Notes: a model not told the origin generated them from the letters alone. DNA of 64,000 nucleotides from an uncultured Gemmatimonadales bacterium (GCA_963741945.1 CAVUKA010000005.1:320001-384000); one strand, 5' to 3'; shown: positions 1 to 64,000, numbered from the stretch's first letter. Program-made: numbers and translations.

Positions 1-1
1 T

Positions 2-880
2 CATCATTTCACGGTCGATGTCGAGGAGTACTTCCAGGTGGTGGCGCTGGCGCCGCACGTGTCCCGCGACGCGTGGCCGACGCTGCCGTCGCGGGTGGAA
101 GCTTCCGTCGACCTGATCCTCGAGCGGCTGGCCGGGGTCGGCGCCACGGGCACGTTCTTCGTCCTGGGCTGGATCGCCGAGCGGCACCCGGAGCTGGTGC
201 GCCGGATCGGCGACGCCGGTCACGAGATCGCGTCGCACGGCCAGGCGCACCGGCGCGTCACGGAGTTGACGCCCGCGGAGCTGCGGGAGAGCGTGCGGCG
301 GAGCCGTGCGGTGCTCGAGGATGCCGCGGGGCGGCCCGTCGTCGGCTACCGGGCCCCGAGCTTCAGCATCACGCCCGGCATGGAATGGGCGCTCGAGATC
401 CTGCTGGAGGAGGGGTATCGCTACGACTCGTCACTCTTCCCCGTCCGGCGACGCGGCTACGGCTACCCTGGCGGCCGGCGCGAGCCCCACCGGCTCGAGC
501 TGAGCGCCGGCACGCTGCACGAGGTCCCGCCCACCACGCTCCGGCTGGGCGGCGCTGTGCTGCCGGCCGCCGGCGGCGCGTATTTCCGGCTGCTGCCGTA
601 CGGCCTGGTGAGCGCCGGTCTGCGTCAGGCGGAGCGGGCGGGCCATCCCGGCACGTTCTACATCCACCCGTGGGAGCTGGACCCCGGTCAGCCCCGGCTC
701 CCCGTCCCGCCGGCCACACGCGTCCGGCACTACGGCGGTGTGCGAGGAACCGAGCGCAAGCTCCGCAAGCTGCTGCGGGAGTTTCGCTTCCAGTCCATCG
801 CCACTACACTCGACGCGGGCTCGCCCGGCGCGCGCCCGGCGTCGCCTCGCAACCCCGAACCCCGATGCTCCAGCTCGTGA
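2..880 (+). CDS. Polysaccharide deacetylase, exosortase A/PEP-CTERM-associated type (5' truncated by window edge)
   Basis: Frame is open from base 2 (HHFTVDVEEYFQV). NodB-type motifs TFFVLGW, HEIASHG-x-H, GYRAPSFS, YDSS and C-terminal FYIHPWELDP. Confidence 0.9.
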   Translation, partial: HHFTVDVEEYFQVVALAPHVSRDAWPTLPSRVEASVDLILERLAGVGATGTFFVLGWIAERHPELVRRIGDAGHEIASHGQAHRRVTELTPAELRESVRRSRAVLEDAAGRPVVGYRAPSFSITPGMEWALEILLEEGYRYDSSLFPVRRRGYGYPGGRREPHRLELSAGTLHEVPPTTLRLGGAVLPAAGGAYFRLLPYGLVSAGLRQAERAGHPGTFYIHPWELDPGQPRLPVPPATRVRHYGGVRGTERKLRKLLREFRFQSIATTLDAGSPGARPASPRNPEPRCSSS

Positions 881-1917
881 AGCCCAGCCGCACCCTCTAC
901 ATCGACACCGCCGGCTACTCCGACGCCCGGCGATGGGACGACTTCGTCCGCTCCCGCCCGGAGTCCACGTTCTGCCAGTTGCACGGCTGGCGCCCCATCG
1001 TCGAGGAGATCCTCGGCCACGAGACCCGCTACCTCATGGCGCGCGCGGGCGACGCCAGCGTCGCCGGCGTCCTCCCGCTCGTGCGGGTCCGGAGCCGCCT
1101 GTTCGGCGACTACCTCATGAGCATGCCCTTCCTCAATTACGGAGGGCCGCTGGGCGACGAGGACGCCGTCGAGCTCCTCGTCCGGCACGCCCGGGACGTG
1201 GCAGAAGCTGCCGACGTGGACCTCCTCGAGCTGCGCGCCCGCTCCCCGCTCCCGGGCGACCTGGACACGTCCGACCGCAAGATCACCGTCCTCCTCGACC
1301 TCCCGTCCGACCCCGAGGAGCTGTGGAAGGCGCTCAGGTCCAAAGTGCGCAGCCAGGTGCGGCGCCCGATGAAGGAAGGCATGGAAGTGCGCACGGACCT
1401 GGACCAGATCCGCCCGTTCTACGACATCTACTGCCGCAACATGCGCGACCTCGGCACGCCCGTGCTGCCGCTGAGCTTCTTCACCCGCGTGCTCCACCTC
1501 TTCGAGGACCACATCACGTTCGCCGCCGTCTACCACGAGGGGAAGGCCGTGGCCGCCGGCGCCGGCATCACGCACGGCAGCGAGTTCGAGATCACCTGGG
1601 CCTCGGCGCTCCGCGAGTACAGCCGCATGGCGCCCAACATGCTCCTGTACTGGAGCCTCATGGAGGAGATGAGCCGGCGAGGGCTGGAGACGTTCAACTT
1701 CGGCCGCTGCACCCCCGGCGGCGGCACCCACCGCTTCAAGAGCCAGTGGGGCGGCCGCGACGTACCGCTGCCATGGGCGCAGTGGTCCCCGGATGGCGTC
1801 GACGCCACCCCGTCGCCCGACTCCCCGAAGTACCGGCTCGCCACGAGCATCTGGCAGAAGCTGCCGCTCGCCGTGACCAACCGGCTCGGGCCCGTGCTGG
1901 CGAGGAGCCTGCCGTAG
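865..1917 (+). CDS. FemAB-related (GNAT) protein, PEP-CTERM system-associated
   Basis: ATG 865 within ORF 73..1917. Motifs SMPFLNYGG, KVRSQVR, RNMRDLGTP, APNMLLYW, FNFGR, FKSQWG. Confidence 0.88.
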   Translation: MLQLVKPSRTLYIDTAGYSDARRWDDFVRSRPESTFCQLHGWRPIVEEILGHETRYLMARAGDASVAGVLPLVRVRSRLFGDYLMSMPFLNYGGPLGDEDAVELLVRHARDVAEAADVDLLELRARSPLPGDLDTSDRKITVLLDLPSDPEELWKALRSKVRSQVRRPMKEGMEVRTDLDQIRPFYDIYCRNMRDLGTPVLPLSFFTRVLHLFEDHITFAAVYHEGKAVAAGAGITHGSEFEITWASALREYSRMAPNMLLYWSLMEEMSRRGLETFNFGRCTPGGGTHRFKSQWGGRDVPLPWAQWSPDGVDATPSPDSPKYRLATSIWQKLPLAVTNRLGPVLARSLP

Positions 1918-1924
1918 GCGACGC

Positions 1925-3037
1925 ATGGCGCCGTCATCCCGCCGGGTCCTGGCCGGCTTCGCGGCCGCCGCGGCCACCGCGGTCATCCTCGCCCTCACGC
2001 TCCAGCCCGCTTCCGCCGCGGTCGATACGCGGGAAGTGCTGACCACCACCTGCATCATCTGCGGCTCCCGAGGCACCGCCGACGCCATCCTGAACGTCTT
2101 CCTCTTCGCCCCCTTCGGCGCCGCGCTGGTGCTGGCCGGGTGGCGAGTCGGGTGGGTGGTCCTGACCGCGGCCCTCCTCTCCACCGGCATCGAGGCCACG
2201 CAGCTCGGGCTGGTCGGGCGCTACGCGTCGGTGGGGGACGTGATCTGGAACACCACCGGCGCCGCGCTCGCCGCGCTGCTCGCCGCCCGCGCGGGATCGA
2301 TCCGCGCGTGGGTCGTGACCCACCGCCGAGCCGCGGGAGCCGCGCTCGTCGCTCTACCCGTGGTCGTGGTCGGGGCCACCGCTTGGCTCCTGCTACCCGC
2401 GCCGCAGGAAGGCACCTACTACGGCCAGTGGACGGCCGACCTGGGACCGTCGTTGGGCGTGTACCGGGGACGGATCTTCCAGGCGACGATCGGCGACCAG
2501 CCCGCTCCCTCCCGGCGGCTCCGGGACTCCGCAGCTTCCCGCCGGGCCATCCTCGCCGGCGAGCCGATCCGGCTCCGCTTCGTGGCCGGCGCTCCACCCG
2601 CGCGCCTCGCGCCGATCTTCAGCATCTACGACGGGCGCCACCACGAGGTGCTGCTGCTGGGGGCGGAAGGGGACGACATGGTGCTGCGGATCCGGCGGAA
2701 GGCGGAAGCGTTGCGCCTGGATGAGCCGACTCTCCGGTGGCGCGGTGCGCTGGCGGGGATCGCGCCCGGAGACACCATCACCGCCGCGCTCCGCCGGTCC
2801 GGGCCCTGGGGCTTCTGCCTGAAGGTGACCCGTCCCGGGCCCTCGGCCGACGGCTGCGCGGAGGTGGGGGCGTGGCGGGGATGGGCGCTGCTGGCGGATC
2901 CGTCCGACGCGCCTCCGTGGATGCGGTCGGCGGCCGACGTCGTCTGGGTGCTGGCCGGTGTCGCCGTGGCGGCGCTGGGGCTGTGGATCCTGCGAAGACC
3001 CCCCGCGCTCAGCCAGCGCCCGCCCGGCGACGCGTAG
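1925..3037 (+). CDS. VanZ-family membrane protein with large extracytoplasmic loop
   Basis: VanZ pattern D-xx-LNVFLFAPFG...IEATQ...GR-x-ASVGDVIWNTTG; several hydrophobic helices. Confidence 0.75.
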   Translation: MAPSSRRVLAGFAAAAATAVILALTLQPASAAVDTREVLTTTCIICGSRGTADAILNVFLFAPFGAALVLAGWRVGWVVLTAALLSTGIEATQLGLVGRYASVGDVIWNTTGAALAALLAARAGSIRAWVVTHRRAAGAALVALPVVVVGATAWLLLPAPQEGTYYGQWTADLGPSLGVYRGRIFQATIGDQPAPSRRLRDSAASRRAILAGEPIRLRFVAGAPPARLAPIFSIYDGRHHEVLLLGAEGDDMVLRIRRKAEALRLDEPTLRWRGALAGIAPGDTITAALRRSGPWGFCLKVTRPGPSADGCAEVGAWRGWALLADPSDAPPWMRSAADVVWVLAGVAVAALGLWILRRPPALSQRPPGDA

Positions 3038-4196
3038 GCTCCCACACCGCCTGACGGCTGCCACTGAGCAGTCCGAGGAACGCGCGCATCGCCGCCACGT
3101 TCCCCATGAGCCCGTACGTCAGGGTCCCCACGGGCGACGGGAGCACGCGCCCGCGCGCCGCCCTGGTCCATCCCCAGGCCGCCACGGCCAGCCCCGCCGT
3201 CCCCAGCCCGGCAAGTGCGGCGGCCCACGCGTGGGCCCGCGCCAGCACCACCAGCGCCGCGAACGCGGCCACCCCCGCCCATGGCAGCGCCCAGCGCGCC
3301 ACCTTGTGGCTCCACAGCATCCATGCGAAGACGGGATGCCGGAACGGGTTCAGCAGGTGGCGCTTGTACCAGAGCGTGTGCATCCCCCGCTCGATGGTCC
3401 GGACCTTCCGCCGGTACTCCCGCTGGAGCGAGTCGGTGCGGGGTACGTAGCAGACCGCTTCCGGCACCGACACTGCCCGGTAGCCGTTCTCCTCCGCGTG
3501 CAGCGCGGCGGCGAAATCGCGACTCAGGTCACGCGGCAGCGGCCAGCGGTGCAGGTCCGTCCGGATGGCATAGAGGGAGCCGGACGCGCCCACGATGCCG
3601 TGCAGCCGGGTCTCCGCGTCGCGCACCGCCATCTCGTAGCCCACGTACCCCGCCTCGCCGGCGTTCTGCTCGCGCTCCGCGTGCGAAACACTCACGTCCC
3701 TCCCCGACGCCACGCCCACCGACGCGTCGCGGAAGCGGGACACCAGCGGCTTGATGGCGTCAGGAGCGATGCGGATCGATGCGTCCGTGTTGATCACGAT
3801 GCCGCCCCGGACGTGCTCCGCCGCCAGCTCCTCGGCGGCCGTCTTCCCCCGCCGCTCCGGCTGTCGCACCAGCTCCACACCCCTGTCCGCGTACGCCCGC
3901 ACGATCCCGTCGGTGCCGTCCGTGGACGCGTCGGACACGACGATGATCTGCCGACGGTCCGCCGGGTAGTCGATGGCGAGGAGCGCTTCGATGGTCCCCG
4001 CGATCTCCGCCTCTTCGTTGTACGCGGGGACGCTGAAGGAGATGAACGGCCATTCACCCGGCGCCTCGAGCTCCCCATCCCTCGGGCGGCCTCCGCGCCG
4101 GAACCGGGCCAGCACGCCCACCAGGAAGGGGTACCCCGCGTAGGTGTAGAGAGCCAGGAGCACGGCACACGCGAGAACGGCGTAGGCAACGCTCAT
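3009..4196 (-). CDS. Glycosyltransferase family 2 with membrane helices
   Basis: Start MSVAY at 4196, ATGA overlap with the upstream gene. Motifs YTYAGYP, PAYNEE, SDASTDGT, GK, TDA, GASGSLYAIR, EYRRKVR. Confidence 0.9.
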   Translation of the reverse strand: MSVAYAVLACAVLLALYTYAGYPFLVGVLARFRRGGRPRDGELEAPGEWPFISFSVPAYNEEAEIAGTIEALLAIDYPADRRQIIVVSDASTDGTDGIVRAYADRGVELVRQPERRGKTAAEELAAEHVRGGIVINTDASIRIAPDAIKPLVSRFRDASVGVASGRDVSVSHAEREQNAGEAGYVGYEMAVRDAETRLHGIVGASGSLYAIRTDLHRWPLPRDLSRDFAAALHAEENGYRAVSVPEAVCYVPRTDSLQREYRRKVRTIERGMHTLWYKRHLLNPFRHPVFAWMLWSHKVARWALPWAGVAAFAALVVLARAHAWAAALAGLGTAGLAVAAWGWTRAARGRVLPSPVGTLTYGLMGNVAAMRAFLGLLSGSRQAVWEPTRRRAGAG

Positions 4197-5332
4197 CGGT
4201 CGCGCCGCCTCCGCTCCATTGCGCTCCGGTACACCCTCTGGTACGCCTCCACCCACTGCTCCGCCCCGAACTCCCGCTCCAGCCGCTGCTTCGCCGCTTC
4301 CGCCCGGGCCCGCGCCGCCCCGGGATCGTCGCGCACGGCCCGGATCGCCGCGGCCAGCGCCGCCGGATCCTCCGGCGGCACCAGCAGCGCCTCCCGCGGC
4401 CCGACCACGTCCGGCACCCCGCCGACCCGCGTCGCCACGATCGGCACTCCGGCGTGCATGGCTTCCAGCAGGACCATGGGCGTCCCTTCCGTCCGTGAGC
4501 TGAGGACGAACACGTCGAATGCGCGGAACAGCGTGTCCGCGCCGTGGATGACGCCGTGCCACCGCACCGGCGGCGCGGATGTCACGGACTGCGCCTCGAG
4601 CGCGGCACGGAGCGGACCATCGCCGATGACCGACGCCTCGAAGCCCTCATCCCCCAGGCGCCGCAGCGCGTCCAGCAGCACATCCGGCCCCTTCTCCCGA
4701 CTCACCCGGCCCACCCACCCGATACGGAACTCCGGCTGGACGCCGAGCCGGGCGCGAGCCGAGTCCCGGTCGAGCAAAGGCGCCGTCGCGAGCCAACCGT
4801 TCCGCACCACATGGAGACGATCGGGAGACACGCCCGAAGCTTCGACTCCCTTTCGCATGGGTTCACTGACGACCACGATGCCATCCAGGTGCCTGGCTGT
4901 GCGCCGCTGGAGTCGCTCGTAAAGCCGATTCCGCAAGCTGCCACCAGTGAATCCGTGCAACGTGGTGACCGCCGCGAGGCCCGCACGCCTCGCCGCGGGG
5001 GCATCCACCACATCGGCGCGATAACCATGGCTATGGACAATATCTGCCCCCGTCGCACGTGCGTGTGCGACCACGGCCTTGCGCTCGGTTAGATAAGCCC
5101 GTCTGCTCCGCAGTGGCAGCTGGAAAACTCGAACCTCGTTGCGGTCTAGGGATGCGAGGATGGGATGCGCGGTGACACGACCCGTAGTCACAGCAAGCAC
5201 GGCCGGCTCCAAGCCGGCACGGCGCTGCGCCACTGCGAGCGCCTCCACCACTCGGAACTGCCCTCCGACGACGCCCATTTCGAAGGCATGGAGGACGCGA
5301 CACGGCTCCGGGCCGTTCACGGGCCCGCACAC
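4193..5332 (-). CDS. Glycosyltransferase family 4
   Basis: Motifs VHSHG, TLHG, RNG, VGRVSREKG, SSRTEGTPMVLLEAM. Confidence 0.9.
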   Translation of the reverse strand: MCGPVNGPEPCRVLHAFEMGVVGGQFRVVEALAVAQRRAGLEPAVLAVTTGRVTAHPILASLDRNEVRVFQLPLRSRRAYLTERKAVVAHARATGADIVHSHGYRADVVDAPAARRAGLAAVTTLHGFTGGSLRNRLYERLQRRTARHLDGIVVVSEPMRKGVEASGVSPDRLHVVRNGWLATAPLLDRDSARARLGVQPEFRIGWVGRVSREKGPDVLLDALRRLGDEGFEASVIGDGPLRAALEAQSVTSAPPVRWHGVIHGADTLFRAFDVFVLSSRTEGTPMVLLEAMHAGVPIVATRVGGVPDVVGPREALLVPPEDPAALAAAIRAVRDDPGAARARAEAAKQRLEREFGAEQWVEAYQRVYRSAMERRRRDR

Positions 5333-5704
5333 CAGGGCGCCCGGCGGAGGATAGGCCTCGACCCCTGCATGACAGTCTTCATACCCTCCCCGCGGTCGCG
5401 GACTTCAGATCGGGAAATCTGCATGATGGCAGCGCAGAATACACAGCTCCAGCCAGCAGAGAGCGCCGTCTGTGAGCTCGCAAGCCGGTGCATCCGACAA
5501 TGATCGCATCATCATATTCGTGGTCGCAGTTCGCTGCCAGCAGCGGCCAAGCGGTGAAGCCTGGACTTCGCCTCGAACTCGCTGCATACGGACCGGAGCC
5601 GTGGGTATCTCACGATCGTGGAAAGAAGCGATCAGGGGCACCCGCGTGGCGGGTGCCCCTGATCGCTACGGCTGGGGCATACGGCTGGAGCAGGTTCGAG
5701 CGTG

Positions 5705-8167
5705 TCACCAACCGGGATCGGCCGTGTAAACCTTGAAGTTGTCCTCGAAGATTTGCGTGGCCTCCTCGAACCCGCTGTTCGCCGCACCCCACAGGTACCC
5801 GGCCTCGAAATACGGCGCGGGCGTGTCTGTCCCGCCCTCCGGGTACAGGTTGAGTCCACTCTGGTCGAAGATGAGGGCGCTTCCTATCCACGCCTGAATG
5901 ACACCCTCACCGGGACCGGACCCCACTTTGACGTGAAGCCGGAATGTGGTGTACTGGCCGCGCAACAGCGCGGTCCCCGAACTCGCGATGCCGGGGCTGA
6001 CGTATGTGGCCGTGCCGCCAACGTTGCTAGTGCCCAGGTTGTACGAGGAGGGCCCGCCGCTGGGGTTTGCCAGGAACCGGAACTTCGAGTCTCCCGTCTC
6101 CATACCAGAGGTGTTGTCCGGACGGAACTCGATAACGAGCTTGGCTCGGTTGTCACCTCCATACTCCCGTCCCCACAGTGCAAAGAACTTGTTGTTGTTG
6201 TGACCGTCGGGCGGTGTGATGTGCCTGTAGTTGGCGCCAATGTAGATGTGGCGTTCGATCCAAAGCTCGGAGTAGTGGCCGCGGAGGTTGAAGTTCGCTT
6301 CGTTGTTGGCATTGCCACCCGGAAGGGTGGAGGCCGGATAGCTCCGATCCAGTGCGTAGCTGCCGGTTTCAGGCTGGACCGTGGAACGATGGTTAGCCAA
6401 GCCGGAAACCCAGGAAAATCCCGAAGGCGCACCGAAATAGTCAGCATTCTCGAAGCCGTCGGTCACTATCAACCCGGTTGGCGCTTGACTCTCGTGAACG
6501 TCGATCGTAGCCGACGCAGACAAACCAGAGAACGAGCCACGTACGATGGCGGACCCCGCCGCCACCCCGCGGACGAGTCCCGCATCCATAATCATGGCCA
6601 CTGCCGGGTTCGAACTGGCCCACGTTGGAGTGGCGGTCATCGTGTTGCCGTTGGCGTCTTGTACGACGGTCGCCAACTGCACCGCCTCCCCCACGGCTAG
6701 AGAGGACACTGTGGGCGATAAAGTGATCGTCGCCGCCACCTGGTGGACCGTGACTGCCACCGTATCCGCGGCCGAGCAGCAAAGCGCTGCCACGACCACG
6801 GACGCGGTCCCGACGCTGCGGGCTGTCAAGAGTCCCATGCTATCCACCGTGACCACTGAGGCGTTCGAGCTCGACCACCCGAAGCTAACCTCACTCACCG
6901 TTCCTCCGGAACCGTCGAGCGCCGTGGCGCTCAGGCGAGCGGTGTCGCCGAGGGCCGTGAATGCGAGCGCGGCCTTGCTGACCTGGACCCGCGCCACGTC
7001 GACAGTCGGTGGGGGCGGTGTCGTCGCCACGACGTTGACACTGGCCTTGCCCGACAGCGTTCCGGCTTTCGCCGTGATCGTGGCGGAGCCCGCGCCCACT
7101 CCCTTCACCTTGCCATCGGAGCCGACCGTTGCCGCCGCTGCGTTGCTCGACGAGAACGTGGCGCCGCCGACCGGGTGCCCCTGATTGTCCTTGACGGACA
7201 GCTGGACGGTCTGACCCACGTCCACGCTGACCTCGCCAGGATCGAGCACGAGGCTGGTGGCCGGGGGCGGTGAAACGGTGATGGCGATCTGATCCGACTT
7301 CCCGCAGCACGGCGCGCTCACGGTGATGGTCGCGCTCCCATCGGCCACGGCCGTGATCCGGCCGTTCTTGTCGACGGTCGCTACGGACGCGTTGGAGCTG
7401 CTCCAGTCGAACGCGATGCCGTGGACCACGTTGCCGCTGGCGTCGAGCGCGTCCGCACTGGCGTCGAGCACGTCGCCGAGGGCCTTGAACTGATAGCTGT
7501 CGACAGAGGCCCGGATCTCCGAAACCTCCGTGTTGGTCTTGCCGCGCACCTTGACGTCCGCCTGCGCCCGCACGGCGCCGACCGATACCTCGACGGCGGT
7601 GGTCCCTTCCCCCTTCGCCGAAACGACGCCATCGTCGCTCACCGCGGCCACCGTTCCGTCCTGGGTCGTGAAGGTGAGGCCCTGGATCGCGTTGCCATTC
7701 GCGTCCTCGGCCCGGGCGTCGATGCGCAGGGTGTCACCCACGTCCATCTCCGCCTGGTCAGGAGTGACGAGGAGAACGGTCGGAACCTGTTCGATCGTGA
7801 CTTCCACCTTCTTCGACACGTCGCAGCAGCGGGCCTTGACCGTGACCTGGGCCTGCCCCGTTGCCCTGGACGTCACCACCCCGGCGCCGCTGACCGCCGC
7901 GATCGCCGGATCGGTGCTCGACCACTGCAGATCGGGCTCGGCAATCGGGTCACCGATCGCGTTCAGGACCGTGGCCGTCAACTGTCTCGAATCGCTGAGC
8001 GCGGTGAAATGCACCGAGCTCGTGTTCACCTGCAGATCAGCCTGGAGCTGAGGCTCGAGAAAGCTGTCACATGCGGTCATTCCCGCGAACGCCAGTACGG
8101 CGCCCAGGAGGCTGATGATCTTATGGAAATGGATCCGGCCGGTCTCGCTCGCCAGGGTCGGCATCAA
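5705..8167 (-). CDS. Lipoprotein with six bacterial Ig-like (Big_2) repeats and a C-terminal jelly-roll/polysaccharide-lyase-like domain
   Basis: Lipobox-like AGMTAC after a hydrophobic stretch. Repeated WSSS(N/D)xxVA-x-V-xxxG-x-(V/I) units. C-terminal domain runs from DGFE to DNFKVY. Start position uncertain. Confidence 0.75.
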   Translation of the reverse strand: MMPTLASETGRIHFHKIISLLGAVLAFAGMTACDSFLEPQLQADLQVNTSSVHFTALSDSRQLTATVLNAIGDPIAEPDLQWSSTDPAIAAVSGAGVVTSRATGQAQVTVKARCCDVSKKVEVTIEQVPTVLLVTPDQAEMDVGDTLRIDARAEDANGNAIQGLTFTTQDGTVAAVSDDGVVSAKGEGTTAVEVSVGAVRAQADVKVRGKTNTEVSEIRASVDSYQFKALGDVLDASADALDASGNVVHGIAFDWSSSNASVATVDKNGRITAVADGSATITVSAPCCGKSDQIAITVSPPPATSLVLDPGEVSVDVGQTVQLSVKDNQGHPVGGATFSSSNAAAATVGSDGKVKGVGAGSATITAKAGTLSGKASVNVVATTPPPPTVDVARVQVSKAALAFTALGDTARLSATALDGSGGTVSEVSFGWSSSNASVVTVDSMGLLTARSVGTASVVVAALCCSAADTVAVTVHQVAATITLSPTVSSLAVGEAVQLATVVQDANGNTMTATPTWASSNPAVAMIMDAGLVRGVAAGSAIVRGSFSGLSASATIDVHESQAPTGLIVTDGFENADYFGAPSGFSWVSGLANHRSTVQPETGSYALDRSYPASTLPGGNANNEANFNLRGHYSELWIERHIYIGANYRHITPPDGHNNNKFFALWGREYGGDNRAKLVIEFRPDNTSGMETGDSKFRFLANPSGGPSSYNLGTSNVGGTATYVSPGIASSGTALLRGQYTTFRLHVKVGSGPGEGVIQAWIGSALIFDQSGLNLYPEGGTDTPAPYFEAGYLWGAANSGFEEATQIFEDNFKVYTADPGW

Positions 8168-8384
8168 CCCGGTCTCCTGAATTCATGAGGTGTCCCGATG
8201 TATTCATGGCAGTCGGACTGCCGCGGGCACCCAGGAGCAAGCGCGGTGCACGAGGAGAGAGTGAACGCTGAAGATGGCTGTACCACGGGCCGAATCAGCC
8301 CCGGGACCTCATTTGAGTCTGGAGTCCCGACTGCCGAAACGCGCAATCATTTCGGAACTGACGAACTGTTTTCCGGGCCCGACG

Positions 8385-9617
8385 TCAGCCGGAAAGGAGC
8401 TTCTCGTAGGCGGGAATCATGCTACGGCCGATCACTTCCCAATCGTACTGCTCCTCGGCGGTCTGGCGGGCGGCGTGGCCGAGCCGTGTCCGCAGAGAAG
8501 CATCGGTCAGAACCGAGCTGACCGCTGCGGCGAACTCTGCCGGATCGTCGCGAATCAGGATGTTCTCGCCATCACGGGCATCCAGTCCTTCACAGCCGAC
8601 GCTCGTGCTCACCACCGCTTTGCCCATGGCCCAGGCGTCCAGGACCTTCAGGCGCGTCCCCCCGCCCACGCGCAGGGGAACGACGTAGCAGGCCGCGCGC
8701 CCCACGTGCGGTTGGATCGAATCCACGTAACCCGTGAGCTCAATGCCGTGCTGGAGGCGATAACGCTCCCGCACGTGTTCGGGCGCACGGCCGAGCCAGC
8801 GGACGGGGACCCGCGGACCCTTCTGGCTCCGGATGACCGGCAGGATCTCTGTCGCGAAATAGTGCAGGGCATCGCGGTTCGGGAACCAGGTGTATCCGCC
8901 GACGAACACGATGCCGTCCTCACCGTCCGCCCGAGGGCGGAACAGTTGAGTGTCGACGCCGTTCGGGACCACCTGAACCCGAGCGCCTGGCGCGATCTCC
9001 TGGAGGGCGACGGCGTCTGCGGGGGAAACAGCGACGTTCAGGGCGACACGGGGAGCCCATCGGGCCTCCTCCCGCAGCATGAGCCCGGCCTGGTGGCGAA
9101 GGTACGAACGCCGAGTCCCGGACTGCTGCGCCGCCCGCCGGCGCAGCAGCTCCGACTCGATGTTGTGATGCGTGCAGATCGTCGGCACTCCATCGACCTC
9201 CGGCAGATACCCGGAGAGATCCAGGCTGTCCATGTGCACCAGCTCGAACTCCCCCGTGCGCACCAGGTCGCGCAGGCGCCGGCGAAACGGGTCCGAGCGG
9301 TACGCGTGCACCGTGTACACCCGTCCCGAGATGACGCTACGCAGGTGGTCCAGGAGCAACTGTGGTCGGGAGTGCTCCTGGGGGATCGGGAAGGCTTCCA
9401 CGCGCCCCAGCTCGTTCAATGCAGCGACGCTTCGCTCCACGTTCGGCGCAGTCGGATGGATCGCCCGTCGGTAAAAGCAGAGCGCGTGGACATGATACTG
9501 CCGTGCAAGGAGCCGAAAGATGTTGTACGTCCGGATCTGCACACCCCCGTCAGGGGGATAGGGGAGCGTCTGGGCCAGGAAGAGAATCTGCGGCTTGCCT
9601 CCTGCTACATTACTCAT
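8385..9617 (-). CDS. Glycosyltransferase family 4 (PEP-CTERM/EpsH-associated sugar transferase type)
   Basis: Motifs PYPPDGG-xx-IRTYN, HNIESEL, VPNGVD, PLRVGGGTRLKVLDAWAMG. Confidence 0.9.
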   Translation of the reverse strand: MSNVAGGKPQILFLAQTLPYPPDGGVQIRTYNIFRLLARQYHVHALCFYRRAIHPTAPNVERSVAALNELGRVEAFPIPQEHSRPQLLLDHLRSVISGRVYTVHAYRSDPFRRRLRDLVRTGEFELVHMDSLDLSGYLPEVDGVPTICTHHNIESELLRRRAAQQSGTRRSYLRHQAGLMLREEARWAPRVALNVAVSPADAVALQEIAPGARVQVVPNGVDTQLFRPRADGEDGIVFVGGYTWFPNRDALHYFATEILPVIRSQKGPRVPVRWLGRAPEHVRERYRLQHGIELTGYVDSIQPHVGRAACYVVPLRVGGGTRLKVLDAWAMGKAVVSTSVGCEGLDARDGENILIRDDPAEFAAAVSSVLTDASLRTRLGHAARQTAEEQYDWEVIGRSMIPAYEKLLSG

Positions 9618-9628
9618 GGTATCGGGCC

Positions 9629-11041
9629 TTACCGGTCCCAGTTGAAGCGCAGGGCATGAGGTACCCGCGAGACCACCCAACGGAACTTTCCCGAGGGCTC
9701 CCGGGGAATGTTCTCGACCCGCTCGATCTCGACCCTCATGCCCTTCCCGACCCGGTCCATCAGTGCCCGGAGCAGCCCCGCCTCCTCTTTCGGACCGAAC
9801 GACTCTCCCGCCACTACGTAGACATCAAGCCTGTCAGGCGCCGTCTGCACTATCTGCGACTCCCGGATCTGATCGAATGGCTTGAACGGGTGGGTTAGCA
9901 CCGAGGGTGACAGGAAGCGGCCGTCGGCTGTGACTATGATGTCCTCGGCCTTCGTCGTGATATCTTCGATACGACGGAGGGTCCTTCCGCAGGGGCACGG
10001 ATCCTCGATCATGGCGGAGACGTCGCTCGTCCGATACCGGATCAGCGGCATGGCGGTGTTGTGGAAGGATGTTCCCACCAGAAAGCCGACCTCACCAGGT
10101 TCCACAGGATTATCCTCCTGGTCGACCACCTCGGTGTAGCCGTATTCGTCCGCGAGGTGCTTCCCCGAGTGGTGCTCGCACTCGGCCGCGAAGATCGTGC
10201 GCTCGGCATGACCATAGAAGTCGAAGATCGGGCAGCCGAACGCGGCCTCGATCGCTTCTCGCTGCACGTCGTGGAGCGTCTCGGAGGACGTGAACACGGA
10301 TGCCATTGGCAGAGTCTCGCCGTGGTCGCGAAGATGGCGGGCGATAATGTAGAGGGTGGACGGGTAGCCCTCGAGAAACCGCAGACCTCGCCGCCTGATC
10401 TCTCCTACGTAGGCACCCAGATTTCGAGGCTGGAGATGAAAGCTCGAAAACCACACCTGCCGTTGCACGTGGTTGGCCCGCCAGAAGGGAGGCTCGTCCT
10501 GCTTTGTCGGGACGATCACTCGCCCCAGGAATACGCCGATCCAGTCGCCATCGCGGAGCCCACCCCACGCCTTCTGGCGAGCATCCACGGCATTGGTCAT
10601 GATGCAGGTGCTGCGATCGTACCACAGGGAGAGCGGAGCGCCCGTGGTTCCGCTGGTGTGGCCGTGGAGCCACCCCTTTACGGGTCTTTCCGCGCTCCGC
10701 ATCTCGGGGCCGTGGGCTCGCACCTCCTCCTTGGTCAAAATCGGCAGGCGGGACCAGTCGCCTGCACCCTGTAGTCCCTCGGCATCGATGCCGTGCTCCA
10801 CGAGCCTGCGAGCGTAGAAAGGACTCCGGGTCGCCGCAAAGCGGAGTATTTCCCGCAGCTTCCGGTCGCGGACGGCATCGAGGTCCTCGCGCGGCGCCCG
10901 TTCGCTCTGAAGAAGGTCCCGCAGAGCCCGTCGGAACGGCGGCCCGTAGCGGTGCGCCTCGATTCGAAGGGCATGGGCGTTCAGGAGGATCTTCTGCGCC
11001 CAGATTGGGGCATGCCGATACAACTTTTCAGCAGCACTCAC
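9629..11041 (-). CDS. Phenylacetate-CoA ligase-like adenylate-forming enzyme (CapK-like)
   Basis: Motifs LPILTK, TSGTTG, GYPS, SSE, YGHAE, N-x-AMPLIRYRTSD, CPCGR, SGKFR. Confidence 0.85.
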   Translation of the reverse strand: MSAAEKLYRHAPIWAQKILLNAHALRIEAHRYGPPFRRALRDLLQSERAPREDLDAVRDRKLREILRFAATRSPFYARRLVEHGIDAEGLQGAGDWSRLPILTKEEVRAHGPEMRSAERPVKGWLHGHTSGTTGAPLSLWYDRSTCIMTNAVDARQKAWGGLRDGDWIGVFLGRVIVPTKQDEPPFWRANHVQRQVWFSSFHLQPRNLGAYVGEIRRRGLRFLEGYPSTLYIIARHLRDHGETLPMASVFTSSETLHDVQREAIEAAFGCPIFDFYGHAERTIFAAECEHHSGKHLADEYGYTEVVDQEDNPVEPGEVGFLVGTSFHNTAMPLIRYRTSDVSAMIEDPCPCGRTLRRIEDITTKAEDIIVTADGRFLSPSVLTHPFKPFDQIRESQIVQTAPDRLDVYVVAGESFGPKEEAGLLRALMDRVGKGMRVEIERVENIPREPSGKFRWVVSRVPHALRFNWDR

Positions 11042-11277
11042 TCGTCGACTGCATGTCCTGTGGAAAGATCCGGTGGCCGGAGGAGGCGTTCAGGTCAAGA
11101 TACCATCGGCCATCGAGAAGGAGAACGGTCGCGTTCGCCTGCTGTAGCATGGCAGCAGAAGTGTCTCGCTTCTGGTGCAGCAGAAATGAAAGGTGCAGGA
11201 TGTAACGTGGGGCGCCGGGACTCGGACGGAGCGGGGAATCGCTCGCATGCGTCTAGGCAGAAATGCGGCGCGTGCAG

Positions 11278-12042
11278 TCATTGATCGGTTGAAGAACGGG
11301 AAGATGAGCCTGGTTGGGAACGACGGGGGGCATCAGCCTTCCGCTCCTCGTACTCATAGCCGAAGTAGGCGATTTCGCGGGCGAACATCCTGGCGATCTT
11401 GTCCCTGTCCGGCGGTGACAGCAGTTCCGAATAGCGCCGCTTGTCCTTCCGGGCTTTCGCCTTTGTTCTCGGCAGCACCGGGACCTCGGGAAGGTCCAGT
11501 CGTCCCGCCAGATCCGTCAGGCTGTCGTTCAATCGCTCATAGCGATACACCCGGTCCACCACGATCTCGTTTCGAACGGAATACAGCTCGAAGCCACGGA
11601 TCCAGTTGGCGTGTCCCGACTGTGTCCATTCCGAAAGCCCCTTCATCGAAGGCGACAATCCCCTCCACGCGGCGTTCCAGTAGTAGGCGGACACGACCTT
11701 GTCCCATGGATTGCGCTCGAACGCGAACTTGAAATACTCTTTCCAGACCTCCGGAGCCACGTACTGCCGGATGAACGAAGCCCCCGCGTGGTTGAAGAAA
11801 TGTAGGCGCTGCCGGCGGTATGCTGCGCGTAGAACATCGCCTGCGCCGTAGCGCCTGAACGGAATGTGGTAGTTCTGGGCGCCGCGGTAGCCCAGCGCAG
11901 CCCGCTTCTGCTCATCTTCCGGGACCAGCGGCGTGATCACGTCATGGGGGCCGCAATATTTCGACAGGGCGATCTCGAGGCTCGTCCCCGCGGTCTTCTC
12001 CGTCTTGATGAAGATGAACCTGTGCTTGTGGGAGAGGATCAT
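11278..12042 (-). CDS. Sulfotransferase family 2 (CHST/HNK-1ST-like)
   Basis: 5'-PSB motif FIKTEKTAGTS, 3'-PB motif RNPWDKVVSAY, RYERL, C-terminal EIAYFGY. Confidence 0.85.
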   Translation of the reverse strand: MILSHKHRFIFIKTEKTAGTSLEIALSKYCGPHDVITPLVPEDEQKRAALGYRGAQNYHIPFRRYGAGDVLRAAYRRQRLHFFNHAGASFIRQYVAPEVWKEYFKFAFERNPWDKVVSAYYWNAAWRGLSPSMKGLSEWTQSGHANWIRGFELYSVRNEIVVDRVYRYERLNDSLTDLAGRLDLPEVPVLPRTKAKARKDKRRYSELLSPPDRDKIARMFAREIAYFGYEYEERKADAPRRSQPGSSSRSSTDQ

Positions 12043-12282
12043 GGGTTCTCGCGGTGGCTCGCCTGGGATCACGGGACACGGATACAAGGATCAGGCCTGG
12101 GAGCGACGCTAGACATAGTGCGCCCCGTAGAACAGCGCGGTCAAGCGAAGCCACATGGCCGCCGGCGCGCCGCGGGGCGGCCTCCGACGCCGCTCTCGCA
12201 CTGACCGGCAGTTGGCAGAACCCGGCCGCTCGGCTACACTACCACGCCTCGACGCTCGAGCACGACCAGCCTCTTGTGATCC

Positions 12283-13167
12283 ATGCCGAAGAAGCCCAAC
12301 CTGTTTCTCATCGGGGCGGCGAAGTCCGGCACGACCTCGCTGCACCATCTCCTGAGCACTCACCCCGCGATCTTCCTGAGTGAGCCCAAGGAACCCGGGT
12401 TCTTCGTGCCGGAGCTGACGTACTATCCCGCGGACGCCGACTGGTACATGAGCCTGTTCGCGGCCGCCGGCAATGCGGTCTATCGCGGGGAATCGAGCAC
12501 CCATTACACGAAGCTTCCCTTGTATCGGGGCGTGGCGGCGCGCATCGCGGCATTCGTGGACGAGCCGCCCCGGTTCATCTATCTGATGCGGGATCCCGTC
12601 GACCGCACCCTGAGCCACTACTGGCACAACGTCCGGAAGCACCAGGAACACCGCCCTCTGGAGGCCGCGTTCCGGGAGGTGCCGGAGTACACGGCGGTGA
12701 GCGATTACCCGATGCAGCTGGCGCCGTACTTCGAGGAGTTCGGCCGGGACGCTGTGTTCGCCGCTACCTTCGAGGAGCTGGTCGCCGAACCGGATCGCAC
12801 AGTGCGGAGCCTCCTGAGCTGGCTCGGGCTGGACCCGGCGCTCCCGAGGGGAGGGCTGGAAAAACGCAATGCGCGACCCGAACGCTTCACCCGGCTCCGC
12901 GGCCGCGGCCGGCTGGACCGGTTCGCCCGGTCCCGGCTGTGGGATCGTCTATCCCCTGGCGTCCCGCAGTGGATCAAGGCTCTCGGCCGCCGGGCGGGCT
13001 ACCGCCCTGCCGCACCCGACGAGGAAGCAATGGAACGGGCGGTGGAGCAGCTGCGGCCGGAGATGCGCGCCATGGCCGAGCGCCTGGGGGTGCTGCTCGG
13101 CCGGTCCTTCCAGGATTGGACCACCACCTTTTCCGCGGAGCCCGCTCGGACGGGGCCCGACGATTGA
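12283..13167 (+). CDS. Sulfotransferase (heparan-sulfate sulfotransferase-like fold)
   Basis: Motifs IGAAKSGTTSL, KEPGFF, GESSTHY, RDPVDRTLSHY. Confidence 0.88.
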   Translation: MPKKPNLFLIGAAKSGTTSLHHLLSTHPAIFLSEPKEPGFFVPELTYYPADADWYMSLFAAAGNAVYRGESSTHYTKLPLYRGVAARIAAFVDEPPRFIYLMRDPVDRTLSHYWHNVRKHQEHRPLEAAFREVPEYTAVSDYPMQLAPYFEEFGRDAVFAATFEELVAEPDRTVRSLLSWLGLDPALPRGGLEKRNARPERFTRLRGRGRLDRFARSRLWDRLSPGVPQWIKALGRRAGYRPAAPDEEAMERAVEQLRPEMRAMAERLGVLLGRSFQDWTTTFSAEPARTGPDD

Positions 13168-13180
13168 CCGCGCGGTGAGC

Positions 13181-14344
13181 ATGCCGGGTGTCTGCATCTA
13201 TCAGCGATACATGCCGCCGGATGCCAGTGGCGCGGGGAAACAGGCGCTGACCCTGGCGCACATCGTTCGGGAAGCGGGGTGGGACGTATCGCTGCTCACG
13301 GACGGCGCCCCCGACCAAGCATCGACCGGGTTCCTCGAGGGGGTGCCCATCCGGCGGGTGGCGGCCCTCCCGGCGGACGCGTCCCATGCTGTCACGCTCG
13401 CCTATTGGGCCCGGATCGCCCGAGCATTGCACGGCCTCCGTCGCCGGTTTGATGTGCTCCACGTCCATTCCGCGGCGTTCCATCAGGCGGGAGCGATCCC
13501 GGCGGCCAGAGCATTGGGCAAGCGAGTCCTCGTGAGATCCAGCCTTTCGGGGGAGTTCGCCGGGCTTGCCCGCTCCCGGAGCGGGCGTTTTCAGAAGCGC
13601 CTGCTCCGCCTGGCCGGGGCGTTCGTGGTCCTGAGCAAGCGGCTCGGCGAGGAGTACCTCGCCAGTGGCCTGCCGCCGGGCAGGCTGCACCGCATCCCCA
13701 ACGGAGTGGACACCACCGTGTATCACCCGGTCCCCGACCCTCGGAAGAGGGAGCTCCGGCGGGAACTCGGCCTGCCGACTGACGGGCGGCTGATGGTCTT
13801 CCACGGCGTGTTCATGGAGCGGAAGTCTCTGCACTGGCTGGTGCAGGTGCTGGATCCGCATCTCGAGTTCCTGGACCTGAAGCTCCTGCTGGTGGGAGGA
13901 GCCGCCCGCGACGAGCACAGAACAGCGTACGCTCGGCGGCTGACATCGCAGATCGACGAGTCAGCGGCCGGAGACCGGATCATCGTCCGCGGATACGACC
14001 CCGAGGTCCACCGGTACCTACAGGCGGCCGACTCGTACATCCTCCCCTCCACGGGCGAAGGCCTGTCCAACGCGCTGCTGGAGGCCATGGCCGTGGGACT
14101 CACGCCCGTCGTCACCCGGACGGGCGGGTCGGAGGACGTCATCGAGGACGGCATCTCGGGCCTCCTGTTCGATCCGCGTGACCCCGATTCGCTCCTCCAG
14201 GCCCTCTACGCCGCCTACGGCACATCCCCGTCCGTGGACCCGGTGGCCATCGGCCGGGCGGCCGCGGAGCGAGTCGAGAAGCGGTTCAGCATCCGGTCCA
14301 CGGGGATGGAGTACGTCCGCCTGTATCAGGAGCTGACGGCATGA
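13181..14344 (+). CDS. Glycosyltransferase family 4
   Basis: Motifs IPNGVD and PSTGEGLSNALLEAMA. Start chosen at ATG 13181. Confidence 0.88.
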   Translation: MPGVCIYQRYMPPDASGAGKQALTLAHIVREAGWDVSLLTDGAPDQASTGFLEGVPIRRVAALPADASHAVTLAYWARIARALHGLRRRFDVLHVHSAAFHQAGAIPAARALGKRVLVRSSLSGEFAGLARSRSGRFQKRLLRLAGAFVVLSKRLGEEYLASGLPPGRLHRIPNGVDTTVYHPVPDPRKRELRRELGLPTDGRLMVFHGVFMERKSLHWLVQVLDPHLEFLDLKLLLVGGAARDEHRTAYARRLTSQIDESAAGDRIIVRGYDPEVHRYLQAADSYILPSTGEGLSNALLEAMAVGLTPVVTRTGGSEDVIEDGISGLLFDPRDPDSLLQALYAAYGTSPSVDPVAIGRAAAERVEKRFSIRSTGMEYVRLYQELTA

Positions 14345-15222
14345 CGCGGGAAGCGAAGCCGCCGGTGCAAGACGGCCCCGATTTCGTCTGCATCGGCGCG
14401 CAGAAGGCCGGTACCACCTGGCTCTACGACAACCTCGCCATCCAGCCGGGGATATGGCTCCCGCCCGTGAAGGAGCTCCATTTCTTCAACACCATCTGCG
14501 CCAACGAGGAGCTGCTGGGTGTGGAAGAGCGCAGCTGGACGGGGCTGCGAGAGCGGTATTCGCCTCTCCTCCAGCGGCCCTCACCCTCCGTCTGGCGCTG
14601 GCTCCGCCGGTTCTACGACGAACCGCGGACCACGCGCTGGTATCGATCCCTCTTCCCGGCCGGGCTGGTCCGGGGCCGACTCGCCGGCGACATCACGCCG
14701 GCCTACTCCACCCTCGACGAACGCGGCGTGTCCCTCGCGCGCCGCGTCCTCAGGCCCGGAGCCCGCCTCCTCCTGCTCGTCCGGGATCCCGTGGACCGGG
14801 TCTGGTCCGGGCTCAAGATGATGTATCGGTGGAAGGGGCGGGATGTTCAGGAGACGGACCTGGACGCCTTCCTGGCGCAGATGGATCACCCGACCCACCG
14901 CCTGCGAACCGATTATCCGCGCATGGTCCGCCTCTGGCGCGCGGCTTTCGGTGACGACTTCCAGGTCTTCCTCTACGACCGGCTCGTTGCGGCGCCTGGC
15001 GATTTCCTCCGCGCCGTGGGTGACCACATAGGTCTGGAAGGGACGCTGGACACATCGCGGCTGCGTCGGCGGTCGAACCGCGATCCGTCGAGCCTCCCGA
15101 TCCCGCCGGAGCTGGAAGCGATCCTGCGCGACCGCTTCCTCCCTCAGGTCGAGGAGCTGGCCGCGCTCGTCCCCGGCGTGGAGGAAGCATGGCTGGAACG
15201 GGGTGCCAGCAGCTCGTCATAG
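14341..15222 (+). CDS. Sulfotransferase
   Basis: Motifs IGAQKAGTTWL, KELHFF, DITPAYS, RDPVDRVWS. ATGA overlap with the upstream GT4. Confidence 0.88.
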   Translation: MTREAKPPVQDGPDFVCIGAQKAGTTWLYDNLAIQPGIWLPPVKELHFFNTICANEELLGVEERSWTGLRERYSPLLQRPSPSVWRWLRRFYDEPRTTRWYRSLFPAGLVRGRLAGDITPAYSTLDERGVSLARRVLRPGARLLLLVRDPVDRVWSGLKMMYRWKGRDVQETDLDAFLAQMDHPTHRLRTDYPRMVRLWRAAFGDDFQVFLYDRLVAAPGDFLRAVGDHIGLEGTLDTSRLRRRSNRDPSSLPIPPELEAILRDRFLPQVEELAALVPGVEEAWLERGASSSS

Positions 15223-16307
15223 AGGCTTTCGTACGCGTCCAGCATGGACTCCAGCGAGAACCGGTCCCGGACCGTGCGCTGCGCCCGCACGGCCAGCTGC
15301 GCAGCCCACTCCGGATCTTCCGCGCACCGCCGCAGCCCCGCGGCCAGCGACTCGGGGGAGCCGGGAGCGACCAGCACTCCGTCCTGCCCGTCCGTGATGA
15401 TCCCTTCGGGACCGCCCGACCGCGTCGCCACAACGGGGGTTCCGGCCGCCATGGCCTGAATGGCGGCGATGGAGAAGCCCTCCGTGCTCGAGCTGATGGC
15501 GAGGACGTCGAACGCCGCCAGGATCTCGGGAACATCCTCCCGGAAGCCCCAGAACGAAACGCGATCCTCGAGACCGAGCTGGCTGCGGAGAGCCAGCAGC
15601 TCTCCGTACAGCGGCTCCGTCCGCTCTCCCACGATGGCGAAGCGGAGACGCGGGTCGTCGCGGAGGATCGCGGCCGCCCGCAGGAGCGTGGCGTAGTCCT
15701 TCGCCGGACGCACGTTCCCAAGTGCCCCCACCAACACCGCACCTACCGGCACGCCATGCTCGCGCCGCACCACTTCGCCGTCGGCGCTGCCGAACGCGCG
15801 CATGTCCACGCCGTTGTGGATCACGCGCGCCCGATTCGCGGGGACCAGCCCCGTCCGTGCCAGCTCCCGGCCGAGTGATTCGGATACGCAGACCACTCGC
15901 GCCGCCCGCGCCAGGAGCCGGAAGCGGAGCCTGCGACCGAAGCTGCCGGCATCGATGTCGGAATTGCCGTGGAACGTGGCCGCCACGGGCGTCCCCGTCC
16001 AGAGGCCGACAGCGCTGGTGTAGACGGCGGGGCTGAACAGGTGCGCCTGGATCAGGCGGATGTCGTGGCGCCGGACCAAGGCCGCCATGGTACGGGCGTA
16101 CCGCACGTCCAGGCGGCCTTCCGTCGGCAACAGGTCCACGGGGAGATCCAGCTCCCGCACCCGGTCCAGCACCCACCCCCTTCCAACCACCGCCATCCTC
16201 GGCTTCCACCCCCGACCACGCAGCCCATCGGCCAGCTGCAGGAACACGGTCTCCGCACCCCCGGGCCCCGTGGTGTCGATGACGTGGAGAACGGGCGTGT
16301 CCGTCAT
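15144..16307 (-). CDS. Glycosyltransferase family 4
   Basis: Start MTDTPVLHV with ATGA overlap. Motifs GPGGAE, TFHG, IHNGVD, PAKD, SSSTEGFSIAAIQAMA. Confidence 0.9.
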   Translation of the reverse strand: MTDTPVLHVIDTTGPGGAETVFLQLADGLRGRGWKPRMAVVGRGWVLDRVRELDLPVDLLPTEGRLDVRYARTMAALVRRHDIRLIQAHLFSPAVYTSAVGLWTGTPVAATFHGNSDIDAGSFGRRLRFRLLARAARVVCVSESLGRELARTGLVPANRARVIHNGVDMRAFGSADGEVVRREHGVPVGAVLVGALGNVRPAKDYATLLRAAAILRDDPRLRFAIVGERTEPLYGELLALRSQLGLEDRVSFWGFREDVPEILAAFDVLAISSSTEGFSIAAIQAMAAGTPVVATRSGGPEGIITDGQDGVLVAPGSPESLAAGLRRCAEDPEWAAQLAVRAQRTVRDRFSLESMLDAYESLYDELLAPRSSHASSTPGTSAASSST

Positions 16308-17641
16308 CCCGCCGCGGCTCGCCCCAGCACCGGCGCTCCACCGGTCACCATCTGCGGGGCCCCGCCCCGACGCACCGCCGCCAGGTAGCGCCGGCGGTGC
16401 CCACTGACCGCCGCATGCAGCGAAACGGTCATGGCCAGGTTGATCCAGAAGAACGGGTAGTACAGCACGGTGACGAAGAACCCGCTGGCCATGTACCCGA
16501 TGAGCGCACCATCCAGGCCGTACGCCATGTGCCGCATGAAGGACGTGTACGTGGGCACGCTGCCCAATAATCTTCGCGTGTCGAAATTGACCCAGAACGT
16601 GGCGGCGATGAGCGCCAGGAATCCCAGCAGCCCCGTATACCCCAGCTCCGCCCACGCCTGGATGAAGATGTTGTGCGGCAGGTGACCGTCGAAGTACGTC
16701 CCCCAGTTGTTGTAGCCGATCCCCAGGACCGGATACTCGTTGGCGATCTCCACGCCGTCCTTCCACCGGTCCAGCCGCGCCACCGACGTCTTGTCCTCGC
16801 CCGCCGCGTTGAAGCGCGCCTTCTGCTCCGGCGGCACAATGGCCCACGTGACGGCCGCGAGCAGCACGATGGCCGTCAGCCCTCGCACCCGGTGCTTCGA
16901 ACGCGCCACCCACCACATCCCCACCACCCCCGCCCCCACCAGCGCGCCCCTCGATGACGAGGCCACGATGCTGATGATCGCCGTGAACGGGAGGAAATAG
17001 AAGAAGAGCCGCGTCCAGCGCCCCCAGTGCGGCCGCAGGGCCAAGATGAACTCGACCACCAGCGGCAGGAAGACGCACATCTGGATCCCGAACTCCCCCG
17101 AGTTCTGGAACCAACCGGGCGCCCCCGTCGCCCCCCAGCTGACGAAGCTTCCCCCGCTCAGCACCCAGCCCTGGAAGCCGTGCTGCGACATCTTGAAGGA
17201 GTACAACAGGAACGCCAGCATCAACACGAAGAAGCGCTTCTCCGTGTTGATGATGTTCGTGATCAGCAGATAGATCAGCACCCACGAGTAGTACAGTTGG
17301 AACTGGGCGTAAGACGCCGCCGGACTGTACGCGGTGATGGCGGACAGGAGAACGATCACCGAGAACGCCAGGAGCAGCGGCCCCGCGATCGTGTGCAGCC
17401 TGGGCAGCTTGCCTTCGAACAGGAGCACGATGGTGGCCAGGATTAGCGTGGTCTGACCCCACGGCAGGACATCGAGGGCGGGCCAGACCTGCTGCGGCCG
17501 GACGTACTCTATGAAGAGATAGAAGTTGATGAGCCAGAACGATGCCGGCTGCGTCAACAGGTACCGCCAGATGGACCGGACGTTCACGCGGAAGAGCGCG
17601 GGTACCGGCTGCTGCCGCTCTTGAGTCGCTGCGGAGGCCAT
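16304..17641 (-). CDS. O-antigen ligase/Wzy_C family membrane protein (putative O-glycosylation ligase or polymerase)
   Basis: Multi-TM protein with SSSRGA, S-xx-R-xxx-W, P-x-LGIG and PHNIFIQ-xx-ELG-xx-G. Confidence 0.85.
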   Translation of the reverse strand: MASAATQERQQPVPALFRVNVRSIWRYLLTQPASFWLINFYLFIEYVRPQQVWPALDVLPWGQTTLILATIVLLFEGKLPRLHTIAGPLLLAFSVIVLLSAITAYSPAASYAQFQLYYSWVLIYLLITNIINTEKRFFVLMLAFLLYSFKMSQHGFQGWVLSGGSFVSWGATGAPGWFQNSGEFGIQMCVFLPLVVEFILALRPHWGRWTRLFFYFLPFTAIISIVASSSRGALVGAGVVGMWWVARSKHRVRGLTAIVLLAAVTWAIVPPEQKARFNAAGEDKTSVARLDRWKDGVEIANEYPVLGIGYNNWGTYFDGHLPHNIFIQAWAELGYTGLLGFLALIAATFWVNFDTRRLLGSVPTYTSFMRHMAYGLDGALIGYMASGFFVTVLYYPFFWINLAMTVSLHAAVSGHRRRYLAAVRRGGAPQMVTGGAPVLGRAAAG

Positions 17642-17655
17642 CGGTTACCCCCCGG

Positions 17656-19443
17656 TCAGCGGCCGCTCGCCGCTGACACCTCGCTCCCGGAGGCGTCCAC
17701 GGCCGTGATCCGTCCATCCACCAGCTCGATCACCAGGTCCGCCGTCTGCCTCAGCGCCGGCTGGTGCGATACCGCCAGGATCGTGACCTTCCCTTTCAGC
17801 CTGCGCAGTGTCTCCAGGATGCCCGCCTCGGTTCGGGTGTCGAGGCCCGTGGTCGCTTCGTCCAGCACCATCAGCGTGGGGCGCTTCACCAGCGCCCGCG
17901 CGATCGCAAGCCGCTGCCGCTGCCCCCCCGAAAGGTTGGAGCCCTGCGGGGAGATGAGCGCATCGATCCCGGCGGAGTTCCGCGCTACGAAATCCCACGC
18001 TCCCGCGTCGCGCAGCGCCTTCTCGACTCTCGCATCATCGATGGACTCATCCCCGAGGGTGATGTTGCGCCGGATCGTGTCATGGAAGAGGAACACTTCC
18101 TGCGGAACGTAGCCGATGCGGCTGCGCCAGGCGGTCAGATCCAGCTCCCCCAGGGCGATCCCGTCCACGAACACCTCACCGGCCTGCGGGCGCTGGAGCC
18201 CGGTGATCAGGTCCAGGATCGTGGTCTTCCCGCTTCCCGACTGACCGAGCAACGCCGTCATGCGCCCCGCCGGGATCACCATGTCCAGACCGTCCAACAC
18301 CTGAAGGTCATCGTAGGCGAAGTCCACCTGCTTCAGCTCGATCCGGTCCCGCAGACCGTCGATCCCCTTGTCGCCGGTGTGCGCTTCGGCCTCCCGCTCG
18401 GCCGCCTCGATCTGGTCCCGGAGCTGCCAGAACGCCCCCTCCCCGGTGGTCATCACCTGGTACTGCATCTGAAGGGTCCTGAAGTTCGTCATCAGGCGGT
18501 AGAAGATGAACGCCAGCACGATCACCGAGGAGAAGGAGCGGTCGGTCAGCATCAGGAGCCCGACCAGACCGGCCGTGAGGAACAGCGTGATGATCGGCTC
18601 CTGGAACAGGCGCAGCGATTCCGCGGCCACCACCCTCGCGCGCTGCGCCTCGTTCAGGCCCTGCGCCTCATCCTCCAGCAGGGGCCAGAACAGCTCCTCC
18701 CGCGCCATGGCCTTCATGGGCTTGATGCCCTGGAGGGCGTCCATGAGACGGCTCGTCAGGCTCCGCGTCAGCCGCGCCTGCTCCTTCCCCGCCGCCCGGC
18801 TCATGGCCACGAACCGCCGCAGCGCGATCACCAGCGTCACGCCCAGCACCAGCGCCACCACCGTCACCTGCCACGAGATGGCGGCCGAGATCAACAGGTA
18901 CACTGCGATCTGGGCAAACGACGCGATGACCGAGCACGCTTGCTGGTAGGCGGCAGCAGAGGCCACCGCCTCGCTGCTCACCCCAGCCGCGAACCGACCG
19001 ATCGGCTGGCTGCCGAAATAGTGCCAGCGGGCCCGGAGCACGGCGCGCACCAGCCGGAGCCTAAGGTCGAGCGTCACCCGCGCAACCGTGTAGCCCACTT
19101 CCCGCATCCCCAGCCAGATCAACACGGCCTTCAGCGTGATGGCCAGGACGATGAACGCGGCCAGCACCGGAAGGCTCGGCTGGAGCCCCAACGTGTGGAG
19201 ACCTTCCGCCATGAACTGACCAAGCCGCGAGTGCGGCCCCTGGCCGCGCCCGATGGCAACCTCCAGCAGAGGCAGCAACGCTACCACGCTGATCCCCTCT
19301 AGCATTCCCGCCAGGATCAGCAGCGCGATCATCACCGCGCTCCGAAGCTTGTACGCCCGGAAGAAGTAGAAGAAGAAGGACAGCCTTCCGTGGCGAGGCG
19401 TCTCCTCCATGGTTCCTGCGGATTTCACGGTGGAAACAGTCAC
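17656..19443 (-). CDS. ABC transporter permease/ATPase (PglK/MsbA-like lipid-linked glycan flippase)
   Basis: N-terminal TMD, Walker A GQSGSGKT, Q-loop YVPQ, LSGGQ signature, VLDEAT, SH. Start may be ATG 19410. Confidence 0.88.
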   Translation of the reverse strand: MTVSTVKSAGTMEETPRHGRLSFFFYFFRAYKLRSAVMIALLILAGMLEGISVVALLPLLEVAIGRGQGPHSRLGQFMAEGLHTLGLQPSLPVLAAFIVLAITLKAVLIWLGMREVGYTVARVTLDLRLRLVRAVLRARWHYFGSQPIGRFAAGVSSEAVASAAAYQQACSVIASFAQIAVYLLISAAISWQVTVVALVLGVTLVIALRRFVAMSRAAGKEQARLTRSLTSRLMDALQGIKPMKAMAREELFWPLLEDEAQGLNEAQRARVVAAESLRLFQEPIITLFLTAGLVGLLMLTDRSFSSVIVLAFIFYRLMTNFRTLQMQYQVMTTGEGAFWQLRDQIEAAEREAEAHTGDKGIDGLRDRIELKQVDFAYDDLQVLDGLDMVIPAGRMTALLGQSGSGKTTILDLITGLQRPQAGEVFVDGIALGELDLTAWRSRIGYVPQEVFLFHDTIRRNITLGDESIDDARVEKALRDAGAWDFVARNSAGIDALISPQGSNLSGGQRQRLAIARALVKRPTLMVLDEATTGLDTRTEAGILETLRRLKGKVTILAVSHQPALRQTADLVIELVDGRITAVDASGSEVSAASGR

Positions 19444-20041
19444 TCGCGCTCGTCGGCTTCAGGGGATGCGTAGTCGGCTTTGCGTATCGCCATAGTGCGA
19501 AACCGCGGAATCTTCACTGTTTCAACTTACCGCGCAGCAATGCCCAGCACCACCGGCCGACGGCATCGGCTCATGGCCGATGAGTCTCTTCGAATACCGC
19601 TGCGGAACACCCCAGCATGGATTGGATTGCAGAACGAGGGCCAGTATTCCATCTTTCAGCCTCCGCTGGCGCGCAGGGCTTCTCGCCGAGGTCGATCAAT
19701 GCACGTGATTGGTCGAGAATCCGCGTATGCCCATCGACTCCTGTTCAGGACCCATCAAGTCTGGAATGTGGTGCAATTGCCAACCGGCGGTTGCTGATCT
19801 CTTCCATGAACCCGCCCGGAGCTTTTGAGCCGCTTCCCAGTCCTAGTAGCCGGTGGTCTTCTCCCCAGAATTGAGTCCGGGCAGGGGCCCGTTTAGGAGC
19901 GTTATCTTCGCCTCGGACCCGGAGTCTCAGGAGAGTTGAAATGAGAAGGCCGCCCTCGGCTGGTCGCGGCGTCACCTAATATCAGGGCGCCAAGATGGTT
20001 GACCATTCACGGGCTCGAGGCCCAGATGCCGGAGGACGGCC

Positions 20042-21106
20042 ATGCTCACAGGTGTCGCGCTGTTTCCAAAGCTAACGATGGGGATGGACTTGGGCGATAG
20101 AGTCAGCCGGATCTGCGGGGTGGATGCCGGAGGGGACGTGGTCCGCGAGGAGTCGGTGGCGACGACGTGGCCGGCGGTGGAGGAGTACTTCGGCGCGCTA
20201 GGGGCATGCCGGGTGGTGATCGAGGTGGGCACGCATTCGCCGTGGGTGTGTTGGCTGCTGGAGCGGTTGGGGCATGAAGTGATCGTGGTGAATGCGGCGC
20301 TGGTGTACGGGAAGGGGCGGCGCAAGAAGCGCAATGACGCCATGGACGCGGAGTTTCTGGCGCGACAGGGGCGAGCGGACCCGAAGCTGCTACACCCGAT
20401 CCGCCACCGAGGGGTGCAGGCCCAGGAGCATCTGGCACTGATTCGGGCCCGGGATCAGCTGGTGTCGGCGCGAACGAAGCTGGTCAATCATGTGCGGGGA
20501 ACGGTGAAGCCGGTAGGGGGGCGCATCCAGGGGTGTTCGGCGGACGCGTTTGCCCGCAAGGCGGACAGCCAGATCCCGAGCGGACTGCGAGCGGCGCTGG
20601 CGCCGGTGCTTGAGATGATCGGAGCCCTGACGGCTCAGATTCGGGGCTACGACCGGGAGATCGAGCGTTTGGCCCGGGAGCGATACCCGGAGACCGCGCG
20701 ACTGCAGCAGGTTACGGGCGTGGGCCCGGTGACCTCGCTGGCCTACGTGCTCGTGGTGGAGGACGCCAACCGCTTCGACCGAAGCCGGGACGCGGGGGCG
20801 TACTTCGGACTGGTGCCGAAGCTGGACGAGAGTAGCGATTCGAGTCCGCAGCTGCGGATCACGAAAGCGGGAGACGAGCTCGGACGAAGACTCCTGGTGA
20901 ATGCGGCTCACTACATCCTGGGTCGCTTCGGACCGGACAGTGACTTACGCGCTCATGGGGAGCGGATCGCCGCCCGGGGAGGAAAGAACGCCAAGAAGCG
21001 AGCGGTGATTGCCGTGGCCAGAAAGCTCGCAGTCCTGCTCCACCACCTCTGGGTCACGGGGGTGAAGTATGACCCGCATTATTCCGCCCGGCGTAAGGCG
21101 GCGTAG
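20042..21106 (+). CDS. IS110-family DEDD recombinase/transposase
   Basis: RuvC-like GMD, IE and KRNDAMDA; GVGPV; YFGLVP-xxx-ESS (catalytic Ser region); R-ITK-x-G; AVARKL. RBS GGAGGA upstream. Confidence 0.95.
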   Translation: MLTGVALFPKLTMGMDLGDRVSRICGVDAGGDVVREESVATTWPAVEEYFGALGACRVVIEVGTHSPWVCWLLERLGHEVIVVNAALVYGKGRRKKRNDAMDAEFLARQGRADPKLLHPIRHRGVQAQEHLALIRARDQLVSARTKLVNHVRGTVKPVGGRIQGCSADAFARKADSQIPSGLRAALAPVLEMIGALTAQIRGYDREIERLARERYPETARLQQVTGVGPVTSLAYVLVVEDANRFDRSRDAGAYFGLVPKLDESSDSSPQLRITKAGDELGRRLLVNAAHYILGRFGPDSDLRAHGERIAARGGKNAKKRAVIAVARKLAVLLHHLWVTGVKYDPHYSARRKAA

Positions 21107-21159
21107 AACGAGTCCGTAGACGAGCACAGACAGGAGCATCAGCACTTCGCCCAGAGAAA

Positions 21160-21305
21160 CCGCGTCCCTGAGACTGCGTTCCGCGCCTTGACCGTGAGAG
21201 GTCGCCGCAGAGTTGGCAGCTCAGGAGCGGGAAACGGACACCAGCTGGCACCGGTGCACCCGAGCGTGCACCCTCGACGAGTGCGGATAGAAGGATGGTC
21301 CGATG
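21160..21305 (+). ncRNA. Predicted bridge RNA/seekRNA of the IS1111-type element (transcript ends unknown)
   Basis: Two stem-internal-loop modules whose loop strands match the target (TCCGCGCCT, AGAG) and the donor junction (CAGCT, ATAGAAG); details in findings. Confidence 0.75.
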
Positions 21306-21395
21306 GGCGAACGCAGGGCCGGTCGAGGACCGGCTGGGGCCACCACGTTGGCCCTTGACAGACAAGGCCTTCTCATAGAAGGCGCGGAGCGGCCC

Positions 21396-21508
21396 ATGAG
21401 ACGGAGTCGATTTTCGGAAGGGCAGATCGCCATGGCATTGCGCCAGGCGGAGGCGGGTACGCCGGTGGCAGAGATCTCCCGGAAGCTCGAGATCTCCGAG
21501 ACCACCCA
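21396..21508 (+). pseudogene. IS3-family transposase OrfA N-terminal fragment
   Basis: MRRSRFSEGQIAMALRQAEAGTPVAEISRKLEISETT is a typical OrfA HTH start. Similarity stops at the stop codon of the opposite-strand gene. Confidence 0.85.
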
Positions 21509-21509
21509 G

Positions 21510-22370
21510 CTACGGTCCGCTCACTTGGCCAAATGGGCAAGCGGCAAGAAGAGCCGTAGCCGTCTGTGCGAGTGTTCGCTGGTCAGGAATGTCGACGTGA
21601 TGCGCCGCGGCAATCAAATCTTTTCCTTCCGAGACGGGGGTCGATCGGTGGGTCATGCCGAGGGATTCGTAATAATCCTGAAACTTGACGCCATCGCCAG
21701 ATAACCGATCGGTGACAATGATGTGCCGGGCTGGTATCCCGTAAGCATGTGCTATTATTACGCCATGCAGCGAACTGGAGACGACGCATTCACAACTGGT
21801 TACGGCCTCCACGAAATCGTTGATTGAATACCGCACATCAATCAGTATCAGCCCAGCAAGGCCACGGATCATCTCCCGGACATCTCGAATCTCCGTATAA
21901 TGCGGAACGACGCCCACCCGGCCAGAACGCATGGTGATGGTTGCTTCCAGGAACCGAGGCAGCAAGATCGCGGGATCACCAAATACTGAGGGGCACTCGA
22001 TGGCGAAATCTCGGTAGCGATCGAACGTCCGCGGCCCCCGTACAGCTCGGATTTCCTGAGGTTGCTCGAGGTAGGAATCCGACGACATGATTCCTGAACC
22101 CCAAATAATGGAATCCCATTGGGCGCGATTCGCGATACTCCCCGCCGTGAGGTAAACACTTCGTACTGACCACCTTGAAGGCCAGACGTTGACGGGTTGC
22201 CTGCCCGTCATCACCCCGAACAGATATGGTCCTACTTGATCGCCTACGTTCATAAAGCTGTACGGCTCAGACCAGTGCATTCGGTTCCCAGGGCTTCGGC
22301 GTACGCTATCCAGCGCAGCTCTAATCGCCGGCTTGGCTCGTCTCCGCAGCGCCGTCAGGTCGAGGCGCAT
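21510..22370 (-). CDS. Polysaccharide pyruvyl transferase family protein
   Basis: Motifs NVGD, GSI, WGSG, AVRGP-x-T, GDPAIL, VPHY, SSSLHG-x-I-x-AHAYG, KFQDYY. Start uncertain. Confidence 0.88.
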   Translation of the reverse strand: MRLDLTALRRRAKPAIRAALDSVRRSPGNRMHWSEPYSFMNVGDQVGPYLFGVMTGRQPVNVWPSRWSVRSVYLTAGSIANRAQWDSIIWGSGIMSSDSYLEQPQEIRAVRGPRTFDRYRDFAIECPSVFGDPAILLPRFLEATITMRSGRVGVVPHYTEIRDVREMIRGLAGLILIDVRYSINDFVEAVTSCECVVSSSLHGVIIAHAYGIPARHIIVTDRLSGDGVKFQDYYESLGMTHRSTPVSEGKDLIAAAHHVDIPDQRTLAQTATALLAACPFGQVSGP

Positions 22371-22476
22371 GGCAGAGCGGGTATGAGGTTTGCGCGGCGA
22401 CCCTTTGTCCGCGTATCCGACTGTGTCGGTCCTGGACGGTTCCGAACAGTGTCGCACCCACATCTTCGGAGCTGCA

Positions 22477-23505
22477 TCATTGACTCGGCCACCGCGCCGC
22501 CAGTGCAATCATCCAGGACGACCACGTGCGGCGCAGTCGCGAGGACCCTCCGATTCGGTCCGTTCGAATTCGTTTGAAGCCCCATTTGTCTTGCAATATC
22601 TCCTGAAAGCCACCGTTCCGGTACCGGAACTTAAAATACTCTTGCGGCTGTTCTGGAGCGGAAGGCCCTGCGTGCTCATGCACGGAATCCGGAGTGAAGG
22701 CTAGCCCCCAATCGGTATTCCGTCGGATTTGGAGCATGAAGTCAATGTGCTCGCCGCGGATCTTGAGTCGGTCGTCCCAGCGGACATCATCGAACAACTC
22801 GCGTCGGATCAGGAGGAAGTTGCGGCAATAATCGCACATCGAAAAGCGGACCCCCGCTGTCTCCTGCCATTCAACCCGCTCCAAGGCAAACGGGATCTTC
22901 CAAAGTGTACCACCAATCTGGTCCAAGCGCCCTTGTCCTGCGCTGACCTGCCCAGAACGTACACCGCGACCGCGATGGCGCTGAATTTCGAGGTCGGCCA
23001 CGGCTCCGATTTGTGGCCGTGCTTTCAACAAGGCTAACATACGGTCTACCGAAGTGTCGGGAGTGAAGACAAAGTCGTCGTCCATCCGAAGCACATACGG
23101 CTCATCGACATGAAGCAGAGCAGCGTTTCGCGCCGCAGAAGCACCCATGTCGAACGGCAGACGTATCACACTGTGCCCTGCCTTTTCAAGGTCTGCATAA
23201 AGGCGGTTCCGGTCGCCATCGTCTACCCCATCATCGACCACATAGATGCGGTAGTCTAGTTCGCCTGCGTTGACACCAATGGACTGCACCGTCTCGAATA
23301 GGCAGGGATTGCGCAGGAATGTCTTGATGAAAAGAGCCACCTCGGCCAAAGATGGCACCTCCTTTCTCAATCGGCCAAATTTTTTTTGCACTGCCAAACC
23401 GTATCCTACGGTGATCCTCAGAGCCCACGCAAGAAGGGGAATCAGCAGGATGTGCTCCGGGACTGTGCGTTGGCGTTTCTTCGAATTACATCTCCGTCCA
23501 AACAA
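22477..23505 (-). CDS. GT-A glycosyltransferase resembling GT12 beta-1,4-GalNAc transferases
   Basis: Motifs IKTFLR, VVDDG, LPFDMGASAARN, YVLRMDDDFVFT, NFLL, EHIDF. True start is probably downstream of 23505. Confidence 0.8.
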   Translation of the reverse strand: MFGRRCNSKKRQRTVPEHILLIPLLAWALRITVGYGLAVQKKFGRLRKEVPSLAEVALFIKTFLRNPCLFETVQSIGVNAGELDYRIYVVDDGVDDGDRNRLYADLEKAGHSVIRLPFDMGASAARNAALLHVDEPYVLRMDDDFVFTPDTSVDRMLALLKARPQIGAVADLEIQRHRGRGVRSGQVSAGQGRLDQIGGTLWKIPFALERVEWQETAGVRFSMCDYCRNFLLIRRELFDDVRWDDRLKIRGEHIDFMLQIRRNTDWGLAFTPDSVHEHAGPSAPEQPQEYFKFRYRNGGFQEILQDKWGFKRIRTDRIGGSSRLRRTWSSWMIALAARWPSQ

Positions 23506-23777
23506 ATCTCACGGCGTTTCTGATAGATAAATATATCGCCAAACGGCAGTTCGGCACGCCGCCGCGCATTCTGAGCAACCTAACGTCTTATCCGAGCGGA
23601 GCCGCTCTGCAAGGCTTGAGCGAAAGAACCCGAGCGGCACCGGCGGCCGTTGTCGATAGGAGTTTGCCTTGCGGAGAGACTCCGACGCGCAAGGGTGAGC
23701 GCGCTTTGACCGCATTCCGAAAGCTGACGTAGAGCCCGACGGGCTGATAGATGCTTCCCGGGCTCGGGACCGGGACA

Positions 23778-24947
23778 TCACGGTCGTCGCAGGGCATGGC
23801 TCAGCCACGCTGCGCTCTCGCGGAAGAAGGGGCGGGGGTCGCGCCAGTGGAACACTTCGTCGCGGTAGCCGGGGCCGAACGCCCGCAGGAAGCCGCCCAC
23901 GGCGGCGGCGCGGCTGCGCCAGCCGTAGCGTGAGTCCCGCCAGACGGCCAGCAGATGATCCACGTCGCCCCACATCCACCGGGTACGCGCGAAGCGATAG
24001 GGCGGAGGGGGTGGCAGGGCGCGGCCGGTGTGGAGGTCCAGGAGCAGTCGTGGGAAGTCCACGCCGGCGTCGATGGCCAGCTGGAGCGAGCCCCAGAAGC
24101 GGCCGTTGATCTCCATGAGGACCGGGTCGCCGGTCTCCGCGTCGAGCTTGTACTCCACCATGGCCACGCCGGACCAGTCGAAGGCGTCCAGCAGCGCGAG
24201 GCTCGTCTCGAGGAGCGCGGGGCCCACGGGCTCGCTCTGGCGCAGCACGCTCACGCCGCCGCTCGGCGGCTTCTCCCGGAGCCGGCGGTGGGCGAAACGG
24301 GCCAGCGCGCGCCCCTCGTGCAGCAGCACGAAAAGGCCGATCCCGGGACCCGTCACCGGCTGCTGGATCAGCACGGGGAACGCCGCCTCCGGGTACGCGG
24401 CCAGCCCGGCCTCCAGCTCCTGCCGCGTGCGGACCCAGCGGACGCCCACCTTGCCCCGTTGCCCGTCGCTGGCGGTGTAGACGGAGCGGGTCGGCTTGAG
24501 CACGGCCGGGAGGGGTGTGCCGGGTCCAGGATCCTCGCCGCGGGCCATCACGGTCGTCTGCGCCGGCACCCGGATCCCCAGGCGCGCGGCCATGTCCAGG
24601 ACCCGGGCCTTGTCGCAGATCGCCCGCACTGAGCTCAGCTCCGGGAACGGCAGGCGGGCTTCCAGCCGATCCCGGATCGGGAGCAGCGCAAGGAGGGCAG
24701 CCTCCGTCACGGGGACCACCAGATCCACGCCTTCCTCCTGCACTGCGGCGGCGACTGCCGCGGCATAGTCGCCGGGGCTGGCGGCGGGATCGGGGACGCG
24801 CAGCTCGCGACGCGCGTATCTCGAAGCCCCGGCCAGCGACCGGCCGCTGCCGCTGCACACCAGGCACCTGTACCCCGCGCGGCCGAGAGATCGCACGATC
24901 GCCAGCGCGGCCCGCTGGTCGCCATCGGTGACCAGGACGGTCTCCAT
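23778..24947 (-). CDS. ATP-grasp (carboxylate-amine) ligase
   Basis: Motifs SRY, DK, P-x-VLKP, LIQQ-x-V-x-G, HRRLREKPPSGGVS, GVAMVEYK, LMEINGRFWGS. TGATG overlap with the upstream deacetylase. Confidence 0.88.
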   Translation of the reverse strand: METVLVTDGDQRAALAIVRSLGRAGYRCLVCSGSGRSLAGASRYARRELRVPDPAASPGDYAAAVAAAVQEEGVDLVVPVTEAALLALLPIRDRLEARLPFPELSSVRAICDKARVLDMAARLGIRVPAQTTVMARGEDPGPGTPLPAVLKPTRSVYTASDGQRGKVGVRWVRTRQELEAGLAAYPEAAFPVLIQQPVTGPGIGLFVLLHEGRALARFAHRRLREKPPSGGVSVLRQSEPVGPALLETSLALLDAFDWSGVAMVEYKLDAETGDPVLMEINGRFWGSLQLAIDAGVDFPRLLLDLHTGRALPPPPPYRFARTRWMWGDVDHLLAVWRDSRYGWRSRAAAVGGFLRAFGPGYRDEVFHWRDPRPFFRESAAWLSHALRRP

Positions 24948-25843
24948 CACAGCGCCACCCCGCTGGCGCGGAGCTCCAGGCCCCGGACGCTCAGACCCGC
25001 CGGGACGTTGATCCGGGGCACGGACCGCCGGTCGCTCCCCGGCCTCCACAGGCCGCCACGGATCTCCAGGATCCCGTCGAAACCTGCTTCCACGGCAGCC
25101 CGGAGCACTGCGGGCGTGCCGGCGCCGTACGGGAGTGCGAGCCAGGGGAGGGCGGGCGCCCGGAAGCGGCGGATCCAGTCCAGCGTCCGCGCCAGCTCGT
25201 CACTCAGCACCCCCCGCTCGAGGCCGGGGAGCCACGCATGTCCCCAGCCGTGGCCGCCCACCGTGATCCCGTCGCCGCACGCCGCCGCGAGCTCGTCCGC
25301 CGTGGCAATGCCGTAGTTTGCCGGCATGGCGGGTGTCTGACCGTCGGGAAAGGCCCAGCGGCGCACCGTCTCCAGGCGCCCCTGGTGTGCCTCGAGGGCG
25401 GTGTCCCGCTCGCGGGACGACAGCCGCCCGGCTTCCGCCAGCTCATCCCACCAGAGCCCCGCCTCCCCCAGGAGCGCCGGCGCCACGAAGACGGTGCCCG
25501 GGAGTCCGCGGCGGCGAAGCTCCGGCAGCGCCAGTGTCACCGCGCCGCGATACGCGTCGTCGAAAGTGATCACGGCCCGGGGTCGGCGCCGCCTTTCGGG
25601 CACGCCGACATCGCCCAGGGCGACGATCTCGTGCGTCTCCGCGAGCCGGTCCAGCTGCCGGAGGAAGCGCGAGAAGGGGATGTGCAGGCTGGCGTCTCCG
25701 CGGCCCGCCTCCCCGTCCGGCACCACATTGTGATACGCCAGGACAGCCACGCTCCCCGTGCGTGCGCGCCGCGCCACAGCCGCCGCCCCCGACGCTGTCA
25801 GCGCCAGCTCCAGCGCGGTCTTCACAGTGCGACGCAGCGTCAT
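24947..25843 (-). CDS. Polysaccharide deacetylase (IcaB/PgaB-like)
   Basis: Motifs LAYHNV, ITFDDAY, TVFV, GGHGWGH, PYG, PRI. Confidence 0.85.
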   Translation of the reverse strand: MTLRRTVKTALELALTASGAAAVARRARTGSVAVLAYHNVVPDGEAGRGDASLHIPFSRFLRQLDRLAETHEIVALGDVGVPERRRRPRAVITFDDAYRGAVTLALPELRRRGLPGTVFVAPALLGEAGLWWDELAEAGRLSSRERDTALEAHQGRLETVRRWAFPDGQTPAMPANYGIATADELAAACGDGITVGGHGWGHAWLPGLERGVLSDELARTLDWIRRFRAPALPWLALPYGAGTPAVLRAAVEAGFDGILEIRGGLWRPGSDRRSVPRINVPAGLSVRGLELRASGVAL

Positions 25844-26985
25844 TCCTCCACTCCCGCGAGGCTCCGGAAGAGGTGGGTCAGCTCGCGGAGCTGCGCGCCG
25901 CGGGAGAAGTGTGCCTCGGCATGCTCCCGTGCCGCCGCCCCCATGCTGCGACGACGCTCGGGGTCCGCAAGGAGCGTCGCCATGGCTGCTGCCAGCGCCT
26001 CCACGTCGCCCGGGGGCACCAGGACCCCGGTCTCGCCGTCCCTCACCACCTCGGGGATCCCACCGGTCCGACTGGCCACCACGGGAACGCCCCGGGCCGC
26101 GGGCTCCAGCGCGGCCAGTCCGAACGCCTCCGCCCAGATCGAAGGGACCACGCACACGTCGGCGCCGCCCAGGAGATCGGCCGCGTCCGGACGGTAGCCG
26201 GCGAGGACGATGTCGTCCCGGGCGTCCAGTCGCTGACGCATCGATCGGAGTGCGTCCATGTACGGACCGTCGCCGAAATAGATGAGGACGGGCCGCGGCT
26301 CGGCCCGGCCGTGGATCCGGTCGAATGCCTCCAGAAGGTGCTGCACGCCCTTGTACTCCGCCGCCCGGCACGCGCACGCCACCACCGGGCGCTCCACCGC
26401 CACCCCGTACTCGCGCCGGAGCCATTCCCGGTCGGGGGCCGGCGGCACGATCACGGAGTTCTTGGTGACGCGCACCCGCGCGGGCGGCACCAGGGCCACC
26501 TCCACTGCGCGCCGGCCCACGTAGTCGCTCACCGCCAGGACCACGTCCGCGAGCCCGGGACGGAATGCGCGGCTGGCGCGCTTCAGCAGGCTCTTCAGAC
26601 CTCGCGGCGGCGTCCGTGCGCCCGATGTGTGGTCGTGCACCACGATCCGGCGCACTCCCGCGAGGCGCAGCACGGCGTACATCGGGTGCCAGGAAGCGCG
26701 ATCCGTGAGATAGAGGGTGCGGATCTCCCGGCGCCGCACGGTCCTCACCACCGCCAGCACGCCTGCCGGGGAGTTCAGCCGGACTGGCAGCTCGATCGCT
26801 TCCGCCGCGCTCACGGTGAGCGTGTCCGGCGCCGCATCCACGCGGGGATACGCCACCCACGTCCGGACCCCGTAGCGAGCGAGATCATCCGCCACGGCGG
26901 CGTAGAGGCTCTCGATGTATTGCCAGGCGTATCCCGCGCTGGTGGGGAAGTTGGCCACGCACAGCACGTTGCCGGTAGACGCCAC
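25840..26985 (-). CDS. Glycosyltransferase family 4
   Basis: GTG start 26985. Motifs YKG, PSIWAEAFGLAALE, GGIPEVV. Confidence 0.88.
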   Translation of the reverse strand: MASTGNVLCVANFPTSAGYAWQYIESLYAAVADDLARYGVRTWVAYPRVDAAPDTLTVSAAEAIELPVRLNSPAGVLAVVRTVRRREIRTLYLTDRASWHPMYAVLRLAGVRRIVVHDHTSGARTPPRGLKSLLKRASRAFRPGLADVVLAVSDYVGRRAVEVALVPPARVRVTKNSVIVPPAPDREWLRREYGVAVERPVVACACRAAEYKGVQHLLEAFDRIHGRAEPRPVLIYFGDGPYMDALRSMRQRLDARDDIVLAGYRPDAADLLGGADVCVVPSIWAEAFGLAALEPAARGVPVVASRTGGIPEVVRDGETGVLVPPGDVEALAAAMATLLADPERRRSMGAAAREHAEAHFSRGAQLRELTHLFRSLAGVEE

Positions 26986-26987
26986 CG

Positions 26988-27938
26988 TCAGACGCGCCGC
27001 AGCAGGCGCTGGAGCTGCCAGTCCACGCTGTCGCGCAGGCGGGCCACGCCGTCGTGAACGGCCAGGCGTGCCCGGACCGCCGGTGTGGCGGAACCGGTGG
27101 GCCGGTATCCCAGCTCTTCCATCAGGGGACTCGCGATGGCTTCCACCATGCGGACTTCGCTCCGGCTCAGGTCCTGCGCCCACCCCCCGACTTCGCCCCT
27201 CCGGAAAAAGCCCGAGGGGATCGTCCGTCCTGGCACCGGCAGCCCGCCATCGCCGCCGGCCCCGCGCTTCTGCAGGCGCTGGAGCCGGCACGCTTCCACG
27301 TGGCTTTCAACTTCCGCGGCGGAAGCCTCGAGCCCCAGCCACTCCAGGACCGCCGACAGGGCCTCGCCCGTGTTGCCTGACAGGTCTTCGTAGCGCAACT
27401 CCCGGTAGCGCGCGCCGGTTCCGGCCAGCTCGCGTCCCCGCTCCACGTGCCGCCGCCACACCCTGGCCGCTTCCGCCGCGTGCCCGGGGGCCCAGTTTCG
27501 CCCCCAGCTCCGCCCCGCCGCCACCAGTGACGCGGCCGTGTCCCGCGGGTCGCGGAGCACGTGGAGAAAATACGCCTCGGGGAAGAGCCGGTGTATGAAC
27601 GAAGCGTGCAGCGCGTGCTGCGGGCTCTTCTCCACCACCACCGGCGCCTCGGGGTTCCTCGCCGCGATTCTGCCCAGCACGAACGCGGCGCTGGTCCGGC
27701 ACAGCTGCTCGAACTCCGCTTCGCTCAGGAGCTGGCTCAGCCCACCGCCACCCTGGCGGTTGCGACGAGCTCCGTCCCGCTCCTCCGCCCACTGGCGCCT
27801 GAAACCGCTGAGGTAGAACCCGAAGATCTGCGTCTCGGGCGCGGTCACCACTCCGGCGTGCTGATCCAGCAGCAGCTGGATCCACGTCGTTCCGCTTCGC
27901 GGCGACCCGAAGATGAACAGGACTCTTGCCTCGCCCAC
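26988..27938 (-). CDS. Sulfotransferase (family 3 type)
   Basis: GTG start with AAGGAG RBS. Motifs GSPRSGTTW, EKSP, RDPRD-xx-AS, RYEDL, FFRRGEVGGW. Confidence 0.88.
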   Translation of the reverse strand: MGEARVLFIFGSPRSGTTWIQLLLDQHAGVVTAPETQIFGFYLSGFRRQWAEERDGARRNRQGGGGLSQLLSEAEFEQLCRTSAAFVLGRIAARNPEAPVVVEKSPQHALHASFIHRLFPEAYFLHVLRDPRDTAASLVAAGRSWGRNWAPGHAAEAARVWRRHVERGRELAGTGARYRELRYEDLSGNTGEALSAVLEWLGLEASAAEVESHVEACRLQRLQKRGAGGDGGLPVPGRTIPSGFFRRGEVGGWAQDLSRSEVRMVEAIASPLMEELGYRPTGSATPAVRARLAVHDGVARLRDSVDWQLQRLLRRV

Positions 27939-28040
27939 GGACTCCTTCCCCCATATCTTGGAACGCTGACCCAAACGGCCGCCTCCGAGCATATGCGGAC
28001 CGCTCACCTCAGAACTACACGCCGGACTACTCCCCGCGCA

Positions 28041-29267
28041 ATGAGTGCTGCCGGTATCCGCGTCTACGCATTCGCCTCCTGGTACCCGAGCGCGTACAAG
28101 CCGTACTACGACGCCCAGTTCGCCGAGATCGTGGAGCAGGGCCACGAGCTGCGCATCTTCGCGTGCGGCACCCTCGGACGCGTCCGCAGCGGTCTGGTCC
28201 AGGCGTACGACCTCGACCGCCGAACCCGATACTGGCTGGCCACTGACACCCGGTCCACACTGCGCGTGCTCCCTCGTGTCCTCAGCCGCGCCATCACACA
28301 CCCGCTGCAGACGCTACGGCGCGCTGCGACGGGCGGTACCGGGGCACGCCTCCGAGCGCGCGCCAAGAATGCCATCCGGGCCACCACACTCCCATCGGCC
28401 ACGCCCGATCTCTGCCTCGTCCAGTCCCACGAGGCTCTGATTCTCGTGCCCTGGCTCGGGCGCGTCTACCCCGAGAGCAGAGTCGCCACGATCTACTACG
28501 GGGGGCTCCCCGCGGAAGCCGGGAGCCTCCGGGATGCCGGCGTACGGCGCGCCCTCCACACCGTGGACAGGGTTTTCGCACTCACAGAGTTCGCACGCAG
28601 AGAGGCCATCGCCCTCGGCGCACCGGAAGAGCGAACCGTCGTGCTGCCGCTCGGGTTCCCCATGAAGGACTTCCCGCCGTCCACCGGCCGGTCGTACCGC
28701 ACGGACGGACTGCTCCGCCTGGTCAGCGTCGGCCGGTTGAGCGAAGGGAAGGGGCACGCGGTGGCGCTCCGGGCCCTGGCAAAATTGGTGGACGCTACGC
28801 CCCTGCCGTTCCGCTACGACATCGTGGGCAACGGCCCGACTCGCGCCGCGCTGGAGCGCCTCGTCCGCGAGTTGGCGCTCGGCGAGCAGGTGGTCTTCCA
28901 TGGCTCCCTCCCCTACGAGCAAGCGCTCGCCCGCATCGGAGAGGCCGATGTGCTGCTCCTCCCGAGCATCCCCACGCCCACGTGGAACGAGACACAGGGG
29001 GCCGTTCTGCAGGAGGCGCTCCTTGAAGGAACGCTCATCGTCGCTTCCCATACGGGCGGCATCCCCGAATCGGTGCCGCCCTTCCTGCACCGATTTCTCG
29101 TTCCACCCGGCAGCCCCGAGGCCCTGGCCGGCGCCCTGTCCGAAATCGCGGTCATGGATACAGCGCAGATCGCGCAGCTCGCCAGGCGCGGTGACGACTG
29201 GGTGCGAGAACGTTACGATAACCGCGCCCTCGTCCGAAAGCTCGTCGCGGAAAGCCTCGCCACGTAG
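28041..29267 (+). CDS. Glycosyltransferase family 4 (WcaL-like)
   Basis: Motifs VGRLSEGKG, LLPS, ETQGAVLQEA, GGIPE. Confidence 0.85.
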   Translation: MSAAGIRVYAFASWYPSAYKPYYDAQFAEIVEQGHELRIFACGTLGRVRSGLVQAYDLDRRTRYWLATDTRSTLRVLPRVLSRAITHPLQTLRRAATGGTGARLRARAKNAIRATTLPSATPDLCLVQSHEALILVPWLGRVYPESRVATIYYGGLPAEAGSLRDAGVRRALHTVDRVFALTEFARREAIALGAPEERTVVLPLGFPMKDFPPSTGRSYRTDGLLRLVSVGRLSEGKGHAVALRALAKLVDATPLPFRYDIVGNGPTRAALERLVRELALGEQVVFHGSLPYEQALARIGEADVLLLPSIPTPTWNETQGAVLQEALLEGTLIVASHTGGIPESVPPFLHRFLVPPGSPEALAGALSEIAVMDTAQIAQLARRGDDWVRERYDNRALVRKLVAESLAT

Positions 29268-29440
29268 GCGAGCCCCACAACGCCGTCCGACACGGCGCGC
29301 CGGCCTCCCGGGTGGCTGGAGCCGGGCCCGTGCTCGAGGCGGGTCAGCAGCCCTTCTTCGGACGCAAGACCGACGGCCACTCCGCTCGAGGAGCGAGGTG
29401 GCCGTCGGTTTCTTTCGGGATTGCGGCAGGGGGCCGGACT

Positions 29441-29941
29441 TCAACCCGAACCACTGCTCACGAGGACGTCGGTCCGATTGCCATCCGCGTCTCTCGCCGC
29501 CGCCACACCGCTGGCGCGCCACCCTGCCCGCGCGAACCAGAACAGGACCATCATCGAGAAGACGTTCTTGAACAGGGCCTTGGCCGTTCCGATGGCGAAC
29601 TGCGTCCGGGCTCCGGCCGGGGCGCCCGCGTGAACCTGGATGGCGTCGAGGCCATAGACTGCCGTGCTCGCAAGGAACACCACGCCCAGCAGTCCGCTGA
29701 GCACCGCCAGTCCGCGAGCCATCCGGTTGTGCCGGGCGAGAATCGCCGTGGCGAGCGCCAGGGCGAGGCCGAGGAGAGCTGTGAGCACGTATCCGGAAAG
29801 CAGTCCATAGCTGCCGTAGCGCCATGTGGGCGCCCCCACCTTCCACGGCCACAGGTTCGTCCCGAGGTCGGCCAGGGGGAAAAAGACGAGGACGCACGCC
29901 ATGGCGTACGCCGTTCCCACAACGCTCGATTGTTTGCTCAT
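29441..29941 (-). CDS. Hypothetical four-TM membrane protein (paralog of 31942-32459)
   Basis: Four hydrophobic helices. P-L-x-D-L-x-T-xx-WP and WR(Y/F)G-x-(Y/F)GL motifs shared with the paralog. Confidence 0.75.
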   Translation of the reverse strand: MSKQSSVVGTAYAMACVLVFFPLADLGTNLWPWKVGAPTWRYGSYGLLSGYVLTALLGLALALATAILARHNRMARGLAVLSGLLGVVFLASTAVYGLDAIQVHAGAPAGARTQFAIGTAKALFKNVFSMMVLFWFARAGWRASGVAAARDADGNRTDVLVSSGSG

Positions 29942-30036
29942 TGCCCTCGTTTCATGCTATAAAGGCGCGCATCGGGAGGCGGAATCGCCTCCCGATGCGG
30001 CACTTCTTCCAATCGCTGCCGAAAGCCGGTCTGGGC

Positions 30037-30720
30037 TCAGGCCTGCATCCGGCGACGACGATACCCGAAACCGATGAGGCCGAGCAAGCCGGTCCCCAGC
30101 AGAAGCCAGGTGGAAGGCTCGGGCACGGGAGAGAGCATCACCATGAACTCCTGGCCGAATTCACCCTGCTCGGGATAGCCGACTCCCGAAAGGATGGCGT
30201 ACCTGTTCGTGTCCACGGAGTCGTAGTTGTTCTGCGCGTTGGTCACCCAGGTGCCGATGTTGGGCGCCGTATACCCGGAGGGGCCGCCATCGCCCAGGAT
30301 CTGCCAGATCGCTCCCTGAATCGACCCGTTCTGGTCGCTGTTCGGATCGCCGTAGGTAAACTGTGAAACCAGCCACGCGGCCTGGAGGTACTTGTCCAGG
30401 GATGCGTTGTAGGTGTAGCCGTACGCGCTGCCGGCGGCCCACAGTGGTGTGATGTAGACGTCCCCGCTCATGGGCTCGTTGACGGGGTCCACGCAGAACA
30501 TGTCGAAGGTGGCCCCGCCGAGCGCCCCATTATACCCATTGTTGATCACATAGCCGCTGTACCACCAGTCGCTGCCCTTGTGCCCCAGGTAGTCCAGATA
30601 CCCGGTCTGGCCGGGCGCCGGTGCCGGAGCCGGCGGTCCATACATGTCGACCTGGGCCGCCGCGCCGACCGGCATTGCGAGCACCAGGAGGACGAACGCC
30701 GCCTTGCGCAATTCTCTCAT
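30037..30720 (-). CDS. PEP-CTERM sorting-domain protein
   Basis: Signal peptide; C-terminal VPEPSTWLLLGTGLLGLIGFGY followed by RRRR; GGAGG RBS. Confidence 0.95.
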   Translation of the reverse strand: MRELRKAAFVLLVLAMPVGAAAQVDMYGPPAPAPAPGQTGYLDYLGHKGSDWWYSGYVINNGYNGALGGATFDMFCVDPVNEPMSGDVYITPLWAAGSAYGYTYNASLDKYLQAAWLVSQFTYGDPNSDQNGSIQGAIWQILGDGGPSGYTAPNIGTWVTNAQNNYDSVDTNRYAILSGVGYPEQGEFGQEFMVMLSPVPEPSTWLLLGTGLLGLIGFGYRRRRMQA

Positions 30721-30882
30721 GTACAACCTCCCACGTGGGTGTGGAACCAAGTGCCCCGGAGTGGCCAGCTCCCGGGTATGCGGGGCGCGAGCCCCACGTC
30801 CTGAGGAAGAGCGCCGCGGATCGTGGCCGGGCTGCGCTCCTCCGCGATTTTCAATACCGTCACTGGTGCGTGTTCTCGTGTG

Positions 30883-31656
30883 CTACCACGCCCCTTTCTT
30901 CATCATCACTGCCGGGATCGTCCGCAGCATGATCCGCAGGTCCTCGACCACGCCCTGGCGGTCGAGGTACTGCAGGTCGTAGCGGAGCTTGATCCGTACA
31001 TCGTCGATGGTGCGGTCATAGTGGTGATTGACCTGCGCCCAGCCGGTGATCCCGGGGAGCACGCGCTGCCGGCGGTGGTACTCGCCGATCTGGGAGCGGA
31101 GCTCCTTGAAGATCCCGGGCTGCTCGGGGCGGGGGCCCACGATGTTCATGTCGCCCCGGAGCACGTTCCAGAGCTGGGGCAGCTCGTCCAGGCGGTACTT
31201 CCTGAGGATGGCGCCCAGCCGTGTTGCGCGGGGGTCACCGGGGGTCGCCCAGACGGGTCCGGCCCGATCGGCGCCCACCACCATCGTGCGGAACTTGTAG
31301 ACCTTGAAGAGCCGACCGCCGTGATCCACGCTCCGCCGCCAGTTGCCGGACGGGAGGAACGGGTTGCGGCGATCCACGCCCACCCGCTCCTGGACGAACA
31401 GCACGGGGCCGCCGGACGTGAGCTTGATGGCGAGGGCGATGAGCAGCATCAGGGGGAACACCAGCACCAGACCCGCGGCGGCCACCACCACGTTGAGGAG
31501 GCGACGCGCCTTCCGCGAGTCGAAGTCGAGCTCCATCGAACGGAAGCCGGGAGCGGATACGACCTGGTCGGCGTTGAAGCGAATCGTGCGTCGGGGCACG
31601 AGCGGCGAGGCTGTCGAGCGCGTCGTCACTCGAGCTCCATCAGACAGTTGCAGCAC
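30883..31656 (-). CDS. Priming polyprenyl-phosphate sugar-1-phosphate transferase (small single-domain type)
   Basis: Motifs GPVLFVQERVG, YKFRTM, DPR-x-T, LDELPQLWNVLRGDM-xx-VGPRPE, PGITGWAQV. Start uncertain. Confidence 0.92.
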   Translation of the reverse strand: MLQLSDGARVTTRSTASPLVPRRTIRFNADQVVSAPGFRSMELDFDSRKARRLLNVVVAAAGLVLVFPLMLLIALAIKLTSGGPVLFVQERVGVDRRNPFLPSGNWRRSVDHGGRLFKVYKFRTMVVGADRAGPVWATPGDPRATRLGAILRKYRLDELPQLWNVLRGDMNIVGPRPEQPGIFKELRSQIGEYHRRQRVLPGITGWAQVNHHYDRTIDDVRIKLRYDLQYLDRQGVVEDLRIMLRTIPAVMMKKGAW

Positions 31657-31941
31657 GCAGTTCTCCGTTTCTCAGACCCGATCGGCCCAGTGATTCGGGG
31701 GCCGAAGTGGTCGGGAGTAACTGCAATACGCGTTCACGTCTTTTTCGCGAGAGGCCGCAGCGCCGTAACCGGTTGCCACATAACGTTTTAGCGGAATCAC
31801 CCCCGGAGCCCGCCGGCGGCGGATCTGTGGCGGCGATGTTCCGGAGTGTTGGATCCTCGCATCACCCCCGGCCCGCGACGATCCCGGCCGGGTGGCGCGG
31901 GGCCGTGCGGTCAGCCGGGGGTGGGAGCCTCCGAGGCCCCT

Positions 31942-32459
31942 TCAGTCCCGACCGGAATTGACCAGGATGCCGCCGCGCCGCTTGCGCCCGCGTGCGGTGC
32001 TGTGGCGTGACCATGGCCGAGCTCGCCTTCCAACCCGTCACGCCGAGCCACGCGGCCACGGTTATGGCCAGGAGGACCATGAGCCGTTGCCTTGACGGAG
32101 GCCACATCGAACGCGCCGATGGCCTCCTTCTGGACGCTCGCCCGGAGCTGGAGGAAGTCGAGGGCGAAGAGCCCGGACCCCACCAGCAGCGCGAAGCCGA
32201 TGGCGAAGGAGAGGGCGGCGAGGGAGCGAAGCGTGCGGCGGTGGTGCAACACGGCGGCGGTGATGGTGGCGAGGGCGAGGCCCGCCACGGGGAGGATGAG
32301 GAAGTTGGCGATGAGGCCGAAGGCGCCGAAGCGCCAGCCGGTATCGGCCGCGCGGAGCGGCCAGACGCGGGTGGACAGGTCCATGAGCGGAACGATCACG
32401 AGGATCGCGGCGACCGGGTACATGGACCGCATGACGGTCTTCACGGGATCTCGGCTCAT
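31942..32459 (-). pseudogene. Four-TM paralog of 29441-29941, apparently with two frameshifts (real or assembly errors)
   Basis: Homology continues ...ASVKAT / LMVLLAITVAAWLGVTGWK in a second frame (extra G near 32084), then GILVNSGRD* in a third frame (paralog ends DVLVSSGSG*). A hairpin follows the stop at 31942. Confidence 0.65.
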
Positions 32460-32469
32460 CGGCTGCTCC

Positions 32470-33153
32470 TCACGCCGGCAGCGCCTGCCACAGGGCCGGG
32501 ATGACGGCCTGTGCGGCGGCGATTGCGCGGTCGAGCGCTTGCCGGGTGGTGGTTTCCACCGGCACGACGATGCGCACGAGCGCTTCGTCACTCCGGCCTC
32601 TCAACGCGGTGTCGCGCAGCAGGTCGAGCTTCACGCGGTACTCGTTGGAGGCCACGCGTCCTCGCCCCTGGTACCAGTAGAGCACCATGGCTTCCTCGTC
32701 CTCGCGCTGGATGAGGTAGCGGTTGACGATGACGGTGTCGCCGCCGACGGCCACCGGCTGGTCCGCGGACGTCAGCGCTTCCCACCCCGCGCCGGGGAGG
32801 CAGTTCCTGGGCGAGTGGATCGTCGTCCCCCGCTCCTGCCGCTCATAGTATCCCACGTAGAGGGAGAACGGGAGCGCCGCCGCGGCCGTGTCCGGCTCGG
32901 CCGCTGGTTCGTCCGCCTCCGCGGACGCGGCGGGACGGAAGATCCGGAACAGGTAGTCGGAAACGCCGGCCACCTTCAGCTCTTCCGGCGAGATCTGCTC
33001 GTCCGTTCCCACGTAGCCGTCGATCCGGACGGGGACGGCGTCGGCGAGGTCGTCGCGGAGCGGGAGCGCCCGCTGCGTGTCGACGCCCACGGTCATTGCC
33101 GCGCCCACCAGCAGGACCGCGGCGGGGAACCAGAGCGCGAGGCGGCGGCTCAC
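32470..33153 (-). CDS. epsI: EpsI-family exosortase-associated protein
   Basis: Motifs LYVGYY-xx-Q, IHSPRNCLPGAGW, YWYQ-x-RGR, D-x-ALVR. Overlaps the exosortase stop codon. Confidence 0.88.
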   Translation of the reverse strand: MSRRLALWFPAAVLLVGAAMTVGVDTQRALPLRDDLADAVPVRIDGYVGTDEQISPEELKVAGVSDYLFRIFRPAASAEADEPAAEPDTAAAALPFSLYVGYYERQERGTTIHSPRNCLPGAGWEALTSADQPVAVGGDTVIVNRYLIQREDEEAMVLYWYQGRGRVASNEYRVKLDLLRDTALRGRSDEALVRIVVPVETTTRQALDRAIAAAQAVIPALWQALPA

Positions 33154-34088
33154 GGCTCCCTCCCGGCGGGCGCCTCATGGGGGCCGGCGCCGCGCGCCGA
33201 CCGGTGGAACGCGTCCTCCACGGCGGTGATGGCCCAGGCGAACACGCCCAGGATGGCGAACGCAACCACGAAGATGACCCAGCCTTCGGTGTAGTGCATG
33301 AGGCCGCGTCCCAGCTCGGGGCTCACGTAATAGACCAGGAACCCGGTCAGGAATACGCGGATCCCGTTCAGGAACACGGCCACGGGGATGGCCAGCGCGA
33401 TCAGCAGCACGCGCGAGATCGGCTTTCGGAGCCAGAGCCCCCCGATGAGGACGCCGAGCGCCAGCAGCGCGGTCAGTGATCGCAGGCCGCTGCACGCTTC
33501 CGTCACGAACAGGCTCTGCCCCGGCATGTGGATCACGTTCCCCTGGAGCAGGACCGGCACGTGGCGCCACTTCAGCAGCGCGCTCCCCATCTGCGATGCC
33601 TTGAACTGGAGCGGGAGGGCCAGCGTGCCCGTGACCACCGCGGGGATCGGGATGGAGAGGACGAGCAGCGCGGCCGGGAGCCACCAATGTATCACCTGAC
33701 GATAGCCCCGGAGGTAGATCACCAGGGCGACCAGCCCGAGCAGGAGGGAGAAGCGCATGGTGAACAGCTCGGCCGCCAGCCCCGAGGCGTAACGGAGGAG
33801 GACGGCGGAGAGCAGGATCGCGCCGCCGAGCACGCGCTGTGGCCGCGCCTGCACCAGCCCCCGCCGCCACATGAGCCACACGGCCAGCGGGCCGAGCAGG
33901 AGACCGTGCTGGGCTTCCGGGTCGTTCCACCAGTCGCGCAGGAGTGTGCGGAAGGGCTCGGCGTAGAGGACGGCGAAGGCAACCGCCGCGACGACCACCG
34001 GGACGGCGACACGCCAGTCGGGGCGCTGCGCCCACGCTCTCGCCCGTTCGACCGGCGAGGCGAGGACCTCCGTTACGGCCTGGCTCAC
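33150..34088 (-). CDS. Exosortase (EpsH/Xrt family)
   Basis: Multi-TM protein with catalytic triad motifs EACSGLRS (Cys), NGIRV (Arg) and MHY-x-EG (His). GTG start with GGAGG RBS. Confidence 0.93.
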   Translation of the reverse strand: MSQAVTEVLASPVERARAWAQRPDWRVAVPVVVAAVAFAVLYAEPFRTLLRDWWNDPEAQHGLLLGPLAVWLMWRRGLVQARPQRVLGGAILLSAVLLRYASGLAAELFTMRFSLLLGLVALVIYLRGYRQVIHWWLPAALLVLSIPIPAVVTGTLALPLQFKASQMGSALLKWRHVPVLLQGNVIHMPGQSLFVTEACSGLRSLTALLALGVLIGGLWLRKPISRVLLIALAIPVAVFLNGIRVFLTGFLVYYVSPELGRGLMHYTEGWVIFVVAFAILGVFAWAITAVEDAFHRSARGAGPHEAPAGREP

Positions 34089-34501
34089 CGGGCTCCCTCC
34101 CTCCCGACGGGCACGGACAGGGTCTTCAGCATGATCTGCAGGTCGTGGGTTACGAAGGCGAGATCCGTCCCGGGGCGACAGTGCGCCTTCCCGGGTCACA
34201 TACAGTAAAACAATCCGGGCGGATCGTCCAACCGTCACCGCCATGGCAAGCTCCACGCCGGAGCCGCCCGGCAGGCCGGCCTCGGAGCCGACGTCCAGCG
34301 CCGCTACACTGGATGTAGCGGGGCGGAACGGGGCAGGTTCGGCCGTACGCGTTCGCACGACCAGACCGGAGTCCCGCTCCGGCGCGGTCCTGGGCAGGCG
34401 CTGAGGCCCGGTAGGGGCGGGGTGGTGCGCGTGGGAGAGCCGGGTTATCGTTTCTGTCCGGCTTCCGCCGCGGGGGTCGTGAGCGGGGCGCGCACGCGCA
34501 G

Positions 34502-34518
34502 CGGCATCGCAGTTGCAT
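34502..34518 (+). promoter_or_regulatory. Candidate sigma-54 (-24/-12) promoter for wzc
   Basis: CGGCATCGCAGTTGCAT has GG-N10-GC spacing and TTGCA, about 70 bp upstream of ATG 34588. Confidence 0.55.
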
Positions 34519-34587
34519 GTGGCTCGAGGTTCTGGAACGCTCCTCCTCTCCCCCCATTGGATTCGTCCACGAAAGCAGCACGCAGTC

Positions 34588-36984
34588 ATGGCAGATAACC
34601 GACCTCCCGAGAAATCGGTGGAGCTGGCGCGGAAGCACGAGGCTCCGGCCCCACGAGCCGCTGCCGAGCTGGGGCCGCCCGGATACTCTCCGGACGAAGA
34701 GGAAGAGGGCGGGGTCAGTCTCAAGCGGATGATGGCCGCGGTGCTGCGGTACAAGTGGGCCATCATCGCGGTGACGGTGCTCGGCACCGTGGGCGGCGCG
34801 ATTGCTGGCCGGTACGTGGATCCGGAATACGCGGCGCAGGCCACGATCTGGATCGAGACGTCGGACCGGTCGGATCGCGCGGACGCGGGCCCGATCCGGT
34901 CCAACGAGCTGCTCTCTTCCTCGGCGTGGATCGACCTGCTCCGCTCGTTCGTCGTTCTCGATTACGTGGTCCGCGAGCAGAAGCTGTATCTCCACCCCAG
35001 GCCGCTCTCCGATTCCTCGTACCTGGCCGGCTTCGACCTGAAGGACCGATTCGCGCCGGGCGACTTCAGCCTGGAAGTGGACCCGAGCGCGCGGCAGTAC
35101 GTGCTCGAGCGGGATGGCGCCCGGGTCGAGTCAGGGGCGTTCGGCGACTCGGTGGGCGCGCAGCTGGGCTTCGCATGGCAGCCGAACCTCGCGCAGTTCC
35201 CGCCGGACCGACCCGTGGAGTTCCGCGTTTCGGTGCCGCGGGAAGAGTCGCTGAGGCTGGGGCGTGAGCTGCGCACCACGCTGGACAAGATGGGCAACTT
35301 CCTCCGCCTGGAGCTTCAGGGGGCGGATCCGGTCAAGACCGCGGCCACGCTGAACGCGCTCACGGACCGCTACATCGAGGTGGCGGGGCAGCTGAAGCGT
35401 GCGAAGCAGGACGAGCTGGTGAAGATCCTGGACGAGCAGCTGGACGACGCGCAGCAGTCGCTGAAGGATTCGGAATCGTCGCTGGAGAGCTTCAAGATCC
35501 ACACGGTCACGCTGCCCTCGGAGCCGTCGACGCCGATCACGCCAGGGATCGCCATGACCCAGGGCCCGGTGTTCCAGAACTTCTTCTCGATGCGGGTGCA
35601 GGCGGAGCAGCTGCGGCGGGACCGTGACGCGATCCGGCGGGCGTTGAGCGACCCCAAGGGCGTCGAGCCGGAGGCGTTCCAGTCGATCGGGTCGGTGCAG
35701 CAGTCCGCCCAGCTGTCGGGGGCGCTGAACGAGCTCAACAAGAAGCGCGCGGACCTGCGGGCGCTGCAGTACCAGTACACGGAGGAGTATCCGCCGCTGC
35801 GTCAGCTCGCCGGCGAGATCCGCACGCTGGAGGAGACCACGATCCCAAGGCTGGCCCGGACGCTCATGTCCGAGCTGGACGCGCGGCAGAATGAGATCCA
35901 GAAGAACCTCGACTCCGCGTCGGGGGAGCTGCGCCAGGTGCCGCCGCGCACCATCGAGGAGGCGAGGCTGCAGCGGCAGGTGGACATCGCCACCAACCTG
36001 TACACCACGCTGCAGTCGCGCTACGAGGCGGCCCGGCTGGCGGCCGCCAGCAGCATCCCCGACGTCCGCGTGCTGGACGAGGCGACCGTGCCGCGGCGCC
36101 CGGTGAAGGAGCAGGGAATCCAGCTGATCCTCATGGCGTTCGGCCTGAGCCTCGGGCTCGGTGTGGGCGGTGCGATCCTGCGCGACCGCCTCGACCCACG
36201 GGTGCGCTACGCGGACCAAGTCACGCGCGAGATGGGACTCTCGATCCTGGGGAGCATCCCCAACCTGCGGAAGAAGCGGACCGAAACGGTTCACACCGAC
36301 GAAGTACTCGAATCGTTCCGCACCATCCGCCTGAGCGTCATCAACGCGTACGGCGCCGCCGGCCCGCTCACCCTCACCATCTCCAGCCCCGGGCCGGGAG
36401 ACGGGAAGTCCTTCGTCGCCTCGAACCTGGCGCTGTCGTTCTCGGAGCTGGGCTATCGCACGCTGCTGGTGGACGGCGACATCCGCCGCGGCACCCTCCA
36501 CCGCATCCTCGACACGGAGCGCAAACCCGGGCTGACGGACTTCCTGGATGGCGACATCGAGGAGGATCAGCTCATCCGGCACACGCGCTTCGAGCGGCTC
36601 CACCTCATCACATCCGGCGCCCGGGTCCGGCACGGCCCCGAGCTGCTCAGCTCGCCAGCCATGCGCGAGCTGCTGCTGGGAATGCGCTCGCAGTACGACG
36701 CGATCCTCGTGGACAGCCCGCCACTCGGCGCCGGCGTGGACCCGTTCGCCCTCGGCACCCTCACCGGCAACATGCTGGTGGTGGTGCGCAGCGGGACCAC
36801 GAACCGCGAGATGGCGGAAAGCAAGCTCGACCTGCTGGAGCGGCTGCCGATCCGGCTGCTCGGGGCGGTGTTCAACGGGGTCCCGCCATCGTCCGCCTAC
36901 GGGTATTATCGCTACGTCGCGGGCTACGCCGCCCGCGACGAGGACGAGCTGCACGAACCGGCACAGCTGGAGACGCCAGCATGA
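34588..36984 (+). CDS. wzc: Polysaccharide co-polymerase / BY tyrosine autokinase (Wzc family)
   Basis: Two TMs flank a coiled-coil region. Walker A GPGDGKS, LLVDGD, LVDSPP, C-terminal Tyr cluster YGYYRYVAGY. Confidence 0.92.
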   Translation: MADNRPPEKSVELARKHEAPAPRAAAELGPPGYSPDEEEEGGVSLKRMMAAVLRYKWAIIAVTVLGTVGGAIAGRYVDPEYAAQATIWIETSDRSDRADAGPIRSNELLSSSAWIDLLRSFVVLDYVVREQKLYLHPRPLSDSSYLAGFDLKDRFAPGDFSLEVDPSARQYVLERDGARVESGAFGDSVGAQLGFAWQPNLAQFPPDRPVEFRVSVPREESLRLGRELRTTLDKMGNFLRLELQGADPVKTAATLNALTDRYIEVAGQLKRAKQDELVKILDEQLDDAQQSLKDSESSLESFKIHTVTLPSEPSTPITPGIAMTQGPVFQNFFSMRVQAEQLRRDRDAIRRALSDPKGVEPEAFQSIGSVQQSAQLSGALNELNKKRADLRALQYQYTEEYPPLRQLAGEIRTLEETTIPRLARTLMSELDARQNEIQKNLDSASGELRQVPPRTIEEARLQRQVDIATNLYTTLQSRYEAARLAAASSIPDVRVLDEATVPRRPVKEQGIQLILMAFGLSLGLGVGGAILRDRLDPRVRYADQVTREMGLSILGSIPNLRKKRTETVHTDEVLESFRTIRLSVINAYGAAGPLTLTISSPGPGDGKSFVASNLALSFSELGYRTLLVDGDIRRGTLHRILDTERKPGLTDFLDGDIEEDQLIRHTRFERLHLITSGARVRHGPELLSSPAMRELLLGMRSQYDAILVDSPPLGAGVDPFALGTLTGNMLVVVRSGTTNREMAESKLDLLERLPIRLLGAVFNGVPPSSAYGYYRYVAGYAARDEDELHEPAQLETPA

Positions 36985-37775
36985 GACGGATAGATCACTT
37001 CCTGGGATGGACCCTCCTCGTGGCGGGCCTGTGCCTCGCCGCGGCGGCCCCGGCGCGGGCGCAGAGCGGGATCCGGTGGGACCCCCGCACCACGGAGATG
37101 ACGCGGTCGCAGCTGAACGAGATCGTGCAGCGGCTCGATGAGGCCGCCGCATCCCCCGGCTACAGCTCGAAAGTGCGGGAGCAGGCGCAGCGGGAGGCCG
37201 AGTTCATCCGCAGCCGTCTGCAGACGGGCGACTTCCAGATCGGCGACCGGGTGGTGCTCTGGGTTCAGGGGCAGCCCCAGCTGAGCGACACCCTCGCCGT
37301 CCAGCCCGGCCGGGTCCTCGTGCTGCCGGACATCGGAGAAGTGTCGCTGGCCGGCGTGCTCCGCTCCGAGCTGCAGTCGCACCTGGAGCAGCAGATCGCA
37401 CGGTACGTCAAGGACCCGAGCGTACGCGCCCACAGCCTGATCCGACTGGCCGTGCTCGGGCAGGTGGGGCAGCAGGGGTTCTACACCATTCCGGCCGACG
37501 CCATGGTGCAGGACGCCCTCATGACGGCCGGCGGCCCCGCGGGCGACGCCGACCTCGACCACGTCGAGATCCGCCGCGGCGACCGCGTGGTCTGGACAGG
37601 CGACGCGCTGCAGCAGGCCATCACGGCGGGGCGCACGCTCGACCAGCTGAACCTGCAGGCTGGCGACCGGATCATGGTGCCGAAGGAGAGCCACGGCGGC
37701 TTCTTCTCGTTCGGGACGCTGAGGAGCATGCTCCTCCTCATCCCGCCGCTGGTCTATCTGATCACGCGGCTTTAG
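36981..37775 (+). CDS. Polysaccharide export/SLBB-domain protein (Wza-like)
   Basis: Signal peptide; GDRV...LPDIGEVSLAG, LGQV-xx-G-x-Y, AGG, LQAGDRI-x-VP; C-terminal hydrophobic helix. Confidence 0.82.
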   Translation: MRRIDHFLGWTLLVAGLCLAAAAPARAQSGIRWDPRTTEMTRSQLNEIVQRLDEAAASPGYSSKVREQAQREAEFIRSRLQTGDFQIGDRVVLWVQGQPQLSDTLAVQPGRVLVLPDIGEVSLAGVLRSELQSHLEQQIARYVKDPSVRAHSLIRLAVLGQVGQQGFYTIPADAMVQDALMTAGGPAGDADLDHVEIRRGDRVVWTGDALQQAITAGRTLDQLNLQAGDRIMVPKESHGGFFSFGTLRSMLLLIPPLVYLITRL

Positions 37776-37782
37776 CCCCGGC

Positions 37783-38496
37783 TCACCAGAAGCTCCAGCT
37801 GCCGGTCCACAGCACGTAGGCGCCCAGCAGCCCGTTCGTGACCGCGTGGGCGAGGATGGTCACGCGCAGGCTCTCGGTGCGGCGGTACAGCTCGCCGTAC
37901 GCCAGCCCGGCCAGCAGCCCCGCGAACCAGAGCCGGTGCTCCAGGGCGAACACCGCCGAAGTGATCAGCAGCGCCTTCCACCCCACCGTGCGCGGCCGCA
38001 CGTCCAGGAAGCGCGGCCGCTCCAGCCAGCGCATGAGGAACGCGCGCCAGAACAGCTCCTCGATGACAGGCACCACCAGCGTGGCGCCAGCCAGGCGGGC
38101 CGCCGCGAGCCCCGGGTGTATCGCGCCGCCCACGCGCGGGTCGAAGCCGCTCGCCTCGCCGAACACGAGCGGCGGGAAGTCGAGGAGGATCCAGGCGACG
38201 AGCACCCCCACGCCCACCGCCACGCCGGCCGCCCACCCCCGCACCCCCGCGGCCCGGGGGCCCCAGACGCCCGGCAGCGCCGCATAGACGGGCCAGAGCG
38301 CCAGCAGGAGCGCGGCGGTGAGGGCGGAGCGGATGGCATAGAGCCAGCGAGGGTCGAGCGCCGGCGCCACCACGCCGGCCACGTACGGCTCGATGCCCAG
38401 GAGTACGACGAAAAGGGCGAACGGGGCGACGAACGGCCATGCCGGGGGACGGGGCGACGTCGCCTGCGCGGGATCGGGCACTGGCACCTCAGCCAA
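37783..38496 (-). CDS. CAAX prenyl protease-related (CPBP) protein, PEP-CTERM system-associated
   Basis: Motifs PVIEELFWR, FALEH, AHAVTN; multi-TM. Confidence 0.85.
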   Translation of the reverse strand: MAEVPVPDPAQATSPRPPAWPFVAPFALFVVLLGIEPYVAGVVAPALDPRWLYAIRSALTAALLLALWPVYAALPGVWGPRAAGVRGWAAGVAVGVGVLVAWILLDFPPLVFGEASGFDPRVGGAIHPGLAAARLAGATLVVPVIEELFWRAFLMRWLERPRFLDVRPRTVGWKALLITSAVFALEHRLWFAGLLAGLAYGELYRRTESLRVTILAHAVTNGLLGAYVLWTGSWSFW

Positions 38497-39310
38497 GGTT
38501 TCGCAGGAATTCGATCACGGCCGGAGACACCACTTCCGGGAACTCGGCGTGCGGATAATGCCCGGCCCCGGGCACCAGCAGCACCTCGGCCTCGAGCCGG
38601 TCGGCCACGATCTCCGCTTCGGCCGCGGGATCCGGGAAGTCCGGGTCCTCCTCGCCCATGACCACGAGCGCCGGCACACCCACTTCGTCCAGCCGGGCGT
38701 CCACGGGGGCGTGGGAAGTCCGGGTGGTGGCCGCGAACGCCGCGGCCTTCCCCGGCTCCCGGAGCATGCGCGCGATGCGCTGCCGGTGCGCTTGGAAGTC
38801 CGGCGGCTTCCGGCCCGGGAAGAGGCGGGGATACCAGGCGAGCCAGGCCGCGCGGGCCCACGGCCGCATCATGGCCACGCGGAACATCAGCTCCATGGCC
38901 CGGCCCACCGGGACCTGCCGGACGAAGGGGCCGATGAGCACCAGCCCCCTCACCCTTTCCGGCGCCTCCGTGGCGGCCCACGCGGCCGCGCCAGCGCCCA
39001 TGGAGTTCCCGATCAGCACGGCGCTCCCGCCGAGCGCCTCCAGCAGCGCCACCACGTCGGAGCCGGCGGCCACGTCGTCGTAGGACGAGAAGGTGGCGTC
39101 GCTCTCGCCGTGGCCGCGCAGGTCCATGGTGGCCACGCGAAAGCCCGCGCCCACCAGGTCGGGCGCGAGGAACCGGAACGACGCGCGGATCTCGCCCATC
39201 CCCGGGACGCAGACCACGAGCGGGCCCTCGCCCACGGTGTCGTAGGCGATGCGGCCTCCGGGCCGCTGCAGGAACAGGGGATCTGTCTGGCGGCTTTCCG
39301 GTGGGTTCAT
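38489..39310 (-). CDS. Alpha/beta hydrolase
   Basis: DLRGHGES, nucleophile GNSMG, GEED, GAGHYP. Confidence 0.92.
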   Translation of the reverse strand: MNPPESRQTDPLFLQRPGGRIAYDTVGEGPLVVCVPGMGEIRASFRFLAPDLVGAGFRVATMDLRGHGESDATFSSYDDVAAGSDVVALLEALGGSAVLIGNSMGAGAAAWAATEAPERVRGLVLIGPFVRQVPVGRAMELMFRVAMMRPWARAAWLAWYPRLFPGRKPPDFQAHRQRIARMLREPGKAAAFAATTRTSHAPVDARLDEVGVPALVVMGEEDPDFPDPAAEAEIVADRLEAEVLLVPGAGHYPHAEFPEVVSPAVIEFLRNLG

Positions 39311-39587
39311 GTGACAGATGGTCTCTTTTGGCTCTTGATCTGCGCAATGGTGACGGGTATCGTCAAGATTCAGTCTAAGGGTGCAGTCAACGTACGCGCA
39401 TCATGCGGCCATGCCGACGATCGGCGTGGCGGGCTTTGGGTCGCATTTTCGGGGGCCGTGGTCTGGATTGCGGCCTAGCACCTCAGTCTCGCGGCGCTCC
39501 CCTCCTGCGCAGTACGGACCACCACGAATATCCTTTCTCCATGCGGATGAGTTGAGCCCACCAAGCGCCACGAGCGCACACCCGGCG

Positions 39588-40748
39588 GTGATCGGACGGG
39601 GTGGGAACCGGAAGGCTCGCTTCCTGTTCGTGGACGGCATGAGGGGCGTCGCCGCGCTGCTGGTGGTCCTGTATCACTTTGTCGATACCCTGGCGGGCCC
39701 TCTCCGCAGCGGTGTCACCAGCCCGCTGGTCTGGGTGTCCAGCCACGGCAATCTCGGTGTCGACATCTTCTTTGTGCTCAGCGGGTTCGTCATCGCCCAC
39801 AGCGTGGTGGGGGGCCGTTATACCTGGAAGTACTTCGGGCGCTATGCGTCGAGGCGCATCGTGCGGCTCGATCCACCCCTCTGGGTGACGATTGCGCTCG
39901 AGCTGCTGCTCGTCCGGGCAGGTCTCGCTCTGTATCCCGAACTGGCTTCGCACATGCCGACGGGTCGCGAAGTCCTGAGTAACATGACGTATACGCAACG
40001 GTTCCTCGGATACGGTGAAGTGGTGCCCGTATTCTGGAGCCTGACGTACGAAGTCCAGTTCTATATCATCACCGTTCTTGCATGCGTGGCCGCCGCGAAA
40101 GTGGAAGGCCGATCCGCCATCGCGCGATCCGCGCGAATGGTGCCCCTGCTAAACGTGGCCTTCGGGGTCGCCTTCATATATTCGGTCCTCATTTGGGTTG
40201 GAGTCTTCCCTTTGCCAGTCCGAGGGCTTTTTGTCGATCGTTGGTTCCAATTTGCGCTCGGTATCACTGCTTGGATGGTGGTTCAAAGGAGGACGCCCCT
40301 CAGGCGCTGGGCGTTTCTCGCGACGTTAGCCGTGTTGGCAGGTCTGCTGATCGCCCCAAATGCCTATCGATGCCAGACAACATGTGTCGCAGCCTTGACC
40401 AGCGGCGCCCTGGTGTGGGTTGGCATGCGCGGGGAGATGCATGCACACCTTTCCGGCCGTACGCTTCAGTTCCTCGGCAAAGTATCATACAGCCTGTACC
40501 TCATTCATCTCGTCATCGGCGCCCGGTTTCTGAAGGTGGCCATGCGCGTGACGGGGCCTGACATTGGCACTGCCACTGCCCTGGTCCTGCTCGCCGCGTC
40601 GGTGACGGTCAGCGTCTTCGCCGCCTGGGTTCTGAATGTAGCCGTAGAGCGACCCTCGATGACCTTCGCCCGGCGCATTCGGCTTCCCAAGCGCGATCGG
40701 GCCACGGTTCCTGCCAGCACGCCCACAGCGGTAAAGCCGACCCCGTAA
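39588..40748 (+). CDS. Acyltransferase family 3 (OafA-like O-acyltransferase)
   Basis: Motifs DGMRGVAA-xx-VV-xx-H, GVDIFFVLSGFVI, RR-xx-R, WSL-x-YE-x-QFY, LG-x-SYSLYLIH. Start uncertain. Confidence 0.9.
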   Translation: MIGRGGNRKARFLFVDGMRGVAALLVVLYHFVDTLAGPLRSGVTSPLVWVSSHGNLGVDIFFVLSGFVIAHSVVGGRYTWKYFGRYASRRIVRLDPPLWVTIALELLLVRAGLALYPELASHMPTGREVLSNMTYTQRFLGYGEVVPVFWSLTYEVQFYIITVLACVAAAKVEGRSAIARSARMVPLLNVAFGVAFIYSVLIWVGVFPLPVRGLFVDRWFQFALGITAWMVVQRRTPLRRWAFLATLAVLAGLLIAPNAYRCQTTCVAALTSGALVWVGMRGEMHAHLSGRTLQFLGKVSYSLYLIHLVIGARFLKVAMRVTGPDIGTATALVLLAASVTVSVFAAWVLNVAVERPSMTFARRIRLPKRDRATVPASTPTAVKPTP

Positions 40749-41357
40749 CCACGCGGAGTCAGCCGAGGTTGACCTCGGACCGCCTCGATCCGCCGACGTG
40801 CCGAACATCCGCGGCAATAGCCGCGCGCCGTCTCTTGGATGGGACCGCCGAAGCGGCAGACGTCCTCGAGGCGATGGGGAGATATGGGCCCCGCGTGCAG
40901 CCCCCTCGACGTCCTCCTCGACCTCGAACGGGGCACGCCGCGACATCCACGGCCAGCCGGCCGAGGGAGAAGCGACAGCACTCGGGCACGCACGCCTCCG
41001 GATCCCGCGGCGTTCGTAGTCCGGCGGTGCGTGACCGTTTCTACCTTGAGCAGCACCGCCTCACCAGACAACCGCTCTGGCCACAGACACCCGCGGAGCA
41101 CCTATAAATCGCGGAGCATGCCGCGGGCGGCAAGCTCCAGGGCATGGTCACATCAGGCCGCTAACGCCGGCCCGGCACAACGCCGTGGCTTACCTGGCGA
41201 GCGCTCGCCGTCCGCGAAGTCTCCCGGCCCGGAAGCCTGCGCGCCCACCGTCCTTTCTTAGCTTCGTGCCCCCGTGGCTTCGTGTGAAAGCCCGGCTGCC
41301 GGTCATGCTGCCCTTCTTCAGCCGCTCTTCAACCCGTCGGCGCCGTCCCGCCCCGGG

Positions 41358-42098
41358 TCAACCCTCTTCCCCCCGGGCCGGCGCCGGGAAGAGCATGGAG
41401 ACGCGCTGCCGGTACGCCTGGTACGCGTCGCCGTAGATGCGGAGCAGGTCCCGCTCCTCGAGCTGGATCGCCATCAGCATGTACGCCAGTGTCCCCACGG
41501 CGAACACCATGTGGCCCACCGTCATCGTCGGCGTGGCCCAGAACGCGATGGTGAAGCCCAGGTAGATCGGGTGGCGGACCATCCTGTAGAAGCCGCGCAT
41601 TGACAGCTCCAGGCCGGACTGCGGCTCTCCTTTCATGTACAGCCACGCCTGCCTCAGGCCGAACAGGTCCCAGTGGCTCGTCAGCCACGTGCTGATGAAG
41701 ACGATCCCCCAGCCAGCCAGCGAGACGCCCAGCAGGACGGGACGCCAGACACCACCCACGCTCCACACCACCCCACCGATCGGCCGCCATTGCCAGAACA
41801 GCAGCGCCAGCGCCAGACTCGCGAACAGCACGTACGTGCTCCGCTCGATCGGCTTCGGCACCACGCGCGTCCACCACCGCTTGAACCCACTGCGCGCCAT
41901 GCCGCTGTGCTGGAGCGCGAACAGCAGCAGCAGCGCGCCATCCACCGCCAGTGCCTTCCCCAGCGGCGTGGCCGGCCCCACATCCAGGCTGCGCGGGACG
42001 CCCACGTTCGCCACGAAGCCGACGGCGTACACGAACACCACGAAGAACGCCAGGTAGCAGGCCACCGCGTACAGCAGGAAGAGCGTTCGCTTCAACAT
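41358..42098 (-). CDS. mddA: Methanethiol S-methyltransferase-like (ICMT/NnrU fold) membrane protein
   Basis: Motifs FALQHSGMAR, IERSTYVL, FGLRQ, Y-xx-VRHPIY, WATPTMT, EERDL. GAGGAGG RBS. Confidence 0.75.
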   Translation of the reverse strand: MLKRTLFLLYAVACYLAFFVVFVYAVGFVANVGVPRSLDVGPATPLGKALAVDGALLLLFALQHSGMARSGFKRWWTRVVPKPIERSTYVLFASLALALLFWQWRPIGGVVWSVGGVWRPVLLGVSLAGWGIVFISTWLTSHWDLFGLRQAWLYMKGEPQSGLELSMRGFYRMVRHPIYLGFTIAFWATPTMTVGHMVFAVGTLAYMLMAIQLEERDLLRIYGDAYQAYRQRVSMLFPAPARGEEG

Positions 42099-42148
42099 CA
42101 GGTCCTCCTCGGGTAGGGGTCGAACAGGGAACAACGAATCGCCGCAAT

Positions 42149-42174
42149 CTCCATACCGACCAGTCGGTATGGAG
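42149..42174. promoter_or_regulatory. Palindromic TetR operator upstream of the mddA-like gene
   Basis: Perfect 12-bp IR CTCCATACCGAC-CA-GTCGGTATGGAG. The core is repeated at 42813-42828. Confidence 0.75.
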
Positions 42175-42204
42175 GGCGCACAAAAAAACGACGCCGCGGC
42201 CCGG

Positions 42205-42801
42205 CTACTCCACGCCCGCCGGCTCCGCCGGGTCGAGGCGCGCGGCCACGCTCCGTCTGAAGCGGCGCAGGCCGGCGGCGATCCGTTCCGGATCCCCGTG
42301 GGCCCGCGCCAGGATGATCGATCCTTCGAGCATCATCAGCATTTCCTCCGCGAAAGCGGCACCCTCCGCGCGGTCACCCACTACCGCCTGGAAGAGGGGC
42401 GTCACGCCGGCCACGAGCTCGTCGAAGAGCGCCGCGACGCGCGCGTGGATCGTCGGGTTCGACTCGGCCAGCTCGGTGGCGAACGCGCCCATGAGACACC
42501 CGTGCTGCCAGAACGCGGGGGCGATGCGCTCCACGTGCTCCATGAACGCGTCGAGGCGGCCGCGGGGGTCGAGAATGGTCGCGTAGCGGCCCGTCCGGAC
42601 CCGGGCCACGCCCTCCCTGTAGAAGCGCTCGAGGAGCGCGAGCCCGTAGCTCTCCTTGTCCGGGAAGAAGTGATAGAAGCTCCCCTTGCTCACGGCCGCC
42701 CCGGCGCAGATCTCGTCGATGGTCGTGGCGTGATAGCCGCGGGCGAGCATGAGGCTGCGGCCGGCATCGAGGAGTCGGGATCGGGTGTCGGAGTCGGCCA
42801 T
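42205..42801 (-). CDS. TetR-family regulator (NemR-like)
   Basis: HTH region GY-x-ATTIDEI...VSKGSFYHFF-x-DK; C-terminal GCL-x-G. Confidence 0.92.
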   Translation of the reverse strand: MADSDTRSRLLDAGRSLMLARGYHATTIDEICAGAAVSKGSFYHFFPDKESYGLALLERFYREGVARVRTGRYATILDPRGRLDAFMEHVERIAPAFWQHGCLMGAFATELAESNPTIHARVAALFDELVAGVTPLFQAVVGDRAEGAAFAEEMLMMLEGSIILARAHGDPERIAAGLRRFRRSVAARLDPAEPAGVE

Positions 42802-42806
42802 GTCGC

Positions 42807-42835
42807 ACGATAAACCGACCAGTTGGTACAGTCAA
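42807..42835 (-). promoter_or_regulatory. Sigma-70 promoter of tetR with an operator in the spacer; probably leaderless mRNA
   Basis: TTGACT-N17-TATCGT on the minus strand. ATG lies 5 nt after the -10 box. Spacer holds AACCGACCAGTTGGTA (14/16 identical to the 42154-42169 core). Confidence 0.65.
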
Positions 42836-42920
42836 GGCGGGCTGCGGCAAAGACGCCGTCATTGCGGTGCCCGCGGCGCACCCGACATCTTGACGGTGCA
42901 GCCTTTGAAAGGCATCCGGA

Positions 42921-44630
42921 ATGGAACGCTCTCTCCGCCGTTTCGCCGTCGAGCTGCGGCGCCGCAAAGTGTACCGTGCGGCGGCCGGCTACGTCCTCGT
43001 GGCGTTCGTGGTATGGCAGGCCGCGGACATCGCCTTCCCCGCGCTGGGGCTGCCGCCCGGCGCACTGACGGCGGTCCTCGTCGCCACGATCCTGGGCTTT
43101 CCGCTCGCGCTGGTCCTGGCATGGTCGTACGAGCTGTCGCCGGAGGGCGGCAGCGGGGCTCCGACCGGCGCGGAGGCGGCGGGGTGCGAGGCGCGCTGCT
43201 CGATCGCGGTTCTTCCCTTCTCGAACCTGAGCACGGAGCTCGGAAGCCAGTATTTCGCGGACGGGATCGCGGAGGAGCTCATCAACGCGCTGGCGCAGAT
43301 CCGCGGGCTGCGCGTGGTTGCGCGGACCTCTTCGTTCCGCTTCCGGGAGACCGGCGCGGACGCGCGCGAGATCGGGCAGACGCTGGGGGTCAGTCACGTG
43401 GTTGAAGGGAGCATCCGTCGCTCTGGCGGGCTGCTGCGGGTCACTGCGCAGCTGGTGGATGCGAAGCGCGGATGGCAGCTCTGGTCGGACCGGTTCGAGC
43501 GCCCGGTGGGGGACGTGTTCCGGATCCAGGATGAGATCGTCCAGGCCGTCGCGGAAAGTCTGCTCAGGCGCCTTCCATCGGAGAGCGAGCAGCGGGGCTT
43601 CGCTCGCGCGGTGGTCCCGGAGGCCTATGACGCCTATCTCCGTGCCCGCAGCGCGCAGATGGAGCTGGACGCGGAATCCATCGGCCGGGCGACGCGGCTC
43701 TACCAGACTGCGATCGGCCACGACGCGTCGTGCGCGCTGGCCTACGCGGGGCTGGCGGACGCGCTCCTGCTTCTCGCGGCCGGCTTCGGCACGGACCGGC
43801 CCGGGCCGCTGGTCCGCCGGGCGCGGGTCGCCATCGAGGAAGCGCTGGAGCTCGCCCCCCACCTTCCCGAGGCCCACGTGGCGCGGGCCACGCTCCTGCT
43901 CTTCCACGAGTGGGATTACGATGGCGCCCGCCGGGAGCTCGAGCGAGCGCTGGAGCTGAGCCCGAGCTCGCTGGAGGCGCACCTCACCATGGAGATGTAC
44001 CACACGTACGTCCGCGCCGACGGCGAGGCCGCTCTGGCCATGGCGACGCGGGCGTGCGAGCTCAGCCCCATCGACCCCCGCGCCCGCATCCGGCTCGGGT
44101 ACGTCCACGTGTTCGCCGGGCGGCTGCGCAGGGCCGAAGCGGTGTTCCGCGCCATGGTCGATGCCGACCAGGCGTTTACCGCCGCCGCCATCGGGCTCGC
44201 CGAGACCCTGACCCGCACAGGCCATACGCTGGAAGCCGCCTCCCTTGCCCGACGCGCACTCGAGGTCGGGCCCGCGTCGGACAACACGCTCGGGCAGGCC
44301 GGTGCCGTGCTGGCGGCCTGCGGCCACGGCACCGAGGCCGTGAGCTGTCTTCGTGAGCTGGAAGACCGGGGCGCCCGCGGCGCTGCCGCCCATTTCTGGG
44401 AGGGGGTCCTGCTCGCGGCGCTGGGTTGGACGGACGACGCGTTCGAGCACATCGACCGGGCGCTGGCCGAGCACGATCCCAGCCTCCTCTTCCTGTCCGT
44501 GGTGCCCGTGCCTGCGCTCCGCGACGACCCGCGCTACGCCCAGGCCCTCCGGCGCCTCGGGCTCGGCGGCCTTCCCGCCGCGGCGACGCCGCCGCCGCTC
44601 GTCCCCGCCGCCCCGGCGGAGACTGCCTGA
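42921..44630 (+). CDS. TolB-like N-terminal domain / TPR protein
   Basis: ELRRRKVYR membrane hairpin, SIAVLPF-x-N, YFADGIAEEL, RVVARTSSF, TPR repeats, LR-x-DPRY. Confidence 0.85.
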   Translation: MERSLRRFAVELRRRKVYRAAAGYVLVAFVVWQAADIAFPALGLPPGALTAVLVATILGFPLALVLAWSYELSPEGGSGAPTGAEAAGCEARCSIAVLPFSNLSTELGSQYFADGIAEELINALAQIRGLRVVARTSSFRFRETGADAREIGQTLGVSHVVEGSIRRSGGLLRVTAQLVDAKRGWQLWSDRFERPVGDVFRIQDEIVQAVAESLLRRLPSESEQRGFARAVVPEAYDAYLRARSAQMELDAESIGRATRLYQTAIGHDASCALAYAGLADALLLLAAGFGTDRPGPLVRRARVAIEEALELAPHLPEAHVARATLLLFHEWDYDGARRELERALELSPSSLEAHLTMEMYHTYVRADGEAALAMATRACELSPIDPRARIRLGYVHVFAGRLRRAEAVFRAMVDADQAFTAAAIGLAETLTRTGHTLEAASLARRALEVGPASDNTLGQAGAVLAACGHGTEAVSCLRELEDRGARGAAAHFWEGVLLAALGWTDDAFEHIDRALAEHDPSLLFLSVVPVPALRDDPRYAQALRRLGLGGLPAAATPPPLVPAAPAETA

Positions 44631-44794
44631 ATCAACGGCGGCTCCCTCATCCCTGGACGCGGCAGCTCCCCGCCCGCGTCCGGGCCCCGTGTCCCGGCCC
44701 CTGCGCCCCGGCGCGCCATCGCCGCTGGAATCGTCCTTGCACGCCCTCCAGATCGGTTGACCCCCGTAAACAGAATTGAAACGAGAGGAGCGAC

Positions 44795-44952
44795 ATGAGC
44801 CCGCAGACGGCGGAGCAGACGATCCACCTGAACGTGCAGGCGAGGTACACGGGCGCGTGGGAGAGCTCGCCGAGGACAGCCGGAAGCTGAAGGCGCTGCG
44901 GCGACGGGCGCGGGAGCTGTACCGGGAGTTCCAGGAGGTCGCGGAGGCGTAA
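44795..44952 (+). pseudogene. Short, apparently frameshifted ORF remnant
   Basis: GAGGAG RBS then ATG (MSPQTAEQTIHLNVQ). Coding-like sequence continues in another frame to TAA 44952. Confidence 0.3.
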
Positions 44953-45018
44953 CTGGACGCGCGGTACACGGCTTGCCCGGCGTGACCGGGACCATCCACG
45001 AACGGAAAGACGAGGCCA

Positions 45019-45336
45019 ATGGGATTCGAACAGTATCACGAGCCTGCGAACGAGCTGCCGGAGGAGACCCGGAGCTTCGCCCGGATGATCATCTCGCTCA
45101 TCGAGGAGGCGGAGGCGATCGACTGGTACGAGCAGAGGCTCGCAGTGGAGCGGGATGAGGAAGCGCGGGCCATCATGCGGAACGCGCAGAAGGAGGAGTA
45201 CAAGCACTTCGCCATGGACCTGGAATGGCTGTTCCGCCGGAAGCAGACGTGGCGGAAGATGTGCGAGATGGTGCTGTTCCAGGATGGTGACATCGTGGAG
45301 CTGGGCGAGAAAGCCGAGGAGGAAGTGCTCGAATAG
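45019..45336 (+). CDS. Small ferritin-like protein (encapsulated-ferritin/Flp family)
   Basis: SLIEEAEAIDWYEQR and EEYKHFAM-x-LEWL ferroxidase pattern; N-terminal YHEP. Confidence 0.85.
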   Translation: MGFEQYHEPANELPEETRSFARMIISLIEEAEAIDWYEQRLAVERDEEARAIMRNAQKEEYKHFAMDLEWLFRRKQTWRKMCEMVLFQDGDIVELGEKAEEEVLE

Positions 45337-45345
45337 CCGGCGCGC

Positions 45346-45380
45346 GGCGGCCCCCGCCCGGTCGCGGCGCGGGGCCGCCG
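45346..45380. terminator. GC-rich hairpin between convergent genes
   Basis: GGCGGCCCCCGC...GCGGGGCCGCC imperfect IR; no U-tract. Confidence 0.35.
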
Positions 45381-45406
45381 GCGCCTCCGGCTACCCCTCT
45401 ACTCGT

Positions 45407-47116
45407 CTACTCATCGTCGTCCTCGGCGCCTTCCTCCCTGAAATCCTCCTCCCAGAACTCCATGGGCCGCCGGTCCTCGGGGCGGCCGCTTTCGGCGCTG
45501 CGCAGTTCGACGCGGCGGATCTTCCCCGAGATGGTCTTGGGCAGCTCGCCGAACTCGATGCGGCGGATGCGCTTGAACGGGGAGAGGTGCTCGCGGATGT
45601 AGGCGAAGATGTGGCGGGCGAGCTCGGGCCCGGGCTCGTAGCCTTCGCGCACCACCAGAACGGCTTTCGGCACGCTGAGGCGCGTGGGGTGGGGACTCGG
45701 GATGACGGCCGCCTCCACCACGGCCTCGTGCTTGATGATGAAGCTCTCCAGCTCGAACGGGCTGATGCGGTAATCGGCGCTCTTGAAGACGTCGTCGGCG
45801 CGGCCGATGTAGGTCAGGTAGCCGTCGGCGTCGCGCGCGGCGACGTCGCCCGTCCGGTAATGGGTTCCGCCCAGCGCGTCGCGAGTCCGCTCGGGGTCGT
45901 CCGCGTACTCCTGCATGAGCGCCACGGGGCGCTGGTCGCCGAGCCGGAGCGCGATCTCGCCCTCCCCTTCCCCATCGATCTCGTGGCCGTCCCGATCCAG
46001 CAGGACCACGGGGTAGCCGGGGAGCGGCCGGCCCATGGAGCCGACCTTGAGCGGCTGCCCTGGCGGGTTCGCGACCTGCGCCGTGGTCTCCGTCTGGCCG
46101 TAGCCGTCGCGCGGCCTGATCCCCCAGGCGGCCTCGAGCGCGTCGATCACCTTCGGGTTCAGCGGCTCTCCCGCGCTCACGATCTCGCGCAGCTTCACGG
46201 GCGATGCGGCCAGGTCCTGTCCGATGAGGAGGCGCCAGACCGTGGGTGGGGCGCACATGGTGGTGACGCCGCAGCGCCCGAGCACGTCGAGCGTGCGCGC
46301 GGCGTCGAAGCGGTCGTACTGGTAGACGAACACGGTGGCGCCCGCGTTCCACGGCGCGAAGAAGCTGCTCCACGCGTGCTTGGCCCACCCGGGCGAGGAG
46401 ACGTTCAGGTGGACATCTCCCTCCTGGAGGCCGATCCAGTACATGGTGGAGAGGTGGCCCACGGGGTAGCTCTGGTGCGAGTGCAGGACGAGCTTGGGCT
46501 CCGACGTGGTCCCGCTGGTGAAGTAGAGGAGGAGCGGATCCGTGGCCCGGGTGACGCCGTCCGGCCGGAACGCCGCGTCCGCCCGGTAGGCATCGTGATA
46601 CCGGTGCCAGCCGGGGACTTCGTCGCCTGCCGCGATCCGGGTCTGTCCGTCCAGGAGCCCTTCGAACTTGGACGCCTGCGAGGAATCGGCCACGATGTGG
46701 CGGACGTCACCGCGGACCAGCCGGTCCCGGAGGTCGTCCTCCGACAGGAGCATGGTGGCGGGGATCACCACGGCCCCGAGCTTCATGGCCGCCAGCATGG
46801 TCTCCCAGATCGGGACGTCGTTCGGGAGCATGAGGAGCATTCGATCCCCCCGCTGAACGCCGAGCTCGCGGAGGTAGGCGGCCACGCGGTTCGAGCGCTC
46901 CGACATCTCCTGGAAGCTCAGCTTCTGCACCGTGCCGCCTTCCGCTTCGACCCAGAGCGCGGGGCGCTCGTTCCCCTGCGCGTACGGGTCGAACCAGTCG
47001 AGGGCCCAGTTGAAGGTGTCGAGCTGCGGCCAGCGGAACTCGCGCACGGCCGTGGGGGCGTCCGAGCAATGGTCGAGGAGGAACTGACGGGCGCGGCGGA
47101 ATGCTTCGGCGGACAT
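45407..47116 (-). CDS. Acyl-CoA synthetase (AMP-binding)
   Basis: Motifs YFTSGTT-x-EPK, SAGEPLN, DGYGQTE, YRTGD, GRADD, PKTISGKIRR. Confidence 0.93.
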   Translation of the reverse strand: MSAEAFRRARQFLLDHCSDAPTAVREFRWPQLDTFNWALDWFDPYAQGNERPALWVEAEGGTVQKLSFQEMSERSNRVAAYLRELGVQRGDRMLLMLPNDVPIWETMLAAMKLGAVVIPATMLLSEDDLRDRLVRGDVRHIVADSSQASKFEGLLDGQTRIAAGDEVPGWHRYHDAYRADAAFRPDGVTRATDPLLLYFTSGTTSEPKLVLHSHQSYPVGHLSTMYWIGLQEGDVHLNVSSPGWAKHAWSSFFAPWNAGATVFVYQYDRFDAARTLDVLGRCGVTTMCAPPTVWRLLIGQDLAASPVKLREIVSAGEPLNPKVIDALEAAWGIRPRDGYGQTETTAQVANPPGQPLKVGSMGRPLPGYPVVLLDRDGHEIDGEGEGEIALRLGDQRPVALMQEYADDPERTRDALGGTHYRTGDVAARDADGYLTYIGRADDVFKSADYRISPFELESFIIKHEAVVEAAVIPSPHPTRLSVPKAVLVVREGYEPGPELARHIFAYIREHLSPFKRIRRIEFGELPKTISGKIRRVELRSAESGRPEDRRPMEFWEEDFREEGAEDDDE

Positions 47117-47360
47117 GTGCGGCGGGGTTGGAGCGGGGGAACGACCGCGCGCTCTTCCGGTAGAAGGAGCGACGGCGGGAAGAGTTCAGGATAGGTCACG
47201 TCCGCCCGGTGCGAAAGGAGTTGCGAGGCAGGTGAACGGGGTCGGCGCGAGGAGGTGGGTCAGGATGTGCCCGAGCTTGCCGGCGGGCGCGCCGGCGCCA
47301 CTTGTGGCCCGGCCGCTGGTTGGACAGTTTTCGTTTTTCCCCTGAATCAAGCTGGTTGTG

Positions 47361-48614
47361 ATGTCGCAGCACCCCGACGCGAGCTTCCCCGGCGCAGGTC
47401 CTGGTGGCGCCCGCATCCTGCTCGTGGACGACGAGCGGTCCAACCTCCGGTTCCTGCACGATGTGCTCGAGCCGCAAGGGTTCGGCACCATCGTGGAGCA
47501 CACGGACGCCGGTGAGGCGGCCGCCCGGCTGGGTGAGATCCGGCCGGATCTCGTCATCCTCGACCTCATGATGCCGGGAGTGGATGGGTTCCAGTTCATG
47601 GAGATCTTCCGGAACTGGATCCCGCGCGGCGACTACGTGCCGGTTCTCGTGGCCACCGGCGACCCGGCGGTGGGTACGAGGCGGCGCGCGCTGACCGCCG
47701 GCGCCTCCGATTTCCTGACCAAGCCGCTGAGTCCGGCCGAAGTGCGGCTCCGGGTACGCAACCTCCTCCGAACGCGGTTCCTGCACGCCCAGCTGCGCGA
47801 CCACAACGCCACGCTGGAAGAGCGGGTCCACGAGCGGACGCGGGAGCTCTACCATGCGCACCAGGAGGCCCTGGACCGCCTCGCCCAGGCCGCGGAGTTC
47901 CGCGACGACGACACCGGCCGCCACACGGAGCGCGTGGGTCGTCTTTCGGCCCGGCTGGCGCAGCTGATCGGCTTCCCGGACGACCAGGTGGCCCTCCTCG
48001 GAAGAGCGGCGCCGCTCCACGACATCGGCAAGATCGGCATCCCCGACTCCATCCTGCTGAAGGAAGGGCGCCTGACGGAAGCCGAGCAGACGCTCATGCG
48101 GACGCACACCACCATGGGCGCGCAGATCCTGTCCGGCAGCCAGTACCCGCTACTGCGCCTGGCGGAGGAGATCGCGCTCTGTCACCACGAGCGCTGGGAC
48201 GGCGCCGGCTATCCGGCGGGGCTGGAAGGGGAGCAGATCCCGCCGCTCAGCCGGATCGTGGCGGTGGCCGACGTGTTCGATTCCCTGACGCACGAGCGCC
48301 CGTACAAGCGCGCGTGGACGGCCGCGGAAGCGCTGGCGACGATCCGCGGGGATTCCGGGCGGCACTTCGAGCCCCGGGTGGTGGAGGCATTGCTGGCGGT
48401 GGTGCCCGCGGAGGACGCCGCGCAGGAATCCGGTGCGGGGGAAGCCGCGTTGGAGCGGAGCTCCGCGCGCATGCGCCCGTCGCCGGAGCGGGAGCTCGAG
48501 CTGCTCCTGCAGGAACGGCGCAGCCTGGATGAGCGAATCCGACGACTCGACCGCGCGACGGGGCGCGGCGTCCGGCTCGCCGGCGCCGGCGCGGGCGCGG
48601 GAGGCGCCGCGTGA
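47361..48614 (+). CDS. Response regulator with HD-GYP phosphodiesterase domain (RpfG-like)
   Basis: REC domain LLVDD, ILDLMMP, KP; HDIGK; HHERWDGAGYP; RPYK. Confidence 0.93.
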   Translation: MSQHPDASFPGAGPGGARILLVDDERSNLRFLHDVLEPQGFGTIVEHTDAGEAAARLGEIRPDLVILDLMMPGVDGFQFMEIFRNWIPRGDYVPVLVATGDPAVGTRRRALTAGASDFLTKPLSPAEVRLRVRNLLRTRFLHAQLRDHNATLEERVHERTRELYHAHQEALDRLAQAAEFRDDDTGRHTERVGRLSARLAQLIGFPDDQVALLGRAAPLHDIGKIGIPDSILLKEGRLTEAEQTLMRTHTTMGAQILSGSQYPLLRLAEEIALCHHERWDGAGYPAGLEGEQIPPLSRIVAVADVFDSLTHERPYKRAWTAAEALATIRGDSGRHFEPRVVEALLAVVPAEDAAQESGAGEAALERSSARMRPSPERELELLLQERRSLDERIRRLDRATGRGVRLAGAGAGAGGAA

Positions 48615-50182
48615 GGCTGCGCAGCCGGTTGTTCCTCAGTCTCCTGGCGCTCACTGCGCTCATGACCATCCCGGCCGTCTACGCCGTCGGACGTGTCCAC
48701 ACGCTGCGGTCGCTCGTTCACGAAATTCGCACCGACGGGGCGCGGGCGGCGAACGGTGTGGGCCTGCTCCGCCGGGGAGTGTCGGAGCTGGACCGTCTGG
48801 AGCGCGCGTACGTGGCCACTGCCGACCCGGATATCGGGGCGGACGTGGACCGGACGGTGTCGCACATCGCGGGGCAGGCGGAGGCGCTGCGCAGGCTGGG
48901 ATACGGGGAGGCCCTCGTGGCCAGCGGGCTCCCGCTCCCGGCGCTGGGCAACGCGGCCGACTCGGTTCGGGCGCTGGTGGACGCCGGGGCGCTCGAGGAA
49001 GCCACCACTTACCTGGGGGGCACCGCTCTCCCGTTGCTGCGCCGGGCCGATGTCGCCGTGGCCAACCTGTCGGGCGCCCTCGACCGCAGGACCGAAGCGG
49101 CCGTGGAACGGGCGGACGCATCGGCGAGCGCCGCAGCGCTCACCACCGTGGTGGCGATGCTGGCCGCCCTTCTCCTGACGGCGGCGCTCTCCTGGATGGC
49201 GGCGAGGCGGCTGAGCCGGCCGCTCGAACGGCTGCGCTGCGCGCTGCTCGATGTGGGGAACGGGCGCTTCGACCCGCCCGCCGACCCGGGCTACGACCGG
49301 TCGGACGAAGTGGGCGATCTCTTCCGCTCGTTCCGCTCCATGGCCACCCGGCTGACGGAGCTGGACCGCACCAAGGCCGAGATCGTGGGCGACGCGAGCC
49401 ACGACCTGAAGACCCCGGTCGCCATCATCGCCGGCTACGCCGAGCTCCTGGAAGAGGAGCTGCACGGGCGCCTGGACGCCCGCGAGGAGCGGATCCTGGG
49501 GAATCTGCTGGAACAGGCGCGCGCGCTCGGTGCGAGGGCGGACCACCTCCTGGCCGTGAGCCGGATGGAGTCGCGGGGGCTCCGACCGGGCGTCGAGGAG
49601 ATCCGACTCCGGCATTTCGCCGGCGGTGTCGCACGCCAGCTCGCCGCTGTCGGCCAGCGGGCCGGCATCCGGTTCGAGGTGCGCACCGACGAGAGCGCCC
49701 CCACGTTCATCGTGGCCGACCCCGACTCGCTGCGTGACGACATCCTCCGCCACCTCGTCGATGATGCGCTCCATCACACTCCGCCAGGCGGACGTGTGGA
49801 GATCCGGTTCAGCGGGGGGGGCGGCCGGCTCGTCATCGAAGTGGAGGACGACGGCGCGCCGATCGACCCGCAGCGGGCGGCGCACGTTTTCGACCGCTAC
49901 GCCCGGTCCCTGTCCGGCGGCCGCGGGAGCTCCGCGGCGGGTTTCCCCATCGCGCGCGCGGCCGTCGAAGCGCATGGCGGCGCCATCGCGGCCTTCTCCG
50001 ATGGCCGCCGCGGCGTACGATTCCGTATCGACCTGCCGCTCCGCCCCCGTGCCCCGATGGCCTCCGCCCGTGACGCCCGGCCCCGGCACCCGGGGGGCAC
50101 CGCCCGCCTGGAGCGCCCCGGCGCCACCAGGCGTCCGGAAGCCGGTGAAAGCGCGCTGGCCGGAGATCCGGCTGGGGCGTAA
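48611..50182 (+). CDS. HAMP-domain sensor histidine kinase with degenerate ATP-binding boxes
   Basis: Two TMs, HAMP (RSDEVGDL), H-box SHDLKTP. N, G1 and G2 boxes are altered. Confidence 0.85.
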   Translation: MRLRSRLFLSLLALTALMTIPAVYAVGRVHTLRSLVHEIRTDGARAANGVGLLRRGVSELDRLERAYVATADPDIGADVDRTVSHIAGQAEALRRLGYGEALVASGLPLPALGNAADSVRALVDAGALEEATTYLGGTALPLLRRADVAVANLSGALDRRTEAAVERADASASAAALTTVVAMLAALLLTAALSWMAARRLSRPLERLRCALLDVGNGRFDPPADPGYDRSDEVGDLFRSFRSMATRLTELDRTKAEIVGDASHDLKTPVAIIAGYAELLEEELHGRLDAREERILGNLLEQARALGARADHLLAVSRMESRGLRPGVEEIRLRHFAGGVARQLAAVGQRAGIRFEVRTDESAPTFIVADPDSLRDDILRHLVDDALHHTPPGGRVEIRFSGGGGRLVIEVEDDGAPIDPQRAAHVFDRYARSLSGGRGSSAAGFPIARAAVEAHGGAIAAFSDGRRGVRFRIDLPLRPRAPMASARDARPRHPGGTARLERPGATRRPEAGESALAGDPAGA

Positions 50183-50227
50183 GATGGCCGGACACACGGT
50201 TCCCTTTTGCCGGAGCACTGCCTCTCC

Positions 50228-51253
50228 ATGCGATTCTTCCCGCTCGCCGCCACCATCGGCCTGGCGCTCCTCGGCGCTTCACCCGGCGCCGGACAGCAGC
50301 CGGATCAGGAACCGGTGGACACCGCTTACGTCCCCGGCGATTTCCGCGTATTCACGGGAGCCGGCGAGCCGGCGTCGATCGAGGACATCGTGGCGGCCAT
50401 GGCCGGCGTCGACGTGGTCTTCATCGGCGAGACGCACGACGATCCCACCGGGCACATGCTCGAGGCGAAGCTGCTGGAAGCGGCTTCGGACCGCTACGGC
50501 GATTCGGGCCGCACCGTCGCGCTTTCGCTGGAGTTCTTCGAGCACGACGTCCAGCCCGTGCTGGACGAATACCTGGCCGACCTCATCTCCGAGTCCTCGT
50601 TCGAGGAGGCGAGCCGCCCCTGGCCGCGCTACCGCAGCGACTATCGACCTCTCATCGAGCTCGCCAGGGAGCGCGGCCTCGACGTGATCGCGGCGAACGC
50701 CCCCCGCCGCTATGTCACCCGCGTGTCCCGGCTCGGACGCGACGCGCTGGCCGATCTCCCCGCCAGTGCCCTGGCGTACCTCCCGCCGCTCCCGTACGGC
50801 CAGGCATCCGAGGCGTACAAGCAGCAGTGGATCCAGACCATCGCGGACGTGATGGCGCAGGAAGGGACCAGGTGCGGGGTACCCGTAGCCCATCCGCCGG
50901 CACCCATGGGCTCCCATCGGCAGATGGGCAATCAGCTCGACAGCCAGGTGCTCTGGGATGCCACCATGGCATGGTGGATCTCCCGCTACCTCGACGCGCA
51001 CCCCCACGCCCTCGTTCTCCACATGGTGGGCGGCTTCCACGTCGAGCGGGGCACCGGCATCCCCGAGCAGCTCCAGGCCTACAGCCCCGGGGCCAGCAGC
51101 CTGATCGTGTCGCTCCGCCCCGTGGAGGACGTGGGCACCTTCGAGGCCGCCCCCAGCGGCGAATGGGGCGACTTCGTCATCCAGACCGACCAGTCCCGCA
51201 CACTCGAAGAGATCGAGTGCCGGGAGTTCCGGGCAGAGCACAGCGCCCCGTAG
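50228..51253 (+). CDS. ChaN-family (EreA/ChaN fold) exported protein
   Basis: Signal peptide; FIGETHD, LSLEFF, YRPL, AAN-x-P, Q-x-LWDATMA, G-x-FH. Confidence 0.85.
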   Translation: MRFFPLAATIGLALLGASPGAGQQPDQEPVDTAYVPGDFRVFTGAGEPASIEDIVAAMAGVDVVFIGETHDDPTGHMLEAKLLEAASDRYGDSGRTVALSLEFFEHDVQPVLDEYLADLISESSFEEASRPWPRYRSDYRPLIELARERGLDVIAANAPRRYVTRVSRLGRDALADLPASALAYLPPLPYGQASEAYKQQWIQTIADVMAQEGTRCGVPVAHPPAPMGSHRQMGNQLDSQVLWDATMAWWISRYLDAHPHALVLHMVGGFHVERGTGIPEQLQAYSPGASSLIVSLRPVEDVGTFEAAPSGEWGDFVIQTDQSRTLEEIECREFRAEHSAP

Positions 51254-51329
51254 CCGGGGATCTTGCTCTCCGGAACCACATCGCCTATTTCGAGTCCCAT
51301 CTGCCCGAACCCCCAGAGAGTGGCAGATC

Positions 51330-54300
51330 TTGCCGTATCGTCTCATCACATTGGGAGAGCCCGGGCTGGACCTGGATGGCGAGCGGGTGGAGATCCCGCT
51401 CGGCAAGCCGTTCGCCCTGCTCGTCCACCTCGCGTTCGCGCCTGAGGGGGTGAGTCGCGCCGACCTGGCGCGGCTGCTGTGGGCAGGGTCGGACGCGTCG
51501 CGCGCGCGCCAGTCGGTGCGGCAGGCGCTGTCGCTGCTTCGTCGCCTGCTCGAGCCGGATCTGCTGGTGGGCGAGGACCCGGTTCGCCTGGACGCGTCGC
51601 GCCTGCAGACGGACGTGGCAGAGCTCCGCGCGGCGCTGGCCGCCGACCGCCTCGACCATGCGCTGCTGCTGCGCGGGGGACGCTTTCTCGAAGCATTCAC
51701 GACGGACGAGTCGCGCTTCGAGCGGTGGGCGGAGGACATCCGCAGCGAAGTGGACCGCGAAGTGGCCGATGTCCTGCTCCGCCACGCGGGCGCGGCGGCG
51801 GCGACCGGTGAGCCGGAGCGCGCGCGGACGTTCGCGGAGCTGGCGGTCGAAGTGGCGCCCCACCGGATGGAGGCGCACGAGGCGCGTGTGCTGGCGCTGC
51901 TGATGCTGCGCGACGCCGGGGAAGCGGCGGCCGCGCTCCGTGAGGCCGAGGAGCGGGCGGGCGAGGGGGATGACGAGGTGCTCTCGGATCTCCGGGCGCG
52001 TCTCCAGGCGCTCCGCCGGGCAGCCGCGCAGCCGGGGGAGGACGGTGCGAGGCGGTTCGTGTTCGCCGATCGTCGCCGTGAGCTGGCGCTCCTGACCCGG
52101 GTATGGCGCCGTGCCGCGAGCGGGCAGCGGGAAGTCGCGCTGGTGAAGGGGCCGAAAGGGATCGGGAAGACGCGGCTGGCCCGCGAGCTGGCAACGGTGG
52201 TCGCCGCGTCGGGCGGAGCCGTGATCGGCGCGCAGGGGCTCCCGTCCGACCGGGACATCGAGCTCGGGCTCGTGGCGGAGCTGGTGTCGGCGCTCCTCGC
52301 GCTGCCGGGCGCGGCGGGGACCAGTCCGGCCTCGGACCGGGTGCTGCGGTCGCTCGTGCCCAGCCGCCTGCGCTCCGGCGAGATTGCCCCCCACGGGCTT
52401 CCCGCCCACGTGGCACTGGCGGACGCGTTCGTGGACCTCCTGGGCGCAGTGACGTTCGAGGCGCCGCTGCTCGTGATCGGCGACGACATGCAGTGGGCCG
52501 ACCCCGCCTCCCGCGCGCTTCTCGGCCGCGTCGGGCGCCGCCTGCGGGGTGAGTCGATCATGCTCGCGTATCTCTATCGCGCCGATGGCGCCACGGCCGA
52601 AGACCGCGCGGTCGAGGAGCAGGCCATCAGCGAGCTCGGCGCCGTGGTGGTGACCCTCCGGCCGCTCGCGCTGTCCGACGTGGCGGCCATCCTGAGGACG
52701 TCGGAGCTGGTCCGCCCCCGCCCGGGGCCCGAGGCTTCCGCCGGCGCCGCCCGGGCCGGGGCCTCGCCGGGAGCGCTCGCGGCCGAGGCGGAAACCGTCG
52801 CCCGCCGCATCGACCCCGTGGTCCGGGGCAACCCGCTCTTCCTGCGGCACCTCGTGGAAGACCTGGGTGCCCGCGCGCTGCTGCGCCCGGACGGCTCCAT
52901 CGACCCGGATCGGCTGGCGGATCCGCCGCCACTCCCGGCGCCCGTGGCGGCGGAGCTGCGCCGTCGCCTGGGAGCGCTGCAGCCCGAGGCGATGGCGGTG
53001 GCGGAAGCGATGGCCCGCGTGGCGGCGCCGATCCCCGCGCCGCGGCTGCGCCGATCCACCACGCTGGGGGCGCACGCATTCGACCGCGCGGTCGCGGAGC
53101 TCGCCGAGGCCGGTCTGGCGCGCTGGGAGGGGGAGGACACGCTGGTGTTCGTCCACCCGGAGCTCCGTCGGATGGCGATGCAGCCCGGGCGGGTGGCGGA
53201 GGCGGAGAATCGACTTCCGTCCTGGCCCCGGCTCGTGCTGAGCGCGGGCGCGCTGGCCATCCTGGTCCTGCTCATCGGCGGCTACGCGCTGGGGGTGTTC
53301 CCCGACCGGCCGCCGCCCTACGGCGGGGGCGCGCTGTTCATCCGCCAGCCCGATGGCTGGGTGCGCATGAACGTGGACACCCGCGATCCGGGCCGATGGC
53401 GCACCCGTGCCCTCGGGGACTCCGTCCCTTCCGGCGACTTCGTTCCCCATCGGGCGCCGGACGGGTCGCTGCTGTGGTCCGGCCACCTGGAGCGCGAGGA
53501 CCGTGGTCCCGACATCGTGGTCCTCAACGGCGCGCGTGACACGCTCGTGGAGCTGCGGAGCCGTGGCGACCTGTACCTGGGGGCCATTTCGCCCGACGCC
53601 GAGTGGCTCGCCTACACGCGGGAGGACACCGCATCCGGGGAGTACCGCGAAGACGAGGTCATCACTCGCCTGGACGGCCGGGAGACGCGGGTCCTCTACT
53701 CCGCCCGCGGCCTGGCCACCACGCCCCGATGGTCCCCCGACGGTCAGTTGCTCGCGTTCACCGCCCAGGGGCAGGACGACACGTTGCGAATGGTGACCCC
53801 CCACGGAGACACCGTGGCGAAATGGATCACACCGCCCCTCTCCCACATGGAGTGGTGCGGCGCCCGACTCGCCGCCTCGGTCACCCGCGCGGACACGCCC
53901 CGCATCGCACTGTTCCATCCAGGGCAGCCGGAGCCTCGCCTGTTCGAAGAGATCGGATTCGGCCCCATCGCCTGCTCGCCTGACGGCACCGCCATGATCC
54001 ACAGCGGCGTGCGTTCGGGCCGCCGCGTGCTGGTGCTCCGGGATCTGCGCTCCGGCGAGACGCGTCCGCTGCCACTGCACCTGGACCAGGCGGCAGACCG
54101 GATCTCCTGGCTGCCGCCCCATCCTGCACCGATCCCGGTGGCCCTCGACGCCGGCGCGGCTCCACTCGAGCTGGAATGGGGCGAGCGGCGCCCGCTCGTC
54201 GCCAGCCTCGTCTACTCGAACGGGATGCGGAAGGCGGCGGACTCCGTGCGCTGGACCACCGGGAAACCGGGGGTGGCTTCCGTGTTCGATGGAGACCGGA

Positions 54301-55022
54301 TCACGGCGAACGCACCGGGCGCCACCGTGCTCACGGCGGAATGGGGGTGGTCCCTGAGCGACACGCGGAGAATCCGGGTGAGCGGCGACCGGCCGCGGGC
54401 GGCCCGTGTGGCGGACGCGTTCGCCACCCTCGACACCACGCGCTGGATTCCCGTGGGCTGGCCGCGGCCCGAGGTCGAGCCACTCGACGGCCACCCGGCG
54501 CTCCACATGAAGGGGGACGCGAAGTACCAGGACGGGCTGGTCCTGCGGCAGCCGGTCCCGGCCGACCACGGGATCACGCTGGAGCTCGAAGCCCGCGTCC
54601 CGCTGACGCGGCGGGACTACCAGGATGTGGACGTGTGCCTGGTGGCCGCGACGCCCGCCGACGTGGATCGCGCGACCGGCGAATGGAATCCGCCGCAGCA
54701 GTCGGTATGCGTGCGATACCCATCGCGCGTCGGGTCGCGGTTCGACCCGACCAGTGTCTGGTTCAGCGTGTGCGACAACCCCGAGATCGAAGCCTTCCTC
54801 GACGAGCCCACGGGGCAGCGCTGGTTCCATCTGGCGCTGGAGCTCCGGCCGGACGGGCAGGCGTCGCTGTGGCTGGACCACCGCAAGCTCCTGACCGCCC
54901 CCGTTCACGTGGCCATCGACCCCGCCCGGCTGTGGACCGTCCGCCTCGCCGCCCGCGCGGTCGGGACGGACATCTACGTGCGCGATCTGGCCCTCTGGAC
55001 CGAGCCCCGGTTCAGCCCGTAG
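51330..55022 (+). CDS. Membrane-spanning regulator: wHTH-BTAD-STAND ATPase-TM-beta-propeller-Ig-ConA-like
   Basis: SARP-like N-terminus, Walker A GPKGIGKT, Walker B LVIGDDMQWAD, GNPLFL, TM at about aa 635-657, three SPD(G/A) repeats, Ig-like and jelly-roll C-terminus. Confidence 0.78.
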   Translation: MPYRLITLGEPGLDLDGERVEIPLGKPFALLVHLAFAPEGVSRADLARLLWAGSDASRARQSVRQALSLLRRLLEPDLLVGEDPVRLDASRLQTDVAELRAALAADRLDHALLLRGGRFLEAFTTDESRFERWAEDIRSEVDREVADVLLRHAGAAAATGEPERARTFAELAVEVAPHRMEAHEARVLALLMLRDAGEAAAALREAEERAGEGDDEVLSDLRARLQALRRAAAQPGEDGARRFVFADRRRELALLTRVWRRAASGQREVALVKGPKGIGKTRLARELATVVAASGGAVIGAQGLPSDRDIELGLVAELVSALLALPGAAGTSPASDRVLRSLVPSRLRSGEIAPHGLPAHVALADAFVDLLGAVTFEAPLLVIGDDMQWADPASRALLGRVGRRLRGESIMLAYLYRADGATAEDRAVEEQAISELGAVVVTLRPLALSDVAAILRTSELVRPRPGPEASAGAARAGASPGALAAEAETVARRIDPVVRGNPLFLRHLVEDLGARALLRPDGSIDPDRLADPPPLPAPVAAELRRRLGALQPEAMAVAEAMARVAAPIPAPRLRRSTTLGAHAFDRAVAELAEAGLARWEGEDTLVFVHPELRRMAMQPGRVAEAENRLPSWPRLVLSAGALAILVLLIGGYALGVFPDRPPPYGGGALFIRQPDGWVRMNVDTRDPGRWRTRALGDSVPSGDFVPHRAPDGSLLWSGHLEREDRGPDIVVLNGARDTLVELRSRGDLYLGAISPDAEWLAYTREDTASGEYREDEVITRLDGRETRVLYSARGLATTPRWSPDGQLLAFTAQGQDDTLRMVTPHGDTVAKWITPPLSHMEWCGARLAASVTRADTPRIALFHPGQPEPRLFEEIGFGPIACSPDGTAMIHSGVRSGRRVLVLRDLRSGETRPLPLHLDQAADRISWLPPHPAPIPVALDAGAAPLELEWGERRPLVASLVYSNGMRKAADSVRWTTGKPGVASVFDGDRITANAPGATVLTAEWGWSLSDTRRIRVSGDRPRAARVADAFATLDTTRWIPVGWPRPEVEPLDGHPALHMKGDAKYQDGLVLRQPVPADHGITLELEARVPLTRRDYQDVDVCLVAATPADVDRATGEWNPPQQSVCVRYPSRVGSRFDPTSVWFSVCDNPEIEAFLDEPTGQRWFHLALELRPDGQASLWLDHRKLLTAPVHVAIDPARLWTVRLAARAVGTDIYVRDLALWTEPRFSP

Positions 55023-55077
55023 CGACGAGGCCCACCTGCCGCTTGCTTCTTCGGCCTCACCAGTGCAGCGTTCGCGG

Positions 55078-55872
55078 ATGCGTGCATTCGTTTCCGCCCT
55101 GGTATGGGGCGCCATTGGACTCCTCGCCCTGCTCTGGCTCCCGCTGCTCACGGCGATCTTCGTGGTCACCGCGCCCTTCGACCGCGGCCGCTACACGGCC
55201 GGCCGGTGGTTCCGGCGGGCGGCCATCGTGGCGGTGAAGCTGATCCCGTTCTGGCAGTTCCGGACGAGCGGAGTGGAGATCAGGGATCCGCGCAGGCCGT
55301 ACGTCGCCGTGGCCAACCACGAGTCCTATGCGGACATCTTCCTGCTGTCGCACCTTCCGTGGGAGATGAAGTGGCTGTCCAAGAAGGCGATTTTCCGGAT
55401 CCCCGTCATGGGTTGGATGATGCGCATGGCGGGCGACATCCCGGTGGCGCGCGGCAGCGTGCGCAGCCGAGCCGGCGCCCTGGACCAGATCCTGGACCGG
55501 CTCGACAAGCGCGTGTCGGTGATGATCCTGCCGGAGGGGACACGCTCGACCACGGACAAGCTGCTCCCGTTCCGGGATGGTGCGTTCCGGGCGGCCATCG
55601 AGAAGCAGGTTCCCGTGCTCCCCATCGCGGTGGCAGGGACGCGGAACGCCATGGCCAAGCACTCCATGCGCTTCAACCGTGCCCGTGCCGTGGCGCGGGT
55701 GCTCGAGCCCGTCCCGACGGACGGGCTGGGCATGGAAGACGTGGCCACGCTCCGGGACAGGGTCCGCGCCATGATCCAGCAGGCGCGCGACGAGCTGCGG
55801 CGCGAGCTCGGGCTGGACGGGCAGGCGGGTGGAAGCGGTGAAGGGCGGACCGATACCGCTCCCGGCAGCTAG
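55078..55872 (+). CDS. plsC: 1-acyl-sn-glycerol-3-phosphate acyltransferase
   Basis: Motifs NHESYAD, PEGTRS, F-x-DGAF, VLPI. Confidence 0.88.
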   Translation: MRAFVSALVWGAIGLLALLWLPLLTAIFVVTAPFDRGRYTAGRWFRRAAIVAVKLIPFWQFRTSGVEIRDPRRPYVAVANHESYADIFLLSHLPWEMKWLSKKAIFRIPVMGWMMRMAGDIPVARGSVRSRAGALDQILDRLDKRVSVMILPEGTRSTTDKLLPFRDGAFRAAIEKQVPVLPIAVAGTRNAMAKHSMRFNRARAVARVLEPVPTDGLGMEDVATLRDRVRAMIQQARDELRRELGLDGQAGGSGEGRTDTAPGS

Positions 55873-56483
55873 CGCTGATTGTCGGAGACGCGCAACGGGA
55901 TGGACCCGGCCGCTTCCGGACGCAGCGGCTCGACCTGGCCGGTTCCCCGGTCGTAGAGCGTCTTGAGCACGCGCAACTCCACCATCTCGGCCACGGCCGG
56001 GCGAAGCTCCAGCGCGTCGGCGTAGAACGCCACCAGCTCCCGGTCCGACGCGTGGTCGCCCGCCAGCCTCACCATGGCGAGGGCGTTGTCCACGTGGATG
56101 TCCAGCACGGACAGCTCCGACCTGGCCGTGTGCTGCTCGACCCATGCGCGCAGCTCCGGGTTGGTGCGCCCGCGCAGGCGACGCAGCAGACGGGCGAGCG
56201 GGGACCGCGGCGGAAGAAGGGGCCCCAGGTCGCCTACGGCATCACCCAGCGCGGACAGCACGCGCCCGTGGAGCTTGCGCGCCTCCTGCCCGCGGATGTG
56301 GTGGAGCCGGGCGTAAGTGGCGATCAGCCGCTGGGCGGGCGCCCGTCCGGCTCCTTCCTCGACCAGCTCCACCGCCGAACGCACGTGCTCGTCGAACACC
56401 TGTTCCGATGCGACCACGGCCGCCACGTGCAGCCGGTCCATGAGATCCGTCGGGATCCGGTTCTTTCGGATGCGCGGACGCAT
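55869..56483 (-). CDS. Hypothetical helical protein with internal duplication
   Basis: Two similar segments, ASEQVFDEHVRSAVELV and RSELSVLDIHVDNALAMV. Confidence 0.65.
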   Translation of the reverse strand: MRPRIRKNRIPTDLMDRLHVAAVVASEQVFDEHVRSAVELVEEGAGRAPAQRLIATYARLHHIRGQEARKLHGRVLSALGDAVGDLGPLLPPRSPLARLLRRLRGRTNPELRAWVEQHTARSELSVLDIHVDNALAMVRLAGDHASDRELVAFYADALELRPAVAEMVELRVLKTLYDRGTGQVEPLRPEAAGSIPLRVSDNQR

Positions 56484-56714
56484 GCTTTCACCTCGCCCGA
56501 GAGAGTGGATCCCGCTCGTACTGCAATAGGCATTCTCTCCGGCGACGATGGGGCCGGCTGCCGCGGAAACCCGAGGTCGCGGACCGGCCCACGCCCTCGT
56601 GCGGCCCCCTGTCCCCGGGCGATCCCACACCCCGTACGCGGGATCACCGCCCGGTACTGTTTTCCCGGATCCGCAACTATGTGCGTCCGTCCGGCAGAGC
56701 GGGGAGATGGCGCT

Positions 56715-57644
56715 TCAGCGGCGGGGGCGCGCCAGGACGAGCGTGGCGCCGGCATCCGAGTCCTGGATCTCGAAGACGTGCGACCGACGGGCGCTCTCGC
56801 CGGTGGCCGGGACCCGGACGGTGACCGTAAGCCGGTACAGCCCTCGCTCCAGGTCGGCGGTCAGCCGGCGCAACTCACGGACCGTTCCACGGGCTTCCGG
56901 CGCGCGCCCCTGAAAGCGGATCCCGCTGCCCGATTCCGCCGGTCCGCCTTCCCCATCCACCGGCTCGAACGAGATCTCGGTCACGTACCGGGCCGACGCC
57001 GGCATGTTGTAGATCTCGTAATAGAGGTCGAGGGAGCTCTCCGGGAAGCGCGCCAGCGGCAGGATGGCGACGGTGTTCCCCTCACGGTCGAGGCCGCCCT
57101 CCGGCTGCGGCTGGCCCAGCGCGATGTCACTGAGCATGAGCTCGCTGCCGCCGTAGTCGGGGATGGGGAAGGAGGCGTCGTAGAGCTGACCGACCCCCAC
57201 GACGTTCGGGTCGGTCATCACCACGCGCTGCACCGTCGTGGCCGAGGGCGGCGCCTGGACGGCCACCTGCGTGTAGAGCAGGTGCTCATCCGGAAGTCTG
57301 GAAGGCGCGGCCACGGACACGGAGTCGTCGGTCCGGAAGACCACCCTCGTTGCGGTGTCGGCGAGGACAAAGGAGACGTTGAAGCGATAGACATCCTCGC
57401 CGCCCACGTCCCTGCGCTCCAGCCAGCGCGTCGCCACGGCGACGGCCGCGACCACCGCAGTCCGGCCATTCTCGCCCCGGAACGTGTACAGGTCGTAGAA
57501 GAACGGGAGCGCGCCGGGCTGGTGGAAGGCGGCCCGCTGCTCCTCGCCCGGAACCTGCCCGGCCACCGGCCGTCCCGCCCCCGCGCCCGCGATCGCCAGC
57601 GAGGCGAGCACCATGACCAGCCGGAATCTGGAGCGGATCATCAT
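56715..57644 (-). CDS. Exported hypothetical protein (resembles C-terminal regions of GWxTD proteins)
   Basis: Signal peptide; LMLSDIAL, LYYEIYN, G-x-Y-x-LTV-x-V. Confidence 0.6.
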   Translation of the reverse strand: MMIRSRFRLVMVLASLAIAGAGAGRPVAGQVPGEEQRAAFHQPGALPFFYDLYTFRGENGRTAVVAAVAVATRWLERRDVGGEDVYRFNVSFVLADTATRVVFRTDDSVSVAAPSRLPDEHLLYTQVAVQAPPSATTVQRVVMTDPNVVGVGQLYDASFPIPDYGGSELMLSDIALGQPQPEGGLDREGNTVAILPLARFPESSLDLYYEIYNMPASARYVTEISFEPVDGEGGPAESGSGIRFQGRAPEARGTVRELRRLTADLERGLYRLTVTVRVPATGESARRSHVFEIQDSDAGATLVLARPRR

Positions 57645-57740
57645 CGCTTCTGCTGTCAACGGATCCCCTTCCCCGATATTAATGTAAGGTCAACGCCGGG
57701 GAGCTCGCGGCCCCCGGCTTGCCGACCGCGACCGCCCGAC

Positions 57741-58460
57741 ATGGCCATGGACGACGAGCAGAAAGAGCCGGCACCACCGCGAAGCGCACGGCGGGCGCTC
57801 CTGCGCAGGGGCGTTCTTGCCGTCGCGCTCCTGCCACTGGCCTACTACGTCCTGTGTATACTCGGGCTCGTGTATCTGCGGTTCCTCCCGCCCGTGGTCA
57901 CCACCGTGCAGATCCAGCGCGTGGTGGAGCGGGCGGCAGACCACGAGCGGCCGCTCCGGGATTACCGCTGGCGAAGTCTCACACGCATGTCACCGAACGT
58001 GCCACACGCCGTCGTGGCCGCCGAGGACGCTCGCTTCTATCAGCATCACGGCTTCGATTGGGAGGAGCTGCGAAAGGCGAGGCAGCAGGCGCGGACCCGG
58101 GGCGTCCCCATGCGGGGAGCGTCCACCCTGACCCAGCAGCTGATCAAGAACCTCTACTTCACCACGCACCGCAACCCGGTGCGGAAGCTCTACGAGTGGG
58201 GGCTCACGCTCCCGACGGAATGGATTCTGGGAAAGCGACGGATCCTGGAGCTCTACGTCAACGTGGTGGAGTTCGGGCCGGGGATCTTTGGCGCTCAGGC
58301 GGCCGCCCGCCACTACTATGGCACCGACGCTGCCCGCCTCTCCCGGCACCAGGCGGCCAGCCTGGCCGCCGTCCTTCCCGCCCCGCTCCGGCGGCGGCCG
58401 CAGCGGATGGGGTGGTACGCCGGCATCATCGAGCAGCGGATGAGCCAGCTGGGCTGGTGA
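57741..58460 (+). CDS. mtgA: Monofunctional peptidoglycan transglycosylase
   Basis: GT51 motifs [25 protein letters not shown]-xx-E, KRRILELY-x-N, G-x-FG. Confidence 0.92.
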
Positions 58461-58569
58461 GGGGCGGACCCCCTCCGCCGCACTGCTTCCGGTTGCTTCC
58501 GGCCCATCGACGCTTCATCCTGACATCGTCGTCGCCGAAGGCGCGTTCGAGCTCCCCCACAGGACGGTC

Positions 58570-59523
58570 ATGGTCGCACACAAGCTGACACGCTACGCCT
58601 GGCTCTCGATCGTCGCCGCGGTGGTGACGATCGCGCTGAAAGGCGGGGCGTACGTACTGACGGATTCCGTGGGGCTGCTGTCCGACGCGCTGGAGTCGAT
58701 GGTGAACCTGGTGGCGGCGGTGGTGGCGCTGCGGGCGCTGGCCGTGGCGAGTCGGCCGGCGGATGAAGAGCATGCGTACGGCCACACGAAGGCGGAGTAC
58801 TTCTCGAGCGGCTTCGAGGGGGCGCTGGTCCTGGTCGCGGCGGTACTCATCGCGGCCACCGCGGTGAGACGGCTGCTCAACCCGGTGGCGCTGCAGGACA
58901 TCGGGCTGGGGCTGACCGTGTCGGTGGCGGCTTCCGTCGTGAACTTCATGGTGGCGCGTGTGCTCTTCCGGGCCGCGGCCGAGCGCCACTCCATCGCCCT
59001 CGAGGCGGATGCCCATCACCTGATGACGGATGTCTGGACGTCGGTGGGTGTGCTGGCGGGGGTCGGGCTCGTCGGGATCACCGGCTGGAACGCGCTGGAC
59101 CCCATCGTCGCGCTGCTCGTGGCCGCAAACGTCACGCGCGTGGGCGTGGCACTGCTCCGCCGGTCCATGCTCGGCCTGCTCGATACGGCGTTGCCGGCGG
59201 AAGTCCAGGGGGAGATCCGGGCCGTGCTGGCCCGGCACGAACGGAACGGCATCCAGTTCCACGCGTTCCGGAGCCGGCGCTCCGGCGCTCACCGGTTCAT
59301 GTCCGTTCACGTCCTCGTGCCCGGGGAATGGACGGTGCAGCGCGGGCACGACCTGCTGGAGAGCATCGAGGAAGAGATCCGCGAAGCGGTGCCGCGGCTC
59401 ACGGTCTTCACCCACCTGGAGCCGCTCGAGGACCCGGTCGCGTGGTACGACACGTCGCTGGAGCGGCCGCCGCGGACCCCACCCGAGCGACCCGGACAGG
59501 GCGAGGGTCCGGCGAGCGGGTGA
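58570..59523 (+). CDS. Cation diffusion facilitator (FieF-like)
   Basis: Motifs SDALES, PAD-xx-H-x-YGH-x-KAEY, H-xxx-D, HLEP. Confidence 0.93.
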
Positions 59524-59702
59524 GCACGCTGCGCCACCCCGCGGCGGGAGGCTGAGCGCCCGGGCGCCTCCGAAACCGCCAGGGCCGGGTGCCGTACGGT
59601 CAGGGCGAGGACGCACGGCCGGCTGCCGCGCCCTGGGCGGGAGCCCAGGCCTGAGCCGATGCCGCGAGGCCCACGACGTCCGACCCCGAACACTGGCCTG
59701 CC

Positions 59703-62147
59703 ATGTTCCACGACCTGCGCTACGCGACCCGACGGCTCCTGCGCGCGCCCGGCTTCACCACCGCCGCCATCCTTTCACTCGCGCTGGGGATCGGCGCCAA
59801 CACGGCCATCTTCAGCATCGTCAACGCGGTGCTGTTCCGGGACATGCCGGCCCGCTCGCCGGCCGAGCTGGTGGAGCTCTACACGCGCGACGCCGGTGGG
59901 TACGAATACTCGACGTTCTCGTACCCCGACCTCCGGGACATCCAGGACGAGGCCACCGTGTTCGACGACGTCGCCGCGCGCTACCCGGCCATGGTGAGCC
60001 TGGCGGACGACGATGGCACCAGTGACATCCTCTGGGGCGAGGTGGTGACGCCGAACCTGTTCGACGTGCTGGGCATCGGACCGGCGATCGGCCGCACGCT
60101 CCACGCCGATCTGGACGCGGCGAAGGGGGCCAGCCCGGTGGCCGTGATCAGCCATCGTACCTGGGAGCGGCGCTTCGGCGGCGACCCCGGCGTCGTCGGA
60201 CGGACGCTGCGCCTGAACGGCCGCGCTATCACGGTGGTGGGCATCATGCCGGAGGGGTTCACGGGCCAGTTCCCCGCGTTCCAGATGGACCTGTGGCTGC
60301 CCACGTCGATGGCCGTGGCGCTGCACATCGAGGACGCGGACCAGGCGGAGTACCGGGGCGGCCGCAACCTCTTCCCGGTGGCACGCCTGAAGCCGGGGGT
60401 GACGGTGGACCAGGCGCGGGCGGAGCTGCGCGTCCTTTCCCATCGCCTGGCCGCCGCCTACCCGGACACGAACGACGGCCGGTCCATGACCCTGCTCCGC
60501 TCCGATCAGGTGAGCTTCAACCCGATGGTGGACCGCGCCCTCACGCCCATCGCCATCCTGCTCATGGGGGTGGTCGGGCTCGTGCTGGCCATCGCGTGCG
60601 CCAATCTGGCGAGCCTGCTCCTGGTCCGCGCCGCGGGCCGCCAGCGGGAGATCGCGACGCGCCTGGCCATCGGCGCAGGCCGCGGCCGCGTCGTGCGCCA
60701 GCTCCTGACGGAGAGCGTGCTGCTTGCCCTGCTGGGCGGCGCCGCCGGGGTAGCGCTCGGGTTCCTGCTGATCCGCGTGCTCATGGGATTCACGCCGCCG
60801 ATTCCGATCCCCGTGAACCTGGACCTCGGGCTCGACCGGACGGTCCTCCTGTTCACGTTCGGCCTTTCGGTACTCACGGGAATCCTGTTCGGGCTCGCCC
60901 CCGCGCTGCGCGCCTCCCGCCCCGACCTCCTGCCGGCACTGAAGGACGCCACGCGCAGCGGGCTTGGCCGGCGCCGCCGGTTCGGTCTCCGGAACGGGCT
61001 GGTAGTGGGCCAGGTCGTCGTCTCGCTCCTGCTCCTGGTCGCCGCCGGGCTGTTCCTTCGCAGCCTGGCGGAAACGCGCAAGGTGGACCCGGGGTTCGAC
61101 ACCGAGCACCTGGCCATGGCCGCGCTCAACCTTGAGCAGCTCGGCTACTCGCCCGAGCAGGGGCGCGTGTTCATGGACCGACTGGTCGAGCGGCTCGATG
61201 GGCTCCCCGAAGTCCGCTCGGCGACCATTGCGGCGCGCGTCCCCGTCGGCATCTCCATCCAGACCCGTGAGTTCCTCCCCGAGGGTCAGCCCACCCCGGC
61301 CGACGGCCGCATTCCGTCCTACGACTACACCCGGACCGACGACGCGTACTTCGAGACCATGGGCGTCGCCATCGTCCGTGGACGGGGCTTCACCCGCGCG
61401 GACCGCACGGGGCCCGACGTGGCGATCGTGAGCGAGACGGCGGCCCGCCGCTTCTGGCCCGGTGAGGATCCCATCGGCAAGCGGCTGCGCCGCGGCGAGG
61501 ATGGGCCGTGGACCACGGTGGTTGGAGTGGCCGCAGACACGAAGGTCCGGACGCTGGGCGAGGCGCCGCGGCCGTACGTCTATCTGCCGCTCGACCGCCG
61601 CGGCACCGACATCGCCATGGTGGTCGCGGCCACCCGCGGCGATCCGAGCCGGTTCCTCCCGACGCTCCTGGCCGAGATCCAGGCCATCGATCCGGCCGTC
61701 ACGCCGTTCCAGAGCGGCACGATCCGGGACCAGATGGCCATCATGCTCTACCCGGCACGCATGGGCGCCCTCCTCCTGGGTGCGTTCGGCGCGCTGGCCC
61801 TGCTCCTTGCGGTTACAGGGCTGTACGGCGTCGCCAGCTACACCGCCTCCCGCCGCACCCGCGAGATCGGGATCCGCATGGCCGTCGGGGCCCGCCCCGG
61901 CGACGTCCGGCGCATGGTCCTGCGCGACGGCGCGGTGCTGGTCGGCGCAGGGCTCGCGATCGGGGTGGCCCTGGCGCTCGTGGCCGCGCGATTCCTGGCA
62001 CGGTTCCTCTTCGGCATCGGCGTAGTCGACCCGGTCACGTTCATCGCGATCCCGCTGCTCCTGGGCGGCGTCGCCCTCCTGGCCACGTGGGTCCCCGCCC
62101 GGCGCGCGGGCCGCCTCGATCCCATGCGGGCGCTGCGCTACGAGTAG
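59703..62147 (+). CDS. Duplicated ABC permease (ADOP/MacB-FtsX type)
   Basis: Motifs DLRYA-x-R-x-L-xxx-PGFT, LALGIGANTAIFS, ACANLA, REIGIRMAVGA, DPM-x-ALRYE. Confidence 0.92.
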   Translation: MFHDLRYATRRLLRAPGFTTAAILSLALGIGANTAIFSIVNAVLFRDMPARSPAELVELYTRDAGGYEYSTFSYPDLRDIQDEATVFDDVAARYPAMVSLADDDGTSDILWGEVVTPNLFDVLGIGPAIGRTLHADLDAAKGASPVAVISHRTWERRFGGDPGVVGRTLRLNGRAITVVGIMPEGFTGQFPAFQMDLWLPTSMAVALHIEDADQAEYRGGRNLFPVARLKPGVTVDQARAELRVLSHRLAAAYPDTNDGRSMTLLRSDQVSFNPMVDRALTPIAILLMGVVGLVLAIACANLASLLLVRAAGRQREIATRLAIGAGRGRVVRQLLTESVLLALLGGAAGVALGFLLIRVLMGFTPPIPIPVNLDLGLDRTVLLFTFGLSVLTGILFGLAPALRASRPDLLPALKDATRSGLGRRRRFGLRNGLVVGQVVVSLLLLVAAGLFLRSLAETRKVDPGFDTEHLAMAALNLEQLGYSPEQGRVFMDRLVERLDGLPEVRSATIAARVPVGISIQTREFLPEGQPTPADGRIPSYDYTRTDDAYFETMGVAIVRGRGFTRADRTGPDVAIVSETAARRFWPGEDPIGKRLRRGEDGPWTTVVGVAADTKVRTLGEAPRPYVYLPLDRRGTDIAMVVAATRGDPSRFLPTLLAEIQAIDPAVTPFQSGTIRDQMAIMLYPARMGALLLGAFGALALLLAVTGLYGVASYTASRRTREIGIRMAVGARPGDVRRMVLRDGAVLVGAGLAIGVALALVAARFLARFLFGIGVVDPVTFIAIPLLLGGVALLATWVPARRAGRLDPMRALRYE

Positions 62148-62166
62148 GCGCCCGGGTTTCCGCTCA

Positions 62167-62209
62167 CGGCGTGGAAGCGCGAGTGGTCACGGGCCGCGCT
62201 TCCACGCCG
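62167..62209. terminator. 15-bp perfect inverted repeat between convergent genes
   Basis: CGGCGTGGAAGCGCG-N13-CGCGCTTCCACGCCG; no U-tract. Confidence 0.55.
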
Positions 62210-62213
62210 CCGG

Positions 62214-63998
<1,785 letters not shown>

Positions 63999-64000
63999 TC

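Follow-up and report, generated by a model that had tools for sequence, protein, structure and literature searches.

A predicted two-loop guide RNA in an IS1111-type insertion sequence of an uncultured Gemmatimonadales bacterium

In the genome of an uncultured Gemmatimonadales bacterium, the remnant of an IS3-family element is split by a 1.4-kb insertion. What inserted there, and how might it have found this site? A sequence-only reading of the locus had proposed a recombinase of the IS110 family followed by a bridge RNA, whose four guide segments could be matched by eye to the target and donor junctions of the element; every coordinate and every letter that it gave is present in the sequence. 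We analysed the whole stretch of 64,000 nt that contains the locus (hereafter the window) together with homologous loci from metagenome and genome contigs. With a probability of about 0.88, we read the locus as a whole IS1111-type insertion sequence (IS) of the IS110 family that has inserted into an IS3-family element older than itself, within the left end of the latter, and carries a two-loop guide RNA. Its kind is not new: RNA-guided IS110/IS1111 recombinases have been known since 2024, were widely mined and are named by NCBI annotation models.

The element, its host site and its transposase

The flanks of the element align without gaps to an uninterrupted paralog in the same genome (C3:872261-872468), which has a single AG where the window has AG, the element and AG again. 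Because this paralogous empty site carries one AG, both ends of the element are fixed to the base (Table 1), and they are, like the AG core (CT on the other strand), the ones proposed by the sequence-only reading. The peptide starting at 21396 is 89% identical to that of C3:872358-872468, and the similarity stops there. Among homologs, conservation begins at AG+(T/A)T on the left and ends at ...CAT(A/G)GA-AG on the right. The element occurs in one copy in the 4.09-Mb genome, and its recognition has a value for annotation, as it explains the 1.4-kb insertion in the IS3 remnant. IS4321 and IS5075 are said to be IS1111-type elements inserted in the end of another mobile element; the element described here is alike in this respect, its host being an IS3-family remnant and its insertion point lying 82 nt inside.

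Table 1. Positions of the element, its host site, its gene and the predicted RNA features in the window.
Feature	Position	Strand	Remarks
IS1111-type element body	19936-21379	+	1,444 bp; AG on either side; ends from empty-site paralog
Left part of target, left end of IS3-family remnant	19853-19935	+	83% identity over 83 nt to C3:872261-872343
Left AG core copy	19934-19935	+	Final two bases of the left target part
Right part of target	21380-21506	+	AG core copy (21380-81), 14 nt, then first 37 codons of IS3-family orfA
Truncated IS3-family orfA	starts 21396	+	Pfam HTH_Tnp_1 covers residues 2-37 only
Left subterminal inverted repeat ATGAGAAGGCC	19941-19951	+	11 nt, 100% complementary to 21366-21376
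Right subterminal inverted repeat GGCCTTCTCAT	21366-21376	+	Complementary to 19941-51, 11 nt
Conserved hairpin (21337-54), then TTGACA (21355-60)	21337-21360	+	Between RNA and right repeat; paired changes in alignment of 30 loci
Transposase/recombinase gene	20042-21106	+	354 aa; N-terminal DEDD (RuvC-like) domain, C-terminal domain with Ser264
Predicted bridge/seek RNA gene, target-binding then donor-binding module	21155-21306	+	Model R1, 135.5 bits
Putative target-binding module	21167-21225	+	Closing stem 21167-77/21216-25, hairpin 21190-203, two loop strands between
Putative donor-binding module	21235-21302	+	Basal stem 21235-39/21298-302, inner stem 21248-52/21279-84, variable hairpin 21253-72
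Candidate guide 1, 5' target-loop strand TCCGCGCCT	21180-21188	+	Would pair with + strand of core and right flank 21380-88, 9/9
Candidate guide 2, 3' target-loop strand	21209-21215	+	AG+AG = left flank and core 19932-35; next TTG = element start 19936-38
Candidate guide 3, 5' donor-loop strand CAGCT	21242-21246	+	Would pair with core and left end AGTTG 19934-38, one G-T pair
Candidate guide 4, 3' donor-loop strand	21287-21294	+	ATAGA+AG = right end and core 21375-81; next G (21294) = first base of right flank (21382)

The organisation of the element is that of the IS1111 group, for which subterminal inverted repeats of 7-17 bp with short terminal extensions (PMC11208160) and a longer non-coding region downstream of tnp (PMC11187229) are described. 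In the window, the repeats are perfect over 11 nt and lie 5 nt (left) and 3 nt (right) inside the element ends, and the non-coding stretch measures 273 nt after the stop codon versus 106 nt before the start codon. Subterminal repeats together with a long non-coding stretch after tnp are likewise found in ISEc11, ISKpn4, ISPa11 and ISPst6 (Siddiquee 2024, PMC11187229), whereas the inverted repeats of IS621 measure 2-3 bp (PMC11208160). Upstream of the transposase gene, the 9-nt motif ATGAGAAGG was present with at most two mismatches in 163 of 175 loci.

The sole long reading frame of the element is that of the transposase, which by its sequence is a member of the IS110 family. Both Pfam domains, PF01548 (E 3.9e-16) and PF02371 (E 1.7e-15), were matched above their cut-offs, and the NCBIfam equivalog NF033542, 'IS110 family RNA-guided transposase', scored 201 bits against a cut-off of 140. 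Among solved structures, IS621 (8wt6, E 9.3e-07) and ISCro4 (9t56) were matched, the likeness to IS621 at this E value being confined to the C-terminal half; a DEDD domain and a serine motif are common to IS621 and the protein of the window. Aligned to IS621, S264 falls on the serine of E-S-G, E61 on the glutamate of I-E, and D99 and D102 on those of D-x-x-D. These four residues and D16, whose assignment as catalytic comes from the homolog alignment and the Pfam match, are invariant in an alignment of 35 homologs. The serine motif reads GLVPKLDES-S, so that the serine of GL-P----S(t)G is kept and its glycine replaced, in contrast to the S/T-G that follows GL-P---- in the IS1111 family. For the IS1111 group, a transposase of 330-350 aa that is related to that of IS1111 along its whole length is described; the protein here has 354 aa and is similar in size to IS1111-family transposases (about 340-350 aa, PMC11187229).

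Relatives are abundant in metagenomes, where 7,998 of 8,000 candidates were matched at E <=0.001. The best 120 of them, the window's own protein excluded, share 63-87% identity with it, and one of these already bears the name 'IS110 family RNA-guided transposase [Longimicrobiales bacterium]'. Plasmid-borne relatives are more distant, with at most 31.7% identity among the best 12 listed and less than 60% in all 5,000 records kept. On this comparison with plasmid-borne places, the protein would set the element apart from known IS1111-family elements. In a genome of the same genus (G001), no match to the transposase was obtained at E 1e-20 or better.

A conserved structure behind the transposase gene

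The sequence-only reading had placed a two-loop RNA in the non-coding stretch after the gene. We collected homologous loci with an alignment of 35 homologs, 80 from metagenome contigs and 80 from genome contigs; a scan of the genome contigs with the single protein had found no relative, and the alignment query was needed. The fetched loci share 49-64% protein identity with the window, and those on genome contigs belong to metagenome-assembled genomes (MAGs) labelled Gemmatimonadaceae, Acidobacteriaceae, Gaiellaceae, Rubrobacteraceae, Eremiobacterota, Planctomycetota and others. The non-coding tail proved to be conserved at the DNA level, with nhmmer matches in at least 78 loci besides two copies of the own locus, and most of these alignments stop at query positions 275-288, at or just past the proposed right end (273). 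In an alignment of 30 tails a fixed scaffold became visible, and its variable segments lie exactly where the guides had been proposed.

A covariance model (R1) was built from homologous 3' ends, as the sequence-only reading had suggested, by drawing its structure on an alignment of 27 sequences, and it recovered the same RNA. R1 has one match in the window and one in the whole genome. Among the closer homologous loci it was found in 92 of 99 and in 61 of 61, hence in 153 of 160, always after the gene and on the same strand, while none of five more distant loci (L003, L004, L005, L007, L008) gave a match. The position agrees with the earlier statement that IS1111-type elements carry their RNA at the 3' end, which is also that of Siddiquee 2024 (PMC11187229) and Durrant 2024 (PMC11208160). 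An Rfam scan of 19500-21900, with E values up to 10 admitted, returned only a chance match to a Giardia snoRNA model (E 6.6).

Base pairs were counted in 92 distinct aligned sequences, in an alignment that was fitted to R1 and hence leans towards the structure. The stems read by eye in the target module are well preserved: the closing stem (CCTGAG/CTGC with GCAG/CTCAGG) is paired in 93% of the cells, with 7 of 10 pairs changed on both sides, and the hairpin GACC-GTGAGA-GGTC in 92%, with 4 of 4 pairs so changed. In the donor module, the inner stem is paired in 99% of the cells (2 of 5 pairs changed on both sides) and the variable hairpin in 66% (7 of 7). The outer, basal donor stem CGGAC/GTCCG is present in the window as proposed but is paired in only 39% of the cells across the clade, with 2 of 4 pairs changed on both sides; it seems, from the aligned sequences, to be shifted inwards in other members. 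The two outermost helices are paired in 34% and 58% of the cells, with 2 of 2 pairs changed on both sides in each. Overall, both-side changes occur in 26 of 34 pairs, and none of 500 shuffles reached the observed values. The pairing signal was abolished when helix partners were slid by 1-3 columns, and the helices ranked in the same order in a plain MAFFT alignment. RNAalifold on the plain MAFFT alignment gave 16 pairs only, with the variable hairpins misaligned, and was replaced by the hand-drawn structure and the covariance model.

Folding of the window's own sequence, which had been proposed as a check and was run on 21107-21379, gave a divided result. The minimum-energy fold does contain the target-loop stem, but it is no more stable than those of shuffled sequences (z -0.66), as 52 of 200 shuffles fold as well.

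In size and order, the predicted RNA resembles the seekRNAs of characterised IS1111-family elements, for which a long form of 145-170 nt and a short form of 70-100 nt are given, 154 and 82 nt in ISEc11 (PMC11187229). The whole RNA would measure about 152 nt here and its first module about 75 nt, which fit the long and the short form, respectively (PMC11187229). IS1111-family seekRNAs of about 150 nt carry within their first ~80 nt two short matches to both target strands, as here; the top-strand match comes first, as in this element, and the targets differ from element to element (PMC11187229). The features by which bridge or seek RNAs are recognised are present, namely a conserved two-loop structure and four segments that covary with flanks or ends, with the top-strand match 5' of the bottom-strand match. 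The second half of the RNA appears here as a donor loop with covariation, whereas Siddiquee 2024 left the role of the long form open (PMC11187229). The putative donor site is a plain internal loop, in contrast to the multi-loop sites of many IS1111 members (PMC11208160).

The likeness to IS621 (PMC11208160, PMC11208158; 8wt6-8wt9) extends to the two internal loops, the guides on opposite DNA strands and the two-base CT/AG core. The RNA lies after the gene here and before it in IS621 (PMC11208160). Read on the minus strand, the target is composed of 7 nt, CT and the flank, and the first loop strand equals the left target and CT, which is the layout of IS621; gene and RNA are therefore reversed here relative to the core, in the order reported for IS1111 seekRNAs (PMC11187229).

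As to expression, the long IS1111-family seekRNA form is taken by its authors to be co-transcribed with the tnp mRNA (PMC11187229). A promoter scan found no sigma-70-type promoter in the linear element, which fits the published view of transcription from a promoter formed in the circle (PMC11187229). When the joined ends were inspected by eye for a junction promoter using TTGACA (21355-60), the hexamer 17 nt downstream was a poor -10. No RNA sequencing runs containing the stretch were listed in the search.

Guide segments and the DNA that they match

For guide 1, the exact reverse complementarity to core and right flank stands as claimed, and with the neighbouring bases it amounts to 12 of 13 positions (21177-89 vs 21379-91). 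The 9-mer TCCGCGCCT occurs three times in the window, as the guide, in the right flank and at one unrelated site, where 2.3 occurrences per 64 kb are expected by chance on both strands; by rough arithmetic, a match inside the 273-nt non-coding region has a chance of about 1 in 200. The AGAG match claimed for guide 2 (21209-12 = 19932-35) is present as well, but at 4 nt it is weak by itself and, taken alone, worthless as evidence; the identity extends to 7 nt (21209-15 = 19932-38), and the segment covaries in the clade. Guide 1 is complementary to the + (tnp-sense) strand and 21209-12 to the - strand. The window alone was only suggestive, and it was the comparison of homologous loci that lifted the guide segments above chance.

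This comparison started from 156 model hits, of which 103 had both subterminal repeats and enough flank; the 53 others were dropped because the right repeat (30) or the left repeat (9) was lacking or the flanks were too short (14). Of the 103 loci, 12 did not have AG in both places expected for the core and were left out; the remaining 91 all differ in their flanks. In these 91 loci, guide 1 matched its own right flank with a median longest match of 8 nt, and matches of at least 8 nt occurred in 48 of 91 loci compared to 21 of 8,134 mismatched pairs. Guide 2 matched its own left flank and core over a median of 6 nt, with at least 6 nt in 56 of 91 loci and in 186 of 8,134 mismatched pairs. The first guides are diverse, with 80 distinct sequences among the 91 loci. 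In the window itself, the left guide matches only two flank bases and the core; matches of at most 4 nt were found in 25 of the 91 loci. An anchor-based parse that is independent of the model gave the same picture in 70 of 174 loci. Its exact-core measure undercounted, as some subgroups leave the core unpaired, and it was replaced by the longest common substring and then by the model-based parse. The left flank (19926-33) and the RNA stem (21220-27) have 8 nt in common, which was taken as chance because the other loci viewed by eye do not show it.

The donor guides follow the element's own ends. For guide 4, the proposed identity of ATAGAAG with right end and core holds in the window, and the 7-mer equals the own right end and core in 89 of 91 loci (ATGGAAG in 62, ATAGAAG in 24, ATAAGAG in 2 and ATGGCAG in 1). 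Guide 3 could be compared in 76 loci and is Watson-Crick complementary to the left-end positions 4-7 in 73, 72, 63 and 59 of them, respectively, compared to 96%, 83%, 56% and 56% with the ends of other loci. The core G is paired in 56 of the 76 loci and position 3 is mismatched in 55; the core A is paired in 18 and unpaired in 58. The pairing of CAGCT with AGTTG is thus possible as the sequence-only reading had it, although a T pairing with the first core base is the minority state. Compared with most loci, the donor strand in the window matches better, with five pairs of which one is G-T. In usually leaving the first core base unpaired, the left-end guide of this clade is unlike that of IS621 (PMC11208160, PMC11208158). 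The sequence-only reading had let its case depend on covariation of loops and targets among homologs, and in the 91 loci the guides do track their own flanks and ends.

In IS621, each loop has two bases beside its 3' guide that, once strands have been exchanged, pair with the opposite DNA partner, whereas pairing with their own partner has to be avoided (PMC11208158). In the target loop, the core of the 3' strand is followed by two bases that agree with the left end of the element in 77 and 90 of the 91 loci, but with the uninterrupted target in only 21 and 13, and they follow the variants of the left end (67 AT/AT, 7 TT/TT). For the donor-loop 3' strand, the base that follows the core is identical to the one with which the right flank opens in 61 of 91 loci, compared to 35% with the flanks of other loci (0 of 10,000 permutations); it agrees with the left end of the element in 2 of 91. 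The corresponding positions in the window are TTG (21213-15) and G (21294). As in IS621, bases past the core in the 3' strands thus match the other partner, and these counts suggest that both loops carry positions behaving like the handshake bases of IS621. In a literature search, nothing was found that connects IS1111-type elements with handshake guides, but such a link may be contained in the supplements to the 2024 publications.

Other insertions of close relatives were also compared. At locus L100, in a Gemmatimonadaceae MAG, an element with 62% protein identity shares with the window the two guides as well as 10 nt of target on the right. A contig of 1,454 nt matches 19932-21385 with 140 differences (about 90% identity) and was obtained from three public runs, two of which are seemingly one data set; its ends lie 4 nt and 6 nt beyond those of the element, and overlapping contigs continue into unlike neighbours. 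In run X1, a contig is identical to 21101-21389 and continues with a different sequence beyond 21389. As the contexts of these insertions differ, the bases common to the sites are the element-adjacent ones that are matched by the guides. In the contigs of four DNA runs, whose cover of the window is limited to 19932-21389, no joint of an emptied site or of a circle junction was seen.

Proposed working, alternatives and meaning

In the proposed working, the transposase, with its DEDD domain and Ser264, would act together with an RNA of about 150 nt. The source of this RNA would be the 273 non-coding nucleotides behind the gene, probably transcribed as the end of the transposase mRNA. The target would be held in the first internal loop, whose 5' strand would pair with one DNA strand of core and right flank and whose 3' strand with the opposite DNA strand of left flank and core. 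The second internal loop would hold the joined ends of the excised circle, likewise on two strands, and the exchange would take place at the AG/CT dinucleotide. In each loop, the 3' strand continues past the core with one or two bases that fit the opposite DNA partner, like the handshake bases of IS621, and this could favour strand exchange.

Whether this copy could still move is a separate matter. It could be a genuine element that has lost its mobility and is stranded at a poorly matching site in a decaying IS3 remnant, which we consider unlikely. Its single copy in 4.09 Mb, a left guide that matches AG and the core only, the missing transposase match in the same-genus genome G001 at E 1e-20 or better and the surrounding IS3 orfA, cut off after 37 codons, would fit such a relic. 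On the other hand, the RNA scaffold is whole in this copy, the frame of 354 aa is full length as in the homologs, no catalytic residue is lost, the subterminal repeats are perfect on both sides and the right guide matches the flank at 9 of 9 positions. In the IS1111 family excision needs correct flanks (PMC11187229), and these are present here on the right side. The RNA also has the top R1 score and an end-to-end match, which is weak support because the own RNA was among the sequences from which the model was built.

The other alternatives concern the RNA. The matches could have arisen by chance in DNA rich in G+C and been fitted to a fold by eye, and the unremarkable own fold, the 2.3 occurrences of the 9-mer expected per window and the trivial AGAG are what such a reading could point to; the agreement of guides and flanks in 91 loci against thousands of mismatched controls, the structure kept in 153 loci and the handshake-like positions refute it, and we give it next to no credence. 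Somewhat less remote, yet very improbable, is that the guide-bearing strand acts as single-stranded DNA (cf. IS200/IS605), or that the RNA comes from the opposite strand. Counts of wobble pairs do not distinguish the strands, neither in helices 3, 4 and 6 (35 G:U vs 43 A:C cells) nor among the guide mismatches (27 vs 23 and 33 vs 18), but characterised IS1111-family members make an RNA downstream of tnp that co-purifies with the transposase (PMC11187229), the transposase here is of the same family as theirs, and the order with the top-strand match first agrees with published seekRNAs (PMC11187229). We also think it improbable, though less so, that only the first module is a working guide RNA and that the donor-loop matches are repeated protein-binding DNA motifs. 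An 82-nt seekRNA of ISEc11 without the second part did suffice for transposition (PMC11187229), and the donor 3' strand has four variants in the 91 loci, so that few independent changes stand behind the agreement in 89 of them; among 76 loci, the core A has no partner in the donor 5' strand in 58, and there is a mismatch at position 3 in 55. Against this, the second-module stem is paired in 99% of the cells and all seven pairs of its hairpin are changed on both sides, which argues for a folded strand, and the donor 5' strand covaries with the left-end positions 5-7. Moreover, the base after the donor core tracks the right flank (61 of 91 vs 35%), which a motif bound by an end-binding protein does not predict, and Durrant 2024 reports donor-matching loops in predictions of IS1111 bridge RNAs (PMC11208160).

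With the two-loop guide RNA preferred over these alternatives, a wider reading, to which we give rather less than an even chance, may be put forward. The element might belong to a large, uncharacterised environmental clade of IS1111-type elements whose RNA has the simple two-internal-loop form of IS621, with a handshake in both loops and with the first core base and the first left-end base systematically unpaired in the donor loop. The clade as we found it comprises more than 150 loci in MAGs labelled Gemmatimonadota, Acidobacteriota, Eremiobacterota, Planctomycetota and Actinomycetota; it may already be covered by the bridge RNA models or tables in the supplement of Durrant 2024.

For this clade, the sequence alone suffices to recognise a bridge RNA and to predict its target to the base. 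The comparative set, with one RNA scaffold in 153 loci and, in the 91 of them with both junctions, 80 different target guides, supports the view that both loops of an IS1111-type element read two DNA strands. At the level of sequence comparison, it also suggests that the handshake positions known from IS621 have counterparts on the IS1111 side of the family. If the wider reading is true, the unpaired donor-loop positions could bias the reaction towards insertion, the handshake mechanism would be older than the split between IS110 and IS1111, and the clade would provide a single scaffold that nature has reprogrammed with about 80 guide pairs.

Insertion site and flanking sequence

The IS1111-type element has inserted into an IS3-family remnant and splits its left end (19853-19935 and 21380-21506). 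The insertion point lies 14 nt upstream of the IS3-family orfA, which is truncated to 37 remaining codons. A fuller copy of the remnant, lacking the insertion, was observed on contig C3 of the same genome (G000:C3:872261-872520); at the corresponding site, this copy differs by one base from the 9-nt target of guide 1 in the window. Upstream of the element, a 595-aa frame contains GQSGSGKT and LSGGQRQR, known in ABC exporters as the Walker A motif and the signature motif (see table).

The targets of the element in the window (19920-21395) and of its closest relatives (loci L018, L019, L098, L100, L101, and L102) have the appearance of short tandem arrays. A GGAG or CAGAG seems to recur about every 9 bp in these flanks, which makes the left flank together with the core similar to the right flank. 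The left flank …GTTCACGCGG is common to L100 and L102. In the window, an 8-nt identity, CTCAGGAG, was also observed between the left flank (19926-19933) and the 3' strand of the closing stem of the RNA (21220-21227). As it was absent from the other loci inspected by eye, this identity is probably due to chance.

Right end and additional RNA matches

A hairpin within 21337-21360 is conserved, with paired changes among homologs. Directly 3' of it, 19 nt from the right end of the element, lies a conserved TTGACA, which could act as the -35 box of a promoter formed at the circle junction or as a protein-binding site; the -10 found across the joined element ends for such a putative promoter was poor.

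Two homologous loci contained a second match of the RNA covariance model. In one locus it is located some 1 kb upstream of the gene for the transposase, and in the other it immediately precedes the main RNA. These matches may represent solo or duplicated RNA copies.

Second RNA-model matches and the frame upstream of the element
Feature	Coordinates	Strand	Score	Remark
Second RNA-model match	L124:1436-1578		41.3 bits	Weaker than main match
Second RNA-model match	L167:3565-3687		27.3 bits	Weaker than main match
595-aa frame	17656-19443	-		Upstream of element

A close relative in public sequencing runs

A 90%-identical relative of 19932-21385 was assembled as a separate contig of 1,454 nt in three public DNA sequencing runs (X2-X4), where its depth exceeded that of neighboring contigs. 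As several different neighbors were present, the data suggest that this relative is multi-copy in the samples of these runs.
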